Shown: positions 1-64,000, counted from the first letter of the stretch. The stretch is 64,000 nt of DNA from Candidatus Peregrinibacteria bacterium CG11_big_fil_rev_8_21_14_0_20_46_8 (GCA_002796025.1 PCVQ01000003.1:2238-66237); one strand, 5' to 3'. Made by a program: numbers and translations. Notes: generated from the sequence alone by a model not told the origin.

Positions 1-1006
1 AGGTGTTACCAATTTGCATGTCGAAGATGCAAGCCGGCAATTTTTTTCTGCACTCAAGGGAGAGTGCGATCCGGAACGGAAACGGAAAATTATTGGTGAT
101 ATGTTTTTAACGGTCCAGGCAAAGGTTAGTCATCGTCTTAAATTGAATCCCGATGAATGGGTACTTGGCCAGGGCACCATCTATCCCGATACTATTGAAA
201 GCGCCGGTACCAAACATGCCGATAAAATTAAAACGCATCATAATCGCGTGCCAGAGATTTTAGAGCTTATTAAAAAGGGTCGGGTTGTGGAGCCAATTGC
301 AGAGCTCTACAAAGACGAAGTCCGAACGCTTGGTACAAAGCTTGGGCTGCCGGATTCGTTAATCTGGCGTCACCCCTTTCCGGGACCAGGTCTGGGTGTT
401 CGTATTCTCTGTGCAAAGGAGCCACATTTACCAAATATGGTAAATACGTTGCACTCGTGGTTGGCGAAGCATCTTGTAGCACATAAGCTGCATCAAGCCG
501 TATTGCCGTTGCGCAGTGTTGGTGTACAGGGTGATGCCCGTACCTATCGCAATCCTCTTGTGGTATGGGGTGCAGAGCATTCGTTTACAAAATTAGAGTG
601 GATTTCGACCGCACTTACCAATTCGTTTAGCGAAATTAACCGCGTCACACTCTTGCTTGCACCGCAGCGCTTTGAATCGGTAAAAGTGCTTCCTGCAAGT
701 ATTACCAAAGAGCGCGTCGCCCTACTTCAAAAGCTCGATGATATTGTTATGCAGTTTATTCGGGAAGAAAAAATCAGCCGTAAAATTTGGCAGTTTCCAA
801 CGGTGCTTGTTCCCCTGCGCTTCAACGGCAGTAAAAAGGAGGCGGTCGTACTCCGTCCGGTCTGTTCGGACGAGGCCATGACTGCAAATTTTTATAAAAT
901 GAATCGCGACTTACTCAAAAAACTTACTGCAAAATTGGCCCCGCACGTCAGCGCCGTATTATATGATATTACCAATAAACCACCGGGCACAATCGAGTGG
1001 GAGTGA
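1..1006 (+). CDS. guaA: GMP synthase (glutamine-hydrolysing), C-terminal ATP-pyrophosphatase/dimerisation part; 5' end cut by window edge
   Basis: Frame is open from nt 2. Motifs GTIYPDTIESAG, KTHHN, GLPDSLIWRHPFPGPGLGVRI and the terminal KPPGTIEWE are typical of the GuaA C-terminus. Confidence 0.92.
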   Translation, partial: GVTNLHVEDASRQFFSALKGECDPERKRKIIGDMFLTVQAKVSHRLKLNPDEWVLGQGTIYPDTIESAGTKHADKIKTHHNRVPEILELIKKGRVVEPIAELYKDEVRTLGTKLGLPDSLIWRHPFPGPGLGVRILCAKEPHLPNMVNTLHSWLAKHLVAHKLHQAVLPLRSVGVQGDARTYRNPLVVWGAEHSFTKLEWISTALTNSFSEINRVTLLLAPQRFESVKVLPASITKERVALLQKLDDIVMQFIREEKISRKIWQFPTVLVPLRFNGSKKEAVVLRPVCSDEAMTANFYKMNRDLLKKLTAKLAPHVSAVLYDITNKPPGTIEWE

Positions 1007-1015
1007 ATTCATGTT

Positions 1016-1657
1016 ATGAACGAAGGAGGAGGCGACAATTCCGATCATACGTGTGAGGTTATTCAGCTTTTCCCTTATCCTGCATATGTTAGCGATGAAG
1101 TTTTAAAGACTCCCGGAAGACTGTCAGAGGTTGTTGCTAATCATGCTCCTTCTTTTTCGATTAAACTTTCTCCAAGCGGCGAGCGATTTTGTATCACTCT
1201 TAAAGGACTGCGTTCTGGAGCCGGCCTTCCGTGGACATATGGAGGTCGAAATTCAGTCAGGCACATGCAGGCCTGTATATTAAATAATCTTGCCTTGCAA
1301 TTTCGTGAATATGGCCGCACGGGGTTGAATTCAGTTTTATTTAAAGATGGTTTTGTTTCAGAAGATAGGATCTTAAATATAGATCTTCAATTCATGCAAG
1401 AAGATGGTGAGTGGCTCCTTATCGAACATCCATCTTTTGGAAGATCAACGCACCATCGAGATCAATCTATGGCGTACACACAAAATATGAGCCGCATCTT
1501 AGATGATCTCGCAGAGAAAATCCGCCAATCGAGGCCCGGATTCGATATTTTGAGCAAAATTGCTTTTAGATTTCATGGCGATCCGCGTGTTCTAGCGGCA
1601 TCTAGCCGAGACAAGGTCAAAAAAGTTATTAGGCTTTTTCCTAGGTTACATACTTAA
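1016..1657 (+). CDS. hypothetical protein, 213 aa
   Basis: Long ORF starting 10 nt after the guaA stop on the same strand. Composition is ordinary; no motif I can name. Confidence 0.6.
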   Translation: MNEGGGDNSDHTCEVIQLFPYPAYVSDEVLKTPGRLSEVVANHAPSFSIKLSPSGERFCITLKGLRSGAGLPWTYGGRNSVRHMQACILNNLALQFREYGRTGLNSVLFKDGFVSEDRILNIDLQFMQEDGEWLLIEHPSFGRSTHHRDQSMAYTQNMSRILDDLAEKIRQSRPGFDILSKIAFRFHGDPRVLAASSRDKVKKVIRLFPRLHT

Positions 1658-1697
1658 TAAGTTGATTAGTCTTTACCGTTTGCAGTACTATTAATTT

Positions 1698-1850
1698 ATG
1701 ATCGAAAAGCCAATATTATCTGATTCAACTGAGGAGCCATTTGTTCCCGAAAAGGATTTTAGTACTCTTCTTTTAATGATCGTTAATGGTACTCGGGAGG
1801 AAGCGCAAAAAGCAGAGGTTCAATTGCAAGAACTTTTAGAATCGGAATAA
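1698..1850 (+). CDS. possible small acidic protein, 50 aa
   Basis: ATG..TAA ORF (MIEKPILSDSTEEPF...LQELLESE) fills the gap between two genes. No clear SD and below the ORF-track cutoff. Confidence 0.3.
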   Translation: MIEKPILSDSTEEPFVPEKDFSTLLLMIVNGTREEAQKAEVQLQELLESE

Positions 1851-1853
1851 TTT

Positions 1854-2642
1854 TTACATTAAAGCAATCTTTTCCACCGTACCAATTTTGAGTGTGAGGT
1901 TTTGCTGTGCAAATAGTTCAAAGCGTTCAGTGCAGTCCGTAGTACAAAATTCACGCGCACTTTTTTTAGAGAGCTGCGTTTCAATTTCTGGATGCCGCTG
2001 CAAGTAATCTGCCAAACTTTCTGCAACAATTTTTCCGGTGCGCAGCACGTTTACATTTTTTCCCATAATGCGCTCGAAATCTTTGTGCATAAAAGGATAG
2101 TGTGTGCAGCCGTGAATAAGTGTATCGATATTGTGTGATTTGAGCGGGGTGAGATATTTTTTTAAAATCATGCGCGCTTCGGGCTTGGTGTGCCAGCCCT
2201 CTTCAATAAAAGGAACAAGCAGTGGCGTTGCCTTTTCAATTACTTCAGCATTCGGTGCCAGCTTGTGAATCTCATCGCGGAATGCGTGCGATGCAATGGT
2301 TGCGCGTGTTCCCACCACGCCAATTCGTGTGCCTGCCCGCACCGCTTCCTCAACGATGGGCCGCACCACTCCTAAAATTTTCTTATCCGTATGCCGCTGT
2401 TGTAATTCGCGCAAAGCCTGCGCCGAGGCGGTAAAGCACGCAAAAATGATCAGCCGCGCTCCCCTACTCCATAAATATTGAACCGCTTCTTCACTAAATT
2501 GTGTAATTACCTCTTTGCTCCGCCCGCCATATGGCGCACGCGCATTGTCGCCCACATACAAATAGTCATATTCAGGCAAGCGCCCAATAATCTCTTGCGC
2601 CACCGTCAGCCCTCCAAAGCCGGAATCGAATATGCCAATCAT
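1854..2642 (-). CDS. murI: glutamate racemase
   Basis: N-terminal IGIFDSGFGGLTV, the conserved Cys context IIFACFTAS and GCTHYP motifs. Confidence 0.92.
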   Translation of the reverse strand: MIGIFDSGFGGLTVAQEIIGRLPEYDYLYVGDNARAPYGGRSKEVITQFSEEAVQYLWSRGARLIIFACFTASAQALRELQQRHTDKKILGVVRPIVEEAVRAGTRIGVVGTRATIASHAFRDEIHKLAPNAEVIEKATPLLVPFIEEGWHTKPEARMILKKYLTPLKSHNIDTLIHGCTHYPFMHKDFERIMGKNVNVLRTGKIVAESLADYLQRHPEIETQLSKKSAREFCTTDCTERFELFAQQNLTLKIGTVEKIALM

Positions 2643-2680
2643 TGAGCTGATTATACAGATTTCAATCCGTAAATATTAGC

Positions 2681-2959
2681 TCATGAAGCATGAGCAAGCT
2701 GCGATTTTTCTTTCTCGGTTAAAGGCCGAACATGCTCTCGGCCAATAGTAGATGGACCCATCTCTGCATTTATTTGAGCTTGAGTTAGCCATATGATTTC
2801 GTCCCGAATACCTCGTGCATTTATTTGAGCTGTAAGCTCGTCGATAGTATCGGCAATCACTAGTGGATATATTCTCCCTGGATGAGTTACCCGAAAAGAT
2901 GGATGATCCTCTTTTTCTTCATAAGCATACCCAATCACCGTGTCAGGCTTAATATCCAT
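2681..2959 (-). CDS. hypothetical protein, 92 aa
   Basis: ORF with ordinary composition. A TTGCAA-N16-TAAAAT promoter-like pair lies at 3020-2993 on the same strand. Confidence 0.5.
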   Translation of the reverse strand: MDIKPDTVIGYAYEEKEDHPSFRVTHPGRIYPLVIADTIDELTAQINARGIRDEIIWLTQAQINAEMGPSTIGREHVRPLTEKEKSQLAHAS

Positions 2960-3026
2960 TTTTATGCATGTGATTTATGAATATAAGAATCCATTTTAAA
3001 TTCTTTGGCAGTAATTGCAACCACAT

Positions 3027-3070
3027 AAAAAAGCCTTTCAATATTGGGTGGGGGATAATACTGAAAGGCT
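3027..3070 (-). terminator. intrinsic terminator candidate
   Basis: On the minus strand, AGCCTTTCA (3070-3062) pairs perfectly with TGAAAGGCT (3040-3032). The stem is 9 bp with a 21-nt loop and is followed by TTTTT. Confidence 0.55.
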
Positions 3071-3201
3071 CATTTATGCCCCCGCCGAGGCGGGGGCAAC
3101 CACATCAATTCCAGGTAACCTATCAAGCGAACGAAAATAAAATAATGCTCGCCAGAGGCCGTTTTGTCCAAGACGACATGGGTGAATGGAGACCAGGCCA
3201 T
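3070..3201 (-). CDS. candidate small ORF / leader peptide, 43 aa (MAWSPFTHVVLDKTASGEHYFIFVRLIGYLELMWLPPPRRGHK)
   Basis: ATG at 3201 is preceded by GGGAG with a short 3-nt spacer. The TGA stop (3072-3070) abuts the terminator stem. Confidence 0.35.
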   Translation of the reverse strand: MAWSPFTHVVLDKTASGEHYFIFVRLIGYLELMWLPPPRRGHK

Positions 3202-3299
3202 TCTCTCCCGTATGTAATCAATTTTACGAAAACATACGTAGATCTGCTGTGCTTCGGTTTTTGTTTGCGTGGAACCGTAACAACGGCTTGTTTTTTGTG

Positions 3300-3510
3300 T
3301 TTATATTAGGTGAGTCCCGAAGGCTCAAACACCAAGCTTTATTTTTGTTTGAGTGGTAAGTGGGGTCGGCTGTGGCCACTTACCAGACGCAAAGCAGAGA
3401 GAGGGAGGCGCCTGCGAAGAGAATATTTATTTTTGTTTTATCACCAGCGGGATCACCTCCTTCTCACTGCCTTGTGTCTTCACTCCGATTAGATCGGGGC
3501 GCAGTGAGGT
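3300..3510 (+). ncRNA. candidate structured RNA of unknown class
   Basis: Consecutive stems: CTCAAAC/GTTTGAG (3324-3353), GGTAAGTGG/CCACTTACC (3355-3384), a 15-bp helix 3394-3408:3456-3470, and a competing 8-bp hairpin 3463-3470:3501-3508. A G-U pair exists only on the plus strand. Confidence 0.3.
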
Positions 3511-3744
3511 TCGAATTGTAGCTAGCGTACTATTATTTTTGAGATGCTCTCGTCAGGTATGTGCCGTAGTATATGTGGCGCCTGGGGCAATCTCAGTGAA
3601 GCTAGCAAGATTTCAATGAACGAATCACGACATGGTACTAAACGCACAGAATTTGCGCAACTCTTTTTATTCGCCAAAGTCTAGAGTTATGTATTTATTT
3701 AGATTGGATATATCTAATTTGGGCAATTTTATTCGTTATTTGCT

Positions 3745-4446
3745 ATGCTGATGCAGATGAAAAAACAGGTTGTGACTCCCCTCTTCATTGGTATCGGTCT
3801 CCTTGTTGGCATTATTTTTTCGCTGCAATTTCGTGCTAAACCTATTGGGAGCGGCTCGTTTCCGTTGGAGCGGCTCGAAATTCAAAAGGAGTTGCTGACT
3901 GAATATTCAGTTGAGCAACAAGAATTAAAACAAAGAATTGAAGAGGCAGACGAAAAATTGCAGGAAGCCCGAGCGCTTATTGAGCGCCAGACTTCACCGC
4001 AAACTCTTAACGAACTTGACCGCCTGCGTGCTGCAGCCGGTTTTACTGCGGTAGAAGGCAGTGGTATTCGTGTTAAGCTGAGTGATAATCCAGGTGTTTC
4101 GCGCCGCGGCTTTTCTAGTGTAAATGAGAATTTTGTGCAGGCCAGCGATGTGCGCGATCTTGTAAATAGTTTGTTTTTAAAGGATGCGCGTGCTGTTTCG
4201 ATAAATGGAAATCGAGTTATGCCACTTACTTCCATTCAGCCTGTTGCCGATAATCTCCTGGTGGGGAACTTTTTTGAAATTGCTCCGTTTGTTATCGAAG
4301 CAGTTGGGGACCCTGATGCGCTAGAAGAAGCAGTCGAGACGATCCGCAGCAGAAAAATACGCGTTTTTGCTGATGTTGTTGATTCTTTGAAGCTTGAACC
4401 GGTAGAGAGTAGACGTACTCTTAAATTCCTTAAACTTCATGAATAA
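3745..4446 (+). CDS. DUF881-family membrane protein (division-associated family)
   Basis: N-terminal TM helix, a coiled coil, then the DUF881-like core (GxGIxVxLxD, DVRDLVNxL, AVSINGNRV). Confidence 0.8.
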   Translation: MLMQMKKQVVTPLFIGIGLLVGIIFSLQFRAKPIGSGSFPLERLEIQKELLTEYSVEQQELKQRIEEADEKLQEARALIERQTSPQTLNELDRLRAAAGFTAVEGSGIRVKLSDNPGVSRRGFSSVNENFVQASDVRDLVNSLFLKDARAVSINGNRVMPLTSIQPVADNLLVGNFFEIAPFVIEAVGDPDALEEAVETIRSRKIRVFADVVDSLKLEPVESRRTLKFLKLHE

Positions 4447-5074
4447 AAATAAAGCTATTATTTTAATTGCGATTATTATTGGTGTACTGCTGGCTTTACA
4501 GTATCGCTCATTTCGAGAAATCGAATTACTTGTGCAGCGCACTGAGCCGGAGAATATTTTTACCGAACTCCGCGTTTTTCAAGTAGCAAACAAGCAGTTG
4601 CGTGCAAATTTAGATGTTACAAAGCGTGCATTGGATGAAACTCAATCTAAACTTTCGCGTGAGGCAATTGATGAAGAAATCCAGCGTCTTAAGCTGTTGA
4701 GTGGTGAACAGACGGTTAGCGGCGAAGGTATTGAAGTTACTTTTGATGCTGCAGTTAAAACATTTTGGCTTAACGATCTTATTTCTCAACTTGTGGTTAC
4801 CGGTGCTGAAGCAGTTGCAATTAATGATGTTCGTTTGCTCGACCGCACAGCCGGCTTTCGCGATATTGGTGATGGGATTCTTATGCGACGATATTTTTTG
4901 CGCCCACCGTTCAAAATTACAGCGATAGGCCCGCGCACTGAAATGCAAAGTGCAATCGCCCAGAGCGGCGGCATTGTCGACCGCATCGAAGATGCGAATC
5001 CTACATTAAAGATTATCGTTGCAGAAAGAGAGAAGATTATCATTCCTGCTTTTAACGAAGAGTCATCTCAATAA
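4439..5074 (+). CDS. DUF881-family membrane protein, tandem paralog
   Basis: Same architecture as the upstream gene (GEGIEVTFD, NDLISQLVVTGAEAVAINDVRL). Its start overlaps the upstream stop by 8 nt. Confidence 0.8.
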   Translation: MNKNKAIILIAIIIGVLLALQYRSFREIELLVQRTEPENIFTELRVFQVANKQLRANLDVTKRALDETQSKLSREAIDEEIQRLKLLSGEQTVSGEGIEVTFDAAVKTFWLNDLISQLVVTGAEAVAINDVRLLDRTAGFRDIGDGILMRRYFLRPPFKITAIGPRTEMQSAIAQSGGIVDRIEDANPTLKIIVAEREKIIIPAFNEESSQ

Positions 5075-5656
5075 GTACCAAAACACAGGCTGCAGTACGA
5101 GTAGAATATATGTAAGAACTGCGAAGATAGTTCTACTTGTTTTTTCTTTTGCCAATGTGTTTTTGAGAAGTTCTAAATCATGCTCGCGGTCGCGGATTTC
5201 TTTTCGGAGCAGTTCCAGCGTATATATCTCTTTTGTTCCATCGATCCGCGCGACTTCCTCACTGGCAAATGGTCGTCCCGACCCGGTTGGCATGTGCTCC
5301 TTCTCTATTGTTTGCGCATGAAATTTAAGTTGCGATTCAAGTTGGCCGATTTTAAAATTCGCCTCTTGCAGTTGAGATTGATAATCATTCAGTGCAGATT
5401 TTGCCTCTTTATAGAGATCCTGATAAAAATCCGGCCGTGCATGTTGCTCACGCGACGAAGCATATTGAACAGGTATGTTTTTTTCTTCACCCCCGTTCTT
5501 TTCGATATCTAAAACTTCTTTTTTATCGAGCCAAACGCGGCCGTCATTATAGCGCGCCGACAATTTGCCGGACCGGACATATCTATCTATTGTCCGGACT
5601 GACACATTGAGCAGTTCACTCGCTGTCTTCCTGTCTATGTCTGTCGATCTCGACAT
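5063..5656 (-). CDS. membrane-anchored HTH (excisionase/MerR-like) coiled-coil protein
   Basis: N-terminal HTH (ASELLNVSVRTIDRYVRSGKL), a long coiled coil and a C-terminal TM helix (IFAVLTYILLVLQPVFWYLL). Confidence 0.7.
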   Translation of the reverse strand: MSRSTDIDRKTASELLNVSVRTIDRYVRSGKLSARYNDGRVWLDKKEVLDIEKNGGEEKNIPVQYASSREQHARPDFYQDLYKEAKSALNDYQSQLQEANFKIGQLESQLKFHAQTIEKEHMPTGSGRPFASEEVARIDGTKEIYTLELLRKEIRDREHDLELLKNTLAKEKTSRTIFAVLTYILLVLQPVFWYLLR

Positions 5657-5727
5657 GTTGTCGATATTGTACTATTACCATATAAAAATCGCAATCATGC
5701 ACATTTGTTCGTGCTACACTATTTGGT

Positions 5728-6171
5728 ATGCAGAATCTTGTTGTTACCATATACAATCGTACCCGCACAAAAGTTCCTCTAAAACCTTTTGAAGAGCTGT
5801 TGGCTCCGGCTACAAAAATTTTGTTGCGAGAAAAAAAGCTTCGCAAGGATGAGCAACTTAAATTTGAACTAAGTTTAATCGGCGATACGGCTATGCAGAC
5901 GCTTAATAAAACGGTGCACTATAAAGACCGTCCGACGGATGTTGTTTCACTGAGTTATTACGAAGAGCATAGCGGTGATAATTTTGTGGGAGAAATTTTT
6001 ATCGCTCTTCCGTATGCTCGCCGGCAGGCAAAAAAAATAGGCCAATCTCTTAAAGAAGAGTTGCGCTTCTTGTTTGTACATGGTTTGCTCCATATTTTTG
6101 GTTACGACCATATGGAGCCCAAACAAGAGCAGGTTATGTTGGCGCTGACGTATGAGATACTGGAGAGATAA
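5728..6171 (+). CDS. ybeY: rRNA maturation endoribonuclease YbeY
   Basis: Zinc motif HGLLHIFGYDH near the C-terminus; size 147 aa. Confidence 0.9.
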   Translation: MQNLVVTIYNRTRTKVPLKPFEELLAPATKILLREKKLRKDEQLKFELSLIGDTAMQTLNKTVHYKDRPTDVVSLSYYEEHSGDNFVGEIFIALPYARRQAKKIGQSLKEELRFLFVHGLLHIFGYDHMEPKQEQVMLALTYEILER

Positions 6172-6192
6172 AGAGTTTATATTTTAATGCGC

Positions 6193-6224
6193 GTCTTGAA
6201 TCGGCCCTTCGGGCCTTTCAGGAC
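6193..6224 (-). terminator. conserved tRNA-trailer hairpin, copy 1
   Basis: Minus strand reads GTCCTGAAAGGCCCGAAGGGCCGATTCAAGAC, starting 3 nt after the tRNA-Tyr CCA. It is near-identical to 16771-16801. Confidence 0.5.
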
Positions 6225-6227
6225 ATA

Positions 6228-6312
6228 TGGTGGGCAGGGAGGGATTCGAACCCCCGAAGGCAGAGCCATCTGGTTTACAGCCAGACCCGTTTGACCGCTT
6301 CGGTACCTACCC
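6228..6312 (-). tRNA. tRNA-Tyr (GTA), long variable arm, CCA encoded
   Basis: Hand-folded cloverleaf: acceptor GGGTAGG/CCTGCCC, anticodon loop CTGTAAA, T-loop GGTTCGAATCC; 85 nt. Confidence 0.9.
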
Positions 6313-6316
6313 ATAA

Positions 6317-6392
6317 TGGAGCCACCTGTCGGGCTCGAACCGACGACCCACAGTTTACAAAACTGTTGCTCTACCAGCTGAGCTAAGGTGGC
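6317..6392 (-). tRNA. tRNA-Thr (TGT), CCA encoded
   Basis: Acceptor GCCACCT/AGGTGGC, anticodon stem ACAGT/ACTGT with loop TTTGTAA, T-loop GGTTCGAGCC; 76 nt. Confidence 0.9.
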
Positions 6393-6436
6393 TCATTTCC
6401 TATTCTGGTAGAATAGGCACGCAAATCTTACTGATT

Positions 6437-7324
6437 ATGTACGAAAAACTCAAGAAAAGCTTTCCAAAAATTCGTGAACAGGAGTTGCTCGCGAAACATT
6501 CTACCTTTCGTGTGGGTGGTCCGGCCGATTTATTTTATGAATTAACAGATATAGAGGCTCTGCCGGAGCTCGTTACTACAGCTGAGAAATTAGATATCCC
6601 CTATCGAATTATTGGCCGGGGCACAAATATTCTCTTTACCGATAAAGGATACCGCGGACTTATTATTAAGAATGTTACTAATGGGTTAAAAGTTCAGGGT
6701 ACTACTATATATGCCGATAGCGGTGTGTTATTGGCACAAATTGTGCAGCAATCAGTTAAGCACCATGTAACCGGATTAGAGCCTCTCTTTGGACTTCCTG
6801 GCTCAATTGGTGCGGCAGTATGGGGCAATGCCGGTGTTCCTCAATGTGAGATCGGTTCCTTTGTAAAAGAGATCGAGCTTTACAAGCCAAAAGATGGGCG
6901 GCGCACATTGCAAGCTAACGAGATCGATTTTCGCTATCGTCATACTTCACTTCAGGAGATGCCGGAAATTATCTTGCGTGTTCAGCTTGCGCTGTTTCAG
7001 GGGGACGCACAGCAGTCAAAAGAAATGATGAAACTCATTAATCAAATCCGTATTGGTAAACAGCCGACTGGCTATACCTGCGGTTCATTTTTTAAAAATC
7101 CAGCTCCCGATACAAGTGCCGGCATGCTCATCGATCAAGCTGGACTTAAAGGAACTAAGATTGGCGGCGCAGAAATTTCTCAAAAGCACGCTAATTTTTT
7201 TCTGAATAGCGAAAATGCAAGTGCGCAAAATATCCTCGACCTTAAAAATCTTGCTCAAAAAAGAGTTAAAGAAAAATTTAAAATTGATTTAGAGCCGGAA
7301 GTTAAAATTATTGGGGAATTGTAG
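6437..7324 (+). CDS. murB: UDP-N-acetylenolpyruvoylglucosamine reductase
   Basis: FAD-binding N-terminus (STFRVGGPADLF, IIGRGTNILF) and a C-terminal GSFFKNP...AGxLID motif. Confidence 0.92.
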   Translation: MYEKLKKSFPKIREQELLAKHSTFRVGGPADLFYELTDIEALPELVTTAEKLDIPYRIIGRGTNILFTDKGYRGLIIKNVTNGLKVQGTTIYADSGVLLAQIVQQSVKHHVTGLEPLFGLPGSIGAAVWGNAGVPQCEIGSFVKEIELYKPKDGRRTLQANEIDFRYRHTSLQEMPEIILRVQLALFQGDAQQSKEMMKLINQIRIGKQPTGYTCGSFFKNPAPDTSAGMLIDQAGLKGTKIGGAEISQKHANFFLNSENASAQNILDLKNLAQKRVKEKFKIDLEPEVKIIGEL

Positions 7325-7325
7325 C

Positions 7326-7372
7326 TTTTGCTCTATTTAAAGAGCAAAAAAAGTGAGTTCTCACCTTTTCTT
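7326..7372 (+). terminator. hairpin region after murB (weak terminator candidate)
   Basis: TTTTGCTCT/AGAGCAAAA stem at 7326-7349, followed by a short GTGAG/CTCAC element and a T-rich run. Confidence 0.4.
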
Positions 7373-7445
7373 TAGAGCGGCTTATGCATTTCTATTTGAC
7401 CTGATATACCCCTTGCACCTAAGATGCATTATATGGTAGAATATT

Positions 7446-7877
7446 ATGAACTGTACTCTTAACTTATTCACCAATATGCAACTTAAAAAGACCCTCAAGC
7501 AGTTCGCTTTAGTTACTGGTCTCTCAGCACTCGCATTGTTACTCTTCAATGCACTAGGTGCTGATCTCGCATTTGCGCAAGCAATTGCACCGGAAGATCA
7601 ACCGGGTATTATCAGTCAGCTTTCTGGCGGCCAAACCGGTCTCCGCGGTATTGCACTCACTATTGTGAACTTCTTCCTCACCTTCTTAGGGCTTCTAGCG
7701 GTAATTATGATTATTTACGGAGGCTTCCTCTATGTAGGTTCAGCAGGCAATGAGGAGAACGTGAATAAGGCTAAGAAGATCCTGATGTATGCAGCGATCG
7801 GTATTCTTGTGATTATCGTCTCGTTCGCCTTCGTCAATACGATCCTTGGCGCTGCTACGGTGGAGCGTCCTACATAG
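7446..7877 (+). CDS. small secreted two-TM protein with VirB2/TrbC-like (T4SS pilin-like) topology
   Basis: Signal peptide ending AFAQA, then two hydrophobic helices flanking GSAGNEENVNKAKKIL. The likely true start is the MQLKK Met at 7476. Confidence 0.6.
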   Translation: MNCTLNLFTNMQLKKTLKQFALVTGLSALALLLFNALGADLAFAQAIAPEDQPGIISQLSGGQTGLRGIALTIVNFFLTFLGLLAVIMIIYGGFLYVGSAGNEENVNKAKKILMYAAIGILVIIVSFAFVNTILGAATVERPT

Positions 7878-7883
7878 GATCTC

Positions 7884-8402
7884 TTAAACAACTATCGCAG
7901 AGGAGGGGGCCACGGCCTCCTCTTTTGTTTGTATCGTTTCCAGCTCCTTTACAATTATCGTTTCCTTCCGTATCTCAACAATTTTATGTGCACTAATTAT
8001 CTTTTCTTGAAATTTTAAAAAAAGAAAAAGTTTTGCTACCGAAATTGAACTGAGTTGCATTTGTTTAGTATCGATCGAGTAATCGATAACTCGACCAAGA
8101 TATATTCCAGTCGTTTCTCCGATAACCCGTGCACCGATAAGGTGCACTTGCATCTGTTGGATTGCTTGAAGACGAAGGAGATCTTCTGGCGGTACGATAT
8201 TATCGGCATCGCCGATATAGAGTGCGTTGCCAAGACGCTCAACGTCCATGGCCGCGAGGGCGCGATTCTTTCCAAGAATAAATCCAACTACTTTCCCTTT
8301 TTTTTCAGGGTCAATAATAACATCGCGGACAGTAGCGACCGGACGCCGATTATGAGGTTCAATAACAGGCATTCCAATTAATTCAGAAAAGAGAAGTTGC
8401 AT
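7884..8402 (-). CDS. PRC-barrel domain protein (two repeats)
   Basis: Motifs such as LIGMPVIEPHN...VATVRDVIIDPEKKGKVVGFIL, with a second LIGARVIGETTG...VIDYSID repeat. Confidence 0.7.
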   Translation of the reverse strand: MQLLFSELIGMPVIEPHNRRPVATVRDVIIDPEKKGKVVGFILGKNRALAAMDVERLGNALYIGDADNIVPPEDLLRLQAIQQMQVHLIGARVIGETTGIYLGRVIDYSIDTKQMQLSSISVAKLFLFLKFQEKIISAHKIVEIRKETIIVKELETIQTKEEAVAPSSAIVV

Positions 8403-8446
8403 AAGACCATGATACCACTATAATGCTCCAGGTTTAGTTTCTTCAT

Positions 8447-8523
8447 CGGGGTGTGGCGCAGTTGGCTAGCGCGCTTGGTTTGGGACCAAGAGGCCCTGGG
8501 TTCGAGTCCCAGCACCCCGACCA
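8447..8523 (+). tRNA. tRNA-Pro (TGG), CCA encoded
   Basis: Acceptor CGGGGTG/CACCCCG, anticodon stem CTTGG/CCAAG with loop TTTGGGA, T-loop GGTTCGAGTCC; 77 nt. Confidence 0.9.
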
Positions 8524-9126
8524 TCAAGAAACCTTCTTTGCTCGGTAACGAATAATAAATAGCGCAATAAGCGCTCCTATTAGGTTTGCAATAAGATCAA
8601 GTGAGGTATTTACATAACCACCGACACCGTTCTCGGGAACGAGCACCGTAGCAATAAATTCAAAAATTTCATTGAGTGAGCCGAGCCCTGCTCCGGACAT
8701 AACCAGAATAAAAGAGAGACGTTTTGTTCCAAGCGCTTCTTTGTGCATTAAAGGTCTCATGAGTTCATACATTAATAACGTGGCCGTAGCGAATCCAAAA
8801 ATATGTACCACTTGGTCATATTTTAGGATTTCATAAGAGGTGGAAAGCGGTATGAGTATTTTGCTGTAGAGCACATCGTCCCCCACTGGAATGCCGCCTC
8901 CGGACATATGTAAAATTCCCCAAATGGTCATCCCCCACAAGGTCAGATTTGAATAACCAACTTTTTTATTTGAAATGAGAAGAAGTCCAAATATAAGAAT
9001 AATAATCCCTACATAGAGCAAGAATTCAAAATCTAATCGTGTCAAAAAAAAGATTGTATAGCCTCCGATTACAAGAAGATTTACCGTAGCGATAATGCGT
9101 TGATCCTTTCTTAAATAGCGTTCCAT
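8524..9126 (-). CDS. integral membrane protein, unknown function
   Basis: About six hydrophobic helices in 200 aa. The stop codon directly abuts the tRNA-Pro 3' end. Confidence 0.7.
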   Translation of the reverse strand: MERYLRKDQRIIATVNLLVIGGYTIFFLTRLDFEFLLYVGIIILIFGLLLISNKKVGYSNLTLWGMTIWGILHMSGGGIPVGDDVLYSKILIPLSTSYEILKYDQVVHIFGFATATLLMYELMRPLMHKEALGTKRLSFILVMSGAGLGSLNEIFEFIATVLVPENGVGGYVNTSLDLIANLIGALIALFIIRYRAKKVS

Positions 9127-9153
9127 TAAGAATAAGCGTACACTAGAGATGCT

Positions 9154-9558
9154 ATGTTGAAAAGAATCTTCCCATTCTTGGTTATTGTTCCACTCCTGCT
9201 CGCAAGTATGGCGAGTTGTTCACAGGGGCGGCAAGTAGTGAAGCCAGATGACATTGTTTTGGTCGCTCCGTTGCCCAATAGTGTTGTAACAAGTCCGCTT
9301 GCGGTTACCGGTGAGGCGCGCGGATTTTGGTTTTTTGAGGCGAGTTTTCCCGTCCGTCTTCTTGACGGGAATGGTAATATTATGGCTGAAGTTCCAGCTC
9401 AAGCTCAAGGTGAGTGGATGACCGAGAACTTTGTGCCTTTTGCAGCAGAATTAGATTTTTCAGCGCCTGCAACATCAACAGGTACATTGGTACTTGAAAA
9501 ACAAAATGCAGCCGGATTGCCAAATCCAGAGCAGATGATTGTGCCAGTGCGCTTTTAG
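9154..9558 (+). CDS. lipoprotein with Gmad2-type immunoglobulin-like domain
   Basis: Lipobox LLASMASC. SPLAVTGEARGFWFFEASFPVRLLDGNGN...GEWMTENFVPF matches the Gmad2 pattern. Confidence 0.7.
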   Translation: MLKRIFPFLVIVPLLLASMASCSQGRQVVKPDDIVLVAPLPNSVVTSPLAVTGEARGFWFFEASFPVRLLDGNGNIMAEVPAQAQGEWMTENFVPFAAELDFSAPATSTGTLVLEKQNAAGLPNPEQMIVPVRF

Positions 9559-9575
9559 CAATTTTAGACGGTTTC

Positions 9576-10025
9576 TTATTTTAAGCTTTGGCCTACCAAT
9601 TTACTCACAGCAGTGCCATCGGCGCGGCCTTTCACTTTACCCATTACCGCCCCCATTACCTTGCCGAAGTCGGCTTTTGACGTAGCTCCAGTGTTTTTGA
9701 TGACCTCATCTACCACTTTTTTAAGTTCTTCTTCGCTCATCTGTTCTGGCATGTAGCTTTTGAGTATCTCCATCTCTGCTTCTTCTTGTGCGGCCATATC
9801 ATGCTTTCCGCCCTTCGCAAAGGCTTCCATTGCATCTTTACGTTGTTTAATTTCCTTTTGGATAATAGACTGAATAGTCTCATCATCAGCCTCTTTTTTT
9901 TGACTACCCGAAACTTCATATTTCATAACCGCTGCTTTTAACATGCGCAATGTGGATACCCGAACTTCATCTTTAGCTTTCATTGCTGCAGCTAAGTCGG
10001 CGGTAAGTTGGTCTCTCAGTGTCAT
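9576..10025 (-). CDS. yqeY: GatB/YqeY domain protein
   Basis: LTADLAAAMKAKDEVRVSTLRMLKAAV...KQRKDA...GRADG pattern and a 149-aa size. Confidence 0.9.
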   Translation of the reverse strand: MTLRDQLTADLAAAMKAKDEVRVSTLRMLKAAVMKYEVSGSQKKEADDETIQSIIQKEIKQRKDAMEAFAKGGKHDMAAQEEAEMEILKSYMPEQMSEEELKKVVDEVIKNTGATSKADFGKVMGAVMGKVKGRADGTAVSKLVGQSLK

Positions 10026-10048
10026 AAAAATGATATTAATAATAGAAT

Positions 10049-12718
10049 CTAACGCAGTGCCGCTTGAGCGGCAGCAAGGCGGGCAATTGGTAAGCGGAAT
10101 GGCGAACAGCTTACATAGTTCAGCCCTATTTCATGACAAAATTCGACGGACTTTGGCTCGCCGCCATGTTCGCCGCAAATACCCATTTCAAAATCTGTTT
10201 TTTTACTCCGCGCCAGTCGAATACAGAGCTTCATAAGCTCCCCTACTCCTTTGCGATCTATCGATTCTGTAGGATCTCTTTCAAGAATTCCTGCCTGTAG
10301 GTATTCCTGCATAAATTTACCGGCATCATCTCGCGAGAATCCGAAAGTGGTCTGGGTAAGATCGTTCGTGCCGAATGAAAAGAAGTCCGCATGCTCACAT
10401 ATCTCGTCCGCAGTGAGGCATGCACGTGGAAGTTCGATCATTGTGCCTATTTTTATTTTGAAAGTAATCTTTCCATGATATTCAGAGATTACTTTTTCAA
10501 CAAGCCGCCGCATTTTTTCGAGCTCACTTGCACTTCCAACAAGAGGAATTTCAATTTCGGCAATTACCTTAGTTCCTTTTTTGGTTGCTGCGATTCCCGC
10601 TTCTACTATTGCTCGCGTTTGCATCTCATATATTTCAGGGTACGTAATCCCAAGACGGCATCCGCGATGACCTAGCATTGGATTAATTTCGTGCAGACGT
10701 TCGGCCGCATCTATTATTTTTTTTGGCGAGAGTTTCATGAGTGTTGCTAGTTCGGCAACTTGTTTTTTCGTAGTTGGTAAAAATTCATGAAGAGGCGGAT
10801 CGAGTAAACGGATAGTCACTGGGTAGCCGCTCATTGCATTGAAAATTGCGGCAAAATCTTTCCGCTGAAATGGCAAAAGTTTTGCCAGTGCTTTACGCCG
10901 TCCTGCCTCACTGGATGCAAGAATCATTTCGCGCATTGATATGATTCTATCTTCTTCAAAGAACATATGTTCCGTTCTGCAAAGGCCAATGCCCTCGGCC
11001 CCAAATTCCCGTGCGCGTTTTGCATCAGTTGGGGTGTCGGCATTGGTACGCACCTGCATAGTTCTATATTTATCTGCCCATTTCATAAATTCTACAAATA
11101 GCGCAGACATCTTTGGCAGTTCGAGAGGGGCAGCATCTTTAAATACTTCTCCGGTTGATCCGTTTAATGTAATTATTTCACCCTCTTTAATTGTCCGGTT
11201 TCCAATTTTGACTATTCGTTTTTTTGCATCGACTTCTATGCTCGCACATCCGGCTACACATGGTTTGCCCATGCCTCGACATACAACCGCTGCATGGGAA
11301 GTCATGCCGCCCATAGAGGTGAGAATACCCTGTGCAGTGTGCATTCCTTCAATGTCCTCAGGCGAGGTCTCTTTTCGAACAAGAATTACCTTCTCTCCCC
11401 GTTCGCTCCATTCAACGGCATCTTCGGCGGTAAATACAACTTTGCCAACTGCTGCACCGGGCGATGCAGGTAACCCTTGAGCAATTGCTTTGCTATGAAA
11501 TGTACTTTTTATTTGAGGATGCAGAAGTTGATCAAGCTGATTAGGATCTACCTGAAGCAGGGCATCTTTTTGACTAATCATTTTTTCTTTTACCATATCG
11601 GTCGCTATTTTAATCGCTGCCTGCGCAGTCCGTTTTCCGTTTCGCGTTTGGAGGATGAATAGTCTCCCCTTCTCTATTGTGAACTCGATATCTTGCATGT
11701 TTTTGTAATGTCTCTCGAGCTTATTTTGAATTTGTAAAAGTTGATTATACACTTTTGGCATTAACTGCTTTAGCGCTTCTATTTTTTGTGGCGTTCTAAT
11801 TCCAGCGACAACATCTTCTCCTTGAGCGTTGATGAGAAATTCACCGTAGAATTCTTTATTGCCCGTAGATGGGTTACGCGTAAAAGCAACTCCAGTACCC
11901 GAATCTTCGCCCATGTTGCCAAATGCCATACTTTGTATATTCACTGCTGTACCAAGGAGACCGGTAATCTTATTAATCCGACGGTATGCTATTGCGCGCT
12001 CATTATTCCACGATCTAAAAACTGCTTCGACTGCTAATTTAAGTTGAGTGCGAGGTTCCTTGGGAAAGTTTTTGCCAGTTTCTTTTAGGATTATTTTCTT
12101 ATATCCACTTACAATATTTTGGAGATTTTTTATACTCAAATCGGTGTCCAGCTGAACTCGAGATTTAATTTTTTCCAGTTCCAAAGTGCTTTCAAATTTT
12201 TCATGATCAATCCCCAAGACTACATCACCAAACATTTGGATAAATCTGCGGTATGCATCCCAGCAAAAGCGTGGATTATTTGTTTGGGTAATCAAACCCT
12301 CTACCGTCTCATCGTTGAGGCCAAGATTTAAGACGGTATCCATCATCCCGGGCATCGAGATCGCTGCCCCCGAGCGCACCGAAACCAAAAGCGGATTTGT
12401 TTTTGATCCAAATTCTTTCTGCATCTTCTTTTCAAGCGCCGCTAGATGTTCATCAAATTCCGCCCAGAAACCTTTTGGGTAATCATTGTTTTCACAAAAA
12501 TAGTGGCACGCTTCCGTTGTAACGGTAAATCCCGGCGGTACCGGCAATCCGATTTTAGTCATCTCTGCTAAGCCCGCACCTTTTCCTCCAAGCAATTGCT
12601 TGCTGCCCGTTTTGGCATCTTCAAACGAGTACACAAATTTTAGGAGAGAATGACGTTCATGCTGCAGTATAGTTTGCTGCCCTTTTGTTTTTTTTTGTGT
12701 AGCCACATCAGATGCCAT
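10049..12718 (-). CDS. ppdK: pyruvate, phosphate dikinase
   Basis: 889 aa. GGKGAGLAEM ATP-grasp region, phospho-His region GGMTSHAAVVCRGMG, and a PEP-utilising TIM barrel (FFSFGTNDLTQ). Confidence 0.96.
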   Translation of the reverse strand: MASDVATQKKTKGQQTILQHERHSLLKFVYSFEDAKTGSKQLLGGKGAGLAEMTKIGLPVPPGFTVTTEACHYFCENNDYPKGFWAEFDEHLAALEKKMQKEFGSKTNPLLVSVRSGAAISMPGMMDTVLNLGLNDETVEGLITQTNNPRFCWDAYRRFIQMFGDVVLGIDHEKFESTLELEKIKSRVQLDTDLSIKNLQNIVSGYKKIILKETGKNFPKEPRTQLKLAVEAVFRSWNNERAIAYRRINKITGLLGTAVNIQSMAFGNMGEDSGTGVAFTRNPSTGNKEFYGEFLINAQGEDVVAGIRTPQKIEALKQLMPKVYNQLLQIQNKLERHYKNMQDIEFTIEKGRLFILQTRNGKRTAQAAIKIATDMVKEKMISQKDALLQVDPNQLDQLLHPQIKSTFHSKAIAQGLPASPGAAVGKVVFTAEDAVEWSERGEKVILVRKETSPEDIEGMHTAQGILTSMGGMTSHAAVVCRGMGKPCVAGCASIEVDAKKRIVKIGNRTIKEGEIITLNGSTGEVFKDAAPLELPKMSALFVEFMKWADKYRTMQVRTNADTPTDAKRAREFGAEGIGLCRTEHMFFEEDRIISMREMILASSEAGRRKALAKLLPFQRKDFAAIFNAMSGYPVTIRLLDPPLHEFLPTTKKQVAELATLMKLSPKKIIDAAERLHEINPMLGHRGCRLGITYPEIYEMQTRAIVEAGIAATKKGTKVIAEIEIPLVGSASELEKMRRLVEKVISEYHGKITFKIKIGTMIELPRACLTADEICEHADFFSFGTNDLTQTTFGFSRDDAGKFMQEYLQAGILERDPTESIDRKGVGELMKLCIRLARSKKTDFEMGICGEHGGEPKSVEFCHEIGLNYVSCSPFRLPIARLAAAQAALR

Positions 12719-12731
12719 ATGAAAAATGATG

Positions 12732-14009
12732 TTAAATGGTGCCCCGAACTTTCATGAGTTCGGATAGTCGCGAAATAGCTTGTATAAATGCCGCCATACG
12801 CATTGAACAACCATGCTCTTCTTGTCTTTTGCGAACATGCTTCCAGGCTTGCTGCATAATTGCCTTTAATCGCTCTTCCACTTCCTCTTTTGGCCAGTAG
12901 TAGTTCATTTGATTCTGAACAAGTTCAAAATAACTTACCGTTACGCCGCCGGCATTTGCAAGAATGTCTGGAATTATAATTACTCCTGCCTTTTCCAAAA
13001 TCGTATCTGCCGCATCATCCACCGGGCCATTTGCAAGTTCCAAAATGTATTTTGCTTTAATTTTTGATGCATTCTTTTTTGTTATTTGATTTTCTAAAGC
13101 AGAAAGAATGAGGACATCGCAATCGAGCTCCAAAAGCTCTTCATTGCTAATTTTTGTGCATGTTGCATCTTTTGAGACATGATATTCATATTTACTGTCG
13201 GGAATGGTGCAGGCATGAAGCGAACCCTTTTGAAGTTTACATTCTTGAGCCTTTATTGGGTGTACACCTTTTTCACAAAGAATACCGCCTTTTGAATCTG
13301 AAACTGCGATAACATTGTAGCCGTGTTTATCCAAAATATTTGCTGCGTTTGCACCGGCATTACCGAAGCCTTGTATGACTACTCGGGTTTTGCCGGGTTC
13401 GAGCCCATGCTCTTGCGCGAGTGCATCGAGAATAAAGAATCCTCCTTGTGCGGTAGCTTTATCACGTCCCATAGAACCACCGAATGTAAGGGGTTTGCCG
13501 GTAACGACTCCAATGGTGTTCTTTTGTCTCACTTTTGAGTATTCGTCGGCTATCCATGCCATTATCTTTTCATTCGTATTTACATCTGGTGCCGGTACAT
13601 CAATTTCCGGCCCAATGAAAGGAGCTATACGCTGTGTATAGCCGCGCGTTAATTTTTCAAGTTCGGTTTCAGAGAGTTTTTTTGGATTTACAATAATCCC
13701 ACCCTTGCCCCCTCCGAGTGGGATACCCACGACTGCACATTTAAAACTCATCAGTGTGGCAAGTGCCTTTACCTCCTCCATATTTACTTCTTCATGATAG
13801 CGAATGCCTCCTTTATATGGCCCCGCAATGTCTGAATGCTGCACACGAAAGCCGCGGAAAATCTTTACGTTTCCATCATCCATTTTTACCGGAATGCTGA
13901 TTTCTAAAATGCGATTTGGCGAAGTGAGAACTGCTTTAATATTGCTCTCAAGCTTCATGAGCTTCGCCGCTTTCTCAATAAGCTCGAGAGTATTTTCGTA
14001 GAATGACAT
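12732..14009 (-). CDS. gdhA: Glu/Leu/Phe/Val-family glutamate dehydrogenase
   Basis: Catalytic region KGGIRYH...GGGKGGI and Rossmann motif IQGFGNAGANAA. Confidence 0.95.
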   Translation of the reverse strand: MSFYENTLELIEKAAKLMKLESNIKAVLTSPNRILEISIPVKMDDGNVKIFRGFRVQHSDIAGPYKGGIRYHEEVNMEEVKALATLMSFKCAVVGIPLGGGKGGIIVNPKKLSETELEKLTRGYTQRIAPFIGPEIDVPAPDVNTNEKIMAWIADEYSKVRQKNTIGVVTGKPLTFGGSMGRDKATAQGGFFILDALAQEHGLEPGKTRVVIQGFGNAGANAANILDKHGYNVIAVSDSKGGILCEKGVHPIKAQECKLQKGSLHACTIPDSKYEYHVSKDATCTKISNEELLELDCDVLILSALENQITKKNASKIKAKYILELANGPVDDAADTILEKAGVIIIPDILANAGGVTVSYFELVQNQMNYYWPKEEVEERLKAIMQQAWKHVRKRQEEHGCSMRMAAFIQAISRLSELMKVRGTI

Positions 14010-14029
14010 ATTGGCCCGATATTACAGCA

Positions 14030-14497
14030 TTATTTCCAGAATTGCCACCAAGTTGTTTCGGGTTCTTTGAGAAGCTTAATTTGATCCTCCAAGGTAATAA
14101 TTCGATCTTGAAAAGTCTTAATAAGGCCAAAGAAATTTGATTTATCTTGGGCATTTTGATCGACCAGCTTCTGAACGGTTTCAGTAAATTTCCCTAGTTC
14201 CGATTTAAATTCATCGCGCCATTCGTCATTGTGTAAATTTCGGTGTGGACGCTCTTGGGTATTTGTATCGTTTTGTGTAGGCGCTGCGGTCGAAGATTCC
14301 TGAGCACTTTCTTGTGCTATTGCTTCATTTTGTTTTGCAATGAATGCTTCGAGCGAATCTTTATCAATGAGGTAGTTAAATCCTTGTGGCGTTTTTTGTT
14401 GCTTAGTCCGAACTTTTTTTTGCTTAATCATACGTCTAATCGTTTGGATCGATTTGCCGGAAATTGTTGCCGCCTCATTGATATTTATAAATGACAT
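14030..14497 (-). CDS. HTH (excisionase/MerR-like) coiled-coil protein
   Basis: N-terminal NINEAATISGKSIQTIRRMIKQKKV HTH, then a coiled coil and an aromatic C-terminus WWQFWK. Confidence 0.7.
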   Translation of the reverse strand: MSFININEAATISGKSIQTIRRMIKQKKVRTKQQKTPQGFNYLIDKDSLEAFIAKQNEAIAQESAQESSTAAPTQNDTNTQERPHRNLHNDEWRDEFKSELGKFTETVQKLVDQNAQDKSNFFGLIKTFQDRIITLEDQIKLLKEPETTWWQFWK

Positions 14498-14674
14498 GAG
14501 TAGTTAAAATTTAATAATTAATAGCCGATTTTTTATATGATTAATCGAAAATGACAATTCACACAAGTTGAGTATACAAAAAAATATTGATGAATAGCTA
14601 AATGTTGTCGAGTTTTAACGAGGAAAATTCGTATAGCTGCGTTTGGTTAATTGCTGTTTGCTTACTTGGGTATT

Positions 14675-14701
14675 AAAAAAAATCGCAAAGCGATTTTTTT
14701 T
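14675..14701. terminator. bidirectional A/T-flanked hairpin downstream of tRNA-Lys
   Basis: AAAAAAAATCGC-AAA-GCGATTTTTTTT, a perfect stem flanked by A and T runs. Confidence 0.55.
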
Positions 14702-14703
14702 AA

Positions 14704-14778
14704 TGGTGGGTCAGGTGGGGATCGAACCCACGACCATCAGCTTAAAAGGCTGTTGCTCTACCACTGAGCTACTGACCC
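14704..14778 (-). tRNA. tRNA-Lys (TTT), CCA encoded
   Basis: Acceptor GGGTCAG/CTGACCC, anticodon loop CTTTTAA, T-loop GGTTCGATCC; 75 nt. Confidence 0.9.
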
Positions 14779-14862
14779 AATGTACAGAAAATTATTAGCG
14801 ATTCTGTCGGCTAAATATATAAAGTAAGTGTGCCGAAGGCGCAACCTTATTTTTAGGTTATC

Positions 14863-15447
14863 TCATCCTAATTCTTCACGCGCATGTACACTTTCATTGA
14901 AGAGGCTCGCTAGAAGAAAGGCGAGCGCTGGCATGGCGAACCAAAAATTATAGTTGTCGATCATAAGCCGAATCATTTGAGATTCTGTATATGCAGCGGC
15001 GAGTGTGTTATTTACGATGCTTATGTCCCCACTTACAAATGAGGCACCAGAAACATAAATAAGGAGTGTGCTTATGACGAGGCCGGCGCTTAAGAAGCCA
15101 AAAATTCCACTCATAATGAGGCCGATGACTCCCCCATTGTGGCGCCCCTTAATTTCAAATCCACCTTTAATAGAAAGGATGACAATTGCAACAATAAAAA
15201 TAATCACTTTTACAAAAATCATCGTTTTATCCTCACTGCCTAAGCCAAAAAATTTTAAAAAGCTTACAAATTGACTTGAGCTTAAAAGGTATTCTTTAAA
15301 AAGATTTCCCAGTCCGTCCGCAGTAAGGATCGCAATATAACTCCCAATGATTACCTTCAGGGTACTATTGCGGCCGATAATGAAGCTGTAGGCCATTATA
15401 AAGCCAAAAACCACAACTATGAAGAGATCCCAAGAAAGCTTAAGCAT
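14863..15447 (-). CDS. cvpA: CvpA-family membrane protein
   Basis: Four or five TM helices. The N-terminal WDLFIVVVFGF...IIGRNSTLKV pattern resembles the colicin V production protein family. Confidence 0.65.
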   Translation of the reverse strand: MLKLSWDLFIVVVFGFIMAYSFIIGRNSTLKVIIGSYIAILTADGLGNLFKEYLLSSSQFVSFLKFFGLGSEDKTMIFVKVIIFIVAIVILSIKGGFEIKGRHNGGVIGLIMSGIFGFLSAGLVISTLLIYVSGASFVSGDISIVNNTLAAAYTESQMIRLMIDNYNFWFAMPALAFLLASLFNESVHAREELG

Positions 15448-15494
15448 ATCTGGTGATACATTGTACCTGATTGTAAGAAATCAGCAATTATTCC

Positions 15495-16637
15495 TTATAG
15501 TATTTTTTTGAATATCCCTTTGTCTTCGGTAAGTTTTAGGTCTGATTCAGTGGCTAGCTGTCTGTATAGAAGCTCTTCTCGTTTCGACAATTTTTTCGGT
15601 ATCTCAACATGTATGAGCACATAGTGATCACCGACTATGTCTGAATTTAATTTTTTCCCACCTTTGTTTTTTATTTTAAATGTTGTGCTGGACTGTGTTC
15701 CAGCGGGAATCTTGAGTCGAACGCTTCCGTGTACTGTATCAACATCTATGGTGTCGCCCAAAACTGCCTGGAGGAGGTGGATCTTTTGTTCCGAAAAGAT
15801 ATCGGCATCTTGGCGTTGAAATTTTTTGTGTGGCTGTACATGTACATGCACATAGAGGTCTCCTGCTTCACCCCCGAATAGTCCAACGTCGCCTTTGCCG
15901 GCTACGCGAATAGTCGCGTCTGGCGGGATACCGCCGGGTATTCGAATAGTCACCTTTTCGGTTATTCGACTAGTTCCTGTGCCACGACATTTTTTGCATG
16001 GTACTTCGGGTATTCGGCCAGCACCGCTACACGTTGTGCATACCCGACGAGTAGCTATGTTGCCGAGAAAAGTTCTTTGTGTACTCGTTACCTGTCCGCT
16101 CCCCTTGCATGTGGGGCATGTAATGATTTTGGATGACCCTTCGGCTCCACTGCCCTTGCATGCTGAACATTCACCTATTCGTTCTATTTCAATAGCTTTT
16201 TCCGTGCCGAATACCGCCTCATCAAATGAGATGGTTACCCGTATCTCTCTATGGTTACCCGCTTGCTTGCGACTACCCGCTCCCCTTGCGCTTGTGAATC
16301 CTCCCCCGCCACCAAAAAATGTTTCAAAGATGTCTGCAAATCCTTCACCGAAATCACCAAATCCGCTTGGGTCGAATCCTCCGGCTCCCCCTGCACCTTG
16401 AAATGCGGCGCTTCCAAATTGATCATATGCTTTGCGCTTTTTTTCGTCAGAAAGGACTTCATAAGCGGCATTAACCTCTTTGAATTTTTTCTCTGCCTCT
16501 GGATCGCCTGTATTGCGGTCGGGATGGTATTTTTGTGCCAGTTTTCGATATGCGCGCTTAATGTCGCTGTCGGATGCTGTTCTTTCGATACCTAAAATTT
16601 TATACAAATCTTTTTCCATAGCAGAGTGATTATACAA
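15495..16637 (-). CDS. dnaJ: molecular chaperone DnaJ
   Basis: J domain (DLYKILGI...YHPDRN), a G/F region and four CxxCxGxG zinc-finger repeats. The true start is probably the MEKDLY Met at 16619. Confidence 0.96.
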   Translation of the reverse strand: MYNHSAMEKDLYKILGIERTASDSDIKRAYRKLAQKYHPDRNTGDPEAEKKFKEVNAAYEVLSDEKKRKAYDQFGSAAFQGAGGAGGFDPSGFGDFGEGFADIFETFFGGGGGFTSARGAGSRKQAGNHREIRVTISFDEAVFGTEKAIEIERIGECSACKGSGAEGSSKIITCPTCKGSGQVTSTQRTFLGNIATRRVCTTCSGAGRIPEVPCKKCRGTGTSRITEKVTIRIPGGIPPDATIRVAGKGDVGLFGGEAGDLYVHVHVQPHKKFQRQDADIFSEQKIHLLQAVLGDTIDVDTVHGSVRLKIPAGTQSSTTFKIKNKGGKKLNSDIVGDHYVLIHVEIPKKLSKREELLYRQLATESDLKLTEDKGIFKKIL

Positions 16638-16691
16638 ATTATTAGCTATTCCGCTAACGAATCTCCTGTGGTATTACTATCCGCGCCCCGA

Positions 16692-16769
16692 GGCGCTATC
16701 GTCTAGCCCGGTCTAGGACGCATCCCTCTCACGGATGAAACACGGGTTCAAATCCCGTTAGCGCTACCA
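16692..16769 (+). tRNA. tRNA-Glu (CTC), CCA encoded
   Basis: Acceptor GGCGCTA/TAGCGCT, Glu-type D arm GTCTAG..CTAGGAC, anticodon stem CATCC/GGATG with loop CTCTCAC; 78 nt. Confidence 0.87.
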
Positions 16770-16770
16770 C

Positions 16771-16801
16771 GTCTTGAAAGGCCCGAAGGGCCGATTCAAG
16801 G
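16771..16801 (+). terminator. conserved tRNA-trailer hairpin, copy 2
   Basis: GTCTTGAAAGGCCCGAAGGGCCGATTCAAGG begins 1 nt after the tRNA-Glu CCA. The core TGAAAGGCCCGAAGGGCCGATTCAAG is identical to copy 1. Confidence 0.5.
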
Positions 16802-17118
16802 TGCAATTTTTGATAATTCGGGGAAATTTTTATATTTTGTGCCGTAATAAGGCCAAATAATGTTGCCAAGTGCGCTAATTAAGATCTTTTTATGCAATTT
16901 GTTAATCTATAAAACCATAATCTTACAGATTTGTCACTTCCATTTTCGAAACGTAACATCCTCTTTTAAGTTTCAAACACTCGAAAAATGCGTGCTAAAT
17001 AATAGGGGAGTTAATCTTATCTTTTCTCCTTTATATAGATGAAAAAGTGTCAGTCTCTCACCAGTATTGCAGATCTGACACGATATTAATTCTGCACGCA
17101 TACTAACCTTATAACCGT

Positions 17119-17148
17119 TTGACTTTCCAGGTTAGCCAATGATAAATT
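17119..17148 (+). promoter_or_regulatory. candidate sigma70-type promoter for the giant SLH gene
   Basis: TTGACT (17119-17124), about an 18-nt spacer, then TG-n-TAAATT (17140-17148). This would give a 5' UTR of roughly 320 nt. Confidence 0.25.
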
Positions 17149-17477
17149 CACACTTGAAATTTTATGCTGACTCCAGAGGGAGAATTCTGATGTAATAGCC
17201 AAGAAGCGGTCCCCGAACTCTTCGGGGCGATTCCGTGTGTACTGCTCTTTGACAACCAGACAGACTTAGATTGTGTTTTCTCTTATTAGTTAACCGAGAA
17301 GGCCTCGTGCTTCCTTGGTTATGACCAGAACTTTCTTTCCTTTTTTCACTTTTTGAAACGTCCGTCCCAACATTTCTTCTTAAGACGTGGTCGACGTCAG
17401 CGGGCGAATGTGGACATCTTCCGGCGATTTATCGCCATGTAGTCATTCTATTTTGTATTAATTCTTAACCATTCATT

Positions 17478-20400
17478 ATGAATAAACGAATGCTCAAGAA
17501 GGCTCGCAAGTGGATTTCACTTGTTGCAGTTTTCTCAATCATTTCGAGCATGCTCGTCGTAGTTCCTACGGCAAGTTCATACGATGGCTCTGATGCACCA
17601 TCTTGGGCATCTACAGCTGTTGATGAAGCTTGTGATCGTGAACTCGTCGACTGTTCGCTCGATGCAGATTTCGGTTCTACAGTGAACCGAGCAGTCGGTT
17701 ACCAAATGCTTACATCTGGTTTTGAGGTTTTGAGCCCAGACGCTGCAAACCCATTCTCAGACGTAACTGCTAGCGTTTGGTTCCGCAATGCAGCTGCTAC
17801 TGCATATACACTCGGTTGGACAGCTGGTGTCGTCGAAGGCGGCAGCAGAATGTTCAAAGGCAGCGATCCATTGACACGTGCAATGCTCGCTGTTGCAGGT
17901 TCACAGATTCTCGGTCTCGAGGACTGTGGCAGCATCCCATCAAGCTATACTGATCGCGGTGATGTCCCATCATGGGCTACCGGCGCAGTTGCTTGTATGA
18001 TCGACTCTGGCCTTATGGTAGGCAGCAACAATCAGTTCAGACCAAACGCAAGCCTTACAAAAGTTGAGGCGATCGTTGCGATGAACGCTTGGGTTACCTA
18101 CACAGAAGATCAAGAAATCGATGTTGTTGAAGTAGCTGCAGCTCGCATGGGTGTAGATGCAGACACTGTTTACGACGCGCTCGAGACAGGAAGCTTCATC
18201 GTTGATGGTCAGCTCGTAGCTGGCGATGACGATGCAGGCGACGATGACGATGACGATGTTCCGGCTGACGACGATGACGATGCTGATGATGACGACGATG
18301 ATGATGTCCCAGCTGCTGATTCTCTCCGAGTTGCATTGGCAACCGATACACCAGCTGCAGCAACTATTCCGCCTGGAGCAAATAGCGCGCCTCTTGCACG
18401 CTTTACCTTCAGTGTTGGTTCTGGTTCTGCAATGGTTTCCGGCCTAACGCTTAAGCGTATTGGCGGAGGTGCTCCTGCAGACTTCAGCGCAATTACTGTT
18501 TACAGTGATGGCGTTCGTCTTCGTTCAGGTAAAACAATCTCAACAGATTCAAATACTGTCGATTTCGGCGGTTTGGATCTCGAGGTGAAGGCTGGTTCGC
18601 CTGTTACTGTTGAAGTTCGTGGTGATCTCGCCACAACTGCAGCGGCAGCAAGTACACACCAAATTGGTCTTGAGGCAGCTTCTGCTGTTACGACCAATGC
18701 AGGTAGCGTAAGCGGTGTACCGGTTTACGGCAATATCATTACTATTGGTGGTGCTACTGTACAAACAGTAACCATCGCTCCTGCAAATACTCTCTCTAAG
18801 CCAACACTTGGGGCGAAGAATGCAGAGGTCTCAAACTTCAAACTTACTGCTGGTTCAAATGATGTTGACTTCAAGTCAATCATCTTGACTCATGGCGGTA
18901 CGCTTTCTCGTTCAAGCATGAGTAACTTCAGACTCGAAGACACTTCCGGAAATGTACTGGCTACAACCAGTTCTATTTCAAGCGGTGATCTTTTGGCCTT
19001 CACGCTTGGTGAGGTTTACAAAGTTCCAAAGAACAACAACCGCACCTTCCGTGTCTATGCTGACCTTAGCGGCGGTAAGACAACCGACACACTTGACTTC
19101 TACATCGATGAAGCTGCAGATCTTACTGCAATCGATGCGCAAGCAGGGTATGGTGCTCGTGTAACGAACAACATGGCAAAGGCGAACGTGACCGATACAA
19201 CCTTCCAAGGTGGTAAGATCACACTTGCTGACAACGGCCCTGTTGCTCAGAACGTTGCAATCAACACAACAAATGTTGAACTCTTCAACTTTGCAATTAC
19301 TGCAGACCGAGATCTTACCTTTAAGGACTACTATCTCTGGTTAGAGCAGACTGCATTTGATGGAACAACTGCGAAGAACATCACAAGTACTACTGTTACT
19401 TCAGCTGCTGCGATGACAATTACAACAGCTGGCCTTGCAACATTCCGAACGAATGCTGACGATGCTGCAAATCTTGCACAGTACGATGTTGTTAAAGTTA
19501 CTAGCGGAGGTATTGATTACTATATTGAAATCGATTCCACTGGTGGAGCAGTTGCAAATACTAATACTACCAATACAACTGGTACCTTGGTATATCCTTC
19601 ATCGGTGAGCGCTACCGTTACATTCACTAATGGCGATGCTATTACCAAAGTTTACGATACACATCTTCGTGAAAAGGTGGAGAATGTTCGTCTGATCGAT
19701 GCTGATACAGGTGCTACACTTGCATCTCAATCGACAAGTGAATATGCAATGCTCTTCTCTGACGACTTTGATATCGATGCAGGTGAGACCCGCAATCTTC
19801 AAGTGGTTGTAGATCTCGATTCTGCTTTGGTTGCAAATAATGCATTCAAAGGCGGTGTTAACTTTGGTGATGCAAACTTCATCAAAGACAACGATGCAAA
19901 CGAGTTCGTTGCAACTGCTGACTGTGTTTCTTGTAACACGTTCGGTAAGACAATGACTGCAGTAGCAAGTTCATTGGTACTCTCTCGTGCTTCTACGCCA
20001 GTAAGCGAGACTCACGTTAAGGGTCAAGACGGTGTTGACTTGCTTGGTGTATCTGCCAAGGCAGGTGACGGCGGCGACGTAAAGGTCCTCAAAGTCACTG
20101 TTCGTCTCGTTGCAGATGATGATGGTACATTCGACAATAGTGGTTACGGCGATCTTGCTGCAAACACGCTTGTTGATTCTGTATCTCTCTACAAAGTCAA
20201 CGGTGATGGTACTGAAGTGAAGTTGGCAAACGCTGTTGGTCTTACTGCTGTTGGAACCATTGGTTCAAGCGGCGGATACTACAAAGCAGAGTTTAATGAC
20301 TTCCTTGTAGACGGTGCTACTGTTGCTACCTATGATATTGCTCAATCTGTTAGCGAGAAATGGGTAGTGAAGGCAGATTTGCGCTCAAGCGTTTCTGCAA

Positions 20401-22238
20401 CTCGTTACCTTGCAGCAGATGTTATCTCTGCAAGTGATGTTGAAGCACAGGATAAAGACGGCAATACCGTTAATCCAAGCGGTACTATCAACGGCCTTGG
20501 TTCTTCGCTCTCTGTAACGAAGACTATTGCTACTGCTGGTACGCTTACTGGTGCTTCTGAAGGTAATCCAAATGCGTCTGTATTGATTGCAGGTGCAACT
20601 GCGCAAACTTTTGCGAAGTACAAGTATTCTGCACAGAATGAGGCATTTACTGTTAAGAAGTTAGACATTGTTATGGATGAGGACAGCAGCTTCACCGATA
20701 CTCCAGAAACAACATATGCTCGTGCATTAAAACGTGTTGGTCTTACTTACACCAAGAAAGACGGCACTTCAACTACGGTGTACGCTGACCTTGCTTCTGG
20801 TAAGGCTTCGTTCACCAATCTTGAACTCTATGTACCTAAAGATGGCAGCGCATTTGTGACTGTCATTGGTGATCTCAACACGGTTGAGAACGGCGCAGTA
20901 TCAGGTGATACTATCCGTCTCGGTCTTAATGAGCAAAGCGGTACTGCAAACAATGCATTTGAAGCATTGGGTGAAGGTTCAAGTGAACAGCGCACAGTTG
21001 CAAACCTTTCAACGTACAGCAGCTCAAGCACAGTCAAGACAATGACTCTCCGCAAGGCTGCTCCTACAGTTGCTAAGCTTTCGACAGCTGGTACGAAATT
21101 GAACAATGGTCAAAACGACATCGCTGCAATTACGGTTGCTGCTGATGCTGGTAAGACCGTATCGCTCAAGCGTCTTGCGTTTGAGTACGATGCAAGCGAT
21201 ATGACTGTTAATTCACTTGGCTTCTTCCGTAAGATCGGCAGCGGTTCAGAAGGAGACATCACAACTGATGTATCTATCCGCAACCGTCAAGGTCAAAACT
21301 TGAAGTCTGGTGGAAGTGACCTCTCAACTGCAGGTGCCACAACAACTGACACCATCTACGTAACTTGGGATAAGGCAGCGACCGATCAAGAAAACGTTTC
21401 TGGTACAACCAATACCTACATTGTCCGCGCTACGGTTTCTGCTGCGGCTGCAAATGAGAGTCTCTCGACCTTCATCGCAGACGACACGGCAACCTTCAAC
21501 GCTCCGACAAGTGGTGTAGCTGGTCTCCGAACCTTCACCGGTTCTAATCCAGAAACAGTTGCTGCATCTATCAACGGTACACGTACTGTTTGGTACTGGA
21601 TTTACGCTGATTCAACGAACTGTGCTAATACCAACACTTCTGGTTGTGTCGTCCTCGATACAACTGGTCAAGGTATGGGATCAGTAAGTTCTACAGTTTG
21701 GAGTGGTGTAACTGCAACTGCAGATCCAGTTATCGCCGTACAAGGTACTGGCACTTCATCGCTTACAAGCGGTGCAATCGTAGCTGGTGCTCTCCGCCAC
21801 ACAACAGATGATGTTGATGCTGGTGGAAACGGTAACGATGGTATCTACTTCGATATCAACGGTGACGGTAACTATACAGCTGCTGCTGACTTGGCTATCC
21901 CTGTCACTGCTGCTACTGGTGCTGCTCCAACAGATGATGCTCTTGTTACTTCAGATGTTCGTTGGACAACTACTGGCCCAACACTCTACTTCGATACAGA
22001 ACGAAGTGGTGCATCTGCAAATACCTTCAATGCTGCGCATGACGATAACGTCACGCTCGACGCAATGTTGAACGAGGGTTCAATCACTACTGCAAACAAT
22101 GCAGAAGTGTACACCTCTGGTTGGAACTTCATCTGGTCTGATAACTCTGCTGTGCCACACACAACAAGTACAACAGACTGGACAAACGGTACCGACATCA
22201 ACAGCTTGCCTACACAGAGCGTTAGCTTGAGCTTCTAG
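17478..22238 (+). CDS. giant S-layer/cell-surface protein: signal peptide, three SLH-like motifs, poly-Asp linker, long Thr/Ser/Ala/Gly-rich beta-sandwich region
   Basis: SLH-like strings FSDVTASVWFRNAAATAYTLGWTAG...LTRAMLA and DVPSWATGAVACMIDSGLMVG...FRPNASLTKVEAIVAM. The D-rich linker is at about 18222-18320. 1586 aa. Confidence 0.88.
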   Translation: MNKRMLKKARKWISLVAVFSIISSMLVVVPTASSYDGSDAPSWASTAVDEACDRELVDCSLDADFGSTVNRAVGYQMLTSGFEVLSPDAANPFSDVTASVWFRNAAATAYTLGWTAGVVEGGSRMFKGSDPLTRAMLAVAGSQILGLEDCGSIPSSYTDRGDVPSWATGAVACMIDSGLMVGSNNQFRPNASLTKVEAIVAMNAWVTYTEDQEIDVVEVAAARMGVDADTVYDALETGSFIVDGQLVAGDDDAGDDDDDDVPADDDDDADDDDDDDVPAADSLRVALATDTPAAATIPPGANSAPLARFTFSVGSGSAMVSGLTLKRIGGGAPADFSAITVYSDGVRLRSGKTISTDSNTVDFGGLDLEVKAGSPVTVEVRGDLATTAAAASTHQIGLEAASAVTTNAGSVSGVPVYGNIITIGGATVQTVTIAPANTLSKPTLGAKNAEVSNFKLTAGSNDVDFKSIILTHGGTLSRSSMSNFRLEDTSGNVLATTSSISSGDLLAFTLGEVYKVPKNNNRTFRVYADLSGGKTTDTLDFYIDEAADLTAIDAQAGYGARVTNNMAKANVTDTTFQGGKITLADNGPVAQNVAINTTNVELFNFAITADRDLTFKDYYLWLEQTAFDGTTAKNITSTTVTSAAAMTITTAGLATFRTNADDAANLAQYDVVKVTSGGIDYYIEIDSTGGAVANTNTTNTTGTLVYPSSVSATVTFTNGDAITKVYDTHLREKVENVRLIDADTGATLASQSTSEYAMLFSDDFDIDAGETRNLQVVVDLDSALVANNAFKGGVNFGDANFIKDNDANEFVATADCVSCNTFGKTMTAVASSLVLSRASTPVSETHVKGQDGVDLLGVSAKAGDGGDVKVLKVTVRLVADDDGTFDNSGYGDLAANTLVDSVSLYKVNGDGTEVKLANAVGLTAVGTIGSSGGYYKAEFNDFLVDGATVATYDIAQSVSEKWVVKADLRSSVSATRYLAADVISASDVEAQDKDGNTVNPSGTINGLGSSLSVTKTIATAGTLTGASEGNPNASVLIAGATAQTFAKYKYSAQNEAFTVKKLDIVMDEDSSFTDTPETTYARALKRVGLTYTKKDGTSTTVYADLASGKASFTNLELYVPKDGSAFVTVIGDLNTVENGAVSGDTIRLGLNEQSGTANNAFEALGEGSSEQRTVANLSTYSSSSTVKTMTLRKAAPTVAKLSTAGTKLNNGQNDIAAITVAADAGKTVSLKRLAFEYDASDMTVNSLGFFRKIGSGSEGDITTDVSIRNRQGQNLKSGGSDLSTAGATTTDTIYVTWDKAATDQENVSGTTNTYIVRATVSAAAANESLSTFIADDTATFNAPTSGVAGLRTFTGSNPETVAASINGTRTVWYWIYADSTNCANTNTSGCVVLDTTGQGMGSVSSTVWSGVTATADPVIAVQGTGTSSLTSGAIVAGALRHTTDDVDAGGNGNDGIYFDINGDGNYTAAADLAIPVTAATGAAPTDDALVTSDVRWTTTGPTLYFDTERSGASANTFNAAHDDNVTLDAMLNEGSITTANNAEVYTSGWNFIWSDNSAVPHTTSTTDWTNGTDINSLPTQSVSLSF

Positions 22239-22283
22239 TTCTTGCTTACAATCTCTGTTCCGATCAAATCGGGATGGCAGGTA

Positions 22284-22322
22284 AAAGAGCCCCCTTACAT
22301 TCGTAAGGGGGCTCTTTGTTGT
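22284..22322 (+). terminator. strong intrinsic terminator of the giant SLH gene
   Basis: AAAGAGCCCCCTTAC-ATTC-GTAAGGGGGCTCTTT, followed by GTTGT. Confidence 0.8.
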
Positions 22323-22359
22323 ATGAGATATTTTCACAAAAGAGGCTGCATGCTATACT

Positions 22360-22905
22360 TTGCGCATGCAAAAAAAGAATTACGCTGCGATTATTGTTTT
22401 GTTTGTTGTGCTGTCAGGAATTGGAATAGGTCTATGGAAACAGCAGGCAAAATATACTGTGGACGTTGATATAACGCCTGAGCAGCGTCAAACATTTGAA
22501 CAAAGGGTTGAAGAGTGGGACGAGAAGATTGATAGTACACCGGCAGGGGAGCAGCCTAATCCCGATTACTTTATTGAGAAGGCGCGCTACCAAGAGTATT
22601 TAGGTCAGTACGGTGCAGCAATTAAAACGCTGCAATCTCTTTTTGATTATTACGAAAATAGTTCTGCGGCATGGAATAATCTCGCGAAGCTATATGAGAA
22701 AGTTGGGCGGCCGCGAAAAGCGATCGAGAATTATCAAAAGCTTATTGATGTGTTTGAGCTTTATCAATTTCGTTTAGATATTGCCTGGAACTACTATCGC
22801 CTTGGTAATATTGAAAAAGCGCGCGAAGTGTATCAGCAGTATCAGAGTGAGACTGGCGGACGGGATGAAGAGTTGGAATATTACTTCGAGCAGGCAGCTC
22901 AATAA
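22360..22905 (+). CDS. membrane-anchored TPR-repeat protein
   Basis: N-terminal TM helix (AAIIVLFVVLSGIGIGLW), then TPR-like repeats (AIKTLQSLF...AWNNLAKLYEKVGRPRKAIENYQKLI). Confidence 0.75.
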   Translation: MRMQKKNYAAIIVLFVVLSGIGIGLWKQQAKYTVDVDITPEQRQTFEQRVEEWDEKIDSTPAGEQPNPDYFIEKARYQEYLGQYGAAIKTLQSLFDYYENSSAAWNNLAKLYEKVGRPRKAIENYQKLIDVFELYQFRLDIAWNYYRLGNIEKAREVYQQYQSETGGRDEELEYYFEQAAQ

Positions 22906-22916
22906 TCAATACTTAT

Positions 22917-24248
22917 ATGTACGTTCAGCGCTTTAAAATCGGTCTTATACGGATTTTTGTTGTTGCTTTGTTTGTTCTTCCTAGTATTCCGCTTGCTGTA
23001 GCTGCTGGAGAGGCTAGTTTTTTTATGGATAATTGGGTCAATATTTATTTGAATGAAGACCCGGTGACATTGCCGAAAATCACTATTACTTCTGAACAAG
23101 ATAGTGGCATTACACAGCAACATGGTGTCGCGATTATTCTTCCAAGGGATGTGCAGGTACTGTGGGATAAAACGGTCGAGCAGGTAAGTATAGATGGAGT
23201 ATTGCGCAGTATATCGTATAGCGCCGACCAAAAGCGCGTTATTATTCCGGCGGAACGTGATTATCTCTCAGGAGAAAAACTTGTAATAGAGGGGCTTGTC
23301 TTGCGTGTTTACGATCAGGGCACGAGTTATCAGGATTTTTATATCGATACCAATGGTGACGGTGAGTCCGATGTAAAAGGTGTTAATGGATTTTTAATCG
23401 ATCAAGAGACGCGCCGCACCGACCGTACGGCACCATTTGAGGTCGATGATTTGGCAGCTACTTTTGCAGATGGGAAAGTTCTTGTGAGCTGGAAAAATCC
23501 ACTCGATTACGATTTGCAGCAAATTGTGCTGACGAAAGGGGAGAGCTCCTCGACATTAAGCCGATTGGATACTCAATATGAAGACAGTGCTGTTACGCTT
23601 GGTGAGACGGTTACATATAAGGTACAGACACTCGATTATAATAGTAATATCTCTGCGGGGCGGATGGTAACATTGCTGGCCTCGGAGGAGGAGCCGGCCG
23701 TGGAAGAGCCAACAGTGGAAGAGCCGCCTGCCGAAGAGGAGCCCGCCCAAGAAGCTCCGCCTTCCCAAGATGAGCCGCTTTTGTTGCGCGATTCGGTAAC
23801 AGATGCCGATATTGCAGATGTGGTTGCTACTACAACGGGTATACAGCCCGACTCGGAGCATGTCCGCGAGGTCGTATATCTTGTGCAAAAAGGATTCATT
23901 ACACCGAACTATCGCGGCAGTTTACGTCTGGTGCGGCACCTAAAGTACGGTGAATTTGCAGACATTATTGGCCCGGCTTTAGGCGTCGAAATTCCGGGTA
24001 ATTCATTGAATGCCTACTATTTTGCTATGAAGAAGATCGATGGACTCATTGATCCCAGCGTGAGGGCGAGCGATAGAATTCGCAGGAGCGATGCATTTTT
24101 AATTATGCTCAAGCTTGCCGGACTCGAAGTTAGCGAGCAGCAACTTGTCGATGATCCGGCTAGTCTGCGATGGTATCCAAATAGAAAAGAGCTCGCCTAT
24201 TGGCTAGTCGGAATTTTGGATGCGAAAAATGCAAAACAATCCGAGTAG
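22917..24248 (+). CDS. secreted/anchored protein with a fibronectin type III-like domain and an acidic Pro/Glu linker
   Basis: Signal/anchor, an FN3-like segment (APFEVDDLAATFADGKVLVSWKNP...YKVQTLDYNSN) and an EEPAVEEPTVEEPPAEEEP linker. Confidence 0.72.
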   Translation: MYVQRFKIGLIRIFVVALFVLPSIPLAVAAGEASFFMDNWVNIYLNEDPVTLPKITITSEQDSGITQQHGVAIILPRDVQVLWDKTVEQVSIDGVLRSISYSADQKRVIIPAERDYLSGEKLVIEGLVLRVYDQGTSYQDFYIDTNGDGESDVKGVNGFLIDQETRRTDRTAPFEVDDLAATFADGKVLVSWKNPLDYDLQQIVLTKGESSSTLSRLDTQYEDSAVTLGETVTYKVQTLDYNSNISAGRMVTLLASEEEPAVEEPTVEEPPAEEEPAQEAPPSQDEPLLLRDSVTDADIADVVATTTGIQPDSEHVREVVYLVQKGFITPNYRGSLRLVRHLKYGEFADIIGPALGVEIPGNSLNAYYFAMKKIDGLIDPSVRASDRIRRSDAFLIMLKLAGLEVSEQQLVDDPASLRWYPNRKELAYWLVGILDAKNAKQSE

Positions 24249-24286
24249 TCATTGAGTAGACGGGACTGCTTGCGGTCTAGTCATCT

Positions 24287-25177
24287 TTACTCCACCCTAA
24301 AGGTTCTACATCTTCCTATTCGGTTAATTCTGGCAGCATCCATATCTGTGGTGCCGGCACAAACCCTGATGATTGCTCCTTGGGTGGCTATAAATCGGAC
24401 GAAACGCTGTGTTCCGGCTTGAAATGGCGGGATATTGTGCCAGAAGTCCGGAGCATGTATGCCATCATTTGGATCAGCAAAAACATTGCCGCAGTCATCA
24501 AGTCGTAACTCTATTCGCGGAGCGATTATATTCTCGAGTGTAATATTGGGCAGTGTGACGGTATTTTCGCATGCAGCATTGAGCACTTCAGGATCGCATG
24601 CATCGCCCGGCCGCCCGTTGAGCGGTGCATCTTGCTGGTCGGTATTCGGTGTATCTGGGCAGTTATCTTCGCAATCATTTATCGTATCTCTATCGCGGTC
24701 GCCGGGTAGGCAGCTTGCCCACTGTGCATCTATGCACTCACGCCTGCTGCGCTCACCACATGATGTTATGCACATCTCTGTAGTACCTGAAATACACTCC
24801 CCGCTGTCGACTGAATCCTGTGCATCGGGTATGTCACCAATTCCGCTATCCAAAATGCCTCCAGTATCTAAAACCCCAGCTTCCATTTGGGCGCCACTAT
24901 CTGCTCTGCTGGCATCTACTCCTACTTCGGGCTCAATTGGTGTGATGTCTGGCATATCTCCTTTACCGCCGTCACCGTTGCTGACGCATGCAGGGTACTT
25001 TTTTGAGCCCTCAACGCAATATTCATTACGAGAGGGAATTATGGCCGAGCAGGCATGTAATGCAACAAAAACTGCCCCTGCAATGGCGTGTCTTGCATAT
25101 GAAATTCTAGGCCGGGCTTGAATAAGAGCGCTTCGTTCCCTGTTTAACCTGTATCTTGGCACGTCGTTTAATTTCAT
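24287..25177 (-). CDS. exported Cys-rich protein with a thrombospondin type 3-like calcium-binding repeat
   Basis: DRDRDTINDCEDNCPDTPNTDQQDAPLNGRPGDACD matches the DxDxD..DNCP..N..Q.D...GD.CD pattern. Has an N-terminal hydrophobic anchor. Confidence 0.7.
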   Translation of the reverse strand: MKLNDVPRYRLNRERSALIQARPRISYARHAIAGAVFVALHACSAIIPSRNEYCVEGSKKYPACVSNGDGGKGDMPDITPIEPEVGVDASRADSGAQMEAGVLDTGGILDSGIGDIPDAQDSVDSGECISGTTEMCITSCGERSRRECIDAQWASCLPGDRDRDTINDCEDNCPDTPNTDQQDAPLNGRPGDACDPEVLNAACENTVTLPNITLENIIAPRIELRLDDCGNVFADPNDGIHAPDFWHNIPPFQAGTQRFVRFIATQGAIIRVCAGTTDMDAARINRIGRCRTFRVE

Positions 25178-25202
25178 AGGACATATATCCTACGTCATTA
25201 AC

Positions 25203-27422
25203 CTATTTTGTGTCAATCTTCCTGGAATCAAGCTGTTGCAGGAATGCGTCGATATCTTCCGCATGTTCAGGGTCCAGTTCGCGGGCGCGAAGTGCATGAG
25301 TTCGTGCAAGTTGGAGCTGGCCGTCTTTTCCATATAGAAAAGCTAGATTTGCCCAATAATTTGCATTTTCGGGCTCTGCTCCAATAGCAGTTTGATAGAT
25401 GCGGATTGCATAGGGGAGGCCTTCACTCACTTCACTGAGCAGATTTGCCACAATCACATTTTCCCTATTAAAAATTTCAATGTTGTAGCCCATTTTTAAT
25501 GCAGCTAAAAATGATTGCCGTGCTTCATCGGTGCGCCCGTGATTAAACAGAATTTGGCCTTTTAACCAATGCGGTGCAGAAAGTTCCGGTTGCAATGCTA
25601 TAAGTTTATCAGTGATACCTAGCGCAAGATCTACATCTCCAAACTTCGAATTGAGTTCAGCAAGATGGATAAGTACATATTGTCTATTTGGAGAGAGGGG
25701 AAGGAAGGCCTCCCAGTATTTAATAACCGGCTCTGCCTCAATGTTGTTGCGGAATGCCCGGTCTTTAAGAATGACACCTATCCTGTGTTGTAACCGAATA
25801 TCCGTCTGATGTTTTGAGCTGATATCGAACATGTGTGGTATTAAAAAGTTCTCAAATTTCACAATTCTCGGATGTTGCCTTGTTATTTGAGCAGCTGCAT
25901 GCGCATCGGCTGCGATTACCGAGTAAAATCCAGCTTTGATAGGGAGATAGTCGGGAATGCTCGCTTCTAAAGCTTCTATTTCTTGAATAAAAGGTTCATA
26001 GTGATAGGGGAGAAAAAAGAGAGAGTTCCCGCCATGATAACTTGCCTTAATCGGTTGAATCGTGAAGAAAAACGTTGTAACTGCAAGTGTGCCGATAGCG
26101 AGACTGTTGGTGAAAATGGGCTTTGTTTTTTTTGCCGATTGCGGCACGAGATGCGCGTAATAAATGCCAAGAAGCCCAAGTGCCATATAGAAAGGCAGGA
26201 GAGTTCCCGAGGAATCAAAGCTGAAAAAAACTTGGATAAGATAAACAATAAAGAATATTCCCATCAAAAAAGCGAACTCGCGCGTTTCCTTGTGTAACCA
26301 AACTTTTCTGACTGCATAGCAGAACGCGGCGAGAAGGATAAGATATCCGGCAAGTCCTACAATGCCAGACACTGCGAGAATATGAAGAAAGTTATTATGA
26401 ATACGATCGGTCCAGACTTCGGCATTTTGTTCTGTTGGGAACTGCGGATCGTAATGTTTTTCAAAAGCGAAGCCAATATTTTCGTGACCCCAACCGAAGA
26501 GGGGACGCTCTTTGAATGCATTCCATCCAACGCGTGCTAAGACGATGCGGGTAGAATTGCTATCGTCATTAAAAGTTGTATTAGCAAATTTATAGAGAAT
26601 AGGCCGGCTTTCAACAAAGTGGGTGTCGCGATTGATAATGAGTGTTGCTGCGAGTATACCAATGAGTGCAGCGGCTCCTAAACTTGCAAGCCGCACTCTG
26701 CGGTTTTTTAGCGCAAACGGCGCGATATAGAGAGCTGATGCAACGAGTATGCCAAGAAGCGCTGCACGGCTGCCCAGGCGCAGCACTACAATACTTTGCA
26801 GGAGTATATATCCGATAATCCAAAGTCGTGTCGTACGTTTTTTAGATTGCAATAGAAGCCAGAACGCAAGAGGCATGAGAACTGCTAAATAGTTACCGAA
26901 AAAGCTCGAATTGCCAAAAGGGACTCGGACTGATTCAAAGCGAATATCGATATTATGATTAAAAAGATCGAAAATTGTTACAAGATAGCGGAAGCTTGCA
27001 AGTGTTGCGATGATAAGGGTGAAGCCAATAATGCGTTTCACATCATCTTTGCTGCGGAATAATCCCACAAGAGTCATGAAGAAAAGATAGTAGTGCAGCA
27101 AATTAAAGACACCAAGCATACGATCAGCTGAGCCGATAAAGCTGTTAAGCGGTGCAATTGAGCCGATGAGCGTAAGGCCTTGTATTACAAGATACAAGGT
27201 GGTTGCTCCAATAAGAAGATTCCAGCGTGGACGGTACTGTGGATTGAGAATATTCAGAAAGAGATAGGCGATAGTTGCCGCTATAGTTGCAAGTTGAAAA
27301 AGATAGATTTGCGGCGCCTGATACGGAAAGAGCATCTTGATGTACCAAACCAACGGCGAGGCGATGGCAAGGTAAATAAAGAAGCGTCCGAGTTTAAAGA
27401 GAATGCGTTCGTGTCTGTGCAT
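25203..27422 (-). CDS. O-antigen ligase-like (Wzy_C-type) polytopic membrane protein with a C-terminal TPR domain
   Basis: About 12 TM helices over the first ~450 aa, then TPR repeats (ANYWANLAFLYGKDGQLQLARTHALRARELDPE). Confidence 0.75.
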   Translation of the reverse strand: MHRHERILFKLGRFFIYLAIASPLVWYIKMLFPYQAPQIYLFQLATIAATIAYLFLNILNPQYRPRWNLLIGATTLYLVIQGLTLIGSIAPLNSFIGSADRMLGVFNLLHYYLFFMTLVGLFRSKDDVKRIIGFTLIIATLASFRYLVTIFDLFNHNIDIRFESVRVPFGNSSFFGNYLAVLMPLAFWLLLQSKKRTTRLWIIGYILLQSIVVLRLGSRAALLGILVASALYIAPFALKNRRVRLASLGAAALIGILAATLIINRDTHFVESRPILYKFANTTFNDDSNSTRIVLARVGWNAFKERPLFGWGHENIGFAFEKHYDPQFPTEQNAEVWTDRIHNNFLHILAVSGIVGLAGYLILLAAFCYAVRKVWLHKETREFAFLMGIFFIVYLIQVFFSFDSSGTLLPFYMALGLLGIYYAHLVPQSAKKTKPIFTNSLAIGTLAVTTFFFTIQPIKASYHGGNSLFFLPYHYEPFIQEIEALEASIPDYLPIKAGFYSVIAADAHAAAQITRQHPRIVKFENFLIPHMFDISSKHQTDIRLQHRIGVILKDRAFRNNIEAEPVIKYWEAFLPLSPNRQYVLIHLAELNSKFGDVDLALGITDKLIALQPELSAPHWLKGQILFNHGRTDEARQSFLAALKMGYNIEIFNRENVIVANLLSEVSEGLPYAIRIYQTAIGAEPENANYWANLAFLYGKDGQLQLARTHALRARELDPEHAEDIDAFLQQLDSRKIDTK

Positions 27423-27446
27423 AAGCTCGATGATTATACACTATTC

Positions 27447-28700
27447 TTACGTTCCTTCACGCCAGCTTTCGGCATATTTCTTTTGCTCCTTGGTTGCTGT
27501 ATCGATTTTGATACCCATATGGCGGAGTTGCAGAGTCGCAATTTCGGCATCAACATTTTTAGGAAGCTCGTATACCTTAGGTTCGAGCGTTTTCGCATTC
27601 TTTACAATCCATTCGCAGGCAAGAGCTTGGCCGCAAAAGGAGAGTGACATTACTTCTGAGGGATGTCCTTCTGCTGCTGCAAGATTAACGAGCCGGCCGT
27701 CACTAAGAAGATAGATTTTGCGCGAGCTTTTAAGTGTGTATTCGACAGTGTGCGGACGAACCTCTTTCTTTTTTGTTGAAAGTTTTGCAAGGCCTTCTGC
27801 ATTAATCTCGCAGTTAAAGTGGCCACAGTTGCTGAGAATGGCACCATTTTTCATCTGCTTCATGTGCGGTATGTCGATAATGTGTTTGCCACCGGTTGCA
27901 GTTACAAAAATGTCGCCATGCTTTGCTGCTTGGAGCATCGGCATTACCTGATAGCCGTCCATTGCCGCTTGGAGTGCCCGTACTGCATCGATCTCAGTTA
28001 CGATAACTTTCGCACCCATCCCTCGCGCTCGCAGTGCAACACCGCGGCCGCAGTAACCGTATCCGGCAACTACTACAGTTTTTCCTGCAAAGAGAATATT
28101 TGTTGCGCGAAGAATACCATCGATGGTTGATTGCCCGGTGCCGTAAAAGTTATCGAAAAGATGTTTTGTTTGGTTGCTGTTTACTGCAACCATTGGATAT
28201 TTAAGAGCATTATCCGCCTCCATGGCAATAAGACGATTGATACCGGTTGTGGTCTCTTCGCAGCCTCCGAGAATATTCGGTATGAGCTGTGCATGCTTTA
28301 GATGTATTTCGCTCACAAGATCGCAGCCGTCATCGATGGTAATGTGAGGTTTATGATCGATAACTGCGCGGATAAATTTATAGTAGTCGGCTTTGGTTTC
28401 GCCTTTGTATGCGTAGGTCGGGATTCCTTTTTTTGCAAGATATGCGGCAACATCATCTTGTGTAGAGAGAGGATTGCAGCTCGCAATAACAACCTTTGCT
28501 CCGCCGGCAATGAGTGTTTCTACAAGCACTCCGGTCTCTTTGGTTACGTGGAGCGCCATGCCAATGGTGAGGCCTTTGAACGGTTTTTGTTTGGCAAAGC
28601 GTTTTCGCACCTCTAAGAGTGCACCCATATGCGCTTCGGCAAATTCGATCTTTTTTGCGCCTTGAGAGGCAAGTTTAATATCCTTTACAGCGTAGTGCAT
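27447..28700 (-). CDS. ahcY: adenosylhomocysteinase
   Basis: 417 aa. NAD site VVAGYGYCGRGVA, plus DDGCDL and HFNCEI motifs. Confidence 0.96.
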   Translation of the reverse strand: MHYAVKDIKLASQGAKKIEFAEAHMGALLEVRKRFAKQKPFKGLTIGMALHVTKETGVLVETLIAGGAKVVIASCNPLSTQDDVAAYLAKKGIPTYAYKGETKADYYKFIRAVIDHKPHITIDDGCDLVSEIHLKHAQLIPNILGGCEETTTGINRLIAMEADNALKYPMVAVNSNQTKHLFDNFYGTGQSTIDGILRATNILFAGKTVVVAGYGYCGRGVALRARGMGAKVIVTEIDAVRALQAAMDGYQVMPMLQAAKHGDIFVTATGGKHIIDIPHMKQMKNGAILSNCGHFNCEINAEGLAKLSTKKKEVRPHTVEYTLKSSRKIYLLSDGRLVNLAAAEGHPSEVMSLSFCGQALACEWIVKNAKTLEPKVYELPKNVDAEIATLQLRHMGIKIDTATKEQKKYAESWREGT

Positions 28701-28711
28701 TTTGAAAAAAA

Positions 28712-29872
28712 TTATGCATTGCTCGGAAAGAGCTTTTTAAGTACTGCCGCTTTATCCGTATGTTCCCAGGTGAAATCTTTGTCATTGCGGCCGAAATGCC
28801 CGTAGGCCGCGGTCTTTTTGTAGATAGGACGCTTGAGTTTGAGTTTTTGGATGATATCGGCCGGTTTTACCGGGAAGATTTTGGGCACGGCTTTTGCAAC
28901 AGCTTCTTCTGCGACGCGTCCGGTATCGAAAAAGTTAATCGAGATTGAGACGGGTTCGGCAACACCGATTGAGTATGCAAGTTGCACCTGGCATTTATCT
29001 GCTAATCCTGCGGCAACTATGTTCTTTGCAATGTAGCGCGCGGCATATGTCGCGGATCGGTCAACCTTTGAGGGATCTTTTCCGCTAAAACATCCACCTC
29101 CATGCGGTGCATATCCGCCATAGGTATCTACAATAATTTTACGTCCGGTGAGACCGGTATCTGCTTCTGGTCCGCCGACTACAAAAATTCCAGTTTCATT
29201 TACAAAGATTTTTGTGCGGTCGTCGATCATTTTTTTACAGATCGGGTTGATGACATGCTCGATAATATCTTTGCGTACCTTTGCAGGTTTAGTCTCGGGA
29301 TTATGATGGACTGCAATAACAACCGCATCTATCCGGTGCGGTTTGCCGTCTTTGTACTCAACCGTAACTTGTGATTTTCCGTCAGGCCGTACCCAGGGAA
29401 GAATCTTTTTTTTGCGCACTTCAGAGAGCCGCATGGTCAATTTATGTGCGAGCATAATTGGCAGAGGCATGAGCTCAGGTGTTTCATTGCACGCAAAGCC
29501 GAACATTAAGCCTTGGTCGCCTGCGCCTTGCTCGCGGTCTTTACTTTCATTTACTCCAACTGCAATATTTTGACTCTGTTCATGGACGGTATTGAGTACT
29601 GCACAATCGTAACAATCCAAACCATATTCCGGATCGGTATAGCCGATCTCTTTTATGGTATCTCGCACAATTTGTGGAATATCTACGTATGTTTTTGTCG
29701 AAATTTCTCCGGCTACCAACATCATGCCGGTTGTTGTTAAGCACTCTACGGCAACGCGTGCGTTTTTATCTTTTGTAAGAATCGCATCAAGAATTGCGTC
29801 CGAAGCTTGATCGCAGATTTTATCGGGATGGCCTTCGGTAACTGATTCAGAAGTGAAGAGAAAATTTTGCAT
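28712..29872 (-). CDS. metK: S-adenosylmethionine synthetase
   Basis: [24 protein letters not shown] and [16 protein letters not shown] motifs. Start placed at the MQNFLF Met; the ORF track extends 13 codons further to 29911. Confidence 0.96.
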
Positions 29873-29941
29873 AACAGGCAGCAATATACCTAAAAAAGCG
29901 AGCATTGGCAAACCGCTTGTTTAAGGGCACAATAAGATCGT

Positions 29942-30931
29942 ATGTTGAGTTGCGTCATCATTAATTATAGAAGTAAAAATTTGTTGGGTGGTTGTATTGA
30001 GTCACTCATGGCGCTGGAAAATGTGGAGCATGAGATAGTTGTTTTGGATAATGCATCGGGCGATGGCTCTGTTGAATTTGTGCGTGAGCATTTTTCGAAT
30101 GTGTGCGTGATTGCCAATAGTGAGAACCGTGGATATGCGGGTGGTGCGAATGATGCAATCCGTGCAACACGTGGTGAGTATGTGATGTTGCTGAATCCTG
30201 ATATTCGATTGTCGCCGGATTATGCCCAGAAATTATTGGCGCGTATGTCATATGCAAAAGATATCGGTGCAATGCAGGGGAAGCTATTGCAGTGGGATTT
30301 TGAAAAAAACGAGGCAACCGGATTTATTGATTCGGCAGGTTTGCAGATGTTTAAAAATCGCCGCTGTGTCGACAGGGGACAGGGAGAAGAAGATATTGGC
30401 CAGTATGAGCGGGCTGGTGAAGTTTTTGGAGTTACCGGTGCTTGTCCGCTCTATAGGCGCGAAGCTTTGGAAGATGTGCTGATTGATGGAGAGTACTTTG
30501 ATGAATCTTTTTTTATGTATAAAGAGGATGTGGATTTGAGCTGGCGTTTGCGCTTATTTGGCTGGCTCTGTTTTTACGATCCTGAGGCGATTGGATATCA
30601 TGGGCGCGGGACAGGTGCCGTATTGCGGCGTGGTGCGATGGAGGTTGCGAAAAAGCGGGGCGGCTTATCTGAATTTCAGCGTTCGCTCTCGTATACAAAT
30701 GAACGTTTGATGCGTGTTAAAAATGAATTGACGGGACTTTTTTTGCGTCATGCACTGCATATTTTGTGGAAGGAGTTTTTGATGACCGGATGGATAATTT
30801 TGCGCGAACGCTTTTTATTCGCCGCATTTAAAGATTTTTTGAAAAAGTATGCCCAGGCGCGCAAACGCCGCAGTATCATTATGCGGCAAAAGAGAGTGGC
30901 GAGCAGTGAGATCGTGCGGTGGTTTGAATAG
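29942..30931 (+). CDS. family 2 glycosyltransferase
   Basis: VIINYRS...VLDNASGDGS...NRGYAGGAN...LNPD pattern of GT2 (rhamnosyltransferase-like) enzymes. Confidence 0.88.
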   Translation: MLSCVIINYRSKNLLGGCIESLMALENVEHEIVVLDNASGDGSVEFVREHFSNVCVIANSENRGYAGGANDAIRATRGEYVMLLNPDIRLSPDYAQKLLARMSYAKDIGAMQGKLLQWDFEKNEATGFIDSAGLQMFKNRRCVDRGQGEEDIGQYERAGEVFGVTGACPLYRREALEDVLIDGEYFDESFFMYKEDVDLSWRLRLFGWLCFYDPEAIGYHGRGTGAVLRRGAMEVAKKRGGLSEFQRSLSYTNERLMRVKNELTGLFLRHALHILWKEFLMTGWIILRERFLFAAFKDFLKKYAQARKRRSIIMRQKRVASSEIVRWFE

Positions 30932-30954
30932 CTTGTTTTTGTCGAACGTCCGTT

Positions 30955-31617
30955 CTATCGCAGCATAATGGCCGTACCAAAGCGCCCGCAATTTTTGTCT
31001 CGCCGGTGTGACCAGAACAATTTATTAGTATCATGATCGCATGAGGTGCAGATGCGCGGATTTTCAATTTGTTCGATGCCTTGCTCGCGCAGCTGCCACT
31101 CCACTACTGCCCATAAATCTACAATATTATTTTCGCGAATAAACGGATGCATGTGTTGCGGCAGCTCTGTATATGGATCACTAAAAGAGCTGCAGCAGTT
31201 GCCAACCATGGGACTGATTGCGGCGAGAAGATTGTTGGGCTGGATATTGAATCTGGTGTGCATGCGCTCTGCAGTTGCTGCAATAATTCTCTTTACCATG
31301 CCTCTCCAGCCGGCATGGATATTGGCTGCCGTGTGAGTTACGGGGTCATATAAGAGTATGCTTGCGCAGTCCGCAATCCTTATTGCAATGGGAATATTTG
31401 GTAGTTGAGTAATCAATGCATCACCACCAAGCGGAATGCCTTGATTTTCAACAATATGTACGATTGCGCTGTGCAGCTGGTTTTCAAATGATATTGCAGG
31501 ATGTGCGCTTCCGAGCCCTTTTCCAATTTCATTGCGGTTATCGATGTCTGTTGTACGCCCAAAGACGCGATGCCGGAGCCGCTCTGTATATGGAGCAAAT
31601 ATTTTAAATTCAATCAT
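30955..31617 (-). CDS. pgeF: YfiH/PgeF-family (DUF152) purine nucleoside phosphorylase / polyphenol oxidase-like protein
   Basis: ADCASILLYD, HAGWRG and C-terminal C..C...FWSHRRD motifs. Confidence 0.88.
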   Translation of the reverse strand: MIEFKIFAPYTERLRHRVFGRTTDIDNRNEIGKGLGSAHPAISFENQLHSAIVHIVENQGIPLGGDALITQLPNIPIAIRIADCASILLYDPVTHTAANIHAGWRGMVKRIIAATAERMHTRFNIQPNNLLAAISPMVGNCCSSFSDPYTELPQHMHPFIRENNIVDLWAVVEWQLREQGIEQIENPRICTSCDHDTNKLFWSHRRDKNCGRFGTAIMLR

Positions 31618-32459
31618 AGTTTTGCAGTGGTGTACGGAATTTCTAGGGCTACATCCGTTGCCGTAAAGCCGAATCCTTTTTGCTTATAAAGAGTGTCGCC
31701 GGCTGTGCCGAGGATGAATGCTGCAATTTCACACGCTTCAAATGCAGCTATTTTTTGTGCGAGCAAACTTGCGATTAATCCTGCAAGAGTATCGCCTGTT
31801 CCACCGACGGTTAATCCGGCATTGCCTGTTGTATTGATTGAGGTGTTGCCATTTGCGCCTGCAACAATGTCGGTTGGACCTTTAAGCAGGATGGTTATTC
31901 CTGAATCATTAGCATAAGAGCTCACCGCTTTTGCTCCAATCTCTATATCGGTGTTGAGCACTGTTCCGGTTAATTTTTGAAATTCACCGCGATGCGGAGT
32001 AATGGTGATATTGAGCTCCCGCTTTTGCTGCATAATTATCAAAGCCGCTATAGCATCAGCATCTAAAACAGCCGGACGCTGAGAGCGCTCAACAATTTGA
32101 GCGACAGTACGTATCGTTTCTTCATGATCTCCAAGGCCGGGTCCCAGCAGTGTGGAATCACACTTTTCTGTTATTTTTAATGCAGTATCAAGTGCACGGC
32201 TATTCAAGAAGTTTCCGGCATATTTGTGCACAATAAAATCAGGATAATAGCTTCGTGATATCTCGAAATTGCATTCCGGAACCAGGAGATGTACAAGATC
32301 GGCTCCACCTCCGAGCGCGGCGAGTCCGGCAAGAATCGGTGCGCCGTAATAGTCGATTGAACCCCCAATAATGAGTACGCGACCATTTTGACCTTTATGC
32401 GACTCGGTGTGACGTTTTGGCAAAATAGCACGTATCTCTTTTTTGGTAATCTTCTCCAT
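31614..32459 (-). CDS. nnrD: ADP-dependent NAD(P)H-hydrate dehydratase
   Basis: KGQNGRVLIIGGS..YYGAPILAGLAALGGGADLV and GTGDTLAGLIASLLAQ motifs. There is a 4-nt overlap with the downstream gene. Confidence 0.9.
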   Translation of the reverse strand: MEKITKKEIRAILPKRHTESHKGQNGRVLIIGGSIDYYGAPILAGLAALGGGADLVHLLVPECNFEISRSYYPDFIVHKYAGNFLNSRALDTALKITEKCDSTLLGPGLGDHEETIRTVAQIVERSQRPAVLDADAIAALIIMQQKRELNITITPHRGEFQKLTGTVLNTDIEIGAKAVSSYANDSGITILLKGPTDIVAGANGNTSINTTGNAGLTVGGTGDTLAGLIASLLAQKIAAFEACEIAAFILGTAGDTLYKQKGFGFTATDVALEIPYTTAKL

Positions 32460-32525
32460 AGGTCTTAGTGTAGCCCATTTTATAGCTTCGACAAGTTCGT
32501 TGCCGCGCGCTATACTACAGACTCA

Positions 32526-33779
32526 ATGGCCCAATTGATTATTCAAGGTGGCAAGAAGCTCAATGGTACGGTGCGCATTAGCGGTTCCAAGAATGCTGCA
32601 CTGCCTATTTTGGCGGCTTCACTTTTAACGGATCGTCCATGTGAGATTCGAAATGTGCCAAATATTGGAGATGTGCATACCATGCTTTCGATTCTTCGTT
32701 CACTAGGAAGCGAGTTGGAATTTCACCGTAATGTGGTTCGGATTCAAACAAAGCAAATAGATGTTTCTAGATTGCCGCGCGATTTATGTATGAAGATGCG
32801 TGCATCGATTTTGTTGCTTGCGCCGCTCTTAGCACGTTGCGGCAAGGTTGATTTGCCCTATCCCGGCGGCTGCGTTTTGGGCAAGCGTTCGGCTTACTCA
32901 CATGTGTCTGTTTTAGAAACCTTTGGCGCCAAGCAGAAAAATAAAGCTGATTCACTCGCTTTTTCCGGAAAGTTTTCTGCAACACATATGACCATGCCGG
33001 AATTTAGCGTGACCGCCACAGAAAATGCGATTATGGCAGCAGTAGCTGCGCCCGGTAAAACAATGTTGCACCTTGCGGCAACCGAGCCGCACGTGCGCGA
33101 CCTCTGTGATTTTTTGGTTGCACTTGGTGCTAAGATAGAGGGGATTGGAACTCACCGTCTCACAATTTTTGGCGGCAAAAAATTGCACGGCGGTCAGCAC
33201 GCGGTTACCGGAGATTATCTCGAAGCTGGAACTCTCTTGCTCGCGGGTGCACTTACGCGCGGAACTGTTACAATTACAAATATTGTTGCCGATGACCTGG
33301 ATGCTTTTGTTTATTTAATGCGCGATATGGGGGTACCGATAGTCCGGACAAAGAGCAGTATCACCGTAAAGCCGTATAAGAAATTAGAAGCTGCGCGCCG
33401 TCTCCAGACAAATGTTTTCCCCGGTTTTCCGACCGATTTGCAGCCGCCATTTTGTATTTTGCTGACACAGGCTGCAGGCGATTCGCTTATTCATGAAACG
33501 CTCTTTGAAGGGCGCTTTAAATATTTTGGTGAGCTGGAAAAAATGGGTGCAAAAATCAAGGTGCTCAATCCGCATCAAGCAGTGGTTACCGGTCCTAAAA
33601 AATTGAAAGGCAAAGAAGTGAAGAGCTGGGATTTGCGCGCTGGTGCGGCAATGGTTTTGGCCGGGCTCGTTGCAAACGGTACAACCAAAGTAACCGATAT
33701 TGCTTATATCGATAGGGGATACGAGAAATTTGAAGAAAAGTTGCGCGCCCTCGGTGCAGATATTGTGCGTGAGAATTAA
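32526..33779 (+). CDS. murA: UDP-N-acetylglucosamine 1-carboxyvinyltransferase
   Basis: ISGSKNAALPILAASLL, the active-site GGCVLGKR loop, and a C-terminal IDRGYE..EEKLRALGA. Confidence 0.96.
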   Translation: MAQLIIQGGKKLNGTVRISGSKNAALPILAASLLTDRPCEIRNVPNIGDVHTMLSILRSLGSELEFHRNVVRIQTKQIDVSRLPRDLCMKMRASILLLAPLLARCGKVDLPYPGGCVLGKRSAYSHVSVLETFGAKQKNKADSLAFSGKFSATHMTMPEFSVTATENAIMAAVAAPGKTMLHLAATEPHVRDLCDFLVALGAKIEGIGTHRLTIFGGKKLHGGQHAVTGDYLEAGTLLLAGALTRGTVTITNIVADDLDAFVYLMRDMGVPIVRTKSSITVKPYKKLEAARRLQTNVFPGFPTDLQPPFCILLTQAAGDSLIHETLFEGRFKYFGELEKMGAKIKVLNPHQAVVTGPKKLKGKEVKSWDLRAGAAMVLAGLVANGTTKVTDIAYIDRGYEKFEEKLRALGADIVREN

Positions 33780-34093
33780 TTGATTGGAATTTCAAGCTTC
33801 TTGCAGATAAGTAGCAGTACTTTCTCAATGCGATCCATACGTTCCTCAATGCGATCCATACGTTCTTGCAAGATGCCTATTGCATGAGCATTAAGTTCAA
33901 CTTGAGCAAGAATCGCTTCTTGTCTTCTTTCCATTCGTCGCAATTGTCCGGCTTGTGCAATTTGTTCTTTTTCAATTTTATTACAGAGTCTCGCAACTAA
34001 TTCGATATTGTCGAAGGATTCTTTTTTAGCTTTTTGTAGAGAACTTTGAAGCATTAGGAGGTCTTCTTGGAGTGCAAAATTGGGAGTTGCCAT
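33776..34093 (-). CDS. coiled-coil protein, 105 aa, unknown function
   Basis: Heptad-rich sequence containing the duplicated ERMDRIE unit. Confidence 0.6.
   Translation of the reverse strand: MATPNFALQEDLLMLQSSLQKAKKESFDNIELVARLCNKIEKEQIAQAGQLRRMERRQEAILAQVELNAHAIGILQERMDRIEERMDRIEKVLLLICKKLEIPIN
33824..33865. repeat. perfect 21-bp tandem duplication (2 copies) inside the coiled-coil gene
   Basis: CTCAATGCGATCCATACGTTC at 33824-33844 is repeated exactly at 33845-33865. It is in frame and encodes ERMDRIE twice. Confidence 0.97.
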
Positions 34094-34267
34094 AGGATGA
34101 GAGTTATAAATACAGCTCTTATCTATAGCAGAGTGAGATTACAAAACGATGACAAAAATCGGACAAATTTATGAACGCGATTTCTGTTTCCTAAAAATAT
34201 AGGAAAGGATTTTTAGTGCCAAGTATTCCGTCTTGCACGATCGCTTGAAGCTTCTCTCTAATTGATT

Positions 34268-35107
34268 TTACTTGATTGTATAATCAGTTGGAGACACAAT
34301 AATTTCGATGCGTCCATTGATGTCGGTACGGTGTATTGCTACTCCCATCTTTGTAAATCGCTCTAAAACTTCTGGATGTGGGTGGCCAAATTTATTGTCG
34401 CGGCCGGCCGATATCAGTGCGATTTTGGGCTGGATTTTATCTAACATTGGTTGGATTGAACTTGAGCGGCTCCCATGATGTGCAACTTTTAAAATATCAG
34501 CACGAATATCAACTCCAGCTGCAACAATCTCGCTTTCAGTCTCTTTTTCAATGTCGCCGGTAAAGAGCGCACGTGTCTCTCCATATTCCAGCATGAAAAC
34601 AATCGAGGTATTGTTGAGTGCATCTTTCTGATTGAGTGGCAGTTTGAAAGGATAGAGAAGATCGAGCTTTACGCCGTCATCCAGTAGAATATCTTTTGAA
34701 TCGTCCGCAAGAATGATTGGAATATCATATTCACGAATTGCGCTCAGTAACCCGCGCACTAAAAAATTATCGCGCACTGCGCCGTTCATATAAAATTTTT
34801 CGATCTTCACTCGCCGTGCAACATGAATTAATCCTTCTATATGGTCGCGGTCCGGATGGCTTAAGATTGCATAATCAATAGTGCGGTCAAAGTAGGGAAG
34901 TACTGCGCCAAGCTCTTGCATTATTGATGAGCCGGCACTGCCATCATTTAAAATATTTGTGCCATTCGGTGTGCGAATTAAAATGGCATCGCCCTGGCCA
35001 ACATTCAAAATATAGATATGTAGCAAGCCATCCGGCTGTGCCTCCCAAATAAAATAGGCAAATGAGCTCGCAACGATAAGCAAAAAAGCAGCAAATTTTT
35101 CACGCAT
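34268..35107 (-). CDS. ComEC/Rec2-related metallo-beta-lactamase domain protein (stand-alone)
   Basis: N-terminal TM helix, then LNVGQGDAILI, HPDRDHIEGL and VAHHGS motifs. Confidence 0.85.
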   Translation of the reverse strand: MREKFAAFLLIVASSFAYFIWEAQPDGLLHIYILNVGQGDAILIRTPNGTNILNDGSAGSSIMQELGAVLPYFDRTIDYAILSHPDRDHIEGLIHVARRVKIEKFYMNGAVRDNFLVRGLLSAIREYDIPIILADDSKDILLDDGVKLDLLYPFKLPLNQKDALNNTSIVFMLEYGETRALFTGDIEKETESEIVAAGVDIRADILKVAHHGSRSSSIQPMLDKIQPKIALISAGRDNKFGHPHPEVLERFTKMGVAIHRTDINGRIEIIVSPTDYTIK

Positions 35108-35208
35108 AACGGCTTGTATAGCATATTGAGATGAACAAAAGATGAACGCGAAACGTTCGCGCTCGCAAAAGGCCCTGTTCGGCGTAACCGAGCAGGGCCT
35201 CTCAAAAA

Positions 35209-36723
35209 TTATTGTTGTCGCTTCTTTCTGCGTCTCGCCCAGCCCATCATCAGTGCCGTTAAACCTGCTGCGGCCATACCTGGCCCGGTTTCCGGAAGGT
35301 AGAAATTTGCAAAGGCGCCGTCACTCTCATTGCCGGTTAGATCGGTTGCGCTCAGACGAAAGCTATACCAGTTGCCTGGCTCCAAATCCCGCACCTCTAC
35401 TTTGTCGGATGCAGAGCCAACCGATACGCTTGGACCAAAAACACGTGCATCTTCGCCTTCACCTTGATACAGCAGATAGTCGGCAAGATCACCCGCGCTG
35501 TTTACTGAATGATCCCAGCTTAATTCAACGACATTTTCCTCGGCTTCTTTTAATTTTGCCACTAAATTTGTCACATCTTCCGGCGGAATAAGGTCCTGTA
35601 ATGTTGTCGGTGCATTTCCAGCTACCGTCCATGCATTAGCATTTACATCGATGAGATTGCCTGCAATATCTTTAAAGTTTTCGAGACGGATGTCATAGTC
35701 AACCGCGCGCTGAGCTTCTGTTGTTACAAAGACGATCTTTCCGTCGACGCTCGCGCTTACATTTTTTACCATGAGTTCTTGATCTCCGCGATCGCGAGGA
35801 AAGATAAATACCTCTTCGGTTGCGTTTGGCGGTATTACAACCGGCTCATCAAAATATACCGTAATGCGGTCATTGAAATCCGCTACTGCAGATGTAATGC
35901 GCGGGCCATCGGTATCTGCATTGTTGCCAGAATTCGATGGCGGCGGAGCAGTATCCGGTTCTGGCACTGCGGCGCCGGTAAATACTCCAGTATCTGCCGT
36001 TCCACTAATGAGTGGATTATCGTAATAGTCTTGGATTTCAATACCGACCGTCAATTCATATTCTGCTCCCTCTTGTTGTGGTGAGGTCATGAGCATAACG
36101 GTTGCACCAGTTTCATCATCCGCGTAGATTTCTGCCCGTTCAACAGCGAGCTGCGAATCATCCGCACTATTGCGGATTTGAAAAGCACTTTCGGGATTCT
36201 CTTGGGGCAGCCAAACTGGTTCAGAAAATTCTATCAAAACTGTGAGGCCATCTTCGGCACGAACATTTTTTACTTCGGGTGCTCTTCCATTATCTTCAAT
36301 TGATGCATCCCGCTGACCGTTTATTTGAGGCGTCCCTTCGGCTTCGAGTGAATAGTTTAAACTCTCATTGCCTGCAGCATCAACGGCTGTTACTGCAAAG
36401 TAGTAGGTAGTTCCATTGGTGAGATTATCGACGACATACTCCGTAACATTGCTGGTGGTAATAACGGGAAGATTGTAGATATCTTCTGGATTTTGTACAG
36501 ATTGTGTTCCACGGTAGATTTTATATGCGGTAACGCCTACGTTATCTTGGGCGGCGTCCCACATAACCCTTATCTGTCCGTCACCTTCAATGAGGCGCAC
36601 ATTATCGACGTCCGAAGGCTCGAGCGCATCAGTACCAGCATCTTGTGCATACAGAGCGGTGCTGCTTGTAAAAAGCGTCGTAGCGAGTGCGGTAAGAACA
36701 AGATATGATAAATATTTTTTCAT
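35209..36723 (-). CDS. surface protein with two fibronectin type III-like domains and a C-terminal LPETG sortase sorting signal
   Basis: Signal peptide; FN3-like TAYKIYRG...GTTYYFAVTAVDAAGNES and YSFRLSATDLTGNES; tail LPETG, hydrophobic stretch and RRRKKRQQ. Confidence 0.85.
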   Translation of the reverse strand: MKKYLSYLVLTALATTLFTSSTALYAQDAGTDALEPSDVDNVRLIEGDGQIRVMWDAAQDNVGVTAYKIYRGTQSVQNPEDIYNLPVITTSNVTEYVVDNLTNGTTYYFAVTAVDAAGNESLNYSLEAEGTPQINGQRDASIEDNGRAPEVKNVRAEDGLTVLIEFSEPVWLPQENPESAFQIRNSADDSQLAVERAEIYADDETGATVMLMTSPQQEGAEYELTVGIEIQDYYDNPLISGTADTGVFTGAAVPEPDTAPPPSNSGNNADTDGPRITSAVADFNDRITVYFDEPVVIPPNATEEVFIFPRDRGDQELMVKNVSASVDGKIVFVTTEAQRAVDYDIRLENFKDIAGNLIDVNANAWTVAGNAPTTLQDLIPPEDVTNLVAKLKEAEENVVELSWDHSVNSAGDLADYLLYQGEGEDARVFGPSVSVGSASDKVEVRDLEPGNWYSFRLSATDLTGNESDGAFANFYLPETGPGMAAAGLTALMMGWARRRKKRQQ

Positions 36724-36857
36724 GTTGGGGAATTAATGTATATCAAACCATTATATCTTCTTTTGAGAAAGATGCTCAACCAGGTGGTATTGCGTGAATC
36801 TTTATGTTCTGTGTAGTTATGGTTAGGAATATTATCTGCTACAATGCTTTTCAGCAT

Positions 36858-38570
36858 ATGAAAATTATTAAAAATCAGATTGAACATTTGATAGGTGAGG
36901 CACTTCGCCAAGAATTTCCAGATAAAGTTGGCAGTGAGATTCCTATTGATTATCCCACTGAAGCGATCCATGGCGATTACGCCTGTCCAATTGCTTTAAA
37001 GCTTGGCGGCAATCCTCGCGAAAATGCTCAGAAGCTTTTAGCTGCAATTCAAAAGCCCGACTGGCTGGAAAAAATAGAGATTGCCGGGCCGGGTTTTTTG
37101 AATTTTTATCTTGCGCCTCAATTTTTGAATGATTTTTTGCGCGAAATTATTCAGGCCGGCGAGCATTTTGGAGAGAGCGATGTCTTTGCCGGCAAGACTG
37201 TGGTAACAGATAGTTCGCATCCGAATGTGGCAAAGCCCATGGGCATTCACCATATTTTATCGACGATTATTGGAAATTCGCTTAATCGTATTTTTGCTGC
37301 AGCGGGATATAAGGTGGTGCGTGATAACTATTTGGGAGATTGGGGAACGCAGTTCGGAAAGTTGATATATGCGTATCGCGAGTGGGGCGATGAGGCGGCG
37401 GTGAAGAAAGATCCGATTCCGGAGTTACTTAAGCTCTATGTTAAATTTCACGATGAGGCGGAAAAGGATCCAAGTTTGGAAGATAGAGGACGCGCCGAAT
37501 TTAAGAAATTAGAGGAGGGCGATGCTGAGAATCGTGAGCTTTGGCAGTGGGTTGTGGATTTGAGCAAGGCCGAGTTCGAAAAAATTTGGAGACGCTTGGA
37601 TGTTGAGTTCGATGTGATTCATGGAGAGAGTTTTTATGAGGATAAGATGCAGCCGATTATTGAGGAAGGGATAGCAAAAGGAGTCTTTGTTGAAGGTGAG
37701 CGTGGTGCATTAATTGCACCATTACAAGATGAATCTATGCCGCCGGCGATAATTCGCAAGGCCGATGGTGCAACGCTCTACGCCACCCGCGATTTAGCCC
37801 GCATTAAGTACTGGGAAGATACGTGGCATCCTGATGTCATGGTGAATGTGGTTGATGTGGCGCAGGAACTATATTTTCGGCAGCTTGTCGAAGTTGCGCA
37901 GATGCTTGGTATTACCGATGCCCGGAATGAACATGTGCAGTTCGGCCGTATGAGTTTTCCGGAAAAAAAGATGAGTACGCGCAAGGGGAATATTATTTTG
38001 CTTGAAGAAGTTATAGACGAAGCGGTTGAGCGCGCGCGTGCAATTGTTGAAGAGAAGAATCCGAATTTGAGCGATGCTCAAAAAACCGCGGTTGCGGAGG
38101 CGGTTGGTATTGGTGCGTTGAAGTATGCTGTGCTGAGCCAAAACCGCACTACGAATGTTACCTTTACGTGGGATAAGGTGCTGGCATTAGACGGTAATAG
38201 CGCACCGTATTTGCAGTATGCACATGCACGTGCGAGTTCTATTTTGAGGAAGGCGGAAGAGGAGGATGCGGGATTTGCAGATACCGGTGCGGGACAACTC
38301 CAAGAGGCGGCTTCGTTAAATCTCGCCCGCTTGCTTCCAAAATTCCCGGAGGTGGTGGCGCGCGCGGCAGAATTTTTTGCACCGAACTATATCGCGACGT
38401 ATTTGTTTGATGTCGCCCGCGCATTTAGCGCTTTTTATGCCGAGGTTCCCGTTTTGCAGGCAGAAGAGCCGGAGCGCACTGCGCGGCTGAATTTGGTAAA
38501 AGCGACCAAAATCGTTTTGGCTAATGGTTTGGGACTCCTTGGTGGAGTTCAAGCACCTGAAGAGATGTAA
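36858..38570 (+). CDS. argS: arginine--tRNA ligase
   Basis: HIGH-type SSHPNVAKPMGIHH, the class I core and the C-terminal anticodon-binding DALR-type domain. Start placed at the MKIIKNQ Met. Confidence 0.95.
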   Translation: MKIIKNQIEHLIGEALRQEFPDKVGSEIPIDYPTEAIHGDYACPIALKLGGNPRENAQKLLAAIQKPDWLEKIEIAGPGFLNFYLAPQFLNDFLREIIQAGEHFGESDVFAGKTVVTDSSHPNVAKPMGIHHILSTIIGNSLNRIFAAAGYKVVRDNYLGDWGTQFGKLIYAYREWGDEAAVKKDPIPELLKLYVKFHDEAEKDPSLEDRGRAEFKKLEEGDAENRELWQWVVDLSKAEFEKIWRRLDVEFDVIHGESFYEDKMQPIIEEGIAKGVFVEGERGALIAPLQDESMPPAIIRKADGATLYATRDLARIKYWEDTWHPDVMVNVVDVAQELYFRQLVEVAQMLGITDARNEHVQFGRMSFPEKKMSTRKGNIILLEEVIDEAVERARAIVEEKNPNLSDAQKTAVAEAVGIGALKYAVLSQNRTTNVTFTWDKVLALDGNSAPYLQYAHARASSILRKAEEEDAGFADTGAGQLQEAASLNLARLLPKFPEVVARAAEFFAPNYIATYLFDVARAFSAFYAEVPVLQAEEPERTARLNLVKATKIVLANGLGLLGGVQAPEEM

Positions 38571-39698
38571 TTACCCAAACGTAAAGGTAAACATTTGCAA
38601 TCCCGGGGTTTGCGGAATGAGCGTGAGAATGTGCGCGCCAAAGCCTTCCGGATCTTTGATGATGGTATACAGCTGTTCTTCGCTCACCTTCATGTAGCTT
38701 TTGCCGTTTTCAAAGTAGATGTCGTCTCCCGCGACCGCTTCCGGAATGGGCTTGCCATCGCGCAGCACTTCAACCACAACTTCTTTGCCGTTTGCCCCCG
38801 CAGCCACAGTAAAAACATTGCTCGCGCCATAGAGAAAAACAACTTTAGCACGCTCAGAATCATTTTGCGCATACTCTTCTTGGATATCCCATGCGCCAAC
38901 AAGATAGAGCCGGTTGGTTTCGGGATTTTCTACGGCCTCGTTAATCTGCTTGCCCACTTGGCCGCGGCGGCCGTTTGTCAGTAATTCATTTCGCAGCGCA
39001 CCAAAATAGACTTCTGGGCTGCCAACTTGTCCTGATTTTTTCTGCTCTGCGGTCAGCTCCATTTCTATATCTCCGCTCTCGCCCAGCCGTGTCATCCGCT
39101 CTTTTAGAAGTTCCTGTATTTTCCGTTCGGTCTCTTCGTACGCGCCTTCGCCAATGTGGTCGTAGACAATAAAGCCGTCAATATCGATGAGATATTTGCG
39201 CGGCCAGTAGCGGTTTTTGTAGGCACGCCATGTTTTATAGTCGTTATCTTGCACCACCGGATACTCGATCTCAAACTTCTCCACAGCGCGCACTACATTT
39301 TCATATTTTTTTTCAAAGTCGAATTCCGGGGTATGCACGCCGATAATTTCCAGCCCTTTATCGCGGTATTTGTCGTACCAGCTGTTTAAAAAGGGAGTTG
39401 TACGTTGGCAGTTGATGCAGCTATACGTCCAGAAATCGACAAGAATAACTTTTTTGCCGACAAGCTCTCCAAGGGTAATTCCATCGGTATTAATAAAGCC
39501 ATTCGGTTCAACGAGCTCTTTTGCCCGCTCATATTTTGTATCTTTTGCCTTGGAGCCACTATTACCCAGCTCGACAACTTGTTCATCAGAAAGACCGTCA
39601 TCTTTTGGTGCGGCGCTTTTACTTTGAACATAAAAAATCGTTCCGCCGATCGCGATAATTACAATTCCTAAAAGGATTTTTCGTACAGTATCATTCAT
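38571..39698 (-). CDS. membrane-anchored TlpA/redoxin-type thiol-disulfide oxidoreductase with an extra C-terminal beta-rich domain (DipZ C-terminal-like)
   Basis: N-terminal TM helix, a thioredoxin fold with WTYSCINCQ (CxxC), and an additional C-terminal domain of about 150 aa. Confidence 0.83.
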   Translation of the reverse strand: MNDTVRKILLGIVIIAIGGTIFYVQSKSAAPKDDGLSDEQVVELGNSGSKAKDTKYERAKELVEPNGFINTDGITLGELVGKKVILVDFWTYSCINCQRTTPFLNSWYDKYRDKGLEIIGVHTPEFDFEKKYENVVRAVEKFEIEYPVVQDNDYKTWRAYKNRYWPRKYLIDIDGFIVYDHIGEGAYEETERKIQELLKERMTRLGESGDIEMELTAEQKKSGQVGSPEVYFGALRNELLTNGRRGQVGKQINEAVENPETNRLYLVGAWDIQEEYAQNDSERAKVVFLYGASNVFTVAAGANGKEVVVEVLRDGKPIPEAVAGDDIYFENGKSYMKVSEEQLYTIIKDPEGFGAHILTLIPQTPGLQMFTFTFG

Positions 39699-40426
39699 AG
39701 TGATTCTTCAGTCCCGCTCGTATCGAGCAGGAGATTATTCACAAAGTCAAAATTAGCCACGAGGCTTAATTTTTGTGTGAAGGCAAGGATGCCGAGTACG
39801 ATTAAAATTACACCAAAAATCATGCGGACATATTTGAGCCAGCTTACCGATGCTTTAATCCACGCAGATGCTTGTGCGGTAAAGAGCCCGACGATGAGAA
39901 ATGGTACGCCGAGCCCGATTGAGTAACTGAGCAAGAGTGAGAATGCAGAGCCCGGGGAGGTTGCCGCTAATCCTAAAATGGCACCAAGTACTGCGCCGAC
40001 ACATGGGGTCCAGCCGGCTGCAAATGCCGCACCAAAAAAGAATGAGGTGAGATATTGTGAGCCGAAGCGTTTTTTTACTTCGACTTTATGCTCTTGTTCC
40101 AGGAATTTAATTTTAATGAGCCCGGTGAGATAGAGACCAAAGAAAATTATTATAAGTCCCCCAATGCGTGCCAGCCATGCTTGTGCCTCGTATGCGACCG
40201 ACTCTAGTACGGTATTTAACAATACTCCCAGCAGTGCAAAAATTACCGAAAATCCTAAAACAAAGAAGAGTGAATTTAAAAAGATGCGCATTCGTTTGCC
40301 TGTTGATTCGCCAACGGAAGTTCCGGCGAGATATGTTAAGAATCCCGGGATAATGGGAAGCACACAAGGCGAAAGAAACGAGACGATACCTGCTATAAAG
40401 GCGATACCGATATTAAGATTGTCCAT
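39695..40426 (-). CDS. ccdA: cytochrome c biogenesis/thiol reductant transporter CcdA (DsbD core family)
   Basis: Six TM helices with the two conserved Cys contexts LSPCVLP and WTPCVG. There is a 4-nt overlap with the downstream redoxin gene. Confidence 0.9.
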   Translation of the reverse strand: MDNLNIGIAFIAGIVSFLSPCVLPIIPGFLTYLAGTSVGESTGKRMRIFLNSLFFVLGFSVIFALLGVLLNTVLESVAYEAQAWLARIGGLIIIFFGLYLTGLIKIKFLEQEHKVEVKKRFGSQYLTSFFFGAAFAAGWTPCVGAVLGAILGLAATSPGSAFSLLLSYSIGLGVPFLIVGLFTAQASAWIKASVSWLKYVRMIFGVILIVLGILAFTQKLSLVANFDFVNNLLLDTSGTEESL

Positions 40427-40552
40427 GAAAATTAAGATTGAGGAATATTTTGCAGCAACAGCATAGCATAGAGATGCGCTATAGGAAAAAGCGCCCCGCC
40501 AACGGCGGGGCGCTTAAATTCCTGCTTCCTGTATTCTTGTTTTCTGTCTCTA

Positions 40553-41050
40553 CTACTGTCGCTTCATGTTTCCCTCAACAATATGATCGGCTGGCGCCGG
40601 ATCATCATCATCTGGTTCGAGGGTCAGCACATACATTGTGTGGTCGGTAAGATCGTCAGCAGAGCTATACACATTTGTATAGACGCCATTGATTCTGTCT
40701 ACGCGACCAGTGCTCACAAAGTGAAATGGCGATTTGCGCACAACCCAGCCTTCATAGAAAAAACCTGAGTCGAGTGCAGGAAGATTGTCGAATGTAGCTA
40801 GCAATTTGTATTCTCCATTTTCAAATGTAGCTTGTGCCATGCCTTCTGCATTGCCTCCAGAAACATCTTTGAGCTTCCCTGCATACATATATTGCATTTC
40901 ATCGCTCATCATCATCTTTCTTTCGCTGTCAGTTACTTCTTTCATCATCGTATCTTCTGATGGCGCATTTTCGGTCATGGATTGTTGTACATCGACATTG
41001 CATGCAGCAAGTGCAGAAACGATGCCGAGTACGAGTAGAATCTTCCGCAT
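40553..41050 (-). CDS. lipoprotein with an anti-sigma-K factor RskA C-terminal-like domain
   Basis: Lipobox SALAAC, a Met-rich N-terminal part (MMKE..KMMMSDEMQYMY), then FYEGWVV...YVLTLEPDDDDPAPADHIVEG. Confidence 0.55.
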   Translation of the reverse strand: MRKILLVLGIVSALAACNVDVQQSMTENAPSEDTMMKEVTDSERKMMMSDEMQYMYAGKLKDVSGGNAEGMAQATFENGEYKLLATFDNLPALDSGFFYEGWVVRKSPFHFVSTGRVDRINGVYTNVYSSADDLTDHTMYVLTLEPDDDDPAPADHIVEGNMKRQ

Positions 41051-41082
41051 AGTAATAACATTAGAGGATACTGAAATACGGC

Positions 41083-41328
41083 TTATTTTTCTTCCATCAT
41101 AGCTTCACCGTCTTTCTCTTCCATCATAGCTTCACCGTCCTTCTTTTCCATCATAGCGCTGCCGTCCTTCTCTTCCATCATAGCTTCACCGTCCTTCTTT
41201 TCCATCATAGCGCTGCCGTCCTTCTCTTCCATCATAGCGTCAACATCCTCAACGGGAGCTTGGCTGCAAGCGGCTAGAAGTAGAGCGGCACCCAAGGTAA
41301 TTCCGAGTGTGCGAAGAATTTTTTGCAT
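41083..41328 (-). CDS. small lipoprotein made of Met-rich decapeptide repeats
   Basis: Lipobox LLAAC, then (MMEEKDGSA/MMEKKDGEA) repeated to the C-terminus. Confidence 0.7.
   Translation of the reverse strand: MQKILRTLGITLGAALLLAACSQAPVEDVDAMMEEKDGSAMMEKKDGEAMMEEKDGSAMMEKKDGEAMMEEKDGEAMMEEK
41092..41241. repeat. five tandem 30-bp units with a 60-bp higher-order period, encoding the Met-rich repeats
   Basis: TTCCATCATAGC(TTCAC/GCTGC)CGTCCTTCT(C/T)T reiterated head to tail. Confidence 0.9.
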
Positions 41329-41399
41329 AGCAAAAAGGGGTTAAAAATAGGAGCTTTAGTATAACTGATAACTAAATTTTGACAAAAAAAAACTTTAGA

Positions 41400-41798
41400 T
41401 CAGCGATTGACGAAGGCCCGTATCTTCTTGTGTCCTAGTATTATGTTTAGTGCTAAGGCACCTGCTCCTTCGGTATATGTAAAGCGCCAGGCAAGTGCAG
41501 TATTTGGTCTTCCATCGACAATTAAACTGAGTATTCGGCCTAAACAGAGGCCTGTTATTATAACCGTCAAAATGATAATACCCATATGGCTATTTTTTAT
41601 TGCCATCCAGAAGAGTAATCCACTTATTCCTAAATGAAGCCCTCCATATACAGCCCGCATCTCATTGAATGCATCGGTACTCTCAAGTGAGATTGCAAGC
41701 GGCGCTAAGAGCTTTTGCGGATCGATAATTCCTTGAATACCTACAAATAAAAATATAACTGCCGCAACAATCAGTACAATTTTTTCAAATCGGGCCAT
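41400..41798 (-). CDS. DUF4345-family membrane protein
   Basis: Four TM helices with an EMRAVYGGLHLG signature. Confidence 0.7.
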   Translation of the reverse strand: MARFEKIVLIVAAVIFLFVGIQGIIDPQKLLAPLAISLESTDAFNEMRAVYGGLHLGISGLLFWMAIKNSHMGIIILTVIITGLCLGRILSLIVDGRPNTALAWRFTYTEGAGALALNIILGHKKIRAFVNR

Positions 41799-41803
41799 GT
41801 TGC

Positions 41804-42286
41804 TTACTCAAAGATGAATGGTGCCGTTTGTGAAACTTCTCCACCGCCAACTTTGTCGTAGACAGTAAGCATCATAGTATAGGTGCCGAGTGGAAGAGCG
41901 GCGTTACTATGGAATGTGCCATAGGGTGTATCGGCAATACCTTGCTCGAGCTGAGTAATACCGGTTTCTTCCAAAATATTTTTTTGCTCGAAAATAATCT
42001 CGCCGGCATCATTTTCAATTTCAAGATCCATTTCTAAATGATGCTTCCCCTCGTCGTCTGCCTTAAATGGGCCGACATTTTGTAGGATAAGATGCACCTG
42101 ATCGCCGGGTTTATAGACATTTGTTTCTGTTGCCTCGATTTGCCCGTCTGCTGTAGTTCGTCCAAATGTATAACCTTCGAAGGTAAGTCCGCCACTTTGA
42201 GTAGCGCTTGGCTGAGGTGCGCCGCAACCGCTTAATACAAATATTGCAACAATGAAAGCGAGGCCGAATGTTTTTGTTCTTAACAT
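41804..42286 (-). CDS. lipoprotein, beta-rich, unknown function
   Basis: Lipobox VLSGC; 160 aa, predicted all-beta composition. Confidence 0.7.
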   Translation of the reverse strand: MLRTKTFGLAFIVAIFVLSGCGAPQPSATQSGGLTFEGYTFGRTTADGQIEATETNVYKPGDQVHLILQNVGPFKADDEGKHHLEMDLEIENDAGEIIFEQKNILEETGITQLEQGIADTPYGTFHSNAALPLGTYTMMLTVYDKVGGGEVSQTAPFIFE

Positions 42287-42323
42287 ATTATTTTGGAGTT
42301 ATTAATATACTTACTATAACGGA

Positions 42324-42779
42324 TTATCGCATCGATTCATAATCAGATATTTTTTGCAGCCTGCGATTGTGGCGCTCCTCGGTAGGCCCTTGGCTTTCTA
42401 GCCAAAGAGTAATTATTTTTTGCGCCTGCGCCGGATCTACAAATCTGCCGCCGAGTGAAAGTATATTGGCATTATTGTGTTCGCGCGAGAGCGTTACGAT
42501 CTCGGTCGGGCCGCCGTAATAGAGCGCCGCCCGAACTCCTTTTACTTTATTTGCTGCAATTGCCTCGCCTTGGCCGGAACCGCCAAAGACAATGCCGCGC
42601 GCACTGCTATCGGCTGCGACTTTTTCGGCAGTTGGAATAATAAAATCCGGATAATCATCTTGCGAATCGTTGGTATGAGCTCCTATATCGATTACTTCGT
42701 GGCCTTTATCTTCTAAGTATTGTTTTACCGATTCTTTCAGTTCAAATCCTGCGTGATCGCTGCCCAAATATATTTTCAT
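42324..42779 (-). CDS. rpiB: ribose-5-phosphate isomerase B
   Basis: MKIYLGSDHAGFELKE start, and GSGQGEAIAANK and RxHNxANILSLG motifs. Confidence 0.92.
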   Translation of the reverse strand: MKIYLGSDHAGFELKESVKQYLEDKGHEVIDIGAHTNDSQDDYPDFIIPTAEKVAADSSARGIVFGGSGQGEAIAANKVKGVRAALYYGGPTEIVTLSREHNNANILSLGGRFVDPAQAQKIITLWLESQGPTEERHNRRLQKISDYESMR

Positions 42780-42807
42780 ATACCCATTAAATCACTATCA
42801 TGGTGTT

Positions 42808-43470
42808 ATGAGAACACGATTTGTAGAAATTGATGTTTTGCGTGCGCTTGCGATTGTCGCGATGATTATTTTCCACCTTGTCTTTGATTTGGATTTATTT
42901 GATGTGATCGAGATTGATATGCAGCAGACCTTTTGGCAGGGGCTGGCACTTTTTGTACAGATAATTTTTATTGTGACCACCGGCATTACGCTGGTAATAG
43001 CGAGTGAGCGTGGATTGAGGCCGCGCATTGTTCATGCGGCAAAGATTTTTGCATTTGGTATGATTATTACACTGGTAACTTCTTTACTCTTTCCGGAGCG
43101 TGCCGTTGTATTTGGAATTTTGCACTTTATGGGGGTGGCAATTGTTTTGGCACTGCCTCTGTTGCGATTTAGTATGTGGAATGCGCTTTTAGGAGCAGCA
43201 ATTATTTTGGCAACGCCCTGGCTGGCGCCACTCATACAAATTGATGCGTCGGGCCAGCCGCTTGATTATTTTCCGTTAGCACCTTGGTTTGGAGTTTTTT
43301 TAATCGGGGTGGCGATTGGTGGAGCGTGGTATGCGAAACGTGCGCCCGGCAATATACCGGGACGCGGTAGTGAAATTGCTTCTTCAATTGCCCGCCACTC
43401 GCTCGCTATTTATCTTCTGCATCAACCGATCCTTGTTGCTTTGATTCAAATTGCAAAGCGCATGAGTTAA
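42808..43470 (+). CDS. DUF1624 (heparan-alpha-glucosaminide N-acetyltransferase-like) membrane protein
   Basis: RFVEIDVLRALAIVAMIIFH start; multiple TM helices. Confidence 0.78.
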   Translation: MRTRFVEIDVLRALAIVAMIIFHLVFDLDLFDVIEIDMQQTFWQGLALFVQIIFIVTTGITLVIASERGLRPRIVHAAKIFAFGMIITLVTSLLFPERAVVFGILHFMGVAIVLALPLLRFSMWNALLGAAIILATPWLAPLIQIDASGQPLDYFPLAPWFGVFLIGVAIGGAWYAKRAPGNIPGRGSEIASSIARHSLAIYLLHQPILVALIQIAKRMS

Positions 43471-43837
43471 TGCAGTAGCGCATGCCTCCCTTGTCTTGCG
43501 GTCCGTCATCAAAAACATGTCCTAAATGAGAGCCGCAATTTCTGCAGCGTACTTCTGTACGAACCATGCCGTGGCTTGTATCTTCGAGTAGTTCGATATT
43601 TTCTTCATTTTTAGGATTAGCAAAACTTGGCCAGCCCGAGCCTGAATCGAACTTTGTATCGGAAGAAAAAAGTTCGGCATTACAGGCGCCGCACCGGTAG
43701 CTGCCACTCTCTTTATTTTGGTAAAGTTTGCCCGAAAATGGCGGTTCTGTCCCGGCTTCCCTCAAAATACGATACTGCTCAGGCGAGAGTTTTTCTCTCC
43801 AGTAAGCATCATCTTTATCGCGCATATCGTCTGTCAT
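43406..43837 (-). CDS. msrB: peptide-methionine (R)-S-oxide reductase
   Basis: Two CxxC zinc pairs (CGAC, CRNC), plus GWPSF and RYCINS motifs. No signal peptide. Confidence 0.95.
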   Translation of the reverse strand: MTDDMRDKDDAYWREKLSPEQYRILREAGTEPPFSGKLYQNKESGSYRCGACNAELFSSDTKFDSGSGWPSFANPKNEENIELLEDTSHGMVRTEVRCRNCGSHLGHVFDDGPQDKGGMRYCINSCALQFESKQQGSVDAEDK

Positions 43838-43851
43838 AGTCAGTAGGTATT

Positions 43852-44193
43852 CTAGCGTTTTTTCTTCTTTTGTGGGAGTGATTTTGTATATGATAGAGAG
43901 CGATCAACCCATTTTTTTAATGCGGCTTTTGTGGAGATTGCCTCTTGCTCTACATAGAGAAATCCTTTCATGGGCCGGCCGGTAAAGTCCATCGGGCGTA
44001 CGCCTTTGGTGCTGAGTAATTTTTCGGCATCTTCAGGCGCAACACGTGCAACAAGTACGTCATTCAGCACCCCGACGCTCATCTTTCCGTCCAGCAAAAA
44101 AGCTATGCCGCCAAACATTTTGCGCTCTTCAATATGCGTGGTTGGGGGTAAGACTTCTCGAATTTGTTCTGCAATTTTTTTGTCGTATGCCAT
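43852..44193 (-). CDS. TfoX N-terminal domain protein
   Basis: RKMFGGIAFLLDGKMSVGV..LVARV pattern. Confidence 0.78.
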   Translation of the reverse strand: MAYDKKIAEQIREVLPPTTHIEERKMFGGIAFLLDGKMSVGVLNDVLVARVAPEDAEKLLSTKGVRPMDFTGRPMKGFLYVEQEAISTKAALKKWVDRSLSYTKSLPQKKKKR

Positions 44194-44213
44194 GTTGGGA
44201 ATTATATTTTTGA

Positions 44214-44615
44214 TTACTCCGCATCCGAATTTTCTTCGTACAAACCAAAAATATTTCCTTCTGGATCCGTACAGTATGCCAGCCAGGCAAGGCCTGGAAT
44301 TGCCATTTTGGGTACAGTAACTTTTCCCCCGGCTGCAATAACTTTTGTAATATGTTCATCGACATTCTCGACTTGAATAGTCGAAACAAACGAAGTAACC
44401 GGCTCGCCACCCTTTGGAGCAGCTCCTTGCCGGCCCACAATCCCGCCATTTATGCCTGGTTCTTTGCTGCCTTCCGGAGCCGTCATAATCATCCAATATT
44501 CCATATTCGGATTCTCCCATTTTTTTATCTCCCACTGAAAAACATCGCTATAAAATTTCGCGATTTTTTCTGTATTCGCGGCATGAATTTCGAAATGTAC
44601 TACTCGGTTAAACAT
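44214..44615 (-). CDS. VOC (glyoxalase/bleomycin-resistance) family protein
   Basis: HFEIHA...FYSDVFQWE and C-terminal DPEGNIFGL motifs. Confidence 0.85.
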   Translation of the reverse strand: MFNRVVHFEIHAANTEKIAKFYSDVFQWEIKKWENPNMEYWMIMTAPEGSKEPGINGGIVGRQGAAPKGGEPVTSFVSTIQVENVDEHITKVIAAGGKVTVPKMAIPGLAWLAYCTDPEGNIFGLYEENSDAE

Positions 44616-44650
44616 ATATAGGGGACGCCTATACGTATAAAAGTATGACG

Positions 44651-46027
44651 TTAATGTATAGGCGCATGTACCGGTGCATCTTTTATGCGGAATTTATTCA
44701 TTGTTCTCGAAATCCAAATGTATCCTATCCCCGATGCAATAACATTACCGGCAATGATTGAGAGCCAGATTGAGATGATTGGGAAATTAAAAATCTGTGT
44801 CAGAACATAGCTAAGTGGAAGGGCAATTCCTGCGAATTTGAGTAATAAAATCCAAAATCCCGGCCATGAGCGTCCGATCGCCTGGAATGCATTTGCTTCT
44901 ATGAGCATGGCAGCGAGAAAGCCATAGCTAAGGGCTACGGTCCACATATACAGTCGCGCATATTGTGTTACAATCGGATCTTCGGTGAAGATATTGATGA
45001 TATTTGTGGCAAAGAGTGCGGCAAATACGCCGAGTCCGGCGGCACAGAGAAATCCATATTTCAGTGCCTTATGAAAAGCTTCTTTTGCCCGCTCAATATT
45101 TCCTGCACCAATATTTTGTCCGATCATCGCCATAGCACCGAAGCCAAATCCTGCCGCCGGCAGAAAGGCGAAAAATTCGATTCTAAATCCTAAGCTGAAT
45201 GCGATTGCACCGGGTTCCAAAAAGCTGAGCGTTGTAATAAAGGTGAGTGCAGCAAGGCCGAGCGGAAATATAACTTGTGTGAATGCCGCCGGAATGCCTA
45301 TGTTGAGAACTTTCTTTACCGATTGCCATTTAAAGCTGAGATTGCGAAAGTGAAAGCGGACTTTGCGGTGCTTACTAGATAGCGAGCGAAGCGCAATGAC
45401 GATAAAAATTGCTTGAGAAATAAGTGTGGAGACCGCTGCGCCGGAAATTCCTAAGCGTGGAAATCCCAGCCAGCCGAAGATTAAGAGCGGATCGATGATC
45501 GTATTAATGAGCGTTGAGACCGCAAAGAGTTTTGTTAAGCCGAATGTATCGCCCTGTGCATTAAAGGCGAACATGATGGTGATGAGAATGAAAAATAAGA
45601 GCGAGCCACCGGCGGTAATGGTGAAATATTCGAGTGCCGGTTCAAAAATTAAACCATTTGCACCGGATGCAATAAGGAGTTCCCTGCGGAATATAATGGC
45701 AATTGTTCCGAATATAACGCCCGCGATTGCGGCAAGCACAAATGACTGACCGAGTACGCGTTCTGCCTCTTGTTGATCTTTTGCGCCAATGTGCATCGAC
45801 ATAATGACGCCGGAGCCGACGGTTATGCCAAAACCTACCGAAATCATTACGAACAATGTAATTTGTGAAATGCTCACCGCCGCAATAGCCTCGGCCGATA
45901 ATTTGCTGACCCAAAATGCATCAACTAAATTATAGAGCGTGTAGAAAAAGACCGAAAGCATCATCGGCCACGCCAGCGACCAAAGCTCTTTTCTAATCGA
46001 GCCCTTTGTTAAATCTTGTCCTTCCAT
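44651..46027 (-). CDS. MATE-family efflux transporter
   Basis: 12 TM helices, N-terminal LWSLAWPMML, and two homologous halves. Confidence 0.9.
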   Translation of the reverse strand: MEGQDLTKGSIRKELWSLAWPMMLSVFFYTLYNLVDAFWVSKLSAEAIAAVSISQITLFVMISVGFGITVGSGVIMSMHIGAKDQQEAERVLGQSFVLAAIAGVIFGTIAIIFRRELLIASGANGLIFEPALEYFTITAGGSLLFFILITIMFAFNAQGDTFGLTKLFAVSTLINTIIDPLLIFGWLGFPRLGISGAAVSTLISQAIFIVIALRSLSSKHRKVRFHFRNLSFKWQSVKKVLNIGIPAAFTQVIFPLGLAALTFITTLSFLEPGAIAFSLGFRIEFFAFLPAAGFGFGAMAMIGQNIGAGNIERAKEAFHKALKYGFLCAAGLGVFAALFATNIINIFTEDPIVTQYARLYMWTVALSYGFLAAMLIEANAFQAIGRSWPGFWILLLKFAGIALPLSYVLTQIFNFPIISIWLSIIAGNVIASGIGYIWISRTMNKFRIKDAPVHAPIH

Positions 46028-46112
46028 ATTTTTTGTTTAAGAAATAGTACCAAAGTATTTTGTAGTTATTTTCAGGGAGCGTCAATTCTATTTGATGTGG
46101 ATTGCATAATGC

Positions 46113-46202
46113 TGGCGGAGAGAGGGGGATTCGAACCCCCGATACCCTTGCGGGTATAGTGCTTTTCGAGAGCACCCCATTCAACCGCTCTGGCATCTCT
46201 CC
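46113..46202 (-). tRNA. tRNA-Ser (CGA), long variable arm, CCA encoded
   Basis: Acceptor GGAGAGA/TCTCTCC, anticodon stem GTGCT/AGCAC with loop CTCGAAA, variable stem-loop TATACCCGCAAGGGTAT; 90 nt. Confidence 0.9.
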
Positions 46203-46365
46203 CTTTTTATAGGCTTCGGCTCATTCAGTCGGCGCTTCCCCGCGTACGCGGGGATCCGCGCCTCCCTCATTTCGCCTATGCGCTCGGCTCGTAGCCTCGC
46301 AGAGAGTTTATAATATTTAAAGATCTAATACGAGAATGCGAGAATAATGGTATATAATTCAGATT

Positions 46366-47634
46366 GTGCAAGAGATGCTCTCATGTGAGAAAAAAGATTC
46401 AGCGCCAGAAGGTTTTGTGCTTCTTCCGGCAGGACCGGAACTTTTTGACGATTTAGATGCGACAATAGATGCTGCAAAGCAGTATGTGATTCTGAAATCT
46501 TTTTTGTGGCGGAATGATGCAGCTGGGCAACGTATGGCGCGCTCCTTGTACGCTGCTGCCGAACGAGGTTGCAAAATACTGATTTTAAAAGACCGTATTG
46601 GTGCATTTTTTGAATTCGCCGAAGGAAATGGGCAAAGTTTTTTTCACGATACACCACAAGACGATCCTCTATTTGATAGCCATTCATTACAGACGGTGTA
46701 TGCTCAGGCGCGGGCCGTAGGGCGCTTTTATAAAAATTCTCCCGGCACTGCCGTTCCTAATCCGTTGCGCAACGATTTTATTGAGCATCCAAATATTACA
46801 GTTATTGATGATTTCAAGTTGTATGATCATTCAAAAGTAATAATTGTCGATGGCCAAACCGCTTACCTTGGAGGTGTAGGGTTTGGAGAAGAATTTATGG
46901 AGCCGCAAAATCACTGGATAGATTTTATGTTAAAGATTTCTGGTCCAGTACAGTGTGCTGAATTTATTCGTGTTGTTGGAGGTTTGCCGTCGTACCACCA
47001 GGATACTGATACGGAATTTTATAGTGGAGAAATGAACGGGCATCTGCTCAAATTTATAGCTGGTGCAGAGGAGCAGCTTGATATCGAAATGGCATTTCTA
47101 GGGAATCCTCAATTTATTGATGCAATTGCAAAACGAGTTGCTGCTGGTGTACGTACGCAAATCTATATGCCGGCAACGGCATCGAGTCACAACTTTCGCA
47201 ATCTTCATTTTATTCGAAAATTGATGGATGAAACTGCAGACCGGCGCGAATTGCTTTCTGTTCATACTTTGCCGAAAATGGTTCATACGAAATTATTGAT
47301 GCGTGATTCACGAGAGGTTTTTTTTGGCTCTGCAAATTTATCTTCCGATTCGAATGTATTGTATGAAACAAATATGAGATCAGCTTCTGTGGATTTATTT
47401 GCGGCTTTTCAGAAGGCTCTTGCAGAACATCATGCAGTCTCAGCACATATGGAGTCGCCACCAAAGTGGCGTGATTTCTTAGTACGATGGAGCTGTGAAT
47501 ATTTTGCTGTAAAAAATCAAAAGCTTGCCATGCGTTTGCGCAGAAAGCAGGTAGAAAAAATACGGAGAGCGTGCCAGCAAGAAATTTGTTTACTCCTCAA
47601 TCTTCCATGCCGGATTCCAGGCCACCTCCCATAA
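46366..47634 (+). CDS. phospholipase D-family protein (cardiolipin synthase-like), two HKD motifs
   Basis: HSKVIIVDGQTAYLGGVGF and HTKLLMRDSREVFFGSANLS. The start is uncertain (GTG at 46366 or ATG at 46375). Confidence 0.85.
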   Translation: MQEMLSCEKKDSAPEGFVLLPAGPELFDDLDATIDAAKQYVILKSFLWRNDAAGQRMARSLYAAAERGCKILILKDRIGAFFEFAEGNGQSFFHDTPQDDPLFDSHSLQTVYAQARAVGRFYKNSPGTAVPNPLRNDFIEHPNITVIDDFKLYDHSKVIIVDGQTAYLGGVGFGEEFMEPQNHWIDFMLKISGPVQCAEFIRVVGGLPSYHQDTDTEFYSGEMNGHLLKFIAGAEEQLDIEMAFLGNPQFIDAIAKRVAAGVRTQIYMPATASSHNFRNLHFIRKLMDETADRRELLSVHTLPKMVHTKLLMRDSREVFFGSANLSSDSNVLYETNMRSASVDLFAAFQKALAEHHAVSAHMESPPKWRDFLVRWSCEYFAVKNQKLAMRLRRKQVEKIRRACQQEICLLLNLPCRIPGHLP

Positions 47635-48012
47635 ATGGCCGTCTGGATCTTGAAAGTAGCCCGCATAGCCACCCCAAAAAGTATCTTCGGCGGGTTTGGT
47701 AATTGTTGCCCCGGCGTCTTGAGCTTCTTGCATTACCGTGTTCACTTTATCTTTGCCGGATACATTGTGGGCGATGGTGAATTCGGTTGCGCTTGCCGGT
47801 CCACGCTCTATTTTTGCATCGTGTGCGATATTTTTGCGCTCAAAAAGACCAAGCTTTAAGCCATGTTGTAAGTCAAAGAAGACAACACCCCCGTGTTCAA
47901 ACTCGGTACCAACAATGCCCTCGGTTTTTAATCCCAATCCATCTCTATAAAATCTGAGCGACCGTTCTAAATCATCGACGCCCAAAGTAATGAGGCTGAT
48001 TCGCGCTTTCAT
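47590..48012 (-). CDS. VOC (glyoxalase) family protein
   Basis: ISLITLGVDDLERSLRFYRDGLG and DPDGHLWEV motifs. Confidence 0.85.
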   Translation of the reverse strand: MKARISLITLGVDDLERSLRFYRDGLGLKTEGIVGTEFEHGGVVFFDLQHGLKLGLFERKNIAHDAKIERGPASATEFTIAHNVSGKDKVNTVMQEAQDAGATITKPAEDTFWGGYAGYFQDPDGHLWEVAWNPAWKIEE

Positions 48013-48023
48013 AAATAATTTCG

Positions 48024-48416
48024 TTATGCATCTACTGCTACTTTAAAGCCTCCGAATGCCATGCGCTTCATATCAAACGGCATCGGCATATCTTTCATAT
48101 CGGCATATTTTTTATCCATCTCTGCCATCACTTTTTTATTGACGCTATCGCGATGTGCCCGCGATTTGTAGGTAATGTACGAAAACCACACGGTCTCATT
48201 TTTTTTTGCATTCGTCATTTTTGGAAAATTCAGCGCCGGCATGCCTCCCATATCTGGATGCAAATCGTCGCCCATGCACTCTTTATAATCAAGCGCACCG
48301 TATTTTTTCCAGATTTTTGCCGCTTCTTTGGCCATTTTTTTGTATGCCGCAACTTTTGTCTTTGGCACAACCAATACAAATCCATCAACGTATTTTGCTG
48401 TAGCTGTTTTAGCCAT
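48024..48416 (-). CDS. DUF1428 family protein
   Basis: YVDGFVLVVPK..AYKKMA..IWKKYGALDY..FGGF pattern. Confidence 0.82.
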   Translation of the reverse strand: MAKTATAKYVDGFVLVVPKTKVAAYKKMAKEAAKIWKKYGALDYKECMGDDLHPDMGGMPALNFPKMTNAKKNETVWFSYITYKSRAHRDSVNKKVMAEMDKKYADMKDMPMPFDMKRMAFGGFKVAVDA

Positions 48417-48462
48417 GTATTTTTAGATTATTAATTAGATACAGATTAGAATATCAAAAATA

Positions 48463-49326
48463 CTATACATACGAAAGTTCTCTTCCAAGACATGAGTAGT
48501 GTTCGTTAAGTGCATCTAAGGCTGTCATCTCTTCATCACTTAATTCAAAGTCAAAGACGTCGATATCTTCGTGCAAATGTTCCTTTTGATTTGCTTTTGG
48601 CAAAGGCACTGTGCCTAATTGTAAGTTCCAGCGAATGAAGATTTGAGCTGGTGTTTTCTCGTGTCTTTCGGCAATTTCTTGAATGTTGCTGTCGTCGAGG
48701 CGCTCTGTTCGTGTAAGCGGACTATAGGCTTGAATAACTATGTCGTTTTTTTCGGCATATCTCAGCATCTCTTTGCTATGTCCAAATGGAGACCATTCAA
48801 TCTGATTCGCAACCGGAACTACTCCGGTTGCTCCAATTAAATCCTCAATTAATTCAATGGAATAATTGCTTACGCCTATATCTTTGGTGAGGCCATCCTG
48901 TTGAGCACGGATGAGGCCTTTCCATAGTTGTATGCCTGCTCCATTTCGGGGCGGACGATGAATGAGCATAAGATCGACATAGTTTTGTTGAAGTTCTTCG
49001 AGATTTTTTCGCGTTGCTGCATAGGCATCGTCATCTTCTTCGACCTTCGATATTAAATAAAAACTATCGCGCTCCACAGTGCTTTGTTTTATGCCTTGCC
49101 CAATGCCCGGTTGCGTGCCGTAATCGCCCGAGGTATCGATCATGGGGTATCCCAGCGCCAAAGCTTCTTCAATTATTTCGGCAGTATCTTTTGTGAGTTG
49201 CCAGGTTCCAAGTCCAATAATCGGCATGGAATTACCGGTGCGGAGCTGTATGCGTGATTGTAAATTCATATTCAAAAGACGCATTCCCTCACGTAAATCC
49301 ATCATCTTTTTTCCTCCGGCTGCCAC
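48463..49326 (-). CDS. aldo/keto reductase
   Basis: MPIIGLGTWQ, IDTSGDYG, LMLIHRP and AYSPL motifs. The true start is probably the MNLQSRIQL Met at 49269. Confidence 0.9.
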   Translation of the reverse strand: MAAGGKKMMDLREGMRLLNMNLQSRIQLRTGNSMPIIGLGTWQLTKDTAEIIEEALALGYPMIDTSGDYGTQPGIGQGIKQSTVERDSFYLISKVEEDDDAYAATRKNLEELQQNYVDLMLIHRPPRNGAGIQLWKGLIRAQQDGLTKDIGVSNYSIELIEDLIGATGVVPVANQIEWSPFGHSKEMLRYAEKNDIVIQAYSPLTRTERLDDSNIQEIAERHEKTPAQIFIRWNLQLGTVPLPKANQKEHLHEDIDVFDFELSDEEMTALDALNEHYSCLGRELSYV

Positions 49327-49351
49327 GCTTCAAAGGGCTGCAATATTCCAC

Positions 49352-49441
49352 TGGCGGAGGGAGAGGGATTCGAACCCTCGGGACCCTTGCGGGCCCAACA
49401 GTTTTCAAGACTGCCGCATTCGACCGCTCTGCCATCCCTCC
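49352..49441 (-). tRNA. tRNA-Ser (TGA), long variable arm, CCA encoded
   Basis: Acceptor GGAGGGA/TCCCTCC, anticodon loop CTTGAAA, variable stem-loop GGGCCCGCAAGGGTCCC; 90 nt. Confidence 0.9.
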
Positions 49442-49521
49442 GAGGGCGGAGGATACATGAAATAGGCAGGGTGCGCTAGGTTTTGAAAAGCAACTTTATA
49501 AGTGTACAATATTCTCAATTT

Positions 49522-49989
49522 ATGCAAGATAAGCACCGGCTCATAATTGCGCTCGCGGTTTCGTATCTTAGTGGTCTTATTGGGTCGCTCTATACGAATC
49601 CATCAACCCTGTGGTATCAAGAGTTATTGAAGCCGTGGTTTCAAGTGCCGGGCTGGTTTTTTGGACCGGTGTGGTTTGTGCTGTATGGATTAATTGGTTA
49701 TGCGGTGTATTTAGTTTGGAAAAATACGGATGTCCGGGAGCGAACGCGTGCGCTTACTCTCTTTGGATTTCATCTTTTTGTAAGCGTGGTATGGACCTAT
49801 TTATTTTGGCAGTTGCAGAACACATATTTTGCCTATATCGCAATTCTGCTGCTCTGGCTGACGCTTATAATTAGCATGCAAATGTTTTGGAATTTGAATA
49901 AGCGCGCCTTTTATTTGCTGCTGCCCTATCTAGCGTGGCTAAGTTATGCGTGTATGCTGAACTACGCTATTTGGCAGTTAAATCTTTAA
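49522..49989 (+). CDS. tspO: TspO/MBR family tryptophan-rich sensory protein
   Basis: Five TM helices with W..LKKPWFQVPGWFFGPVWFVLY. Start placed at the ATG (MQDKHRL); the ORF track begins at an upstream TTG. Confidence 0.85.
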   Translation: MQDKHRLIIALAVSYLSGLIGSLYTNPSTLWYQELLKPWFQVPGWFFGPVWFVLYGLIGYAVYLVWKNTDVRERTRALTLFGFHLFVSVVWTYLFWQLQNTYFAYIAILLLWLTLIISMQMFWNLNKRAFYLLLPYLAWLSYACMLNYAIWQLNL

Positions 49990-49992
49990 AGC

Positions 49993-50661
49993 ATGCTGGT
50001 CAAGATCGATTCTTCTTGGAGAGAACAATTATCAGAGCAGTTCGAAAAAGAGTATTTTGCGAAACTTGCCGCGTTTGTTCGCGGAGAGTATATGACGAAA
50101 TCGATCTATCCTCCTCCGGATAAAATTTTTCGTGCTTTTGATTTGTGCCCATTCGATAAGGTTAAAGTAGTGATACTCGGGCAAGATCCATATCATGGAA
50201 AAGGTCAGGCCAATGGATTATGTTTTGCAGTCGGAGCCGGAGTGGATTTACCTCCCTCGCTTCAAAATATATACAAAGAAATCGCCGACGACATTGGTGT
50301 AGCAATGAAACCAAAGGGAGATTTAGAAAATTGGGCAACGCAAGGAGTCTTGCTCTTAAACGCGACATTAACGGTAGAGGCTCATAAGGCGGGATCGCAT
50401 CAGGGGAAGGGTTGGGAAGATTTTACCGACGCCTGTGTTGAGGCTCTTTCAAGACAAAAAACAGGATTGGTTTTTATCTTATGGGGTCGATATGCTCAGG
50501 AAAAAGGCAAGATGATCGATAGAGAAAAGCATTTGGTTTTAACTTCCGCCCACCCTTCACCGTTTTCTGCATATAACGGATTTTTCGGATGCAAGCATTT
50601 TAGCCAGACGAATGATTATTTAAGAAAAATCGGGAAGGAGCCGATTAATTGGGGGAATTGA
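49993..50661 (+). CDS. ung: uracil-DNA glycosylase
   Basis: VVILGQDPYHGKGQANGLCFAV, LLLNATLTV and SAHPSPFSA motifs. Confidence 0.95.
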   Translation: MLVKIDSSWREQLSEQFEKEYFAKLAAFVRGEYMTKSIYPPPDKIFRAFDLCPFDKVKVVILGQDPYHGKGQANGLCFAVGAGVDLPPSLQNIYKEIADDIGVAMKPKGDLENWATQGVLLLNATLTVEAHKAGSHQGKGWEDFTDACVEALSRQKTGLVFILWGRYAQEKGKMIDREKHLVLTSAHPSPFSAYNGFFGCKHFSQTNDYLRKIGKEPINWGN

Positions 50662-50677
50662 TAAGATTTGGGGCGCA

Positions 50678-50959
50678 TCATTCAGGTGCATCAAGATGAT
50701 CTTGAATCAACTTTGCGAGTCCTTCTCCGGTGTGTACAAGGTTCGGAGTTTGCAGCAGATCTTCAATCTCGGTTGTTACTTGTTGTCCGGTTACTGTTTG
50801 CACCAAAAGAATCGCTCTGCTGCAATTTGCCCGTACAACTTCTTCCCGCGTAAAACGAACAGCTTCTCCAGTTTCCGGATCAATTACCTTAACACCTTCA
50901 TCTTCAAGCTCAGGAATTGTTTGACCTTTATATGTGAGTGGTTCTATCTCTGGACGCAT
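50678..50959 (-). CDS. possible 93-aa acidic protein translationally coupled to the Cys-rich gene
   Basis: The ATG at 50959 lies 1 nt after the upstream TGA (TGAcATG). Only this 3' part of the 181-aa track ORF avoids overlapping the upstream gene. Confidence 0.4.
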   Translation of the reverse strand: MRPEIEPLTYKGQTIPELEDEGVKVIDPETGEAVRFTREEVVRANCSRAILLVQTVTGQQVTTEIEDLLQTPNLVHTGEGLAKLIQDHLDAPE

Positions 50960-50960
50960 G

Positions 50961-52604
50961 TCAGTAGATTGCCGCAAGATAGCAGCCTTCGCAATAGATC
51001 TTCTGTTCGGGCCGGCCTGACTGGTATGCGCTCGTGATGCTCTTGTTACATTTTCCGCACGTGCGTTCCCCAAGCTGCCGCGGCGTGCGTAGTTGCATGC
51101 GTGCCGCATGGCGGCACAGGTCGCACTTGCGCGGAATCGGCAGATTTTTATTTTTGTAAAAGCGCAGCTCTTGAGAGATAACCTTATAATTTTTGTTGCA
51201 ATCTTCACAGGCGAGGATTTCATTGGTGATCATTGCTGGAACGTCTGCAATCGCATCGGGAATTTCACATGTTTGAGCTTGATACTCGCGCGCATCTTTA
51301 TCGCGCCAGGTATAGCCGCGTGCTTCTGTTTCATCCTTCTTAAGAGGAAAGTACTCCTGCGCAACAGTCTCGTTATATGCAAACTGTGCTCGCTCTGCCG
51401 GGAAAAACTCTCCCCATTCGCCGCTCTTTTTCATGTGTTCGATAATTTTCGTGCGCAGTTTTTCATACTCCTCCTTTGTATACTGCTTATTTAAAATGCA
51501 GTACTTCTTTTTGTTTAATCCCACACAGCCAAAGCAGTCGCTCGAGCTGTTGCACATCTCGCAATAAAAGCAGCTGGTACAGTAGTGGCTCGCCACGCAA
51601 AATGCCGAATAGCGCATCTGCAAGGTGCTGATGCACTCGTATGCAACTTCTGGATGATAGAGTGAGTAATTTAAATCTTGGCATGTCTTTGCATCCAGAA
51701 CATCGTAGAGATATTTACAGTCTTCACTGTTGACCACATTGAAGCTGTCTGTCACATTTTTGCAATTTTTCAGATTATTGCCGCTCGAATTTTCGCAGTT
51801 TGTGATGTAAGCATCGCGGTGAATTGCATGTTGAGCGCGGAACTCATTCCACCCCTTGCGCGCCCGCTCTAAGCCGGAGTGCGTATCCAGCTTCATCGCC
51901 TTTAATTTTTCAAAGTACTCTTCTTTAGAATACGGTTTGTTATCGATGTAGTACTGTTTATTCCGCAGCCCGTAGCTAAAGAGACAGTTGTTGCAGCCCT
52001 TCATGTCGTAGCAAAAGAGCAGATCGGTGCTGTCGTCGCAGTACATGCAGAAGCTGCAGTTGTATGCATTATGACAGTTGATGCACTCGTAGCAGAGTGT
52101 CGATTTTTAGACAAATGTACAGTCGACACTGTCTTTGCAGTACTTAATGAACAGATTGTAGAAGCAGTCTTCGTTGCCTTCGCCGGCAATATCAAAGTAA
52201 CAATTTTTGTCGTCCCCGCAGTAGTTGCAGTAGTCACTGTTTTCGCAGTTGACGATATCCATGCTCAGGCGCGGCACCTCGCGCTGCAGTTCGGCAAACT
52301 GTTCAAAAAACGGTCGATTAAAATCAAAGTCGCGGCCGTAGTCCATAGGATCCCAGTCGTCGCTGTACCACTCACTTGGCGTGTAGATTTTAAACTGCGT
52401 ATCCGGTGGATACATCGAGATAATTGGCGAGCCGCTCTTGGCCGATTTCGCCCTATAAAAAGTCCGGTCATTCCGCCACGCCAGCCTGCACTGATTGCGG
52501 CACTGGGGGCAAAGTGTTGGATCTGTTACTCCGAGCTGGTCGTAGAGGGCGCGGTCTTCCGGTGCGATTTGGAAGTCTGTTGTGCATTGAGTGCAAATTT
52601 TCAT
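50961..52604 (-). pseudogene. Cys-rich multi-zinc-ribbon protein, paralog A, interrupted by one in-frame TAA (52107-52109)
   Basis: Track ORFs 52107..52604 and 50961..52046 are in the same frame. Together they align end to end with the intact paralog at 54008..55651. Confidence 0.75.
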
Positions 52605-52650
52605 GAGTATGAATGTTAAAAGTACTCAAATGGTAAAATCTTTTTTAAGA

Positions 52651-52706
52651 GTGGTAAATAGCACCACGTGGTGATTGTTGACACCACTCATATGATGCGG
52701 CATTAT
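52651..52706 (+). promoter_or_regulatory. divergent control region: GTGGT/ACCAC half-site array with a perfect 12-bp palindrome, plus candidate promoter
   Basis: GTGGT 52651-55; CACCACGTGGTG 52662-73; CACCAC 52682-87; TTGACA 52678-83, 17-nt spacer, CATTAT 52701-06; ATG at 52715. Confidence 0.35.
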
Positions 52707-52714
52707 GGGCTCAT

Positions 52715-53467
52715 ATGTTTGCTTCTGTTTTTCAGGAAATCGGGCTTTCTCCAAATGAGGCTAAAATCTATGAGGCGCTTTTACAGGTTGGGGTGGCCAG
52801 CGTCAGCACCATTTCGATCAAATCGAATATTCACCGCCGCAATATCTACGATGCGATAAATCGTCTTATTGAAAAAGGCCTTGTGTTTCAAATTATGGGA
52901 CAGGGTGAGAATCTTTTTAAGCCGGTTGATCCTGCAAAGCTTATGGAGCTTGTCGACGAAAAGCGCGCACTTCTCGACAGCGCTATGCCTAATCTGGAAA
53001 AGCTCTACAAAAAGAAGCCGCACGACGAAGCCGCCTATATTTATAAGGGCGTAGAGGGATTTAAAAACTACCTGCGCGACATTTTAAGTGTACAAGAGGA
53101 TGTTTGCTTTATTGGTGCCAAAGGCGCGTGGTTCGATCCGCGGCTTACTTCTTTTTTGGACCGCTTTCTTGTAGATGCAAAAAAACGCGGTGTGAAGTAT
53201 CGTCATATTTTTGACGCAGAAGTTAAAACACACGCAAAACATGTCCCGCGCTCGGTAGGGCGTCCATATAAATTTTTGCCAAAAAAATATTCGACTCCCT
53301 CAATGGTCGATATCTTTGGCGATCATGTGGTCTCTTTTACTGGCGCGGGCCTCTGCCAAATTAGCGACGACATCACCATCTTCGTGATCATCAGCCGCCC
53401 CATGGCCGACAGCTACCGCACATGGTTTCAGTTTATGTGGGATATGTGCCCGGAATATAAAGCGTAA
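52715..53467 (+). CDS. TrmB-family transcriptional regulator
   Basis: N-terminal winged HTH GLSPNEAKIYEALLQVGVASVSTISIKSNIHRRNIYDAINRLIEKGLV, followed by a C-terminal effector-type domain. Confidence 0.8.
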   Translation: MFASVFQEIGLSPNEAKIYEALLQVGVASVSTISIKSNIHRRNIYDAINRLIEKGLVFQIMGQGENLFKPVDPAKLMELVDEKRALLDSAMPNLEKLYKKKPHDEAAYIYKGVEGFKNYLRDILSVQEDVCFIGAKGAWFDPRLTSFLDRFLVDAKKRGVKYRHIFDAEVKTHAKHVPRSVGRPYKFLPKKYSTPSMVDIFGDHVVSFTGAGLCQISDDITIFVIISRPMADSYRTWFQFMWDMCPEYKA

Positions 53468-53470
53468 TTT

Positions 53471-53932
53471 TTATCGATACACCGCCGGCTTTCGTACAGG
53501 CACTGGTTTCTTCGGTTGAACTTTTAAGCAATCTCGTCGTGCATCGATGAGCGGTGTTTTTTCGCCGGTAGCCGGATCTACTCCATCAAGTTTTGTTTCA
53601 ACTGACAGAACAGCACTGCTCCACTTGCTTGAAAATTGATCAACATTAACGCTGCCTATAAATCCTTTTCCCGTGATGCGGATGGCACCGGTTTCTCTAT
53701 CTTCCTTGAAGTTCTGAGCATTATCCATAAGCATATTTTCAATTTCCATCTGTAATGAAGCGCACGATGGCATTGGCTCTTTTTGTGCACGCTCGAGTAC
53801 ATCGATAAGCCGATCTCTCACTTCACGCGAGACTCCCGGATATTCGTACGGCCTTGTATTTGCCGACACGGTAGAACAGCCGGCAATTGCTGCTGCTAAG
53901 GCGGGGATAGCATTTCTAAAATTTAGAGACAT
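53471..53932 (-). CDS. lipoprotein, unknown function
   Basis: Lipobox AIAGC; 153 aa. Lies downstream of paralog B on the same strand. Confidence 0.7.
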   Translation of the reverse strand: MSLNFRNAIPALAAAIAGCSTVSANTRPYEYPGVSREVRDRLIDVLERAQKEPMPSCASLQMEIENMLMDNAQNFKEDRETGAIRITGKGFIGSVNVDQFSSKWSSAVLSVETKLDGVDPATGEKTPLIDARRDCLKVQPKKPVPVRKPAVYR

Positions 53933-54007
53933 GGAGGTGATGTAGTAAATAAATTAGTGGGTTACTCTATATATAGAATTCCAATCCGTCAAGTTTCCAA
54001 GGGTTCT

Positions 54008-55651
54008 TTAGGAGAGGCATCCCAAATAGCATTTTTCACAGTAAATTTGCTCAGGCCGCTCTGGTGCGTACGGCGATTGCAGTTCAGTGTTGCATTTTGT
54101 GCACTGTCTCTGCCAGAGTTTTTTGGGATTTGTAAGGGCCAAGCGGTCGAGTGCGCGTTGGCGCCACTCGCGTCGGGGCAGGGGAATATTCATTTTTTTA
54201 TAAAAGTTTAATTCTTGTTCGATGATACGGTAGGGTTTGTTGCTTGCCTCGCAAATGAGCGTTTGTTCCAAAATAGAGTTGTCTATGTCGTGGATATTGT
54301 TCGGAATAGCCGTGCTTGTTGCGCGCTCTTCGCGGCTGGCGTCATCCTCCCATCTCCATCCTTGTGCAAGCGCTTCTTCCTTTTTGAGAGGATAGTACAC
54401 ACTCGCAACTGAATTGTTGTATGGAAAAGTTGATAAACTTTTTGGCAAAAACTGACCCCACTCGCCCGTACTTTTCATATGTTCGATAATGCGCGGCACC
54501 AATTCTTCCCACTCACTCTTCGTATACTGCTTGTTCAAAATACAGTACGATTTATTTTTTAATCCCACACAGCCAAAGAGATAATGCGAGCCGGTTGGGG
54601 TTAGGTCGCAGTAGGTAACATTGTCTGAATTTACGGTCATATATGAGTATCGTACATTGTATGCTGTATCGGTTGAGATGTTATTGAAGACTAGCTCGCT
54701 CGATTCACCCACATATTCACTGTTATAGCAGTCCTTAATATTCAGTCCCATGAAGACGCGGCGGCAATCCTCTCCGCCAAAAACTTCGTAACATTCGGTA
54801 CAGTTTTTTGTGTGAGAGAGGAGATCTCCGGTCGAGTTTTCGCTCTGCAAGATGCGCGCGTATTTTACTATGCGCTCTTGCCGCTTCTTTTTGAATTCTT
54901 CCCAAAGTTGCTGCTGCGTTGTATAGCTTCCATTCATCAGCTCTGCTTTGCGCCGAAAATATTCCTCTTTTGTATACTGTTTATTCTCAATCACATACTG
55001 ACGGTTTCGTAGATTAAAGCTCATAATGCAGTCCTTCGAGCCGATGCAGTCTTCGATGAAGTAACAGTCGGTGCAGCTCTTTGAATTGAATGCGAACTGG
55101 CAGCCGTAGCAGTTCTCTAAAAATGCCGAGAAGTAGCAGAGCTCGCATTTTATCGTCCAGTCGCAGTCAACGCAGTCCACGCTTTCCATAGGCAGAATCC
55201 CGTACAAACAGTCTTCGTTGCGGTCGCCGCCCACAATTAAATAGGAGTTTTTGTTGTAGACGCAGGAGTTGCAGTACTCGCTATTTGTTGAGCCTATGTT
55301 TACAAGTGCTACCCGCGGCACACGCTTCTGTATTTCTGCGAACTGCTCAAAAAATGGGCGACTAAAATCATACGGCTGGCCAAATTCCAGGGGATCCCAT
55401 GCATCACTCATCCAGTATTCGCGTTCATACACTTTGTACGGCGCATCATTCGCATACATCGAGATAATTGTTTTTTCGGTGCCGTCGCACCTACGTTTGT
55501 GCAAAAAACGGTCGTTTCGAAAACTTAATCGCCACTGCTGTTGATGAGGAAAACATACATTCCAAACCGGCGCGGCGAATTTTGCATACGATGCAATATC
55601 TTCGTCGCTTAATGTGAATTCATGCCCTCCAATGGAACATAATAAATTCAT
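54008..55651 (-). CDS. Cys-rich multi-zinc-ribbon protein, paralog B (intact, 547 aa), unknown family
   Basis: No signal peptide, dozens of Cys in CxxC-type spacing, an internally duplicated core ending in NKQYTKEEY-like strings, and a C-terminal double zinc ribbon. Confidence 0.85.
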   Translation of the reverse strand: MNLLCSIGGHEFTLSDEDIASYAKFAAPVWNVCFPHQQQWRLSFRNDRFLHKRRCDGTEKTIISMYANDAPYKVYEREYWMSDAWDPLEFGQPYDFSRPFFEQFAEIQKRVPRVALVNIGSTNSEYCNSCVYNKNSYLIVGGDRNEDCLYGILPMESVDCVDCDWTIKCELCYFSAFLENCYGCQFAFNSKSCTDCYFIEDCIGSKDCIMSFNLRNRQYVIENKQYTKEEYFRRKAELMNGSYTTQQQLWEEFKKKRQERIVKYARILQSENSTGDLLSHTKNCTECYEVFGGEDCRRVFMGLNIKDCYNSEYVGESSELVFNNISTDTAYNVRYSYMTVNSDNVTYCDLTPTGSHYLFGCVGLKNKSYCILNKQYTKSEWEELVPRIIEHMKSTGEWGQFLPKSLSTFPYNNSVASVYYPLKKEEALAQGWRWEDDASREERATSTAIPNNIHDIDNSILEQTLICEASNKPYRIIEQELNFYKKMNIPLPRREWRQRALDRLALTNPKKLWQRQCTKCNTELQSPYAPERPEQIYCEKCYLGCLS

Positions 55652-55689
55652 GGCACCTTATTATACCAATATGGTAATCTGTTCGAAGT

Positions 55690-56052
55690 ATGAAAAAAAT
55701 AATTCGCTTTGTTTGTTTGCTGCTGGTTGTTGTTTTTCTTTTTGCGGCCTGTAATGCCGATACCGAAAAAGATATATCTGCTGCCGATGATGCTGTACAG
55801 CTGGCCGAAGGCGCTTGGGGGAATCTGACATGTTACGAGTATATTGATGCGCGACGCGAAACGCTCGAACGCGAGCGCGGTATTGAGCAGATATTGCGAA
55901 CATATCGTGAGCGTGCACGTAATAAAGATGCAGATTTTTTTGCTTTTAATCAAAAAACACAACAGCAGCTTTTTACAACGTATCAAGGTATTGAGCGTGC
56001 TTTGCATATAGAGATGCAGCGTTGCCTTGGCGCCCAGCTTCGTCCTCAATAA
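55690..56052 (+). CDS. small lipoprotein, unknown function
   Basis: Lipobox LFAAC; 120 aa, helical composition. Confidence 0.65.
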   Translation: MKKIIRFVCLLLVVVFLFAACNADTEKDISAADDAVQLAEGAWGNLTCYEYIDARRETLERERGIEQILRTYRERARNKDADFFAFNQKTQQQLFTTYQGIERALHIEMQRCLGAQLRPQ

Positions 56053-56054
56053 TA

Positions 56055-56086
56055 ATAGCCCCTCGTACGTTTGTACGAGGGGCTAT
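56055..56086. terminator. bidirectional hairpin between convergent genes
   Basis: ATAGCCCCTCGTAC-GTTT-GTACGAGGGGCTAT, a perfect 14-bp stem. Confidence 0.75.
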
Positions 56087-56109
56087 TAGCCTGAACGTTA
56101 CATCACTTT

Positions 56110-59100
56110 TTACCGGTGATGTTTGGCATGCCGCCGGTTACGGCGCTTGCTTTGTGAGACATAAAAGCAGGTCGCTGCAGTGAGAATAACAAGTACTGCA
56201 GCCGCGACTTCAGGTTCAGCACGCTTCGCCAATAATTTATGCGGCGATGTTACGGTATCACCTGGCTCGCGCGCAGCAACTAATGTGAATTTTGAGAGAC
56301 TTGAGAGCTTACCGACACATGTATTTGTTGCAATATCACAAGTGGTAGGCAGCGGTGTACAGTTTTGAGAGTTTTTCTTAAAGCTGCAAACTTTAATAGT
56401 TCTTACCCACTCAGCCTCGGTGGTATCGGACGGAATGTCGCTGTCGGCATAGGTCATACTAATAGTTGCCGCACTGCCTCCGGAAGTTTGCAGTGTGGTA
56501 ACCGGCTGACCGTTTACCGTTGAGGTGACCTCGATACCTTTACCGCCAATAACTTGATAAGTGCTTGTTGATTGCGGTACTGCGGTTGTTTCTTTTACTA
56601 CGACGCTACCGTCATTATTTTGGGAATTACCGAGCGCACCGGCAGGGAAGTTAATCTCAACACCGGCATCACGTACTACTGCGCCGCGTGACGGCTGCAA
56701 TGTTTGCGTGCGTTGTTCTCGGCGTGTGTATCCTGCAATAGCAAGGAGCTCGAGATTCTGTGTGGTTGCATCGCCTTCGGCAAGCGTCACCGTAGTTGAG
56801 GCTGATTTAAAGCCGTCTCCTATTGCGGTAATAGTCCAGGTGCCTGGTGTAAGCGAGAGTGTATAGTTCGTGCTGGCGCTATCGGATGCCGCTAAATCGA
56901 CATTTGCAATCGTTGTCTGGCCATTTTCTAATGAAGCCTGTACAACAGTATCGCTGTTTACATTTTCTGTTGTATCTAATGTGCCGTCGCTATCATCGTC
57001 TTTCCAGACACGGCCTGTGATTGTCGCATTTGCTCGAACGAGTACTCGCTCTATGCCGCTTGCACTTGCCCCGTCAATTGTTACCGTAGAGGGCTCTTCG
57101 CTATCAGTACAGCCGGCTTTGGTCGCAGTTACTGCAAAGCTTCCTTCCGGTACGTTTGCAATAGACCATGTGCCGTCATCATTGACTTCTGTTGTAGCGG
57201 ATCGTCCGGTGTCACCGTCATAAATGTAAACTGCAGCACCTCCGACACACGAAGTAGATGTCGAACTTACTGTTCCGGAAATCGAATACGTTTCGGATTG
57301 CGAAAAGTTCACATATGTTGTGGCCCCGCCGGTAATGCTTACATTTTCTTTTTGACCAAGGAAGCCAATTGCATGATGATTTCCCTCAATTGTATAGGTG
57401 CCTTCCGGTACGGAGAATTCATAGACACCTGGATCGGATGATGAAGTTCCTGTGCTTCTGCCGCTGGAATCAAATGCAGAGACCCATCCGTCAGAAACGG
57501 TGTTTGAAGCACAACCATTTGATGCACTTGGATCGGAATCCGGATCATTCAATGTACATGCATACACCACTACAGTTCCGGTCTTTGCTGTCTTCAGGTT
57601 AACGCCTGTAGTATTGCTACTATATGTTTGACTTGAGAGAGATTGGGTCGGGCCTTGTGATGGGATAAAGCCTTCAACGTTGTAGCCGCTGCCTGCTGCA
57701 AGCTGCATGGTATAGGTACCATCGGAACTGGTAAATGCACTATTGTAGCCTCCAGTTGTATCGCTCCATGCATTTACAAATGAGTTGCCCGCGCCCTCAC
57801 CGGAATCTACGGAATTATTTCCGTTGCTATCTATATACACCGTTCCGCTGATGGTTACACAGCTGTCACTCTGCGATTGGATATTCTTAGAAGTTAAATT
57901 AGTGCCAGCTACAACCGAAACGGTAATCGAAGGCATCGCACCACAACTTGATTGTGCGAAAGCGCTGATCTTCCAGCGTTTTGGGCTGCCACTTGTTCCT
58001 CCGGAAACAAAGAGCGTGTAGTTCCCGTTTGCATCGGTCGATGCACCCGTCCATCCGCCAATCGGTTCGCCGTCTGCGTTAACCTGATTTGCCGTTACAT
58101 AACTATAGCTTATTGCATTGCCGGCATCATCGAGTACTTTTCCGGATACAGATGTATCCGGCTTTGCAATTACTAAGACGAGATCGTCTTCGTTTGCAGT
58201 GCCCGATAATGTTGCACTTGAGAAGCCGCCTACATTGTTTTCGATGAACTCACTATCACAGTAGACGTCGGCAGTACTATTGCCATCAGAGGTCGACTCG
58301 TTATCTTTTACATCACATTCCATGAAGTTTGACTCCGGCATGCCGGGTTTGAATGCATGAAGATCGTATGTGCCCGGTGTAACATTTATTGTAAAGAGCC
58401 CATTTGTATCTGATTGTGCGAAGCCTCCCCAGAAGCTCTGTTCGCCGAAATTGAGTGGATGGGCATTTACATACGCACTCTTAATCGCAGCTCCGTTTCC
58501 ATCCACAACTTTACCCTTAATTTGATATGTTGCTGCAGTGATGGTAAAGCAGAGTTCGTTGTCCGTTGCGCCAGATCCGCTTGTACATTTATCAACCACA
58601 CCCTGTGAAGTTACCACAACTTCTTCAGGCGCTGGCGGTACGAAATCTACCGTTTGTGATGTGCCTGAGAATGACGGGCCGACATTTATCATCCACTTAC
58701 CTTTCGCGAGGGACAATGTTGTCGTGCCTATTCCGCTGCCATTCAAGGTAACTGTTTTTGGTGGAATATAGCCGCCAAAATTGCTGCCGAACTCTTCTGC
58801 TGCGAATGAACCGTTTTGTGTAGTACTCGCATCTCCACCATGAAATGTTTCTGTGCGTTCATTCACATCGCCGAGACGGAATGCATAGACATCAACCTTT
58901 TTATTTGCGAGCCCGCTGCCGCCGCTTAAATATACATCAAGTATATTTTGAGAACTTACGGCGCTCACGGTAAAGTTACTGTTGTTTGCGCTCTCACCAC
59001 TTGCTAGATAAATATCTTTAAATGTATTAGATGCAAGATAGCTGCTATTTGTCGGCAGCTCCATATTTATAAAGTAGTAGCTGTTGTCGTAAAGATTTGG

Positions 59101-62100
59101 GAATGTATAGTAGCCGTCCGCATCAGTTGTTTTACATTCATAACCGGTAGGGCCGCTCAAACATACTTTTGCACTTTCTACGCGCGCTTCGCCGCCATTA
59201 GGCAGCTTGTCGCCGGCTGTCCCGCCTGATGCGCCATCGTCGACAAAGACATATCCGGATATGGTGCTTGAACCTGCCGCCAAAATAAAGAACGGCATAG
59301 TTGTTTTTGTTTCAAGCGTTGTGCCGCCAGAATTTTTCGTTGTTATATCGATTGTGTAGCCAGTGGTATTGTAATCTTTCGCAACCGGTGAATTTGTTAC
59401 CGGGAAATTGAATTCAAGGAAGTCGCCGGCATTAATATCTGTACCATTAATGGTAATGGTTACTTTGCGTGTGCTGCTATCACAGCTGATGCTTGCAACT
59501 GTCACTGTTCCATCGTGCCAGCCGTTAATGTCGGTATTTGCAAAATCAGTTGTGCTCCATGTATTACAGCTGCTCGGAAAGGTGAATCCGCTTGGGAAGG
59601 CCAGTTCAATTGTGCCGTTTTCTGGAATTGTTGTTCCGGCTTCAAAGTAGAACCAGTATTTTGTTGTTGCTCCTGCGACGTTTGATTCTGACCAGGTATT
59701 AACCGGACTAATGCCCCAATTGTACCAATCGGTGCCATCAGTCGTTGTAGTGCCATCAAGATTAGTTCCGGCATAATCGTAGTTTGCATCATTAATATCG
59801 TTGACAATTGCTTGCAGCGTATTCGATGCCGAATCCATGGCATTGCCCGCATAATCTACGAGGAATGTACTTGGTGTAACTCTGAAGAGCGACAACGGAG
59901 GCATACCGATACCTGAGAATTTGACCTTCAAGGCGATTGGATCGTAAACCACAGAAACTTGATCGAATGGAGTATGTACGTTCCATGACTGGCCATCATC
60001 AAAGCTGGTTTCGATCGTCCAATTGTTAAAGTTATTTACATCACTGCTGCCTGAGCTTGTTGAGTTTTCATAGTTTTTTGCAGCATCGAACGGCATAGGT
60101 TCAGAAAGGTAAACGGTAATTGAGTCGTTATCACCGTTAATACTTGTGACCGAAGGTGCAGTTGTATCGTTTGCTGAGCCATCAATGAGGCCGTTTGTGG
60201 TGAATGTTATTGTTTGCTGTGTTGCAGCATTACCCGCAGCATCGGCAATACCCCAGGCCGAATTATATGGATTTGTAACTAAAAAGTATGTGCTGTTTGC
60301 AGCGAGCAGCGCATTCGGATACACATGTACGGCTCGTCCATCTCCTTCTATTAATCCGCTGGTATTTGTTACGAGTGTATCGTCATGTCTGTCGAATGTG
60401 CTGTCCCCATTATCTAAATAGAGTGAGAGACCTACATTTAAATTAGTCACCGAACCTCCAGAGCTAAATGACTGAAAGAAGCGTGTGCCATCGATCGGTT
60501 CGTTAAACGTAACGATCATATCGCTAATGCGTCGGTCAACCGTAGCGCCTTCTTGAGGATATGATGATTCAATTTGAGGACCCGTACTATCATTGGCTGC
60601 CGTCGAAAAATCAAGCTGATACTCTCGCTCGAGCGCGATACCCCGGTTTGAAACTACACAAGCTTCCGGAAGGCCGAATCCGCAGCTTCCGTTGCGCGGA
60701 TCGGTATCGTTATCTCCTTGAATTTCGAGCGTATAGGTATTACCACTTGTTACGCTTTCTGGAAGCGGAATACGCACGCGTGTCGTTTGTCCGGACGATG
60801 TCGTTGTCCAGCCGGATGTCGATGTTAACAGATTGCTGCCTGTTGTCTCGCCAAATGAATTCAGTGCAAAGAGCCGGAAGTTCTCCGTTTGCAATGCGTT
60901 ACTGTCGAGTGGCACGGAGAAACTAATAATCAGTGAGCCGTTCTCTGCAATGTTTCCACCATGAAATGGTACGGTACCGGTTACATACGGTGGAGGTACA
61001 TAGTCGATGAAGCCGGTAAAAGTATATGTAGACGAGCTAAATGGAGGCCCGATACCTAGCGAACTAACACCTTGATCGATGGTTGTGGCTTGGTCGGCCT
61101 GAATGGTTGCGATCGCAATCAAAACATTATCTTCGATCGGTGGATTAATGATTTGTGCATCACCAAGTGCGCCTTTATTTGCGTGCGCACCAATTCGAAT
61201 CTCTACAGCTGATCCTGCTGAGATACCCGTAGTGCTGTTAAGGTCAATAATAACGACGTTCGGTGAAGTAAAGGTTACGCCATCTTCGGTTGAAGTCGCA
61301 GTTGCTGCAAGTTTGCGGTGTGAATCGGTTACGAGCAGGTCGACATCACCTGCATCGAGAGCACTACTAAACGTAAAATCATTATTTTCAAAATCCGGAG
61401 CGAATACTACGATGATCTGTCCACTCGCTGGAATATCATTTACAGTTGTAAATCCGAATGTCCAGTTGCTGCCTTCACCTGCCGCCGTGTTACTGCTTGT
61501 AGTTGTAACCGTTAGAGTTCCAGTCGAAGAAGCTGTAGTGATGACCATTGTTGTTGAGCCTTCGTCGAGTTTTGATCCGGCGTCATTTTGAGTGGTAATA
61601 GTAATGGTGTAATCTCCTGCGGTTGCAGGGTTTGTCATTTGTCTGTCGCCTGTTGCTCCTTCTAATGCATTAAGTCCAATTGTTATATCTACAGGCATGC
61701 CCGCATTAATGCTTGTGCTGGAATTTAATTCGATATCAAATGTAGTCCCGGTAATACTTACACCGTCCTCACTTGTGGAAGCAGTTGCTGCAAGTGTTCG
61801 AGGAGAGCCATTAACCGTAAGATCAACATCTGTATAGTCGAGCCCAAATTCGGGCGTAAAAGAAGAATCAAAAGCCACGATAATATGTCCGCCCGCTGGA
61901 ATTTTGCTTGTTGTTGTGAATGAAAGGGTATGATTTGTATTTGCTGATTCTGTGTCGTCAGGTGCTGAATCGGTTACCGCAATACTATTTACAGTAGTTA
62001 TTGTATTAGTAGTACTTCCTGTATCGATTGTTGTCGCGGTCACATTGTTCTGTGTTGTTACTGTAGTCGTGTATGTACTAGCACTCACAGGATTTGTATA

Positions 62101-64000
62101 TTGATCATCTCCTGCGAACTCTTCGACTGCATTTGTACCAATACGGATACTTACACTTGATCCCGCGCTAATTCCGCTTGATGAATTTAATTGAATGGTG
62201 ATGGCATTGTTGCTTACCGATACGCCGTCTTCTGTTGTTGAGGCAAAGCTAGAGAGTGATCGCGAAATTCCGTCAACAAGCAGGTCAATGTCGGTATAAT
62301 CTAAAAAGCCGCTTTGGCTAAAACTTGGATCAAGCGTTATGGCGATATATCCATCGGCCGGGATCGCATTGACTGTAGTAAATGCCAGGGTATGATTTGC
62401 CGGTTGAGATGTTTCGGACGTGCTGAGCGTATCACTGAGCGTACTGGAAAGATCACCAATGCCAGCATTGATAGTAACCGTTGTGGAGCCGCTATCGAGA
62501 TTGCTGGAGCTCGCATTTTGTGTCTGTATGCTTGTTGTTTTTGAGCCTGATGTGCTCGGTGTAGTATACTGAAGATCTCCGAATGTTTCTGAGCTTGCAT
62601 TCGTACCAACACGCAACTCTACATTTGATCCTGCAGAGATGCCAGTCGATGAATTAAGCGCAACGATAATTGTGTTGTCGATTATTGCGACACCATCATT
62701 TGTACTATCCGCACTTGCTGCCAAGTTGCGTTCGAAAAAATCTACAGCAAAATCTACATCGGTATAATCCATACCCGATGCAGGTACGAAGCCGCTGTCG
62801 AGTGTATACACAATTGTACCTCCGGCAGGAATTGCATTCACGGTATTAAAAGAAATCGTCATATCTGTGGATGTCGATGCATCTGAGCTTGAAAGTGTAT
62901 GCGAAAGCGTACTAGTTACATCGCCGGGATTAATGACTGCCGAAGTAATATCAATAGTTGTATTGCCTGAATCAAGTGTGCTTCCGAGGCTGTCTTGAGT
63001 TACTACTAGAGTATTATAGGTGCTTGCGGAACTAGGATTCGTATATTGAGCATCTCCGCTTCCGCCATAAATTGAGCTGAGACCGATGGTTATCTCTACT
63101 GCGGATGCCGCAGGAATTGGGCTCGAGCTTTGGAGCTCAATGGTAACCGTATTGCTGTCAATTGTTACGGCGTCGACAAAGCTGCCTGCTGGTGCACCAC
63201 CGAGGTCGCGGCTGCTTAAGTCTACTAATAAATCAACATCTGTATAGTCTAATCCTAATCCGGCAGTAAACCCTGGATCAAGCGTAATAACTATGTAACC
63301 ACTTGCCGGTATCTCGGCAATAGTGGTGAAGTTTATTCGTATGTCCGAGGCCTCACCCGAAGTGGTGCTATCGATATTCGTATGCGTAAGTGTACCGGAA
63401 ATATCACCGCCTCCAACGGCTTCAGTAATTGTTTCGGTATAATTTGCGCTGTCCATTGATACACCAAAATTATCGTAGGTTGTAACGCTATTAATGTAGT
63501 CACCGGCAACGCTAGGATTATAAAGGAGGGTATCGCCAATTGATCCCGAAGTCGCATTTGTGCCAATGCGCACTTCTACGGATTGTCCGCTGGTAATACC
63601 AGTGGTGTCGCTCATTTGTATTGTTATAGTTGGGAAGGAAATACTTACTCCATAATCGGAAGTGCCCGGAAATGATGCGAGTGATTGTTGTACGTCATCA
63701 ACCAACACATCGATATCATCGATGCCGATGAAGTCTGTATCCGCATAGCCATTTGCAAAAGTAATTTCAAAAAAGCCGCCGGCTGCGGGAATATCTTGAG
63801 TGGGCCAGAAGCTAATGCTGTGGTTTGTTGCAGCACTGGTGGTGGTATCATCCGGTATAGAAGTGACTGAGAATAAAACTACTTCATTAAGTATGCTTGC
63901 TGTAGCGCTGCCGGTTTCGAGTTGCGCCGAAAATTCATCGTACGTTGTGACATCAACTGTTGTATCTCCTTCGAGCGAAGGGTTATAAAGGCTTGCATCG
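56110..64000 (-). CDS. giant cell-surface protein (>2629 aa; N-terminus beyond the window edge): tandem ~160-aa modules, SbsA/Big-type Ig domains, carboxypeptidase-regulatory/Cna-B-like domains, C-terminal TM anchor
   Basis: The frame stays open from the track start (GTG at 63708) to nt 63999 and continues the repeat pattern (NHSISFWPTQDIPAAGGFFEITF...IDDIDVLVDD). The C-terminus is AAAVLVILTAATCFYV followed by KRRNRRHAKHHR. Confidence 0.9.
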   Translation of the reverse strand, partial: DASLYNPSLEGDTTVDVTTYDEFSAQLETGSATASILNEVVLFSVTSIPDDTTTSAATNHSISFWPTQDIPAAGGFFEITFANGYADTDFIGIDDIDVLVDDVQQSLASFPGTSDYGVSISFPTITIQMSDTTGITSGQSVEVRIGTNATSGSIGDTLLYNPSVAGDYINSVTTYDNFGVSMDSANYTETITEAVGGGDISGTLTHTNIDSTTSGEASDIRINFTTIAEIPASGYIVITLDPGFTAGLGLDYTDVDLLVDLSSRDLGGAPAGSFVDAVTIDSNTVTIELQSSSPIPAASAVEITIGLSSIYGGSGDAQYTNPSSASTYNTLVVTQDSLGSTLDSGNTTIDITSAVINPGDVTSTLSHTLSSSDASTSTDMTISFNTVNAIPAGGTIVYTLDSGFVPASGMDYTDVDFAVDFFERNLAASADSTNDGVAIIDNTIIVALNSSTGISAGSNVELRVGTNASSETFGDLQYTTPSTSGSKTTSIQTQNASSSNLDSGSTTVTINAGIGDLSSTLSDTLSTSETSQPANHTLAFTTVNAIPADGYIAITLDPSFSQSGFLDYTDIDLLVDGISRSLSSFASTTEDGVSVSNNAITIQLNSSSGISAGSSVSIRIGTNAVEEFAGDDQYTNPVSASTYTTTVTTQNNVTATTIDTGSTTNTITTVNSIAVTDSAPDDTESANTNHTLSFTTTSKIPAGGHIIVAFDSSFTPEFGLDYTDVDLTVNGSPRTLAATASTSEDGVSITGTTFDIELNSSTSINAGMPVDITIGLNALEGATGDRQMTNPATAGDYTITITTQNDAGSKLDEGSTTMVITTASSTGTLTVTTTSSNTAAGEGSNWTFGFTTVNDIPASGQIIVVFAPDFENNDFTFSSALDAGDVDLLVTDSHRKLAATATSTEDGVTFTSPNVVIIDLNSTTGISAGSAVEIRIGAHANKGALGDAQIINPPIEDNVLIAIATIQADQATTIDQGVSSLGIGPPFSSSTYTFTGFIDYVPPPYVTGTVPFHGGNIAENGSLIISFSVPLDSNALQTENFRLFALNSFGETTGSNLLTSTSGWTTTSSGQTTRVRIPLPESVTSGNTYTLEIQGDNDTDPRNGSCGFGLPEACVVSNRGIALEREYQLDFSTAANDSTGPQIESSYPQEGATVDRRISDMIVTFNEPIDGTRFFQSFSSGGSVTNLNVGLSLYLDNGDSTFDRHDDTLVTNTSGLIEGDGRAVHVYPNALLAANSTYFLVTNPYNSAWGIADAAGNAATQQTITFTTNGLIDGSANDTTAPSVTSINGDNDSITVYLSEPMPFDAAKNYENSTSSGSSDVNNFNNWTIETSFDDGQSWNVHTPFDQVSVVYDPIALKVKFSGIGMPPLSLFRVTPSTFLVDYAGNAMDSASNTLQAIVNDINDANYDYAGTNLDGTTTTDGTDWYNWGISPVNTWSESNVAGATTKYWFYFEAGTTIPENGTIELAFPSGFTFPSSCNTWSTTDFANTDINGWHDGTVTVASISCDSSTRKVTITINGTDINAGDFLEFNFPVTNSPVAKDYNTTGYTIDITTKNSGGTTLETKTTMPFFILAAGSSTISGYVFVDDGASGGTAGDKLPNGGEARVESAKVCLSGPTGYECKTTDADGYYTFPNLYDNSYYFINMELPTNSSYLASNTFKDIYLASGESANNSNFTVSAVSSQNILDVYLSGGSGLANKKVDVYAFRLGDVNERTETFHGGDASTTQNGSFAAEEFGSNFGGYIPPKTVTLNGSGIGTTTLSLAKGKWMINVGPSFSGTSQTVDFVPPAPEEVVVTSQGVVDKCTSGSGATDNELCFTITAATYQIKGKVVDGNGAAIKSAYVNAHPLNFGEQSFWGGFAQSDTNGLFTINVTPGTYDLHAFKPGMPESNFMECDVKDNESTSDGNSTADVYCDSEFIENNVGGFSSATLSGTANEDDLVLVIAKPDTSVSGKVLDDAGNAISYSYVTANQVNADGEPIGGWTGASTDANGNYTLFVSGGTSGSPKRWKISAFAQSSCGAMPSITVSVVAGTNLTSKNIQSQSDSCVTISGTVYIDSNGNNSVDSGEGAGNSFVNAWSDTTGGYNSAFTSSDGTYTMQLAAGSGYNVEGFIPSQGPTQSLSSQTYSSNTTGVNLKTAKTGTVVVYACTLNDPDSDPSASNGCASNTVSDGWVSAFDSSGRSTGTSSSDPGVYEFSVPEGTYTIEGNHHAIGFLGQKENVSITGGATTYVNFSQSETYSISGTVSSTSTSCVGGAAVYIYDGDTGRSATTEVNDDGTWSIANVPEGSFAVTATKAGCTDSEEPSTVTIDGASASGIERVLVRANATITGRVWKDDDSDGTLDTTENVNSDTVVQASLENGQTTIANVDLAASDSASTNYTLSLTPGTWTITAIGDGFKSASTTVTLAEGDATTQNLELLAIAGYTRREQRTQTLQPSRGAVVRDAGVEINFPAGALGNSQNNDGSVVVKETTAVPQSTSTYQVIGGKGIEVTSTVNGQPVTTLQTSGGSAATISMTYADSDIPSDTTEAEWVRTIKVCSFKKNSQNCTPLPTTCDIATNTCVGKLSSLSKFTLVAAREPGDTVTSPHKLLAKRAEPEVAAAVLVILTAATCFYVSQSKRRNRRHAKHHR

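Follow-up and report, generated by a model that had tools for sequence, protein, structure and literature searches.

A very large, apparently undescribed family of Cys-rich cytoplasmic proteins in Patescibacteria, encoded in arrays beside a TrmBL2-like regulator

Characterised TrmB proteins are sugar sensors. The beetle antifreeze protein TmAFP is a Cys-rich β-helix with 12-residue coils and two regularly spaced cysteines per coil; it is secreted and disulfide-bonded, and these cysteines lie six residues apart. Left-handed β-helix proteins such as LpxA/LpxD, GlmU and γ-carbonic anhydrase are built from 18-residue coils. Type IV secretion systems (T4SS) are widespread among Patescibacteria, in which 5,713 VirD4-like genes have been counted, just 148 of them near virB4 (PMC12102498). 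Here we analyse two genes of a family of ~550-aa cytoplasmic proteins that shares individual features with each of these groups or is encoded beside genes that do. Both lie in a stretch of 64,000 nucleotides that was analysed as a whole and is referred to below as the window.

The family is very large, and its named sources are almost all Patescibacteria (CPR). Searches gave more than 5,729 matches at 90% clustering; at 50% identity there were 5,597 clusters, and 2,338 of these lay below E 1e-30; the labels of 78 genome loci with family members are almost all those of Patescibacteria classes, and among 2.9 million viral contigs there was a single partial match. Length, architecture and ~40–55% identity are kept across CPR classes. 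The first-pass annotation could assign the proteins to no named family, and this is borne out for both window copies by searches of Pfam, NCBIfam and PADLOC and of the PDB, by sequence as well as by fold, none of which returned a match above threshold; the PADLOC models of anti-phage defence components, for example, matched neither paralog B nor the C-terminal piece of paralog A. The family appears to be so far undescribed and unnamed, and merits experimental follow-up.

Paralog B (54008..55651, minus strand; NCBI COV82_00470, annotated "hypothetical protein") has an uninterrupted ORF of 547 aa, is matched by the family profile at E 5e-254 and is identical (100%) to a protein from Candidatus Peregrinibacteria (P0001). 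Paralog A (50961..52604, minus strand) is of the same family and length and can be aligned with B from end to end at 41% identity (E 2e-143), as the initial description of two paralogous genes of equal size had it; the strings listed as shared (RPFFEQFAE[LI]Q, NEDC[FL]Y, CILNKQYTK, IIEHMK and GEWG[EQ]F) all occur in both. The length and frame of A agree with that description, but the gene is not intact: translation reveals an in-frame TAA at codon 166 (52107..52109, minus strand; the next base is A, giving a TAAA context) that divides it into pieces of 165 and 361/381 aa, annotated by NCBI as separate genes (the 165-aa piece is COV82_00455). The family profile matches both pieces (positions 2–165, E 6e-65; positions 169–546, E 2e-132). 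The identical break is present in an independently recorded JGI contig (L001), and there are six comparable in-frame stops in family copies of other genomes. A and B are old paralogs, of which B is intact and A is broken by a nonsense codon. Their description as Cys-rich cytoplasmic proteins is correct, with 29 cysteines including 8 CxxC motifs in B, 43 including 16 CxxC in A, a pI of ~5.6 for each, and neither a hydrophobic segment nor a signal peptide found in the two sequences.

Each protein is shown by profile comparison to have an M-S-S-M build, in which basic double zinc-ribbon end modules (M) surround two homologous acidic β-solenoids (S). The M module, of ~77 aa, begins with a treble-clef CxxC...CxxC finger and continues as a CxxC-x17-CxxC ribbon, and the S unit is a helix-capped solenoid of ~125 aa. 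In hhalign comparisons, residues 3–79 (M1) match 465–541 (M2) with a probability of 99.6% (E 8e-24) and residues 117–240 (S1) match 266–390 (S2) with a probability of 99.6% (E 5e-24); the negative control gave 0.6%. In the C-terminal module two CxxC pairs, C517/C520 and C538/C541, show no variation among 55 sequences, with the ~17–25-residue spacing of zinc ribbons; A additionally has CTQC...CPQC and CEDC...CDLC, and B has lost most ligands at both of these sites. The early label "multi-zinc-ribbon" is thus apt for the two terminal modules, but most cysteines reside in the repeat solenoid. S1 carries one CxxC in every 12-residue coil, and Cys–Cys distances within residues 113–225 are nearly always multiples of 3, with peaks at 3, 9 and 12. 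The number of cysteines ranges from 24 to 42 among 55 members, and only ~13 S1 columns contain Cys in at least half of them; since many solenoid cysteines differ between paralogs and several are gone from B, metal binding in S1 is putative. The AlphaFold2 (AF2) model of B (pLDDT 88, pTM 0.87) has S2 strands with a 6-residue period, and its confidence is lowest at residues 121–210 (pLDDT 59–74). Net charge is +3 for M1, +6 for M2 and −4 for each solenoid, with a median of −7 for whole proteins. Conservation is highest in M2 and in the Cys-poor segments 80–112 and 373–435, the solenoids and linkers being more variable, and many polar residues are invariant, including R45, Q103, S124, D162, N223, N373, Y376 and E480.

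Divergent from A across a spacer of exactly 110 bp, palindrome-bearing as had been noticed at the outset, lies a gene (52715..53467, plus strand) for a TrmB-family, TrmBL2-like regulator consisting of a winged HTH, a coiled helix and a C-terminal domain of the PLD fold. It scores 58 bits with PF01978 (TrmB; cut-off 25.6, E 9e-16), and its AF2 model (pLDDT 89.5) has both domains in common with TrmBL2 (5bpd, Foldseek E 1e-13 over 268 columns) and TrmB (3qph, E 5e-10); for the C-terminal domain the matches are to Nuc/NucT/Zucchini (E 1e-6 to 2e-5; PLD fold TMt 0.6–0.69). In comparisons with the NCBIfam equivalog models for the characterised TrmB, TrmBL1 and TrmBL2, the best score, 35.6 bits, fell far short of the cut-off of 650.

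The spacer holds a composite palindromic operator (52649..52689), GAGTGGT-N7-CACCACGTGGTG-N8-CACCACTC. Its two side-by-side GTGGT-N7/10-ACCAC inverted repeats (52651–52687), compared with 0.04 expected, are the only occurrences of this pattern in the whole window. A promoter-like site of the regulator gene (52678..52706, plus strand), TTGACA-17-CATTAT, has its −35 box within the operator and its −10 box ending 8 nt ahead of the ATG; it was located by a consensus scan (10/12 matches) in which site totals were no higher than in shuffled sequence. At the equivalent position another locus (L086) has TTGACA-N18-TATAAT. The operator overlaps the promoter region of the regulator's own gene, and we infer repression. 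A near-identical 38-bp operator precedes TrmB orthologues in three other genomes (L086, L087 and L088), where the remainder of the spacer differs, and TGTAGAAAnnTTTCTACA is found in 21 of 32 TrmB/family spacers, within ~25 nt of the TrmB start. A single genome (L014) has several TrmB paralogs with differing operator variants. Within the window the operator adjoins only the broken paralog. B seems to be transcribed separately: an extended −10-like box, TGGTATAAT (55660..55668, minus strand), can be read 8 nt upstream of its ATG, with no TrmB operator beside it.

Around these genes the first-pass annotation had proposed a dedicated five-gene system that also included a lipoprotein and a small acidic protein. 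The local observations are accurate. The 153-aa lipoprotein-like ORF (53471..53932, minus strand; lipobox-like AIAGC) lies downstream of B and is co-directional with it, a 93-aa acidic ORF (50678..50959, minus strand; pI 4.5) starts 1 nt past the TGA of A in a TGAcATG junction, and the giant ORF nearby is open through to the end of the window. The tight spacing and the shared orientation favour such a system. Against it, A contains an internal stop codon, B has no operator, and among 83 related loci homologues of the two small ORFs were found only in contigs with an identical B. Family searches with the lipoprotein-like ORF gave no match, its homologues being confined to contigs that also carry B at 100% identity, and homologues of the 93-aa ORF occur in the window and L001 only; such contigs, that is, represent this same population or one very close to it. 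Neither ORF is a conserved partner, the lipoprotein-like one being a local passenger, and a five-gene unit is extremely unlikely.

A survey of 83 loci from other genomes indicates what does recur. Family genes stand in tandem, with as many as 12 copies to an array, so that their pairing in the window is incidental. TrmB is present in 39 loci, and 45 of the 57 TrmB genes adjoin a family member that is transcribed divergently; the linkage to TrmB is therefore conserved and, like the M-S-S-M anatomy, well supported. In gene order, family genes constitute tandem, often overlapping operons beside a divergent TrmBL2-like regulator, and in L004 neighbouring genes share boundary nucleotides, which indicates operons. 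The one other recurrent neighbour in the 83 loci is a soluble VirD4/TraD-like ATPase, present in 25 of them (~30%), mostly at the array end, and directly following the array in 15 of the 59 arrays with enough downstream sequence; no homologue was found within the window. It scores above the cut-offs for T4SS-DNA_transf (PF02534, 37.6 bits against 20.1), TrwB_AAD_bind (PF10412, 37.5 against 20.5) and TraG-D_C (PF12696, 23 against 22). No 19-residue stretch reaches a mean hydropathy above 1.6, so that no transmembrane segment was found. The ATPase also has a 300-aa N-terminal domain to which no function is assigned, and it gives weak matches to TraD and CedD models.

Gene order and the pattern of conservation suggest, with a probability of about 0.35, that zinc stabilises the Cys-rich proteins and that they act with this ATPase in recognition or as adaptors. 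The conserved end modules and segments 80–112 and 373–435 would bind a partner that all members share, which could be nucleic acid or the hexameric ATPase, and the more variable solenoid faces would give every paralog its own target. An array would thereby equip a cytoplasmic motor that handles DNA or protein with specificity subunits that can replace one another. Several observations sit uneasily with an adaptor role: the ATPase is seen in only ~30% of the sampled loci and not in the window, its linkage may come from common regulation or mere synteny instead of a physical association, the Cys-rich proteins as a whole are acidic, which is untypical of nucleic-acid binders, and the Magasanikbacteria locus L087 has an orthologous TrmB with the window-type operator and no family gene alongside. 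In a more ambitious and rather doubtful form of the proposal, the proteins would be exchangeable zinc-stabilised subunits of a CPR-specific cytoplasmic machine built around a soluble, "orphan" VirD4-like ATPase, and S1 would represent a new metal-ladder β-solenoid fold, with the CxxC of each 12-residue coil binding a row of metals. If true, a machine of this kind would account for thousands of Patescibacteria coupling-protein genes that lie far from secretion systems.

The metal, redox or nucleic-acid function originally proposed for the proteins is a possibility. In its metal-handling or redox form, Zn or Fe-S centres would line the CxxC ladder in a row, and the proteins would act as a store, buffer or electron conduit; the cytoplasmic location, the abundance of cysteines in all 55 members, their strict three-residue register and the drop in AF2 confidence exactly at the would-be metal region are what such a protein should display. 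The small number of conserved S1 cysteine columns, several of them lost in B, the paucity of Cys in the best-conserved segments and the placement of TrmB outside the known metal-sensor families make this improbable, and it accounts neither for arrays made up of divergent paralogs nor for the ATPase linked to them. An enzymatic role is unlikely, though less so: solenoids derived from hexapeptide-type acyl- or nucleotidyl-transferase helices would act on paralog-specific small-molecule or sugar substrates, with operons switched by metabolite-sensing TrmB paralogs. Consistent with this, the sole fold matches, in PDB and viral models, are left-handed β-helix enzymes such as LpxD, GlmU and γ-carbonic anhydrase, many polar residues are invariant, one genome combines several regulator paralogs with different operator variants, sugar sensing is established for TrmB proteins, and one family member (P0252) has a GNAT acetyltransferase domain at its N terminus. 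These fold matches are weak, however (E ≥ 7e-4, TM 0.07–0.25, rmsd above 9 Å), neither A nor B matches Hexapep in Pfam at E ≤ 0.1, the repeat period is 12 rather than 18 residues, and a recognisable catalytic motif is absent; the regulator is closer to TrmBL2, which has no sugar domain, than to TrmB, and the GNAT fusion is a single case that may be a gene-calling artefact.

Effector repertoires are typically multi-paralog arrays, which the family arrays resemble, and the adjoining T4CP-family ATPase, with its TraG-D_C partner-recognition domain, could be a coupling protein that passes the Cys-rich proteins as secreted effectors through a T4SS to the host cell of an episymbiont, the more so as these systems are common in Patescibacteria. 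The probability of this is low, given that the ATPase lacks a membrane anchor, that no further T4SS gene recurs around the arrays and that most coupling-protein genes of these bacteria are remote from virB4. The family's constancy across CPR classes is also unlike that of fast-evolving effectors, and tightly folded zinc modules at both ends would make poor translocation substrates. Still less probable is a structural role in which the solenoids stack into cytoplasmic, bactofilin-like filaments or scaffolds and the paralogs form mixed polymers. Two solenoids per chain, the equal length of paralogs and a high copy number for genomes of ~1 Mb would suit it; TrmB control and the ATPase link would both go unexplained, and the capping of the solenoid ends by helices and terminal modules in a compact model argues against head-to-tail stacking.

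Compared with described proteins, the end modules share their CxxC...CxxC pattern with zf_Tbcl (PF13451), zf_Tbcl_2 (PF23477), TIGR04272 and the second finger of LIM/CRP proteins, and show sub-threshold matches to CRP/LIM chains of the PDB (E 3e-3). Some family members reach zf_Tbcl-type models in precomputed Pfam matches, whereas the window copies score below the cut-offs (B, 18.7 against 27 bits for PF23477 and 16.9 against 36 for TIGR04272; A, 17.6 against 24 for PF13451). These models span ~35–45 residues of a 547-aa protein, and because no function is assigned to such a module by itself, a resemblance to one does not give the family its name. The solenoids resemble left-handed β-helices in their short strands, 6-residue period and capping helix, and differ from them in the 12-residue, CxxC-bearing repeat; the best Foldseek match, at E 7e-4, is not superposable (TM 0.10/0.14, rmsd 16 Å), and no catalytic His or His3 zinc site of these enzymes was identified. 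With TmAFP, which is absent from the top 50 fold matches, they share the length of the coil and its two regularly spaced cysteines, but the family proteins are cytoplasmic and have CxxC spacing. The array ATPase has its P-loop domain in common with VirD4/TraD/TrwB, weakly resembles CedD, the archaeal DNA-translocating ATPase, and is distinguished from VirD4/TraD/TrwB by its soluble nature, its extra N-terminal domain and the lack of T4SS genes nearby. The window regulator, finally, matches Thermococcales TrmB/TrmBL2 in winged HTH, full-length fold, PLD-like C-terminal domain and position beside palindromic operators, but it is a bacterial (CPR) protein of 250 aa whose probable targets are genes of the Cys-rich family rather than sugar-metabolism genes.

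The two paralogous genes for Cys-rich proteins, A and B, lie on the minus strand of the window at 50961..52604 and 54008..55651, respectively. B is an intact reading frame of 547 aa whose exact match, in a Candidatus Peregrinibacteria MAG, is annotated as "hypothetical protein COV82_00470". A has the length and frame of B, as the first-pass annotation indicated in describing a gene of about 545 aa, but it is not intact: a single in-frame TAA at 52107-52109, overlooked at that stage, splits it in the ORF list into pieces of 165 and 361 aa. Once A is joined across this stop, the two proteins align end to end with 41% identity (E 2e-143), which bears out the proposed paralogy; all of the shared strings quoted earlier were found again, as was the richness in cysteine (29 Cys and 8 CxxC in B, 43 Cys and 16 CxxC in A). 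Both proteins have a pI of about 5.6 and are devoid of hydrophobic segments. Each is 54–58% identical to copies in other genomes, compared with 41% to one another; A and B are old paralogs. The break in A is also present in a JGI contig from the same population, and NCBI annotates the fragments separately (COV82_00455 and the neighbouring tag). Since both fragments still match the family profile strongly, the break looks recent, and we read it as a probable ordinary nonsense mutation. Selenocysteine insertion or another form of recoding was rejected, given that the stop is TAA rather than TGA and stands in a TAAA context, and that six similar in-frame stops in family copies from other genomes are scattered TAA, TAG or TGA codons.

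As originally supposed, the Cys-rich proteins are assigned to no named family by searches of Pfam, NCBIfam, PADLOC and the PDB. The only Pfam and NCBIfam matches were below threshold and lay at the protein ends, where they pointed to small treble-clef zinc modules; PHROGs gave one weak match, to a family of unknown function; and, when a 55-sequence profile was compared with all PDB sequences, only the last 30 residues matched, to the second finger of LIM/CRP (E 3e-3). The PADLOC models produced zero matches to the family, on which ground a defence system was rejected. AF2 gave a confident model of B (pLDDT 88, pTM 0.87), and a Foldseek search with it against PDB structures and viral models returned only weak left-handed β-helix matches, with E-values of at least 3.5e-4, TM-scores of 0.07–0.25 and rmsd above 9 Å. 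A true hexapeptide transferase was rejected on these TM-scores, the missing sequence signature and the 12-residue period of the solenoid. No solved relative, Pfam model or name for the family was found, nor was a description of it in full-text literature searches; a large survey of unknown genes includes just two Patescibacteria-specific clusters of unknowns at the phylum level, which are not described there (PMC9132574).

When segments of the family alignment were compared profile to profile, two internal duplications emerged, with residues 3–79 matching 465–541 (probability 99.6%, E 8e-24) and residues 117–240 matching 266–390 (probability 99.6%, E 5e-24), versus 0.6% for a control pair. The family therefore has a modular M-S-S-M build, where M is a zinc-ribbon end module and S a β-solenoid. 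Each M consists of a treble-clef CxxC...CxxC finger, a conserved RNxRxLYxRxC stretch and a second ribbon, in that order; only the C-terminal ribbon is invariant (C517, C520, C538, C541). Three canonical four-Cys sites are present in A and one in B, the N-terminus of which has a possible Cys2His2 remnant. Among the 55 sequences, Cys-Cys distances in solenoid 1 are nearly all divisible by three, and distances of 3, 9 and 12 are the most frequent, a pattern that implies one CxxC per 12-residue coil and approximately eight coils. Solenoid 1 is also the lowest-confidence part of the AF2 model, as expected if it was modelled without its metal ions. Net charge is positive in the M modules (+3 and +6) and negative in the solenoids (-4 each) and the linker (-5); conservation is highest at residues 80–112, 373–435 and in M2, the solenoids, inter-solenoid helices and linker being more variable. 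Two short variants of about 311–323 aa (locus L088, 2-793 and 898-1866) cover profile positions 99–419 only, that is, both solenoids without either zinc module. In one 731-aa family protein, P0252, a GNAT acetyltransferase domain is fused N-terminally to a full M-S-S-M body, which may hint at function or may be an artefact of gene calling.

The family is very large, apparently undescribed and, among the loci sampled, essentially confined to the CPR. A word-indexed search with B gave at least 5,729 matches, every one about 545 aa long and annotated as "hypothetical", and an exhaustive profile search, run over 1.84 billion cluster representatives, detected the family in 5,597 clusters, with E-values below 1e-30 for 2,338. 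A second search, starting from a family copy on a Saccharibacteria-labelled contig, gave at least 7,398 matches, the named ones listed including Wolfe-, Staskawicz-, Uhr-, Harrisonbacteria and similar groups; no Tn-seq link to gene essentiality in a cultivated CPR strain was possible through this copy, as the named matches listed were all uncultured Paceibacteria/Parcubacteria-type MAGs. Across GTDB, sampled at one genome per species, more than 580 stretches were confirmed, of which the best 78 carry Peribacteria/Peregrinibacteria, Gracilibacteria, Abawaca-, Nomura-, Staskawiczbacteria, Paceibacterota or Saccharibacteria labels, apart from a few labelled just "bacterium" and one labelled Woesearchaeota. 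The latter contig (L080) is short (5.1 kb) and of low coverage, and was binned as a DPANN archaeon; its two family copies could be due to mis-binning or to gene transfer among ultra-small lineages that occur together. A prophage or mobile-element origin of the locus was rejected on the basis of its flat GC content, its housekeeping neighbours and the single partial match to the family in the 2.9 million viral contigs of IMG/VR.

Gene neighbourhoods were surveyed in 83 loci (five long contigs and 78 genome loci). Family genes are arranged in tandem and in the same orientation, in arrays that reach 12 copies within 21 kb, and in several MAGs about ten copies are distributed over two or three contigs; neighbouring array genes often share boundary nucleotides, which points to operons. 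All-against-all clustering of the ORFs in these loci recovered only two other recurrent real families, a TrmB-type regulator and an ATPase. The regulator, whose linkage to the Cys-rich genes the first-pass annotation had proposed from the window, occurs in 39 of the 83 loci; 45 of its 57 copies are immediate divergent neighbours of a family member, and 31 lie inside arrays. When a family copy is adjacent to TrmB, its best match is as well in 13 of 35 cases, against a background of 16%, an enrichment too partial for strict orthology of gene position and subfamily. The same annotation had envisaged a five-gene system that included a lipoprotein (53471..53932, minus strand) and a 93-aa acidic ORF following A (50678..50959, minus strand). 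The lipobox AIAGC of the former and the TGAcATG junction of the latter are both present; homologues of the two occur only in contigs carrying the identical B protein, so that neither is supported as a partner, nor is the five-gene system. Divergent from B across a gap of 38 bp is another small ORF (120 aa; 55690-56052, plus strand) that resembles a lipoprotein gene, with a signal peptide ending in LFAAC; the gene calls of the JGI contig include it, and no family match to it was found. The giant repeat-rich surface-protein ORF (56110-64000, minus strand; more than 2,629 codons) does run open to the window end, the ORF tool listing an internal GTG start only, and on the other side of the locus a tRNA-Ser gene (anticodon tga; 49352-49441, minus strand) lies between the aldo-keto reductase and TspO genes.

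The regulator gene in the window (52715..53467, plus strand) is a genuine TrmB-family member (Pfam TrmB, 58 bits against a cut-off of 25.6). Its AF2 model (pLDDT 89.5) matches TrmBL2 over the full length (E 1e-13) and TrmB (E 5e-10), and its C-terminal domain has the phospholipase-D fold found in Nuc, NucT and Zucchini. Full-text searches found no paper joining "Candidate Phyla Radiation" with TrmB. Among 32 spacers between TrmB and family genes, 21 contain the 18-bp palindrome TGTAGAAAnnTTTCTACA, about 25 nt or less from the TrmB start. In a single genome (L014), three TrmB paralogs each have their own TGT...ACA palindrome variant (spacers 6479, 14141 and 18477), a sign that one array may contain regulator/operator pairs wired independently of each other.

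The window TrmB falls in another subgroup, which is highly conserved (identity of up to 80% across genomes), and its operator, GAGTGGT-N7-CACCACGTGGTG-N8-CACCAC, differs from the TGTAGAAAnnTTTCTACA type. The palindrome noted earlier in the 110-bp A/TrmB spacer resolves into two adjacent GTGGT-N7/10-ACCAC inverted repeats, a pattern absent elsewhere in the 64 kb (chance expectation 0.04). A 38-bp element of this kind is nearly unchanged 5' of orthologous TrmB genes in three other genomes (L086, L087, L088), where the flanking spacer is unrelated; it is a phylogenetic footprint. Because it overlaps the -35 box of the region's best promoter-like site, putative autorepression is the natural reading. 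The divergent neighbour of the ortholog is a family member in L086 and L088 and not in L087 (Magasanikbacteria; 5780-6003), where the same operator adjoins no family gene and the regulator may have other or additional targets. Upstream of B, a TGGTATAAT box lies 8 nt 5' of the ATG, and a pattern scan of the 64-kb window found no operator there; judged from operator positions, only the broken copy A seems placed for co-control with TrmB. Individual promoter and terminator sites are only suggestive, since their counts do not exceed those in shuffled sequence. A -10-like box ends just 8 nt before the ATG of both B (55660-55668) and TrmB (52701-52706), and the L086 ortholog has the same geometry, suggesting leaderless or nearly leaderless mRNAs.

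The family is also significantly linked to a soluble VirD4-like ATPase of about 750 aa, present in 25 of the 83 loci and located directly 3' of 15 of the 59 arrays with enough downstream sequence. The protein scores above the cut-offs for T4SS-DNA_transf, TrwB_AAD_bind and TraG-D_C, matches the TraD and CedD models weakly, and has no transmembrane segment in its sequence. One array-linked copy (L007, 16387-18639) matches phrog_5156, a phage family of unknown function, very strongly (E 7e-70) and the defence component mad8 weakly (E 4e-10). A 2025 survey of 2,918 Patescibacteria genomes counted 5,713 VirD4-like genes, just 148 of them near virB4 (PMC12102498), and the link with a membrane-less ATPase provides a concrete hypothesis for this puzzle, to which the literature has already drawn attention.

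How such proteins might act can be outlined from their architecture and neighbours. The conserved core and basic end modules would bind a shared partner, which would be nucleic acid or the ATPase, and the variable acidic solenoids would confer paralog-specific recognition. We give this adaptor model a probability of roughly one in three. Part of the data would also be accounted for if the proteins were enzymes, if they served as a metal store or in redox reactions, if they were secreted effectors, or if they assembled into a structural polymer.

With genomes of about 1 Mb, Patescibacteria have lost most of their biosynthetic capacity. Yet some of them keep ten or more copies of the 1.65-kb family gene, approaching 2% of the genome, so its function is presumably important, and the family seems characteristic of this poorly understood radiation. 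The conserved pairing with a TrmBL2-like repressor gives experiments a ready starting point, since the operator sequences have been defined, and the predicted solenoid with one CxxC per coil may represent a metalloprotein scaffold of a new type. Zinc ribbons, a β-solenoid, a TrmB regulator and a P-loop ATPase are familiar kinds of component; for the protein family, and for the cassette taken in its entirety, there is no known counterpart.
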